Below are positions 1-43,850 of a DNA stretch of 43,850 nt, piece by piece. Where the stretch lies: NCBI RefSeq assembly GCF_006345805.1, contig NW_021834963.1, positions 1 through 43,850 on the forward strand. Reading direction: 5' to 3'. Under the pieces are notes generated by a model. That model was not told the DNA's origin. It saw nothing but the letters and a program-made list of their open reading frames with translations, and did no database searches. The stretch comes from Octopus sinensis (lineage: Eukaryota). The position numbers and the translations under genes are program-made. The stretch's first letter is position 1. Each line of letters opens with the position of its first letter.

Positions 1-13169: not shown

Positions 13170-14434
13170 TTGATCTGCGTGGATATGTCTATGTGGTGTT
13201 GATTTAGTTGTTATGTCTGAAGGCCTTGCTATGTTGTTGCTGTTCTCTTTTCTGGTATAACTTATATTATTTGTGGTGTTATTCATATCTATAAAACAGT
13301 CCTTTGACGAAAATTTTATGCACATTTTGCTTTGGAGGTTAATGGCAGCCAAACCGAGGCAAGGATCGAGCTGAAAATTGGCAAGGATACTAAATGCGTG
13401 GTGAGAATGAGACCCGCGATGGTTAAAATTCGCAAGCTATAAGATGTGGTTGCTATGGCAAAAAGAGTGATTTTTTTGATCCCTCTATAACGACGTCTCT
13501 CTGTCACTCTTTCTTCCACCACCTCTCTCACTGTACGTCTGTCTGTATCTATAGACAGAAAGCGATGACAACCGCAAAAGTTTAAATATTCTCGCCACAG
13601 GTCTTTTAGAACGGTGAATTAATATCGCCCACCTCCATCGCACAATCATAACAGATATTATTAAACAGATATATTGTGTTAATTTATATATATACTGTGT
13701 GCATATGTGGTTGGATTGTGCTAAAAATATGCACACCTATGTTAAAAGTGCTAGCGAGTTTGTATTGGAACTTCGAATTTGCTCAATTGAAAGGCATGGA
13801 CTCTAGGGCAAAATTCCTCATCTTTTAAAATGTGGCCCGCTTAGACCCGAATGAAATCGGGTTATAATACCAAAACGAGTAAAACAATAATAAACTATTT
13901 TAATTCCGAACAAGGCCGGGTATGTATTTCTAATCTATCAAATGAAGAAGGCGAACGATGATACAAATTGGATTTTTATGTAAAAAGATGTGTAATTGGG
14001 CCTGGAAGGGGATTACAATTTAAAAGAGGGGGTAACTTGCGGTGAGAAATTGTTTGAGAGACTTTTGGGGCGCTACTGTGGTCGTTTTGGTGTGAAAATA
14101 GGGGTTTTATTGATTTTGGGGGACAATTGAGGGTTTAGATTGGACACCTTTTGCCCGATTTCAATCAAATTTTCAACATGGTAAAGTAGAAGATTTGTAA
14201 TTTAAGCACGGAAATCTAATTTTTTTATAAATGAGAGATAGATAGATAGAGAAAGATAAAAAGCAAGAGAAAGTGAGGGAGAGTCCGAGATAAAGGAAGA
14301 GTAAGAGAGTGTGGATGCGAGAGAGAAAGGAGAGAGGAACAAAGAGGGTGAATATGGCGATAAGAAACAAAGGAAGCAACAGAAAGTAACAATCACACCC
14401 TCACCCACGCGTAGAGCGGGTCACCTTAAGCTAG
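13170..14434. mobile_element. Unclassified interspersed repeat cluster, possibly Helitron-derived
   Basis: A plus-strand imperfect GC hairpin at 14404-14420 is followed by CTAG|T at 14431-14435. The internal sequence was not recognised. Confidence 0.35.
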
Positions 14435-14940
14435 TACTTATATGTACAATACTCTTCCGTAAGTATTTCTCTTGCTATGGCCATTTGGCTTTATCAAGCC
14501 AGTTGTAGAGATAGGTTCTTGTTGGTTTGTTGTCTTTCATTATTGTGACATTTCTGTCCTTATATTTTGTATATTTGACTTGATGTTATAATAACTTTAT
14601 ATTGTGTTTTTATTGAATAGTTTGTGACATTTGTGATTGGCAAGTAAATATTTACTCATTAAATATCATTGTTAAGCAATAACGTTGACCACTAATGTGC
14701 GTTTTGTTCAATATAATGATCATAATTTTTGTCTTAATGTAGAGCGTAAAGTAAAAACAAATGATAATGAAAAGTGGACTCAACTAAGAGATGATGTAAG
14801 AAATCAACGCTGTGTGAATAGTTTAATCACTGGGGAAACAAACTATGTGAAAATGTAGTTGAACTGTTGTGTAATTTGGGGTACCTTTGTATATGTTTGT
14901 GTAATCTTTAACTCATCATTTTATATTTCATCATTTGTAG

Positions 14941-15116
14941 TTCTGCGTAGAGCTGAAACTGGGAAACGAAGAAAGGTGCTCTGGTGTGGTAGTTGCCAGC
15001 TACCTAGCCCACCACGGGGCCAACTTTTACTGTAAAAACAAAATTGGCAGAACACCATTGGACCTAATAGAAGAGGAAGATTTAAAAAAGATGTTAAAGA
15101 CGTTATTCTCACCGCA
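14941..15116 (+). CDS. Second exon (last ankyrin-like repeat and linker) of the ANK-RING-DD gene
   Basis: tttgtag|TTC...CCG CA|gtaagt, 176 nt, phase 0-2. FCVELKLGNEERCSGVVVASYLAHHGANFYCKNKIGRTPLDLIEEEDLKKMLKTLFSP contains the L..HGA....N..G.TPLDL motif. Confidence 0.9.
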
Positions 15117-15654
15117 GTAAGTATTCACTGGCAATGACAAGATAAACCATTACATTTTCTGTTTTGTATATAACCATGTTTATATGTTTCTATTGTTTTA
15201 ATTCTACTGATACATTATACTGTCTTAGTAGCTTAATGAAAGGTTAGACAACAACAGTAAGAAGAACAATAAACAATATGCAGATGTTAAGCTAATTAAA
15301 AGAAAGGACACTATTTTGATTACATTCAAATGATTGGTTGCGTTGACTGTTATACCTCTCCTAAAATCCCCACCCACCTCTCTCAATTCCCTATTTTAAA
15401 GATTTGGGACGAATGAGAAAATGTAGAAGTAAATAGTGAAGTGATGGAATTTATCTGTCTACCAACAGATTGTTCCTCTGTTTTCTCTGTCCCACCCAGT
15501 CATGTCCATGTGAGCTATCCTGAGAAAATCGCCTACAAACACATACAATGAGTGTACATACATGGATACATACATACATACATACGTATTTATACATGCA
15601 TACATAGATACATACATGTATATATATATATATATACATATATATACATATATA

Positions 15655-16064
15655 GGCGCAGGAGTGGCTGTGTGGTAAGAAGCTTGTTTACCAACCACAT
15701 GGTTCCGGGTTCAGTCCCACTGTGTGGCACCTTGGGCAAGTGTCTTCTACTATAGCCTTGGGCCGACCAAAGCCTTGTGAGTGGATTTGGTAGACGGAAA
15801 CTGAAAGAAGCCCGTCGTATATATGTATATATATGTATGTGTGTGTATGTTTGTGTGTCTGTGTTTGTCCCCCTAGCATTGCTTGACAACCAATGCTGGT
15901 GTGTTTATGTCCCCGTCACTTAGCGGTTCGGCAAAAGAGACCGATAGAATAAGTACTGGGCTTACAAAGAATAAGTCCCGGGGTCGTGTTACTCGATTAA
16001 AGGCGGTGCACCAGCATGGCCGCAGTCAAAATGACTGAAACAAGTAAAAAGAGAAAAGAGAGAA

Positions 16065-16065
<1 letters not shown>
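15655..16065 (+). mobile_element. tRNA-derived SINE with internal (TA)n(TG)n tract (octopus-type; family not verified)
   Basis: A-box-like TGGCTGTGTGG and B-box-like GGTTCAGTCCC; shares core and gactgaaacaagtaaaa tail with copies at 21657, 27755 and 28350. Confidence 0.88.
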
Positions 16066-16114
<49 letters not shown>

Positions 16115-16137
16115 TATATATATTATATATATATATA

Positions 16138-17639
16138 CTGTGGGGAGGAAATAAATATTCGTCTGTCAAAATTCTTTATTTAATTTCTAATGAACATAAA
16201 TGGGATATACCAATACTATATTTGCATATACATGCATAAACTAAGAATATGCAAAAGAAACTAATAAATTATAGTAACTAATGAATTTATATACAATCAT
16301 AAATATTTAGGGGTGAAAAAAGTATTCGTACAGAATAAATGTATGATTTTCTATGCCACAAAATACTGTTAAAATATTTTTTTACTAGAAATTTCTTGTT
16401 TATTCCAATAATCTTATCAGTTTTCATTTTTGAGTGTCAAAACACTAGCTTCTTCATTCAGCACTGAGACAACATAAAGTGATATCGCAATAATGGCGAA
16501 AAGTAAAGAACTCGCAAATTCAGTGAAAAACTTAATTATTGAACTGTAGAAAGTAGGTAAAAATTACAGGAAAATATCAGAGACACTTTGTATTCCGCTT
16601 ACTACCATATCTTCATTTATTCAAAGATATAAGGAATCGGGAACTGTTGAAAACAGAATAAGATCCGGAGCACCACGCAAGATTTCCCCAAGATCTTTAA
16701 GAAAAATGAAGCGAAGAATCGGAAAAAAACGCAATAATCACCAGAAAGGAGTTTTCATAGGAATGAACTGAAGTCACGCTCTCCTAGAAAAACTCCTCTG
16801 TTGACTAAAAGGCATAGAGATGCCCGTTTAAAATTTGTTATGAACATAAAGATAAATCTGATACATTCTGGGAAAATGTTCTATGGACAGACGAGACGAA
16901 AATTGAATTGTTTGGACGAAATTCGCTTACCCATGTTTGGAGTAAAAACACAATTCCTACCGTAAAGATTGGAGGTGTGGGGGTGTTTCTCTGCAAATGG
17001 TACTGGCAATTGACATGTGATAGATGGTAGAATGAATGCAAGATGTACCAAAATATTTTGAACAATAATTTATGCGACTCTGTTGAAAAGCTCCAGCTTT
17101 GTGAAGGGTGGGTTTTACAACAGGGTAACGGCCCTAAGCACACGGTGAAGTCTACCAAATATGGATTGTCAATCACAATATAAAATTATTGTAATGGCCA
17201 AGCCTGTCACCTGACTTGAACCCCATTGAAAATTTGTGGCGTTATTTGAAAACTGAAATTCAAGAGCCCCAACATGCATTACAGATTTGAAGAAAATTTG
17301 TCAAGAAGAATAGGAAAAAATTCCTAAAGAAACATGCGAGTCATTGGTGAAGAACTACAAGAAGAGATTGGTTGAAGTGGAACTGAATAATGGTTATGCT
17401 ACGAAGTATCATATCAGAATTATCAGTTATTTATATTCTGCACGAATACTTTTTTCACCCCTAAATATTTATAATTTTATATAAATTCCTTAGTTACTAT
17501 AATTTATTAGTTTCTTTTGCATATTCTTAGTTTATGCATCTGTATGCAAATATTTAACAGTGGTATATCCCATTTATGTTCATTAGAAATTAAATAAATA
17601 AAGAATTTTGACATGCACGAATATTTATTTCCCCCCGTG
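16138..17639 (+). mobile_element. Full-length inactive Tc1-family (DD34E) DNA transposon with ~200-bp TIRs and TA target site
   Basis: TA|ctgtggggaggaaataaatattcgt ... acgaatatttatttccccccgtg|TA; TIRs about 16138-16338 and 17431-17639. Broken transposase from ATG 16493: MAKSKEL..., RSGAPRKIS, FWENVLWTDETKIELFG, QQGNGPKH (second catalytic D lost), WPSLSPDLNPIENLW. 34-residue spacing after repairing one frameshift. Confidence 0.93.
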
Positions 17640-17771
17640 TATATATATATATATATATAGAAATTCGGGATGAGTACTTGATAATTATAAGCACCTGTGT
17701 ATACCGTTTGGTGGTGTAGGTGGTGGAGTAAATTGATCAAAATAAAATAAAAACATGATGCGAAGGATTCA

Positions 17772-17849
17772 GCGGTACATATGTTTCGGGCCTTTATTAG
17801 ACAGATTTATAACAATGCATAATGTATGTCTGTGGCCTTCTTCAGCCGC
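17772..17849 (-). ncRNA. Type I hammerhead ribozyme candidate (left palindrome arm, mirror copy)
   Basis: Exact reverse complement of 18127-18204; predicted cut between 17776 and 17775. Confidence 0.75.
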
Positions 17850-18126
17850 GCACAACAGCTTCCACAAGGACATGTGTTACATCAAAAATTCTTGGTTGGG
17901 GATGCAAATCCTCTCATTCACGCACGACATAATGCGGCAGCAGCATAGAGTTGAAGCGTCCATCTCTTTCTTCTCTCAATGTAGAATGATTCTACATTGA
18001 GAGAAGAAAGAGATGGACGCTTCAACTCTATGCTGCTGCCGCATTATGTCGTGCGTGAATGAGAGGATTTGCATCCCCAACCAAGAATTTTTGATGTAAC
18101 ACATGTCCTTGTGGAAGCTGTTGTGC

Positions 18127-18204
18127 GCGGCTGAAGAAGGCCACAGACATACATTATGCATTGTTATAAATCTGTCTAATAAAGGCCCGAAACATATGTA
18201 CCGC
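18127..18204 (+). ncRNA. Type I hammerhead ribozyme candidate (right palindrome arm)
   Basis: Helix I GCGG/CCGC; core CUGAAGA 18131-18137; helix II A.C + GGCC/GGCC extended by ACAGA/UCUGU; GAAA 18189-18192; minimal helix III CAUAUG (palindromic); GUA triplet; predicted cut after 18200. Confidence 0.75.
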
Positions 18205-18372
18205 TGAATCCTTCGCATCATGTTTTTATTTTATATATATATATATAGATATATATACATATACGCACACACACACACACATACATATATATACATATAT
18301 ATATATATATAGGGAGAGTTTACGAAAAAAACAAAAGACGATGACAGGTGGTATTGAAGGAATAGAAAAAGT

Positions 18373-18408
18373 CTTTTACGTTTCGAGCCTTCGCTCTTCT
18401 ACAGAAAG
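18373..18408 (-). ncRNA. Minimal hammerhead-like motif with variant core (CUGUAGA) inside a short repeat (about 18310-18500)
   Basis: Minus strand reads CUUU-CUGUAGA-A-GAGC(GAAG)GCUC-GAAA-CG-UA-AAAG: helix I 4 bp, helix II 4 bp with tetraloop, helix III one pair with CG loop, A6 replaced by U. Confidence 0.55.
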
Positions 18409-18494
18409 GGACACGGAAAAAAAAACAAGGATAGAAACAAGGAGAGAAAAAAATGTGTGTAGCGGCTAACAATCTATCATGGCGACTGACTCGG

Positions 18495-18564
<70 letters not shown>

Positions 18565-18896
18565 ATATATATAAGTGAATTATATTTCTGGAATATATGT
18601 TGTTCACTTTGCGTAAATCAGTTTTTGTGATGTATCAATGTCATGACATATACTTATTAATATTTGTGTCCATTTATATATATATATGTGTGTGTATGTG
18701 TGTGTGTGTGTGTGCCTGTGTCTGTGTCTGTGTGTCTGTGTTTCTGTGTCTGCATTTATATACTCACAAATTCGCCCATATGTAATTGTTTAATTGTGGT
18801 GTCGCATAATATTCTCTACTGTAAATATGCACACAATGTAATATTTGTTATAAATGAATGTTATTAATGGGATGTGTTCATGTTTTTGTTCCTCAG

Positions 18897-19039
18897 ATGT
18901 GTGTTTTGTGAAGACGAAGTGGCCACAGAGACGTTCTTTCCATGTAAACATCTTTCGCTGTGTAAGAAATGCTGTCCCCAAAAGATACCTAAACAATGCC
19001 TCAAGTGTGGACAGAATATAACGAGCAAAAATAGTTTGG
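18897..19039 (+). CDS. RING finger exon (C3HC4, IAP/MIB-type spacing)
   Basis: cctcag|A TGT...TTG G|gtaag, 143 nt, phase 2-1, compatible with the previous exon. CVFCEDEVATETFFPCKHLSLCKKCCPQKIPKQCLKC = C-x2-C-x11-C-x-H-x3-C-x2-C-x8-C-x2-C. Confidence 0.92.
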
Positions 19040-19919
19040 GTAAGATCTGTCTGTTTGTCTCTTGGGCTTTATGGTGTGGAATATTGCATTTCATGTTGTT
19101 GTGTAGATCCAGTTCTGACTTAATCAAGCACACTTTTGATAAAAGATGTTCCAGGTGTCTTTTCTCTGTCATATTATGTCTCTCTCACTACTCCCACTAA
19201 ACATTGTTCTTGTCCAATTAGAAGACTTGTCACACTTCAAGATGGTTGCTTTCTGCAACATAAAAATAATAAAGAATACTGAATTATAAATGGTGACTAA
19301 ATACCAATAAATCACCAAGGTTCTATCAGTAAATACCGACATCTTGTGTGTGATTAGAGTGATTAATGATTTATCAATATCTTCGGAAGCCGATAATTAA
19401 AAACAACTGCATTTATATGAATATCAGAGTGAGCCTTTATAAAATAGGAGACTCAATAAGAAAATCTCAACTGAGGGTTTAGGGACCAACATTAGAGAGG
19501 GGACATCAAAAGGGTGGGAAACTTTGATTGATGTATAGATTAGTATTCCGAGTATCAGTTCTTCTGAACCGTTTCAAATATTTTCACAGCAATAATGCGT
19601 GGATGACAAGTTTTATGTCGTTAATGAGGTTTTGTGTGAATATAGTGTTTTAATTTAGGACACAAGATATCACTTCCTGTTAGACCTGATGTCACTTTCT
19701 GTTCGACCTGCTTTATTCAGGAGGATGAATGACATTGAAATATCTTCAGATATTTCCCCACATCTGATTACATTCTGGAGAACTGTGATGTGGGTAATTA
19801 AAATTAAAGATTACTAGTAGTAACCAATAACAAAGAGAGCAAGTGTATATATATATATACATATATATCTATCTATATATATATATATATAGAGAGAGAG
19901 AGATAGATAGATAGATATA

Positions 19920-20415
19920 TTGTTGTTTTTGGGAATGGTCATTTTGCCAGTTTAGCCAATAAAAACACACGCACTATATATTTGGTGTTACTTTGCTTCA
20001 GTCTTATTTATTTTTTACATTAATCTTAATCTTATTTCGGCCAAAAGCAAAAACAAATTACACGTACGTATATAAACAGAAGATACAAATATTACAGGCA
20101 CTTCAACCCCCCCCCACGCACACTAACTAAACATAGACACACATAAAGATATACGCATGCGCAAATGAAGACACGTACAATAGGAATACAAAATACAAAA
20201 GGGCTGATGGTTAGTAAGGAGAGACACACAAATAAGAAAGAAGAAAGCAAAGGACCACTGATGAGGTCACAGGAGTGTGATGAAAGAACTCTTGCCGAAA
20301 TAAGATTAAGATTAAAGTAAAAAATAAATAACGCTGAAGCAAAGTAACACTAAATATATAGTGCGTGTGTTTTTATTGGCTAAACTGGCAAAATGACCAT
20401 TCCTAAATACAACAA
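19920..20415. mobile_element. ~496-bp element with 122-bp terminal inverted repeats, TA-flanked, with an internal hammerhead-like motif (Penelope-like or MITE-like)
   Basis: TIRs 19920-20041 and 20294-20415 (gaatggtcattttgccagtttagccaataaaaacacacgcactatatattt and its reverse complement). CTGATGA-G-GTCACA(GGAG)TGTGAT-GAAA-GAAC-TC at 20258-20291. 23 bp of the TIR recur at 28304-28326. Confidence 0.75.
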
Positions 20416-20912
20416 TATCTGTTTCAACACACGATTTCACATCAAAAATCTTGCAAAACAAATAGATAGATATAGATATATATCCGTCTGGAAGTGGTGT
20501 GTCGTGTTTGAGGCTAGGACTTCGATGCTCAACTTGGTTGACACTGGATTTAAGCAGAAGATGAGACGAATGTTGATTAGAGATGTCTTGTCATAGATCT
20601 GGCACAAACATAAGAAAACCAAAACGAAGCTAAGAGAAAATCGGTTATTAGGGGATAATTAAATGAAATAATTTCAGAATTGTTAGAATTGTTGGATGAC
20701 TTAAGAGACAGAGAAGGGTTGTTAAGTGTAGTCTATTCTGTTGTGGACTTAAATATTGAACCATTACTTGGACCCACTGTAGAAAGCATACAAATGTTCT
20801 ACAAAAGCATGTTGTCATCAGTGATGACACGAATGTCTCACAATAATAAAATATCGATTATTAGAAAGGATAAAGAAATTTTACTAAAACCACTTTGAAA
20901 TGTATTTTTCAG

Positions 20913-20963
20913 TTGGTCCAAATTCGTCAAATATGGAAGTCCAGATGGTGGCAGGACCAGTTG
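20913..20963 (+). CDS. Short symmetric exon (51 nt, phase 1-1), a diverged copy of the first death-domain exon
   Basis: tttttcag|TT GGT...GTT G|gtgagt, open: (V)GPNSSNMEVQMVAGPV. Flanking introns are homologous to those of exon 23326-23397. Confidence 0.7.
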
Positions 20964-20994
20964 GTGAGTATGAAATAACTGTACCTAATTATGT

Positions 20995-21215
20995 TATCCC
21001 ATAAGAGGCATAGGGTTGGTTTCCCGGTTTCTCTAGCGTATACATTCCTCCCTGAATAGGACACTAGTTCGCTGTAAAATTACTTATTTTTGCCAGCTGA
21101 GTGAATGGAAGTGTTTTGCTCAAGAACGCACGTATTGCCTGGTGAAGGAATCGAAACCCCAATCTTACAATCATGAGTCAAATACCCTAACCATTAAGCC
21201 CTGCGCCTCCACTTG
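20995..21215 (-). mobile_element. tRNA-derived SINE (second family)
   Basis: Minus strand head agtggaggcgcagggcttaatggttagggtatttgactcatgattgtaagattggggtttcgattcc has A- and B-box-like motifs. It interrupts the duplicated intron segment. Confidence 0.7.
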
Positions 21216-21656
21216 CTATGACCAATTCGTTGCCATAAAACACAAGCAATGGAAAAATTTATAGAAATCAATGTACCTAACTGATTCCTATAAATTCTCC
21301 ACCCCCTGAGCTGTTTTGTTTGTCAGAAGGACTGAGAACAGGGCCCATCTCTAATCTCCATTTGAAATGTTAGCTGCAAAAGGAGTCGATGAAATATATC
21401 GCTGAAATTTCATAAAATCTTTGTTGCCTTGGATGGAAAAATGGATAAATTAGAAAACACAATAGAGTTAATATTGTCTTTTGGAACCAAGAACTAAGAT
21501 ATGTTGTTGTGTAGGGGTAAACAGGTGAACAGAAACTAGAAAAATGTGGACCAAAATCATAATGGTTACCAATTGACCATTGCTGATAGGAATGTCTCTC
21601 AATAATGTAACAAATTGCGTTTTTTGAAAGTTTAACTGTAAAGTAATTCTATTAAA

Positions 21657-21810
21657 GAGTGTCTGTGTGGTAAGTAGCTTGCTTACCGACCACATGGTTC
21701 CGGGTTCATTCCCACTGCGTGGCACCTTGGACAATTGTCTTCTACTATAGCCTCGGGCCGAGCAAGGCCTTTTGAGTGGATTTGGTAGACGGAAACAGAA
21801 ATAAACTCGT

Positions 21811-21853
<43 letters not shown>

Positions 21854-22077
21854 ATATGCTTGTGTGTCTGTGTTTGTTCCCCCAACATCACTTGACAACC
21901 GATGCTGGTTTGTTTACGTCCCCGTAACTTATTTGTTCGAGAAAAGAGACCAATAGAATAAGTACCAGGCTTACAAAGAATAAGTCCTGGGGTTGATATG
22001 CTCGACTAAAAGCGGTGCTCCAGCATGGCCACAGTCAGCTCACTGAAACAAATAAAAGAGTAAAGAGTAAAAGAGAG
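21657..22077 (+). mobile_element. tRNA-derived SINE (family of 15655)
   Basis: Collinear with 15655-16065, including the internal (TA)n(TG)n. Confidence 0.88.
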
Positions 22078-22149
22078 AAGACAGGAATCCCTGAATGTGT
22101 GGAACTTGCATTTTGAATCTGGGATGCGATAGAAGATACAAAGAAGAAC

Positions 22150-22790
22150 AAAAACGATTTGAATGTTGTATGGCTTGATCAGGTTAATGCTTATCGTTCT
22201 GTACTACACGAGTTGTTGCTGAAAACAACGGACGTCTTTTATATACGAGAAAAGATTGAGAATCTAATGAAGAGTTGCTGTAATAATTTCAAAATGTGCT
22301 TCAGGACAGAATATTTCACAACAGACTCGCATTGTCTGGAGACTGGAATTGCCGTGGGTTGCACAATATCAGTCATTTTGTTTGTACTTGTTATGGAAAT
22401 GTTTATTAGATCAGCAGATTGATCAGAAGAAATAACTCGAGTGAAGTCCCCTAAGACGACATTAATGGATGACATAAGAAAACAAACAACAGAGCAAAAG
22501 GATATGCAAATAGTTCTGAATAGACTGTATTAATTAATTAGTTGGTCAAGAATAGGGTGAAGGCAAATAAATGTTGCCGTCATTTGCCAAAGCTCAGCAG
22601 AAATAAGTGAAATTCAAAGTAGCAGAAGAAAGCATGTCAAAGGTTAAAGAGAAACTGTTTAGGGTGATGGTACACTACCTCATTGTCCCACAAGAGTAGA
22701 GGCATCGAGATAATAGCACAAAAAGAAGACATCTTATAAGCAATAGATAAGCCAAACTTTTGGGGAATAAAGGGTTTTAAAGAACTTCTT
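22150..22790 (+). mobile_element. Decayed RT fragment of an RLE-type non-LTR retrotransposon (NeSL/HERO-like)
   Basis: VVWLDQVNAYRSVLHELL and LETGIAVGCTISVILFVLVMEM, then LMDDI. These match the DL.NAYGSV.H, G...GC.IS..LF.L.ME and MDD RT motifs. Many stops. Confidence 0.7.
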
Positions 22791-23325
22791 TATTAAGGAG
22801 TCTTAAAATATTTCCTGAATCAGATGATGTTCTTGTGAACTGGGATGTGCGGAGTTACGATTCAAGATTACCAACATCAACCCTTAACAAAGATGTCAGG
22901 TGTATGTTTATCCTACATGAATTTGTCTGCCGTGTATTTGTGATTAGGTCTTTGGAAAAACACCTTGTTTGACATTAGAATTAAGCAGAAGATGAGAAAA
23001 ATGTTGGTGAGTGAAGTCATGTCACAGGTTTGGTACAGATATAAGAAGGGAAATAGAGAACTGTGAGAAAAATAGTCTTATCAAATGATAATTAAATGTG
23101 ATAAATGCAACATTGTTAGATTATGTAGGATGTCTTGATAGAGAGACGAAGTTTAAGAAGTTGAATCTATTTTGTTGTGGACCAAAATATTGAGCTATTA
23201 CATAGATTAAAAAGGTTGACCAAAATCATAGTGGTCACCAGTTGACCATTGATGATAAGCATGCCTCAAGAATAAAGATTAAGAAATTTAGTATAAATTA
23301 TAAAATTTGGAAATATTTATTTCAG

Positions 23326-23397
23326 AGAGTCCAGAGCTGAAGGAGAAGGATCTTCTGAGAGTGGCTAAGAGGTTAGGAAGAGATTGGTGGCAAGTAG
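23326..23397 (+). CDS. First death-domain exon
   Basis: tatttcag|AG AGT...GTA G|gtgagt, 72 nt, phase 1-1. (E)SPELKEKDLLRVAKRLGRDWWQV matches the L..vA..LG.DW..l/v death-fold helix 1-2 pattern. Confidence 0.85.
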
Positions 23398-23929
23398 GTG
23401 AGTATAAAATTACACTACCTAATTGATTTCTATAAATTTTACATTCACCTGGGCTATTTCATTTGTCAGGATGAAAGAGAACAGGTTACATTCCTAATTT
23501 CCAGTGGAATGGTTAGCTGCAAAATAAATTCTATTAATGATATTACTGGTATTTCATAAAGTATCCACTGAGGTTGGTAATTATGGATACACAAGAAAAT
23601 ACAAGTAGCATTTAATATTGGAAGAAAGAAGAAAAATATGTTAAGGGTAAACAGCTGAGTTAATGACAACGTTTTTGGTTCGTCTTTACTCCATCAAAAG
23701 ACCATGAGTTAGGGTCTTCTTGAAGCCATTAGGGATTGGGTTATTGTGTTTGAATGTGATAATTGCAATTTATATTGCCATATTGGAATAACTTTACAAC
23801 ATGACATATGTTTGTAAATGCTTCAGTAAAAACAGACTTAGTGTAGGGGTGACACAGCCAAATCATATCATATTCCCCACATCCAAAAAGAGAGAATGGC
23901 TTTAAGGAAATTTGACAGAAAATGAATAT

Positions 23930-24640
23930 TCACAAGTGAAGCCAGACCATGGCTGGTCTCTCTCTCTCACTGAGACATAAGAATAACTGAATGGGTTCAG
24001 GAGAATTGATTGAATCTGGAGTAGATTCAAAAAGGATTGGATTTGACTGAGAATAATCGACTGTTGGTCTATCATTATTCATTTGATTTTCAGTGTCATT
24101 TTGGGAACTTTGCAAGGTGATTGATTTCACAGAGAGACATTACTTTCATGACCTTTGAATATCAGATCTGAAATCTGCCAGATTAAGACAGATATATGGG
24201 ATTTCTCTGAAGGGTCTCTGGAGTAATGTTGCCCAATAGGATTTATAGTTCAGAGATTTGGGAGTCTCTCCAGGTTGAGCCACTTCTTCACATCTCTGGT
24301 ACCTAGGACATGTGATCAGAATGTCGCAGGAATGAATTACAAGACAGGTTCTCAAAGTCAAACCAATGGAGTAGGAGACCCAGGGGTAGACCAAGCAGTA
24401 AATAGTTGGATGATATCCATAGACTTAGTTGTTGATGCTTGGGAATCCAACCAAAATATGTAATGATGGTTACATCTGATAGGCCCCAATGGAAGAAATG
24501 CCAGGGGACTCTATCCCCACAACTATCCCAGAAATATTGAGCAGAGGAAATGAATGGATCAAATGGTTTGCCTGTTGGTACCCTATGTTGATTCTTTAGG
24601 TTCTCATGCACTTTTGCCTTCACAAACACATCTGCCATCG
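23930..24640 (-). mobile_element. Possible decayed retroelement ORF1-like fragment
   Basis: Overlapping broken minus-strand ORFs (RINIGYQQ..., YGYHPTIYC..., ILITCP) followed by an S/P/T-rich tail. Only weak resemblance to the ORF1 at 38640-39900. Confidence 0.25.
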
Positions 24641-24903
24641 GTTTACCTTAAAGATTCTCAAGTGTAAACTTCAATTAATGTTTTTTTTTAAATCACCTTT
24701 AATTTAACCACTTTGTTATTTTTCTCATCATCCCTAGAAATAGAAAACAATGTCTTATATTTTTCTTGTTTCTTAGCTATTTTTTTATATTTCTCTCTTG
24801 AAATAGTTTCTTTGTTATGTTTATAACAACACACATCTTTTATATTATTGTTAATATTGTTAAGGTTGGTTGCATTTATCTCTTATTGTTGTGTCTTTTG
24901 CAG

Positions 24904-25102
24904 CAATTTTTTTAGGAGTTGATACAACTAACTGAAAATTGATGATGAGTCTATTGACGCTGTAAAACAAGGCTATCTGATGCTTTACGAATGGTACAGG
25001 AATTGCGACCCAGAAACACGGACACACGCAACATTACGTGCAGCTCTTGAAGAAGCTGAATGTGTCGCTGCGATGGAATGTCTGTCATTAGACGCAAAGT
25101 GA
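24904..25102 (+). CDS. Terminal death-domain exon, frameshifted near 24930 in this sequence
   Basis: ttttgcag|CA ATT TTT TTA GGA GTT GAT ACA ACT AAC TGA gives (A)IFLGVDTTN* (stop 24933-24935). The shifted frame reads LKIDDESIDAVKQGYLMLYEWYRNCDPETRTHATLRAALEEAECVAAMECLSLDAK* (stop 25100-25102), matching the ..ML..W....t...L..AL death-domain pattern. Confidence 0.8.
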
Positions 25103-25344
25103 ATTTCTGTGTAACTGTTGTTGTTTAGCCTCAGATTAACCTCGACCAAACAGAGACTTATGATCAAACGCATTCCAGCCAGGACCATCATGCCTATTTC
25201 CAAAGAGAACCCACAACCACATTGTCCAATATGCCCTTCTGTACAGTGATATCGTGTGAATTTAGCTGCTAATTCTAGCAGGTATATCAGCCACATAGTG
25301 ATCCCTTCACTGGTTTGGCTCCTTTGTTAAAAATTCACATTTAA

Positions 25345-25350
25345 AATAAA
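25345..25350 (+). promoter_or_regulatory. Candidate polyadenylation signal of the ANK-RING-DD gene
   Basis: AATAAA about 240 nt after the stop codon; supported by position only. Confidence 0.35.
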
Positions 25351-26699
25351 GACAAACTTTGAAATGTTCATTTATTGTTGTTGCTGTTGTTGTATATCTA
25401 ACCCCCCCCCCTAAGCAACCCCATTGTTATATAGACAGCTTTAATATCTTCTGCTATATTGATAGTTATCTACCTTCATTTTTAGCTGAGAGTAGAATGC
25501 CTGGTATATATATATATATTGATGTCTTTTCCCTTTATATATCCTATAGAGATAGTATTTCTATATAATACATGATGTATCTAAGGATATATCTCACTTT
25601 GTCCTGTTGTGGTTTAAGACAGGCCTCTCCAAAGTGGTGGTGGTTGAATAAAAATTCCAGGGGTTTTGAGTGCAATATACAATATTTTAATTTTATATTC
25701 TTACTTTATGACCTTCGTTATTTACTAATTACTGAAATTTTCGTCAGTAAAAATAAAACTTCACTATTATACATATGAAAATAAATCAAAAAAATTATAA
25801 TTAAACAATAGCTGTGCTGAAAAAGTCTGAGATAAAATAAAATAATGACACAACATTTGTTGTTTTAACTGCATGTGTCTCCCTCTTTTTAAATAACTTC
25901 AGATAAAGGAAAGTACAATTCTTCCTTACAATATTTACCTTCATATTACTCCACTGTTATTTTAATTTGAAATTAGATTTCAAGTTCTTACAGCAGAGAC
26001 CAAGATCAAATAAGTAAAACATATGAGACCTTTATGTACATTATAAGATGTGACAGGAAGCTCTACCGAGCAGACTTTTGTGGAATTGGAAAGGAAGATT
26101 CATAAGTATTCTCCACTTTTTATTGGATTCTTTTGTGATAGAAGTGAACAAACCTGATTGTTTTCAAATTAAATAATCAAGATATTTAAATTAGATAAAA
26201 AAACTTTATTCAGAAATTGATAATTACTATTAAAGCAAAACGAAATTTTACCGGTGAGTGTGTTAAATAATAAGGCACTAAAAGAGAATGACTCTCCCCA
26301 GACACAACAAAATTATTTTGTATCAAACTTTGTACAAAATTATTCTAAATAATTGATAACATAAGTTTCTGATTTTTTGCTTGGATAACTGGGGGAGAAA
26401 TTCTATTCACACATTATATGCCATGTAAATACACAACAAAATAATAAAGCTGTTCAAAGCTATAGGTTACTGTTTATATAGACCAGCTGGAGCAAATTAG
26501 TTTAACATTTAATGCGTAGCAATAAACTCATTTATAAAAGTGTTAGTTTTCTTAAATTGAGAAAACGTAAGACTTTTAGTGACTTTATAAAACTAAAAAG
26601 AGTAACTTCAAACTTTGATGACCCCCACAAATTCCTTTACTGACTGAGATCTTCATCTTGTTCTGGTCAATGACTGTCAAAGTAATTTTCATATTTTAA

Positions 26700-26887
26700 A
26701 AGAATCAAAACGAAAATATGTTGCCCAGAGAAGAGAGGTTGAATTTGTCAAATTATAAAAGCACAGAGTAATGATGGACTGGACATTTTCTTTAGGTTAA
26801 TGATCAGAGGATCCCTAAACAGATGCTATATGCTAAACTTCTTTATGGAAAGAGCCCCCAGCAGAAACGAAGACTACGATTTAAGGA

Positions 26888-26890
<3 letters not shown>
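26700..26890 (+). mobile_element. RTE (BovB-like) LINE C-terminal fragment
   Basis: WTGHFL*VNDQRIPKQMLYAKLLYGKSPQQKRRLRFKD matches the W.GH..RM.D.RIPKQ.LY......R...RFKD motif. Confidence 0.7.
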
Positions 26891-26960
<70 letters not shown>

Positions 26961-26961
<1 letters not shown>

Positions 26962-27196
26962 CTAAGCAATTAAGGGTTTAGCAACAATTGCCTCACCACA
27001 CCACCGAATTTAGAAATAGCAGTCAAAGAGTTATAGCTATTCTTTCTACTAAAAGGGGGATCTCAGTTGCTAAACCTTAATTTTTAGCTTAGTATACTTA
27101 ATTTTCTAAATTTTCTGAGGGCTTTTACATGCCGAAATCTACTTGGTGTAATTAATAATTATTCCAAATTAATTAATTTCACCCTTTATTGTTACT
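26961..27196. mobile_element. Rearranged (forward plus inverted) fragment of the 28770-29374 family, between (TA)n tracts
   Basis: 26961-27066 aligns with 28778-28881. 27067-27196 is the reverse complement of about 29265-29374 continuing into gggtttagcaa. Confidence 0.8.
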
Positions 27197-27197
27197 G

Positions 27198-27229
<32 letters not shown>

Positions 27230-27434
27230 AACTGAGCGGATACTTACCAGGCTGAAAAAATGTACTTTAATGAGGTCAATTGGTTCGACTAAAAATCCTG
27301 CAAGGCAGTAACCCAGCATGGCCGCAATTTAATGACTGAAAAATTAAAAAAAGAAGAAGCAATATACGAAAATTGTCATCGATGTCAACAACTTCTCCGT
27401 CCCGCTTTCACAAATTCAGCGAAACAGAAATGAA

Positions 27435-27469
<35 letters not shown>

Positions 27470-27754
27470 TGGCTGACCCACACACTCATACAATTTCTTC
27501 AGAATGTCACGGTTTTAAGGTCAACATTTTTAAAGCATAAATAGCTACGAGTGTGCGTCTTTGCATGTATCTATATGTGTGGGTGTTTGTGCGTGTTTGA
27601 GCACAGTCCACCCATACCCAAGGTGGTCGCATCGTCTCATTTGACCCAGCCACGAAATTTTTTTTCTCCCACGAGTGTTCCGGATCCCATTAATGAACTA
27701 ATTTGCATACAACCAGTCAGAGCTCACCTTCAACTTGTTCTCAGGTTAATAAAC

Positions 27755-27931
27755 AGGAGTGTCTGTATGGGAAGTAGCTCGCTTACCAACCACATGGTTC
27801 CGGGTTCAATCCCACTACATGGCACCATGGGCAAATGTCTTCTACCATAGCCTACGGACCGACCAAAGCTTTGTCAGTGGATTTTGTACACGGAAACAGA
27901 AGGAAGCCCGTCGTATATATGAATATATATA

Positions 27932-27966
<35 letters not shown>

Positions 27967-28190
27967 GTGTGTGTGTATGTTACTGTGTCTGTGTTTGTCC
28001 TCCCAACATAGTTTCACAACCGATGCTGGTGTGTTTACGTCCCCATAACTTAGCGGTTCGGTATATGAGACCGATAGAATAAGTACTAGGTTTACAAATA
28101 ATAGGTCCTCGGGTCGATCTACTGGACAAAAGTCGGTGCTCCAGCATGGCCACAGTCAAATGACTGAAACATGTAAAAGAGTAAAAGAGT
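27755..28190 (+). mobile_element. tRNA-derived SINE (family of 15655)
   Basis: Collinear head, core, internal microsatellite and tail. Confidence 0.87.
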
Positions 28191-28205
28191 ATACAATATA
28201 TATAG

Positions 28206-28256
<51 letters not shown>

Positions 28257-28349
28257 CAACCATATATGTATACATATATATATATATATATAGTTATAAT
28301 TCAGAATGGTCATTTTGCCAGTTTAGGCAAGAAATATATAAACATAGTC

Positions 28350-28740
28350 GCTGGAGTGGCAGTGTGGCTTGCTAACCAACCACATGGTTCTAGGTTCAGT
28401 CCCACTGCGTGGCATCTTGGGCAAGTGTCTACTGCTATAGCCCCGGGCCGACCAAAGCCTTTTGAGTGGATATGGTAGATGGAAACTGAAAGAAGCCTAT
28501 CGTATACATGTACATATATATATATGTATGTGTGTTTGTGTGTCTGTGTTTGTCCTCCTAGCATTGCTTGACAACCGATGCTGGTGTATGTACGTCCCCG
28601 TCACTTAGAGGTTCGGCAAAAGAGACCGATAGAATAAGTACTGGTCTTACAAAGAATAAGTCCCGGGGTCGATTTGCTCGACTAAAGGCGGTGCTCCAGC
28701 ATGGCCGCAGTCAAATGACTGAAACAAGTAAAAAAAAAAA
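28350..28740 (+). mobile_element. tRNA-derived SINE (family of 15655)
   Basis: Collinear with 15655-16065, with a small deletion in the head. Confidence 0.87.
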
Positions 28741-28769
28741 ATTAAAAAAATATATATATATAATAGATA

Positions 28770-29374
28770 TAAGTAATACTAAGCAATAAAGGGTTTAGCA
28801 ACGAATTGCCTTACCACACCGATTTAGAAATAGCAGTCAAAGAGTTATAGCTATTTCTCTACTAAAAAGGGAGATCTCAGTAAAAACAGCAATTGAAGGC
28901 AGACACAAACAGGTAAGAGAGAATGAATGACGGCAATCTATCATACAATTTTAAGTTATCTACGGACGTACGTTTCGAAATCAAGTTTTTAGGAAAGCAT
29001 AAGAATTAAATATTAAATAATTCTATCTTACCAAAAACTTCTTTTCTCTTCAGCGTAGAATACTATAATCATAATGATTATATATTGAATTTTGAGATAC
29101 TAGAAGGCACCAACTCACTCAGTATCAGAGCGAGCTAGAACCCGCAACTAGTATCACCAAATTCAATGCTTGAATGAAAGGATTGTGTCACCAGCCCCTT
29201 CCCACCCGCGTGTAGCCAAAACATATGCTGTGGTCATCTACTGATATAAAATATGGTTATCCGTAATAATGAAGGGTGAAATTAATTAATTTGGAATAAT
29301 TATCAATTACACCAAGTAGTCTTCGGCATGTAAAAGCCTCATTCGAGGAAATTTAAGTAATACTAAGCAATAAA
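28770..29374 (-). mobile_element. Retrozyme / Penelope pLTR-like non-coding unit (~584-bp period, 21-bp terminal redundancy)
   Basis: taagtaatactaagcaataaa occurs at 28770-28790 and 29354-29374. It contains a canonical hammerhead, has no ORF in the track, and has TA-rich flanks. Confidence 0.75.
28959..29059 (-). ncRNA. Canonical type I hammerhead ribozyme
   Basis: Helix I UCUACG/CGUAGA (6 bp); core CUGAAGA 29053-29047; long helix II (GAAA/UUUC, AAGUUUUU/AAAAACUU, AGAAUUA/UAAUUCU); GAAA 28976-28973; helix III with palindromic CGUACG; GUC triplet; predicted cut between 28965 and 28964. Confidence 0.9.
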
Positions 29375-29938
29375 TGTATCTATATATCTATATATCTATC
29401 TATCTATTTATCTATCTATCTTTATATATACCTTTATAAATGTCTATATATATCTTTATACACATACATACATACATACATACATACATACATACATACA
29501 TACATACATACATAGGTGTATATACTCAGACACGCATATCTGAAACAAATAATAACAAAGGTTTGTACTAGATATTGTTGTTACTTTATATAGTTGTGGT
29601 GTGTAATTAAATGTAAATTATAAGCTAGTCGATGTTTAATTGTTAAAGGTATCAGCAGGAAGCTTGCATGCGTATGTGTGTCCTTGGTGTGCCAATGCTC
29701 GTGTCCCCTTCGCAAGCGAAAAACGAACCCATTTCAATTTGAAACTCTCACGTCGTTTTTATATGACGCAAGGGAAGTGATTCTAGATGTTATTTTTTAT
29801 ACCCTCAAGCCTTCATCAGGTGTCTTGGGGAAATTTGAAACCTGAGTTCACATTCCTAAGGTATTTTTGTACCTGTATCTATACTTATATTTCTCTCTTT
29901 CTCTCTCTCTACTCGCACTCATATATGTATATATACAG

Positions 29939-30104
29939 ATCATCATCATCATCATCATCATCGTCGTTTAACGTCCGTTCTCCATGCTAGCATGGTTGGA
30001 CGGTTCGACCGGGTCTGGGAAGCCAGAAGGCTGCCCAGGCTCCAGTCTAATTTGGCAATGTTTTCTACAGCTGGATGCCCTCCTAACGCCAACCACTCCG
30101 TGAG

Positions 30105-30105
<1 letters not shown>
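29939..30105 (-). mobile_element. RTE LINE 3' end (or RTE-tailed SINE)
   Basis: (CAT)n followed by cgtttaacgtccgttctccatgctagcatgg...ggatgccctcctaacgccaaccactc, shared with 32871, 33700 and 40074. Confidence 0.8.
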
Positions 30106-30184
<79 letters not shown>

Positions 30185-30224
30185 GAAGTACAAACACAAG
30201 TAGTGTGTATGTTCATAACACTTC

Positions 30225-30600
30225 TTGTGCGCCTGTATGAAAGCAGACATAACAAAAGAAGATCCAAAAAATTAACGAGAAATATCATAGAAGCCAGAAT
30301 ATTTTTTGTCTTTGGAAAAGGTGAAGATATATTTATGCCTCACTTAAGTTTAATACCTTCAAATATTCCTTCGAACTCAAACGACTTCAATTTCCATACG
30401 TCAGTCTCTTGCGATGTCCATTGATAAGTAACCAAGATCAGACATTCAAAGTTACTTCTTTGCAATTAGAGAAGGTTGTTTTTCACACAGACATATCCTG
30501 GGGTTCCAGAGTGGGGAGCAAAGACAATTTTATCATTTTCACCCCTACAGGTAAAACTCAAACCAATGTCTATAAGGACGTTTTAGCATGGATCAACGGA
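30225..30600 (+). mobile_element. Decayed Helitron RepHel Pif1-type helicase C-terminus
   Basis: KKLTRNIIEA..KGEDIFMPHLSLIPS, KRLQFP, LAMSIDK, QDQTFKV and SRVGSKDNFIIFTPTGKTQTNVYKDVL across frameshifts. These match the RLQFP..L.FAMTINKSQGQT..SRV..T.NIVY.EVL motifs. Confidence 0.85.
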
Positions 30601-30764
30601 CAAGATTTGCAGAATGAATAAAAACTTTAAATTGAAATTGTCAACGCAACACTTATATTCGCATAAGAAAATGTGTTTCTATTTTTTGGTTGTTGTATAC
30701 TGAAGTTCAATAATTCTGTTGTGTCTGGAGAGAATCATTTTCTTTTTGTGCCTTATTATGTAAA

Positions 30765-30864
30765 ACACTCACCGGTAAAATTCCCACTTTTTTCTTCTTT
30801 TTATTGTCCTAAAATTTTCGTTGTGTCTTGCAACCTATATACATATGTATGTGTATATAATATA

Positions 30865-30903
<39 letters not shown>

Positions 30904-30975
30904 TATATATATATATGTTGTATGTATATACATATAATATTATATATATATATAATATATATATATATATATTTA

Positions 30976-31012
<37 letters not shown>

Positions 31013-31024
31013 CATATATATATA

Positions 31025-31067
<43 letters not shown>

Positions 31068-31125
31068 ATATAGGTTGCAAGTACAATAAAAATAAGAAAA
31101 AAGTGGGAATTTTACCGGTGAGTGT
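30765..31125. repeat. Inverted repeat (about 55-75-bp arms) enclosing a (TA)n tract
   Basis: acactcaccggtaaaattcccacttttt...cttgcaacctata and tataggttgcaag...aaaaagtgggaattttaccggtgagtgt. The same family occurs at about 26245-26310. Confidence 0.85.
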
Positions 31126-31140
31126 GTTATATTATAACAT

Positions 31141-31810
31141 CCGAAAGGATGAAAGGCAAAGTCGACCTCGGCGGAATTTGAACTCAGAACGTAACGGCAG
31201 ACGAAATACCTATTTCTTTACTACCCACAAGGGGCTAAACACAGACGGGACAAACAAGGACAGACAAACGGATTAAGTCGACTATATCGACCCCAGTGCG
31301 TAACTGGTACTTATTTAATGGACCCCGAAAGGATGAAAGGCAAAGTCGACCTCGGCGGAATTTGAACTCAGAACGTAACGGCAGACGAAATACCTATTTC
31401 TTTACTACCCACAAGGGGCTATACACAGAGGGGACAAACAAGGACAGACAAACGGATTAAGTCGTCTGTATCGACCCCAGTGCGTAACTGGTACTTATTT
31501 AATGGACCCCGAAAGAATGAAAGGCAAAGTCGACCTCGGCTGAATTTGAACTCAGAACGTAACGGCAGACGAAATACCTATTTCTTTACTACCCACAAGG
31601 GGCTAAACACAGAGAGGACAAACAAGAACAGACAAACGGATTAAGTCGTCTATTTCGACCCCAGTGCGTAACTGGTACTTATTTAATGGACCCCGAAAGA
31701 ATGAAAGGCTAAGTCGACCTCGGCGGAATTTGAACCCAGAACGTAAAGGCAGAGGAAATACTGGTAAGCATTTCGCCCGGCGTGCAAACGTTTCTGCCAG
31801 CTCGCGCCTT
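31141..31810 (-). repeat. SINE-derived tandem array, 184-bp unit, about 3.6 copies
   Basis: ccgaaag recurs at 31141, 31325, 31509 and 31693. The last unit continues into the SINE head (gcatttcgcccggcgtgcaaacgtttctgccagctcgc). Confidence 0.92.
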
Positions 31811-32239
31811 AATAAAAGCGAAATTCCCTTGTGCCTGTGACCCCTGTCCCTCAGTCTACATAGACATATTCTACCCTTTTGGAATCAGGATGATCCCAGG
31901 ATTGAAACTCTGCTCTTCATTTGGTTCTTGAAGATCCAGCATTGGGATGTGGTTTAAAACCATTTTGGCTGCTATTTCTAGCAGATAAAGCCACAGTGGG
32001 AGGTACAAGAGTTATGTCCCTTAGTTTAAAGTGTTACCAAGGAATTTTGTAGTTTTTTTCACTTTTTCAGTTATTAGACTGCGGCTACGCTGGGGCAACC
32101 GCATTGAAGAATTTAATCTAAGAAATTGACACCAGTTATTTCTCATTTTTGTCTGGTAGATTTTATTGGCCTTTTATAGCGAACCGCTAAGTCACATGGA
32201 GATAAACGTAAAACAACAACAACACACAAAGCCACAATA

Positions 32240-32749
32240 CACACACGCACACACACACACACACACACACAAACATACATACATACGTACATACGTACAT
32301 GCATACGTATATACATACGTACATACGTACATACATACATAATACATACATACATACATACATACATACATACATACTTACGTACATTCTTACGTACATA
32401 CATACATACATACATACACATACATACATACGTACATACGTACATACATACATACATAATACGTACATACATACATACATACGTACATACTTACGTACAT
32501 TCTTACGTACATACATTCTTACGTACATACATACATACATACATACATACACATACATACATACATACGTACATACGTACATGCATACGTATATACAGAC
32601 GTACATACGTACATACACGCATACATAATACATACATAATACATATATACATACACACATACTTACGTACATACGTACATACACACACACATACGTACAT
32701 ACATACATAATACATACATACATACCACATACATACACACAGAAATGTA

Positions 32750-32807
<58 letters not shown>

Positions 32808-32826
32808 CACATATACATATATATTA

Positions 32827-32870
<44 letters not shown>
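32240..32870. repeat. Compound (CA)n/(TACA)n/(TA)n microsatellite
   Basis: Seen directly, with recurring ttacgtacattc interruptions. Confidence 0.95.
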
Positions 32871-33625
32871 CATCATCGTTTAACGTCAGTTTTCCATGCT
32901 AGCATGGGTTGGACGGTTCGACCGTCGTCTGGGAAGCCAGGAGGCTGCACCAGGCTCCAATCTGATCAGATATTGTCTCTACAACTGGATGCCCTTCCTA
33001 ACGCCACCACTCTGAGTTTAAAGGGCGCTTCTTACGTGCCACCAGCACAGGTACCCCAGGAGGCTGGCAACGGTCACGATCGTTGGTGCTTTTTATGTGC
33101 CCCTAGCACGGAAGCCAGTCAAGACGGCGGTGGCATCAGCCTCGTTGAGATGGTGTTTTGTATGTGCCACTGGCACGGGTATCACAACTACAATTTCCAT
33201 TTGACTTTTATTTCGATGTTGATGTACTTGACTCAGTAGGTCTCCTCAAGCACAGCAGGTCACCCTACGATCCAAGGTAAGCACAGTAGGCCGTCCTGCG
33301 ATCCAAGGTATTTTCGATGGGTTGGGGCTGTTATGTGAAGCTGGTGCAGGAAACAGCCTCACGTTATTTGTCGGGTCTTCGCAGTCACAGCATATCTCCA
33401 GAGGTCTCGGTCTTTCGTCATTGCCTCTGTGAGGCCCAACGCTCGAAGATCAAGCTTGATCACCTTATTCCATGTCTTCTGGGTCTACCTCTACCCCCGA
33501 TACCTTCAACTGTTTGGGAGTGGCACTTCTTCGCACATCTCTCCTCATCCATCCGGAGTACATGACTATACCAGCGCAAACTTCTTTCTTGCATGCCACA
33601 TCCGATGCTTGTTATGTCCAGCATT
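32871..33625 (-). mobile_element. RTE LINE 3' fragment
   Basis: Shared RTE 3' end plus coding remnant RMDEERCAKKCHSQTVEGIGGRGRPR. Confidence 0.82.
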
Positions 33626-33699
33626 CTCTCTCATATATATATATTATTTTATATATATTATATATATTCAATTCGAATCGAAATCCAATTGAACCAGAG

Positions 33700-34025
33700 A
33701 GAACCCCTGGTCTGGTGGTACGTAAAAAGCACTATCCGACTCGTGGCCGATGCCAGCGCCGCCTCGACTGGCTTCCGTGCCGGTGGCACGTAAAATGCAC
33801 CAATCCGACCGTGGCCGTTGCCAGCCTCGCCTGGCACCTGTGCCGGTGGCACGTAAAAAGCACCCCTACACTCTCGGAGTGGTTGGCGTTAGGAAGGGCA
33901 TCCAGCTGTAGAAACATTGCCAGATAAGACTGGAGCCTGGTGCAGCCTTCTGGCTTCCCAGATCCCGGTCGAACCGTCCAACCCATGCTAGCAAGGAGAA
34001 TGGACATTAAACAATGATGATGATT
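33700..34025 (+). mobile_element. RTE LINE 3' end in opposite orientation
   Basis: Reverse complement of the 3' end at 32871-33100 and 40074-40260; ends aaacaatgatgatg. Confidence 0.82.
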
Positions 34026-34315
34026 TTATTTTTATTTTATCTAGTTTCATCTCACGAGCTGTGACCATGCTGGGGCACCACCATTCTGCTGGGGCACCGC
34101 CATTATATATAGATAGATAGATAGATAGATTTATCTCTCTGTCTAAATGGAATAAGTATAAAAATGAATATTGTCAATTTAATTAAAAAGTCCATATGTG
34201 GCTGAAGAGTGCTTTACATTTTAAATCTGATGTAATACTTACATTGTTTAATTAAATGAAGTAGCATGAAACGATTGTACTACACTACCTTTGGATATCC
34301 TTGTTGCTTGTATTG

Positions 34316-34370
<55 letters not shown>

Positions 34371-34739
34371 TGGCGACTCCGGCACTCGGGCCATTCGAGC
34401 TTAGCCCGAATATAAATTTAATAAGGTGGACGTGTATTTATAAGCTGATTTCTGCCAACACTGACTTCAAGTATGTAATTGCAGCCAATAACTTGGGCTC
34501 CTTTTATTGAGCCTGGTCGCTGTTGGTTTATTTTCGTTCACCGTCTGTGTCAGAAAATATCATTCGTAGTAGACGTTCTCTCGACATCGTTCACACGCGC
34601 CTGACTCGGGCTCAGAAGTTACAGCCCGAGTTGTTATCAATAATCGTAAAAATTAAAATTAATTCAAATACAATATTTTCTTGAAACTATAAATTTTTCG
34701 AGAGATTAATATTTAAATTCAAATCCATGAAAAGTTTCC

Positions 34740-35150
34740 GTTCTGTAATATTCTTAAAGGAACGTTATATGAAATTGTCACCCATAGTTATGACCCTAGT
34801 ATCGATCTATTGCATTTCAATCTGTTTTAGGGTTAGTTAGGGTTAGGGTTAGGGGTGGGGGGAAGGGTATCTTTTTTTCTTCAGAAATGTAAATAAACCC
34901 AATCTTAAACGAGGGACATATTCATACGGCACAGAATGTTTTTTTTTTACCTCAATAGACGTCATTGATTGGTTGAAATTGCAGAAATTGTAGAAAGAAA
35001 CAACAAATATCTTACATACTATAGAATTTTCTCAATAAAGCCAAGAGAAAAAGATGTTTTATAAACACATTCTACCAGTATACGAAGTTTAAAAAGTTTT
35101 AGTTACGTGGAAATCATTTTAAAAACTGCCGTTCAAACAGAAAAGATCCG
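34740..35150. mobile_element. Unclassified non-autonomous element with interstitial TTAGGG-like repeats
   Basis: ttagggttagttagggttagggttagggg at 34827-34855. The end aaaaactgccgttcaaacagaaaagatccg resembles a TIR of an octopus repeat (recalled, not verifiable here). Confidence 0.45.
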
Positions 35151-35519
35151 AAACGAAATTTATCCAGCAACTCGGGCTAATAGGAACGAGCCTGGTAGGT
35201 GTAAAAGACAAACTGGCATCTCTTGTCAAGATTACAAGCGACAGTCAGATCGCTGATGTTTGCTGTGCACTCCCCTGTCGTAATTTCATTGCTCTTATTC
35301 TGTGCATCTGTGCGCAAAGATCAGTTGTGTTTTGCAGGGTTGCTTTATTTTAATCTTTAACTTAGAAACGGAGAAAGACATCGTGTTAGATGTAAAAAAA
35401 TAAGCCATTTGGGGCTAGAAATAAAGCGCGAAAACGTGAAATTCTTCGAGTAAAAATGTGTCTTATACGAAGACTTTGATGAACCCGTGTGACGCTGATG
35501 ACCTGGAATCGCCCCTGAG

Positions 35520-35529
35520 ATATATATAC

Positions 35530-35567
<38 letters not shown>

Positions 35568-35585
35568 ATTCATGAACGTTTGCGC

Positions 35586-35661
<76 letters not shown>

Positions 35662-35682
35662 ATATTCATGACCGTATGCGCG

Positions 35683-35715
<33 letters not shown>

Positions 35716-35782
35716 ATTCATGAACGTATGCGCGTATATATATATGTGTGTGTGTGTGTGTGTATTCATGAACGTATGCGCG

Positions 35783-35817
<35 letters not shown>

Positions 35818-35846
35818 ATGTGTGTGTGTGTGTATTCATGAACGTA

Positions 35847-35885
<39 letters not shown>

Positions 35886-35942
35886 ATTCATGAACGTATG
35901 CGCGTGTATATATATATATATATATGGTGTGTGTGTGTGTGT
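35520..35942. repeat. Minisatellite: 22-bp core tattcatgaacgtatgcgcgta x6 separated by variable (TA)n(TG)n
   Basis: Cores start at 35567, 35663, 35715, 35763, 35833 and 35885. Confidence 0.93.
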
Positions 35943-36639
35943 GGGTCCATAAAGACACACCCGATGGTTTTGATGTCACGATGGGAAGATCTGCTTCAGC
36001 ACAAGTAGCTGATTTGGTCTGAATATATATACTTTCGGAAATGGCAGATCAGTTCCCAAAAACCACAATAGAGGTCGATATCTTGATGATTGTTTACTTT
36101 AGCTCCAAAATGTTTCTGACCAAAAAGTACAAAAGGTTAAGAATAGTTTAGTTAAGTTGTTTTTTTTTTTGCGTAGAATGGGCTTAGGCATTGTCTTTAG
36201 GATGATGTAACGAAAGCCATCTTTAAATGAAAAACAGTGGAAAAAACGATGACTTTTTCGGTTGTTTTAAATCTTCAGTTTCTGGAAGAAATCTCTTTGA
36301 AAGTTATTTTGGACTCGAAGGTAAGTGAATTAATTTTTGATTTTTTCGTATGACTAGTGATTTTTCGATATATATCATGAACAGTTAGTTCATATGTACG
36401 TAGCAGTCAGGTCCCTTTCGAGTGCTATTGGTAACATGTAACCCAATACAAGCTTGCTTGGTGAGGAGGGTGTTTATTGGACACCCTGCGGGATGAAAAA
36501 CAAAACCCGTCAAAGGGCGGAGGACCTCTTGAGAGTCAACGGCCATCCAATAAATGTTAGCACGGGTACGCAGAAATTCCGGGATGGTGTCCGGCGTGCT
36601 GAAAGACCACTGGGAATGAGGGCCCCTCACCTTTTGGTA

Positions 36640-37145
36640 AAGCAAGTCTCTTTACCGCCAGTTGACAACCAGTGTTGGTGTGTTTACATTCCCCATAACT
36701 TTGAGGTTTGTGCAAAGGAGACCAATAGAATAAGTACCAGACCTTAAAAACAATTGTTCGACTAAAACCCTTCTTATCTCTCTCTTTCATATTCCATATC
36801 CCAGCATAGCTACAGTCAAATGACTAAAGTAAAATAAAAAGGTATATATAGGAATTGAAACCCATTTCTGGTGCAGTTTTGCCTTCAGGCAATGGCGACC
36901 CACGGTGGAATTTGAACACAGAACGTAGCGGCAGATGAAATACCGCTAAGCATTTCGCCCGACGTGCTAACGTTTCTGCCAGCACGCCACCTTCTTTCAG
37001 TTTCTGCCTACCAAATCCACTCCCAAGGCTGTGCTTGGTCTGGGGATGTAGTAGAAGACACTTGCCCAAGGTGCCACACAGTGGGACTGAACCCAGGATC
37101 ATATGAGTGGGAAGCCAACTTCCCAACCACAAAACCACACCTGCA
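36640..37145. mobile_element. Cluster of SINE halves (3' half +, two 5' halves -)
   Basis: 36640-36830 matches the tail of the 15655 family. 36895-36990 matches the head of the 31141 family (-). 36992-37145 matches the head of the 15655 family (-). Confidence 0.75.
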
Positions 37146-38639
37146 CTCATGGCTTCTAATAATTAATTAGCATTAAGAGATGCAAATTAATAAACTTTGG
37201 CCCAAACCATGACTAAAAGTTAACAAATTCATTCAGTCTCCTTTCATCGCATCAACCATCGAATGAGAAACCATTTCGAAAGAAAGAAGAAAGTTTTCAA
37301 CTTTATTGTTCTTTACTGTTTTTTTTTTATTTGTTGTCTTTTTAATGAACTTATCTTTTGGTATCTGAGGGGTTTTGGTCAAACTTCCGCCACTGCCATC
37401 ACCAACACCACCAGTGAAAAGTACAGAAGTACAAGTCTGAATAAGATCAAATAAAACTCTGAAATCAGTGCTCCAGTGTGGCCACAGTCTGATTGGAACC
37501 AGTTAAAAAATAAAAGGATATGTCAGAAGTGAGTGATGTAGTCTTGACATGATCAGGTTCGGTGTGAGCATTCCGTTGTTAGAACCATGACTAATTAATT
37601 CAGGGTTTTGTATTAGTTTAGATAAGTCCATGGTGTTGAAGGTGACGTGACGGAGGAGGACGTGTTTCTGAGCTCTGTTGAGTCATTGAGGGCTTTTATG
37701 GGTTACAAGCCAAGTGAGACCATAACCTCATGGCCTATGCCAGCGGTGTAACCAGCCTACTTATGCGTACCTTTCCTTCATTGGACACTAAACTCTGCTT
37801 GCAAAGACCTGTTGGGGCTCACTGTCCAGGCTTCGACCCCCCAATGAGCGCTATGGGGGCCAGGGCTCGGCTCGGCTCGGCTATATACAAATATAGGTGT
37901 GTGTGTATGTGTATATATATATATGTATATACAAATATTGTGTATATGTGTATGTTTATACGGTTTGGATTTCTATTAACAACGACCACTGCATGATTAG
38001 CAATAAAATAATTCGTTTTTTGGTGGCTGGGTGTCAGAAAATTTGAACTAGTCTGCTGGGTTAACTTTTAGATTAGTCATGCGTTGCTAAAGAGGAGGGT
38101 AATTTAGATAAATTATAAAGGCAGTACAGTAGGCATAGGGCCCACATGAATTTGTTTTCGAATGAAAAATACTTTAATTCTACTACACTTGCCTCTTATA
38201 TACATGGTTTAAAGAGTAATGAGAAAAGATATTCTTTGGAATGGTCTGTTATTTTGAGGGACCCTTACTTCAGAGTAAATATAAATAAGTAAAGTGTGTT
38301 AAGGAATCCCTTCCATCCTTAAGTTTTTGGGCCCAAAACTTTAAATTTGCTGAGGTGATCCCTTTCTGCAACCATAGGTTTTCATCTACTCTTTGAAAGG
38401 GTATAGAATAAAAATGGTTGTAATAAAATTGTATAGGCTTAAGGGAATTTGAAACCGGCCGTTTGAATTTCTATTAACAACAACCACTTGCATGTTTAAG
38501 TAATGAAATAATGTTGTTTTTCTTTTGTGGGTCTTAGAAAATTTGAATAGCATTGTCGATGCGAGTTGTGCATTGTTGTACTTTGATACAGTTATATATT
38601 TGAGATTTGTTAATTGTTGTTAATGTTGTTTCTTTTTCT

Positions 38640-39900
38640 TCCCCATTTTTGGGTGAAATAGAGGAACAACGAATAGGCAGTTACGCCACGGTGGCGGGCA
38701 AAAGCCTGCCAGCTGACATTCTGCGATTGAAAGAATTGGTATTGAAGCAGAAGGATTTCGGAAAGTACAAGGATTATTTAAAAAAGAGGGAGACTGCCTT
38801 AGGCTGATACCCCCGGGAGAAGCGATGGAAAGAGCAGAGAGGAAAATAATAATATACAGAATGCTGGATGTAGAAACAAAAAGAGTGGAAGTAGCAGATG
38901 AATGCCTGAGCGAAGTGAAGGGAGTAACGACGTTTTATACTCTCGGGAAGGAAGTACGGCACGGTGGAGGTTCACTTCGTGAACGAGGAGGAAACGAAAA
39001 AGTACTCCACGATGCTGTTGAGATCAGCCAGGTGGGCACTTTTGCCAACCTAATGTGGTAAAAGAGTGGCAAGAGTACAGATAGGGAGAGTGCCACCCAA
39101 AATAGAGGAGGAATGGCTGTTGGAAGCTATCCTGTACAACTGTGAGGAGGAGACCAAGATTATCAAGGTGGCAAAATTGGCTGAGATAAACTGATGGGGA
39201 TTTAGACTGGAAATCTTGGTCCATATAACCCTGCCTGACTTGCACAAGATAGCAGAGGAGTTGGTGCTCCCTGATGACACCCGGTTGAGAATTGTGGTGG
39301 AGGGGAAGCCTCCAATATGTTATAATTGCGGTACAAGAGGACACATGAAGGCAAGGTGTCCCCAGAGACGAGGAAAGAACGGAGAACTAAGCAGAGGTGG
39401 AGGAAGTAATAGTGGTGGAGGAAAAGGAGGAGGAAATAGGGGGCAGAAAAAGAAAAACAATGCGGAGTCACGCCCAAAACTGAAAAAGAAGAAAAAAGCG
39501 GTAAAAGTACAAGAGAAAAAATTAGTAGAGAAAAGAGACGAGTGAAAATCGAACCCCAGAGCCAACAACAAGAAGGAGAGAAGAAATAGACAAAGAGGAG
39601 AAATGATGGGAGTGGAAAGGGGAAGTAAGGAGGAGAATGGAATATGTGAGGCAAAGAAAGCAGCCGACTGAATGATGATAATTTGCGATAAGATTGTGTG
39701 AATTGAGGAAAAGATTGCAAAGGTGAAGAATTTAATAAGAGTAAGACTGGATGAAGAGGTGTTTGGTAGCGAGGAAAGAGCAGTACTGTTGGAGAGAGAG
39801 AGAGTCGAGAAATTGACAGAATTGTTTGGAACAAGAATAAGGAAAACTGGACTGTACATTTCAAAGAAAGCAACGAGAATGAAATTCTTTGAAAAACCAA
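38640..39900 (+). mobile_element. Decayed LINE ORF1/gag-like gene (RRM-like region plus CX2CX4HX4C zinc knuckle), no adjacent ORF2
   Basis: KYGTVEVHFVNEEE...RVARVQIGRVPPKIEEEWLLEAIL...RLRIVVEGKPPICYNCGTRGHMKARCP, with in-frame stops, followed by a K/E-rich tail. Confidence 0.75.
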
Positions 39901-40073
39901 AAAAAAAAAAACAAATAAGAAAGTTTTTTTCTAGAATATTGTTTACTTTAATATTTGTGTCTTTGTGAAATAGATGTTGGTTGGATTATGTTCTTCATTA
40001 TCTTTGTATTAATGGCGGTGGAGAAGGATGGCGTTCCAGTGTCTTTTGTTTATTTGAACTCATAAAATTCATA

Positions 40074-40590
40074 ATCATCATCATCGTTTAGCGTCCGCTT
40101 TCCATGCTGTCATGGGTTGGACGGTTCAACTGGGGTCTGGGAAGCCAGCAGGCCCAGTCTGATCTGGCAATGTTTCTACGGCTGGATGCCCTTCCTAACG
40201 CCAACCACTCCTTGAGTGTAGTGGGTGCTTTTTACGTGCCACCGGCACAAGTGCCAGACCCGTCTGGCAAACGGCCACGATTCGATGGTGCTTTTTACGT
40301 GCCACCGGCATGGGGGCCAGGCGAGTCTGGCAAATGGCCACGAACGGATGGTGCTTTTTATGTGCCACCGGCACGAGGCCAGTCGGGGCGGCGCTGGCAA
40401 CAACCACGTTCGGATGGTTCTCTTACGTGCCACCGGCACTAGTATTACGATTCTCACTTGCCTCAACAGGTCTTCACAAGTAGAGTTTTGTGTCCCAAGA
40501 AGGAGCGGTATGCATAAGTGGACTGGCTACATCCCGTGTAGAGGCCACGGGTTATGGTCTCACTTGTCCTGCCGGGTCTTGTGGAATTAA
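40074..40590 (-). mobile_element. RTE LINE 3' region with internal tandem sub-repeats
   Basis: (CAT)n plus the shared 3' end; ggtgctttttacgtgccaccggca is repeated about 4 times. Confidence 0.82.
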
Positions 40591-40715
40591 AATTACTTCA
40601 TCAGTAAATGAAGGATTTAAAAATATTCTTCCTTCCCCCCATCCCCATCCACTCTAATACTCCAATATAAATATCTTTTATAGGTAATTCCAGCCTGAAG
40701 AATTCAATATGTTAC

Positions 40716-40752
<37 letters not shown>

Positions 40753-41901
40753 TTTTAGTCAGTGTCTGTTTGCTCAACAATATCAAAAATATGTCTGGGA
40801 AATTATTGGCAGATACATTCGTTTGCTTCCTGAAAACTGAAAATTGAGAATAATTTTTTAGCCTGAAGAGAAGGTGTGGAAGGATGAGCGGGAGGAGAGG
40901 TGGTGGTCATGGGGAAGACTCTTGTAAAGGATTATTCCTATTGAAATTAAGTAATGAGATTATTAACTGAAAATATGTAAACTATTCTTGTTCAATTATC
41001 AATGTCCCTTAAGTGTTGCATTATCTACACAAGTGCAATCTCTGAAATAATTTGAAAACAGCTAAATTGAATTGAGAAGAAATAATTAAATTAAAAACAG
41101 AATACATTGATAATGCTTGTTCTTTTCTGAAGAATTATATTTGACAGAAGGAATTACACAAGTTGTTGTTATTAACAATGCTGTTCAAATATTTGCTTTT
41201 AAATTTCTCATTTTTATATTAAAAATATATACACACTGCTCCTAATGAAAACTGTTTTTCTTTTCTTTTTATCTTGCTTAAATTTTAAAATTAAAAATCA
41301 AACAAAATGTATTAAGAGGGTAAAACGTAGTGACTTCATGCAAAATTTTAATATGAAACAAATTCACAAACTGGAATAAAAACAAAAAAAAATTATCATA
41401 CTTCAAATAAACTTGCAGACATAAGTCCATTAAAGGCATCATTATGAAAACATATTCAAAATTTGGTTATTAATAACCAAATAGTAGAAACCGATTGACA
41501 AGATGAGACATTTCAAATAGATTTTTTATAATGAACTGCTGTCAAATGTAAATAAAGGAAATGTTAACACAGGAGATAATGACTGCGAACGATCTGCTAA
41601 TTAAAGTGCAATTAGCAACATGGGTGATGGTTTAATTAGCAACACTCACTGGTACAGAGAAACAGGGATTACCTCCCCTTGCCTTTCAACTCCATCCAAG
41701 CATGTTCCATGCATTAAATACCTGCCAGTTGTTACTTGGGGATTCGACAGGATTGTTATCGGATTGCTTAGAATGTATTGAAGTAGTCATTCTGGCATTC
41801 TGTGCCCTGAGTTCAAATCGCATCAACGTCAACTTTGCTTTTTCATTCTTTCAATACAACGTCAGGTCCTGAAAGGAATACATCATTATATTTTGCACTC
41901 T

Positions 41902-41949
<48 letters not shown>

Positions 41950-42549
41950 CTCTCTTTCTTTTTCTCTCTCTTTCTCTCTCTTTCCTTGAAAGATTTCCAC
42001 TGTGGTTTGACAGAGAGAGGGGTTAGCTACATCATGTTTAAAATACCCAAATATGAGTGTAAGGAAGGCGTCCTTATGATTCTGACAACATATGATGACT
42101 GAAGACAGGGAATGGATATGAATAGACCCCCTCATCAATAGATATACCCAATACTCAATCCTATTGAACAACCACAGTTATCTGTGGTAGTAGTAAGTAC
42201 ATCAGATAAAAATGCTATCTGATGCGTCTACTGAAAATCTAAGCAGGGTCCTGTCAAACTGTTCCTGTCTATTTATTTGCACAAGCTAATAATGAACCAA
42301 TGAGAGATCGTGTATGTGGTGGTTATGTCTGTTAGATGTAGCAGCCACATCTGCCTCGTATCTTAAAACAAGGACATGTGAACTCACATGGTTATATGGT
42401 CATTGCAAATAGGAAAAAGACAGGATGGTCACAGCTAGAATGCTTTTGATCTGAGGCCTGCGCAGTCAGGGTTGACCAAGGGCTAAACAGCACATTTTAT
42501 TATTAGTATTGTTGTTGTTATTGTTGTTAAGGTGATGGAAATGTGAGCA

Positions 42550-42967
42550 CATCAGGCAAAACGCTTAGTAGCATTTCTTCTGACTTTACATTCCAAATTC
42601 TGATTACCATGAAGCTGACTTTGCCTTTCATCCTGTTAGGGTCAGTAAAATAAGTACCAGTTGAATACTGGGGTTGATTAATGGACTCTATATTCCACTT
42701 TACCAAAATTGTTTTTATCTTCATCATCATCATCATCATCATTATCATTATGGCGGCAAGTTGGCAGAAACATTAGCACATTGGTCAAAATGCTTAGCAG
42801 CATTTTATTCACCTTTATGTTCTGAGTTCAAATTCCACAAAGGTAGACTTTGACTTTCATCCTTTCAGGGTCAATAAATTAACTATCAGTGAAACACTGG
42901 GGTCATTGTAATTGACTAATCATCCTTCCCCAAATTTCAGGCCTTCTGCCTTCAGTAGAAGTTATTA

Positions 42968-43012
<45 letters not shown>

Positions 43013-43130
43013 CATTATTATTATTATATATTATTATATTATTATTATTATTATTATTATCATCATTATTATTATTATTATATTATTATTATTATTATTA
43101 TTATATTATCATTATTATTATTATTATTCT
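42550..43130 (+). mobile_element. Two SINE copies (family of 31141) ending in (CAT)n and a long (ATT)n tail
   Basis: ggcggcaagttggcagaaacattagcac...gttctgagttcaaattcc head at about 42752; (ATT)n at 42960-43130. Confidence 0.78.
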
Positions 43131-43439
43131 ATGTTTGACTTTTGCTTTATATTTGTACAAGTTGGCTCCAAGTCTCACCCAGAGACCTCAAGAGACAACA
43201 GGGTTGGAAGTTCATGTTGTTGTTATGCCTAGTGTGCCATATATTTGTGGGGTGGGGATGTTGTACTAATGAATGTCTAAAAAAAAAAAAAAAGGTTTGT
43301 TTTTCTTTTTTTAAAACCGAAAATTATGTTGTTTTAAACCTTGAGATTAATAGAGAGTATTTTGCGTAGGATATGAGCAGTTCCCATGAGCACTATCTTT
43401 TGAATTCTGCCATTTTGTGGTTTCCTGGTATCTGAGTTA

Positions 43440-43850
43440 GGTAGCAGTCAGCCCCTTTCGCTATCATTCCAGGGCACCTATGACAACGGGTGTTTTAGTC
43501 TTCAGCTTCCACATTTTGCTGATTTCTATTTCAAGATCTTTATATTTGCTCAGTTTTTGGTAGGTCTTGACAGATACGTTTATATCGATTGGGACAGTCA
43601 TATCAATGAGGAGGCATGTTCTTTGTTTGAAGTCTTTCAATATGATGTCTGGCATATTGCATCTATCTTCCTGTCAGTTTGAATGGTGAAGTTCCAGAGG
43701 AGTGAGATGTGGTCATTTTCAAGCACTGGGGGTGGTTTTGGTTCCCACCAGTTTTTTTCATGGGGCAAATCCAGCTTTTTACAGATACCCAGTGAATATA
43801 TTGTGCAGCTCTATCGTGCCTGTTGAGATACTCTGTAGGTGCTAGAAGAC
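43440..43850 (-). mobile_element. R4/Dong-like non-LTR retrotransposon C-terminus (restriction-like endonuclease), running off the window edge
   Basis: VLENDHISLLWNFTIQTDRKIDANMPDIILKD...LLIDMTVPIDINVSVKTYQKLSKYKDLEIEISKMWKLKTKTPVVIGAL matches the ILWDF.IQTD...N.PDI..IDV..P..K..KY..L..EI..MW..PVVIGALG motif. Confidence 0.88.

What the first reader, a model, noticed from the sequence alone, without database searches (positions are those of the whole stretch)
17660..18234. Perfect 493-bp palindrome carrying a hammerhead ribozyme on each strand
Seen: 246-bp arms around a single central G (17988), with no mismatch noticed. Each strand has GCGG-CUGAAGA-AGGCC...GGCCC-GAAA-CAUAUG-UA-CCGC near the distal end. 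About 80 bp of extra unique sequence (17660-17741) extends the left arm, and both outer ends meet (TA)n. Known: ribozymes in both polarities typify viroid-like RNAs, and inverted terminal copies typify Penelope-like insertions. Inferred: a very young fold-back insertion made by template switching during target-primed reverse transcription. Transcription in either direction gives a 246-bp perfect dsRNA plus a latent ribozyme. A spacerless palindrome can also be a sequencing or amplification chimera, although the diverged analogue at 10271-10728 favours a real class.
Basis: partly seen in the sequence, partly recalled or inferred. Interest (0 to 1): 0.9.

Follow-up and report, generated by a model that had tools for sequence, protein, structure and literature searches.

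The report
Young fold-back ribozyme retroelement in octopus intron
A 575-bp piece of mobile DNA carrying a hammerhead-ribozyme motif landed recently in a TA-repeat inside an octopus gene intron as two mirror-image copies joined head to head; it is a clean, very young example of a pattern already known for Penelope-like retroelements, not a new kind of element or a sequencing error.

Summary
Arms 17742-17987 and 17989-18234 are perfectly complementary (246 nt, 0 mismatches) around G17988. Each arm carries the same type-I hammerhead-like motif (18127-18204 +, 17772-17849 -).

The window is Octopus DNA. The palindrome lies in an intron of a MIB2-like gene. It is also present, still perfect, in a non-identical O. 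sinensis GenBank contig. A ~95% paralogous segment has an uninterrupted (TA)n at the site, so 17660-18234 is an insertion that includes the 82-nt extension.

A second family copy elsewhere is 73% identical. It shares the 3' end next to (TA)n and conserves the ribozyme core completely. It is also folded back at the same unit position, with a shorter, ~85-90% identical second arm. At least four more head-to-head hammerhead pairs occur in ~135 kb of octopus sequence.

Best reading: a short hammerhead-bearing, Penelope-like (PLE)-type retroelement unit integrated into (TA)n, with the inverted arm made at integration by template switching at the unit's 5' end. The one-sided extension matches the PLE "tail".

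Not shown: ribozyme activity (no Rfam hit), the autonomous partner, and the exact switching step. A new member of a known kind; moderate interest.

The parts
17640..17659 (.). Left remnant of the target (TA)n microsatellite
   Evidence: Read directly. It is continuous with the right (TA)n in the paralogous empty site L003 2180-2300. It is one TA unit shorter in the second assembly record L001.
17660..17741 (-). 82-nt 3' extension ('tail') of the long arm; sense strand is the - strand; the element's canonical 3' terminus is at 17660
   Evidence: Absent from the right arm. Homologous at 68% to the 3' end of the independent copy in L002, which also ends ...GATTT|(TA)n. Predicted conserved stem-loop 17741->17677 with an AC-rich 5' side. 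Absent from the paralogous empty site.
17742..17987 (-). Left arm: unit positions 1-246 of the long (328-nt) copy, sense on the - strand
   Evidence: Perfect complement of 17989-18234. Aligns over its whole length with the L002 copy.
17772..17849 (-). Hammerhead-like motif of the left arm (type I, minimal palindromic helix III); predicted cut after A17776 reading the - strand
   Evidence: Descriptor hit. CM R1 gives 25.9 bits, E about 8e-4. Core conserved in the L002 copy.
17988..17988 (.). Single central G: junction of the two unit 5' ends
   Evidence: The centre aligns with the fold-back centre of the L002 copy (17611-17622).
17989..18234 (+). Right arm: unit positions 1-246, sense on the + strand; ends 34 nt after the ribozyme cut site, exactly at the 5' base of the tail stem-loop
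18127..18204 (+). Hammerhead-like motif of the right arm: GCGG/CUGAAGA/A-GGCC..GGCC-C/GAAA/CAUAUG/UA/CCGC; predicted cut after A18200
   Evidence: No Rfam hit.
18235..18311 (.). Right remnant of the target (TA)n(CA)n microsatellite
   Evidence: Colinear with L003 2182-2300.

Best explanation
Window 17660-18234 is one recent integration of a short (~330-nt), non-coding, hammerhead-bearing retroelement unit of the Penelope-like-element (PLE) / animal-retrozyme type. It sits in a (TA)n microsatellite in an intron of an Octopus MIB2-like gene.

The unit has a defined 5' end, ~138 nt of 5' sequence, a type-I minimal hammerhead, and then 116 nt ending in an AC-rich stem-loop.

Inferred mechanism:
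1. First-strand cDNA was primed on nicked AT-rich target DNA at the distal 3' site (17660).
2. It was copied to the 5' end of the RNA (17987).
3. There the polymerase switched template onto cDNA, either its own nascent strand or a second cDNA primed from the other target strand. This produced the inverted arm (17989-18234).
4. The inverted arm was joined to the other side of the (TA)n, 82 nt short of the full 3' end.

The one-sided 82 nt is the counterpart of the PLE 'tail'.

The resulting genomic copy is probably inert as a ribozyme. One transcript carries only one sense motif, and that motif is sequestered in a 245-bp perfect duplex with its antisense. The duplex does place a long perfect dsRNA hairpin in the host pre-mRNA.

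Shown: palindrome, insertion, target, family, conserved core, fixed fold-back point, recurrent class. Inferred: RNA intermediate, PLE machinery, the template switch, ribozyme activity.
For: **Insertion.** The joined flanks align colinearly to paralog L003 2019-2406, which has an uninterrupted (TA)n(CA)n. The flanks are ~95% identical while the arms are 100% identical.

**Reality.** The same perfect palindrome is in GenBank contig VCDQ01007368.1. That contig differs from the window by 17 substitutions and 34 indels over 21.2 kb, including a TA-unit difference and an A/G in the tail.

**Family.** L002 ~17490-17961 is an independent copy at another (TA)n site.
- It has the same 3' terminus.
- Identity by segment: ribozyme 3' half 20/20; GGCUGAAGAAGGC 13/13; 5' region ~41%; helix II interior ~39%; tail 68%.
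- It has one compensatory pair (C-G to U-A) and one wobble-preserving change.

**Fixed fold-back point.** The short inverted arm of the L002 copy (~127 nt, ~85-90% identical to its partner) starts at the position that aligns with the window's centre. It ends before the ribozyme. Arms are much more alike within a copy (100%, ~85-90%) than between copies (~41% in that region), so each fold-back arose after the lineages split.

**Termini are not inverted repeats of each other.** One end is constant and the other variable, as in retroelements.

**Class.** There are further head-to-head hammerhead pairs.
- Window 10271-10728.
- L002 17009-17338: 2-nt spacer, 80%.
- L002 15718-16631: 98%; Rfam HH9 E = 9e-5 per arm.
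- L003 14246-14995: 99%; absent from the window's (TA)n at 30836-31072.

**Literature match.**
- PLE insertions are 5'-truncated, often with an adjacent inverted copy, a 30-40-bp tail at one end only, a (TA)n / microsatellite bias, and hammerheads in the pLTR (PMC8557442).
- The Anolis PLE nicks and extends both strands at AT-rich DNA. It starts reverse transcription at two internal sites in an AC-rich stem-loop ~90 nt 3' of the ribozyme cut, and the tail is the stretch between them (PMC11167929).
- PLE minimal hammerheads have a 4-5-bp helix I, an extra nucleotide after A9 and a palindromic helix III. In Schistosoma they occur as pairs 100-700 bp apart on opposite strands (PMC4209133).
- PLEs are annotated among active octopus transposable elements (PMC13282606).
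Against: - No reverse transcriptase / GIY-YIG ORF is in or near the element, and I could not search the octopus genome for an autonomous partner with a matching pLTR / ribozyme / tail.
- Rfam's hammerhead models do not detect this motif. Its 10.1/11.1 position is A/C rather than the canonical G-C, and helices I and II are only 4 bp. Cleavage is untested.
- The tail is 82 nt, not 30-40 nt.
- Only two family copies were available, so 'fixed 5' end' rests on n = 2 plus a suggestive second family.
- A 1-nt spacer is sterically awkward for simple intramolecular snap-back.
- Both assembly records could derive from the same individual or reads, and polishing can homogenise palindrome arms.
Confidence: 0.7

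Rival explanations
1. The master element is itself palindromic. Its RNA already contains both arms, and ordinary 5' truncation of the cDNA gives second arms of different lengths (246 nt here, ~127 nt in L002).
For: Both copies fold back at the same unit position, and the variable end is the one opposite the fixed 3' terminus. This is what 5' truncation of a hairpin-containing template would give.
Against: Arms within a copy (100%; ~85-90%) are far more similar than the same region between copies (~41%). Palindromic masters would therefore need continuous arm homogenisation. A second family occurs both as a solo unit and as a palindrome whose centre lies near the solo's 5' end. A perfect 246-bp RNA hairpin is a poor template and a Dicer/ADAR substrate.
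Confidence: 0.12
2. A solo 328-bp insertion was later turned into a palindrome at the DNA level, by replication-fork template switching or by fold-back repair of a break.
For: Palindromes can arise this way. The right junction lies in A/T-rich sequence (TTTTATTTTA|TATA), which offers microhomology with (TA)n.
Against: A random break would not hit the same unit position in two independent copies. It would also not repeatedly hit the 5' ends of other hammerhead units. Both outer ends lie precisely at the microsatellite, as expected for a single integration event.
Confidence: 0.08
3. Assembly, amplification or sequencing chimera.
For: Spacerless perfect palindromes are a known artefact type. The arms are suspiciously perfect. 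The two records may share reads.
Against: The palindrome is bounded at 246 nt, with different unique flanks on each side and an asymmetric 82-nt extension. It is present in a second non-identical record. The same architecture exists in diverged form, which no artefact produces: ~85-90%, 80% and 72% arms.
Confidence: 0.03
4. A fold-back / MITE-type DNA transposon inserting at TA.
For: It has long inverted repeats and a TA-rich target. A Tc1-like element with 120-nt TIRs lies just upstream at 16218-17553.
Against: The element's actual termini (17660 GAAATTCGGG... and ...TTTTATTTTA 18234) are not inverted repeats of each other. The two family copies share only one terminus. The conserved hammerhead and the one-sided tail are retroelement / PLE traits. 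The Tc1 TIR ends 107 bp before the insert.
Confidence: 0.03

Closest known systems
Truncated / solo-pLTR insertions of Penelope-like elements (PLEs) with minimal hammerheads (Cervera & de la Pena 2014, PMC4209133; Craig et al. 2021, PMC8557442; Frangieh et al. 2024, PMC11167929)
   Same: - Type-I hammerhead with a 4-bp helix I, an extra nucleotide after A9 and a palindromic helix III (ACAUAUGU).
- Head-to-head inverted copies.
- An extension at one end only.
- Insertion into (TA)n / AT-rich DNA.
- The 3' end lies ~35-116 nt downstream of the ribozyme cut, around an AC-rich stem-loop.
- Pairs of motifs on opposite strands a few hundred bp apart.
   Different: - No RT / GIY-YIG ORF and no direct pLTR tandem at this locus.
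- The tail is 82 nt, not 30-40 nt.
- The inverted partner starts at the unit's 5' end and is truncated at its 3' side. The literature describes an inverted 5'-truncated copy.
- The spacer is a single base and the arms are identical.
- 10.1/11.1 reads A/C instead of G-C.
Animal non-LTR retrozymes (Cervera & de la Pena 2020, PMC7229834; Li, Clavereau & Pollet 2026 preprint, 10.64898/2026.07.22.740005)
   Same: A short (~170-400 nt) non-coding unit with a type-I hammerhead that needs dimerisation. Retrozymes are proposed to be non-autonomous derivatives of PLE pLTRs.
   Different: Retrozymes are head-to-tail tandem arrays whose unit boundary is the ribozyme cut site, and they yield circRNAs. Here there is no direct tandem, the unit's 5' end is 212 nt upstream of the cut site, and the two copies are inverted, so no unit-length self-cleaved RNA can be released from one transcript.
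L1 'twin priming' inversions and RT snap-back / end-to-end template jumping (from my own knowledge: Ostertag & Kazazian 2001; Bibillo & Eickbush 2002-2004)
   Same: An inverted arrangement created during target-primed reverse transcription, involving the second target strand or a template switch at the RNA 5' end.
   Different: Twin priming inverts a different (upstream) part of the RNA and does not duplicate the same segment. Here the same 246 nt are present twice. The enzymes involved here are unknown.

Membership tests
Hammerhead ribozyme, type I (PLE-type minimal variant) | Conserved core boxes C3-U4-G5-A6-N7-G8-A9 and G12-A13-A14, and a cleavage site U16.1-H17 | tested here: met
   CUGAAGA ... 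GAAA ... UA at 18131-18137, 18189-18192 and 18199-18200. Identical in the 73%-identical L002 copy.
Hammerhead ribozyme, type I (PLE-type minimal variant) | Helices I and II flanking the core, supported by covariation | tested here: met
   RNAalifold recovers 4-bp helices I and II. One pair changes C-G to U-A and one changes C-G to U-G between the two copies. Across 10 other octopus motifs the covariation score is 0.79 against 0.22 for shuffles, though partly biased by how they were found. Only two sequences of this family were available.
Hammerhead ribozyme, type I (PLE-type minimal variant) | Minimal helix III that is palindromic, allowing dimers (positions 15.x-16.x) | tested here: met
   A-CAUAUG-U is the perfect palindrome ACAUAUGU. 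The other octopus loci have CGUACG, CAAUUG, and CGAUUG / CGGUCG, each one base from the palindrome CGAUCG.
Hammerhead ribozyme, type I (PLE-type minimal variant) | Canonical G10.1-C11.1 pair closing helix II | tested here: inconclusive
   The register supported by the compensatory change leaves A18138 / C18188 as a non-standard 10.1/11.1 pair. An alternative register gives G-C but needs a bulged C. 6 of 10 other octopus motifs also lack a standard pair here.
Hammerhead ribozyme, type I (PLE-type minimal variant) | Score at or above Rfam gathering threshold (RF00163 / RF02275 and relatives) | tested here: not met
   No hit at gathering, or at E<=10 on 131 nt. Related octopus loci reach only sub-threshold hits: RF00163 20.9 bits, E = 0.008; RF02275 27.8 bits, E = 9e-5. 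A local model built without this family gives 25.9 bits, E about 8e-4.
Hammerhead ribozyme, type I (PLE-type minimal variant) | Self-cleavage | not testable with these tools
   Needs in vitro transcription. PLE minimal hammerheads are reported as weak, dimer-dependent or protein-assisted.
Penelope-like element (PLE) insertion | ORF with a telomerase-like RT plus a GIY-YIG endonuclease | tested here: not met
   The 575-bp insert has only an 81-codon ORF with no homologue, and the 3' reading frame is not conserved in the L002 copy. At best this is a non-autonomous or severely truncated PLE-type unit. The autonomous partner could not be searched for.
Penelope-like element (PLE) insertion | Complex inverted arrangement of copies at one insertion | tested here: met
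   Head-to-head arms here and in the L002 copy. Described for PLEs in PMC8557442.
Penelope-like element (PLE) insertion | 'Tail' extension at only one end, related to alternative RT start sites at an AC-rich stem-loop downstream of the ribozyme | tested here: met
   The 82 nt are on one side only. They are homologous in the L002 copy, and the two 3' ends bracket a predicted AC-rich stem-loop. The length differs from the published 30-40 bp.
Penelope-like element (PLE) insertion | AT-rich / (TA)n microsatellite target | tested here: met
   The empty paralogous site is (TA)n(CA)n. The L002 copy and the 34-kb solo copy also sit in (TA)n.
Penelope-like element (PLE) insertion | Direct pseudo-LTRs (partial tandem) | tested here: not met
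   No direct repeat of the unit in the window.
Animal non-LTR retrozyme | Head-to-tail tandem repeats, each with a hammerhead, giving unit-length circRNA | tested here: not met
   Only inverted copies, with no tandem. circRNA is not testable here.
MITE / fold-back DNA transposon | Terminal inverted repeats at the true element ends, shared by family copies | tested here: not met
   The ends at 17660 and 18234 are not complementary, because of the 82-nt asymmetry. The family copies share one end only.

The most novel reading that the evidence does not exclude
Head-to-head dimers joined exactly at the unit's 5' end, here through a single extra G that could be cap-derived, may be the natural footprint of a PLE-specific integration pathway: both target strands primed, followed by an end-to-end template jump. 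In octopus this pathway would continually seed long perfect dsRNA hairpins inside introns, feeding the ADAR-editing or small-RNA machinery of coleoid cephalopods.
Probability: 0.15. Interest if true: 0.6.

Novelty: new member of a known kind. Interest (0 to 1): 0.35.

Why it matters
The locus is an unusually clean natural specimen. It has zero arm divergence, an empty paralogous site, a second diverged family copy and a one-sided tail. Together these let one read off how hammerhead-bearing PLE-type units integrate: a fixed 3' start region around an AC-rich stem-loop, a (TA)n target, and an inverted second arm beginning at the unit's 5' end. This supports, from genomic data in a mollusc, the in vitro picture obtained for a lizard PLE. 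It also suggests a census that could test template jumping at the RNA 5' end.

In practice it flags a 245-bp perfect intronic hairpin in a MIB2-like gene, a candidate dsRNA source and a fragile site. It also shows that Rfam hammerhead models miss the long-helix-II octopus variants.

Tried and rejected
**Searches that led nowhere**
- Rfam at gathering threshold on the whole window and on four octopus contigs: nothing.
- Rfam E-value scans of the palindrome: only spurious miRNA-hairpin matches caused by the perfect stem, and none on the motif alone.
- Exact look-up and homology search of the 81-aa arm ORF: nothing, so I treat it as a spurious ORF.
- DNA pattern scans of JGI metagenome and IMG/VR contigs, with a copy-specific 21-mer and with a family-level gapped pattern: 0 hits. 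These collections are essentially not octopus.
- O. vulgaris orthologue look-ups (P0005, P0012) and two O. sinensis paralogues (P0001, P0008) were not on record. Presence or absence in the sister species could therefore not be tested.
- MAFFT on full-length hammerheads misaligned the cores. I used core-plus-stem mini-sequences for the model instead.

**Ideas rejected**
- Viroid-like dual-polarity ribozymes: it is the same motif mirrored.
- Twin priming: it would not duplicate the same segment.
- MITE: the termini are not inverted repeats.
- Part of the upstream Tc1-like element: its TIR ends at 17553.
- A coding 3' region: the frame is not conserved between the copies.

Full report
**1. The observation**

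Reading 17500-18400 and extending base by base from G17988 shows perfect complementarity out to 17742/18234. The first mismatch is 17741/18235. The arms are 246 nt, the spacer is one base, and the total is 493 bp, exactly as reported.

Only four inverted repeats of at least 100 nt with a spacer of at most 1.5 kb exist in the 43.85-kb window. This is the only perfect one. As RNA, the 575-nt block folds into a single ~245-bp hairpin (-490.7 kcal/mol, z = -46).

The quoted motif is at 18127-18204 (+), with its mirror at 17772-17849 (-). The 82 unique bases (17660-17741) and the (TA)n on both outer sides are also as described.

**2. Is the hammerhead motif real?**

Rfam finds nothing at gathering threshold. 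It also gives no hammerhead hit for this motif at E<=10 on 751 or 131 nt. The many miRNA 'hits' are artefacts of the perfect stem.

Three lines of evidence nevertheless support the motif.

- **Rarity of the descriptor.** The descriptor is: helix I of at least 4 bp, CUGANGA, closed helix II, GAAA, 6-nt loop, UH. It is expected 0.0075 times per window on both strands (0 of 400 simulations when the loop must be palindromic). It occurs at three independent loci. With one core substitution allowed it occurs at four loci, against 0.027 expected. One of these, 28959-29059 (-), hits Rfam RF00163 at E = 0.008.
- **An independent local model.** A covariance model built only from ten other octopus hammerheads, excluding this family, matches both arms full length at 25.9 bits, E about 8e-4. 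It matches the family copy in L002 at 23 bits. No unrelated hit falls below E = 0.01 in 135 kb.
- **Conservation within the family** (section 5).

The motif fits the published 'minimal' PLE hammerhead: helix I of 4-5 bp, an extra nucleotide after A9, and a palindromic helix III that implies dimers (PMC4209133).

Its weak points are an A/C at 10.1/11.1 in the register favoured by covariation and very short stems. Activity is untested. 'A ribozyme on each strand' simply restates the palindrome; it is one motif.

**3. Where this is**

Two exons in the window match 'E3 ubiquitin-protein ligase MIB2-like' proteins of Octopus sinensis (up to 100%) and O. vulgaris (98%).

Exons of this + strand gene map to 11157-11369, 14944-15159, 18895-19038 (RING), 20912-20977, 23328-23405 and 24932-25099. 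The palindrome therefore lies in the intron between 15159 and 18895.

**4. It is a real insertion**

GenBank contig VCDQ01007368.1 (O. sinensis, locus L001) aligns to window 13906-35091 with 17 substitutions and 34 small indels. These include one fewer TA unit at 17640 and an A/G at 17670 in the extension. The contig contains the identical, still perfect palindrome.

A paralogous segment, L003 (contig VCDQ01005870.1), is ~95% identical on both sides. It runs straight through an uninterrupted (TA)n(CA)n where the window has 17660-18234. The window's joined flanks align colinearly to L003 2019-2406.

So the insert is 575 bp, includes the 82-nt extension, and landed in a (TA)n. With 0 differences in 246 bp, it is much younger than the ~5% paralogue divergence. 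One caveat: precise loss from L003 by slippage between the flanking (TA)n tracts cannot be strictly excluded.

**5. A second family member**

Contig VCDQ01011147.1 (L002) carries an independent copy at ~17490-17961, at a different site. It again lies between two (TA)n tracts and is about 71-73% identical to the window's unit over the aligned 3' two-thirds.

It aligns along the whole 328-nt 'long arm plus extension' and ends at the same terminus (...GA(A)TTT|(TA)n). The extension is therefore part of the element, and 17660 is its canonical 3' end.

Identity by segment:

| Segment | Identity |
|---|---|
| 5' region | 41% |
| Hammerhead 5' half | 81% (GGCUGAAGAAGGC 13/13) |
| Helix II interior | 39% |
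| Hammerhead 3' half (GCCCGAAACAUAUGUACCGC) | 20/20 |
| Post-cut 30 nt | 73% |
| Tail | 68% |

RNAalifold on the two motifs returns the three-way junction, with one compensatory pair (C-G to U-A) and one wobble-preserving change.

**6. The fold-back point is fixed**

The L002 copy is also head to head. A ~127-nt inverted arm (17616->17490) is ~85-90% identical to the first ~140 nt of its sense arm. It ends at (TA)n before reaching the ribozyme.

Its centre (17611-17622) aligns, within a few bases, with the window's centre. So two independent insertions fold back at the same unit position, with second arms of different length (127 and 246 nt).

Arms are far more alike within a copy than between copies, so each fold-back was generated, or regenerated, per insertion.

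The element's true ends are not inverted repeats of each other. Only the 3' terminus is shared between copies. This is retroelement behaviour, not that of a DNA transposon.

**7. A recurrent class**

In the window plus four other octopus contigs (~135 kb) there are further head-to-head hammerhead pairs.

- Window 10271-10728: arms 72.5% identical, both with CACC-CCGAUGA...GAAAC(N4)GUU-GUGAUG, a U4C variant. It is shared with paralogues and therefore old.
- L002 17009-17172 / 17175-17338: 2-nt spacer, 80%. It is the same family as the solo copy at window 34197-34284, which sits between TA/GATA repeats.
- L002 15718-16139 / 16210-16631: 98%, 70-nt spacer. Each arm hits Rfam HH9 at E = 9e-5.
- L003 14246-14485 / 14756-14995: 99%. 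It lies within a ~1.07-kb block that is absent from the window's (TA)n at 30836-31072, a reciprocal empty site.

Diverged palindromes cannot be assembly artefacts, so the process that makes them is biological.

**8. Mechanism**

The anatomy matches what is published for Penelope-like elements.

- Insertions are 5'-truncated, often with an adjacent inverted copy. They have a 30-40-bp 'tail' at one end only, a microsatellite / (TA)n bias, and hammerheads in the pLTR (PMC8557442).
- In vitro, the Anolis PLE nicks and extends both target strands at AT-rich DNA. It starts reverse transcription at two internal sites in an AC-rich stem-loop ~90 nt downstream of the ribozyme cut, and the tail is the stretch between the two sites (PMC11167929).

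Here the two 3' ends lie 34 and 116 nt after the predicted cut. They bracket a predicted stem-loop conserved between the two copies, whose 5' side is AC-rich (CUCCACCACCUACACCACCAAAC). The stem-loop spans 17741->17677 on the - strand. There is no covariation for it, so this structure is weakly supported.

I infer the following steps:

1. cDNA synthesis was primed in (TA)n at the distal site.
2. Copying ran to the RNA 5' end.
3. The polymerase switched template onto cDNA, generating the inverted arm.
4. The inverted arm was joined to the other (TA)n side at A/T microhomology (TTTTATTTTA|TATA).

Whether the switch is onto the nascent strand or onto a second cDNA primed from the other strand cannot be decided. 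The 1-nt spacer argues against a simple intramolecular hairpin. The short L002 arm argues against two full independent cDNAs. The central G might be cap-derived; that is speculation.

**9. Consequences**

A transcript through the locus, in either direction, carries one sense motif plus its perfect antisense. The ribozyme is therefore buried in the duplex and lacks a cis partner for dimerisation. This copy is probably ribozyme-silent.

Because it is intronic and on the path of the host pre-mRNA, it supplies a 245-bp perfect dsRNA. That is a plausible ADAR or Dicer substrate and a fragile palindrome. This is inference only.

**10. Comparison and verdict**

The locus works like, and looks like, a truncated or non-autonomous PLE-type unit with a minimal hammerhead. 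Strict PLE membership (RT / GIY-YIG) is not met at this locus, and the partner could not be sought. Retrozyme membership fails (no tandem, no unit boundary at the cut site). MITE membership fails.

Pairs of PLE hammerheads on opposite strands were already noted in Schistosoma, and PLEs are annotated as active in octopus. This is therefore a new member of a known kind.

Its value is as a pristine specimen with an empty site, a tail and a fixed 5' junction. No step had to be referred.

Noticed in passing
window 10271-10728: Old head-to-head inverted pair (arms 72.5% identical). Each arm has a degenerate hammerhead-like motif: CCGAUGA (U4C) ... GAAAC-N4-GUU-GUGAUG. It is shared with paralogous contigs L002, L004 and L005, so it predates the gene-family duplications.
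   Followed up: partly
window 28959-29059 (- strand): Best canonical-looking hammerhead in the window: UCUACG/CUGAAGA/G..C/GAAA/CGUACG/UC/CGUAGA. The MFE fold equals the hammerhead shape (z = -2.6). Rfam RF00163 gives 20.9 bits, E = 0.008, below gathering because of a 70-nt helix II.
   Followed up: partly
window 34197-34284 (+), insert ~34136-34316: Solo hammerhead unit of another family, inserted between ATTATATATAGATAG... and ATTATATATATAT... microsatellite. The same family forms a 2-nt-spacer palindrome at L002 17009-17338.
   Followed up: partly
L003 14139-15211 vs window 30836-31072: A ~1.07-kb block with a 99%-identical head-to-head hammerhead pair (240-nt arms, 270-nt spacer, plus nested inverted pieces). 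It is present in the paralogue but absent from the window's (TA)n, a reciprocal presence/absence that suggests ongoing activity.
   Followed up: partly
L002 15718-16631: Inverted pair with 422-nt arms, 98% identical, 70-nt spacer, right end at (TA)n. Each arm hits Rfam Hammerhead_HH9 at 27.8 bits, E = 9e-5.
   Followed up: partly
window 16218-17553: Internally deleted Tc1/mariner-type element. It has 120-nt terminal inverted repeats (95%) at 16218-16337 / 17434-17553, and frameshifted transposase remnants (Pfam HTH_SB, HTH_Tnp_Tc3_2) at 16550-17027. It ends 107 bp before the palindromic insert.
   Followed up: partly
window 1-2613: Giant (TGA)n trinucleotide array of ~878 units at the window start.
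   Followed up: no
window 31141-31761: 184-bp tandem repeat x3.4 (96% identical), with a tRNA-like/SINE-like look. There are more copies in paralogue L003 15517-16691. No hammerhead motif in it.
   Followed up: no
window 19910-20041 / 20294-20425: Another inverted repeat (132-nt arms, 93%, 252-nt spacer) in the next intron. No hammerhead motif detected; possibly a MITE.
   Followed up: no
window 11157-25099 (+ strand): Host gene of the MIB2-like family (ankyrin repeats, RING, death-domain exon). The family is multi-copy in O. sinensis, with ~95% paralogous segments (L003) and 87-97% segments (L002).
   Followed up: partly
window 22117-22419; 39195-39542: Retroelement debris: an RVT_1 reverse-transcriptase fragment and a CCHC zinc-knuckle (gag-like) ORF. 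Not shown to be PLE-related.
   Followed up: no
octopus hammerheads generally (alignment A10): 6 of 10 octopus hammerhead motifs lack a standard 10.1-11.1 pair (often A/C or U/U). All have 45-77-nt helix II inserts. This explains why Rfam gathering thresholds miss all of them.
   Followed up: partly
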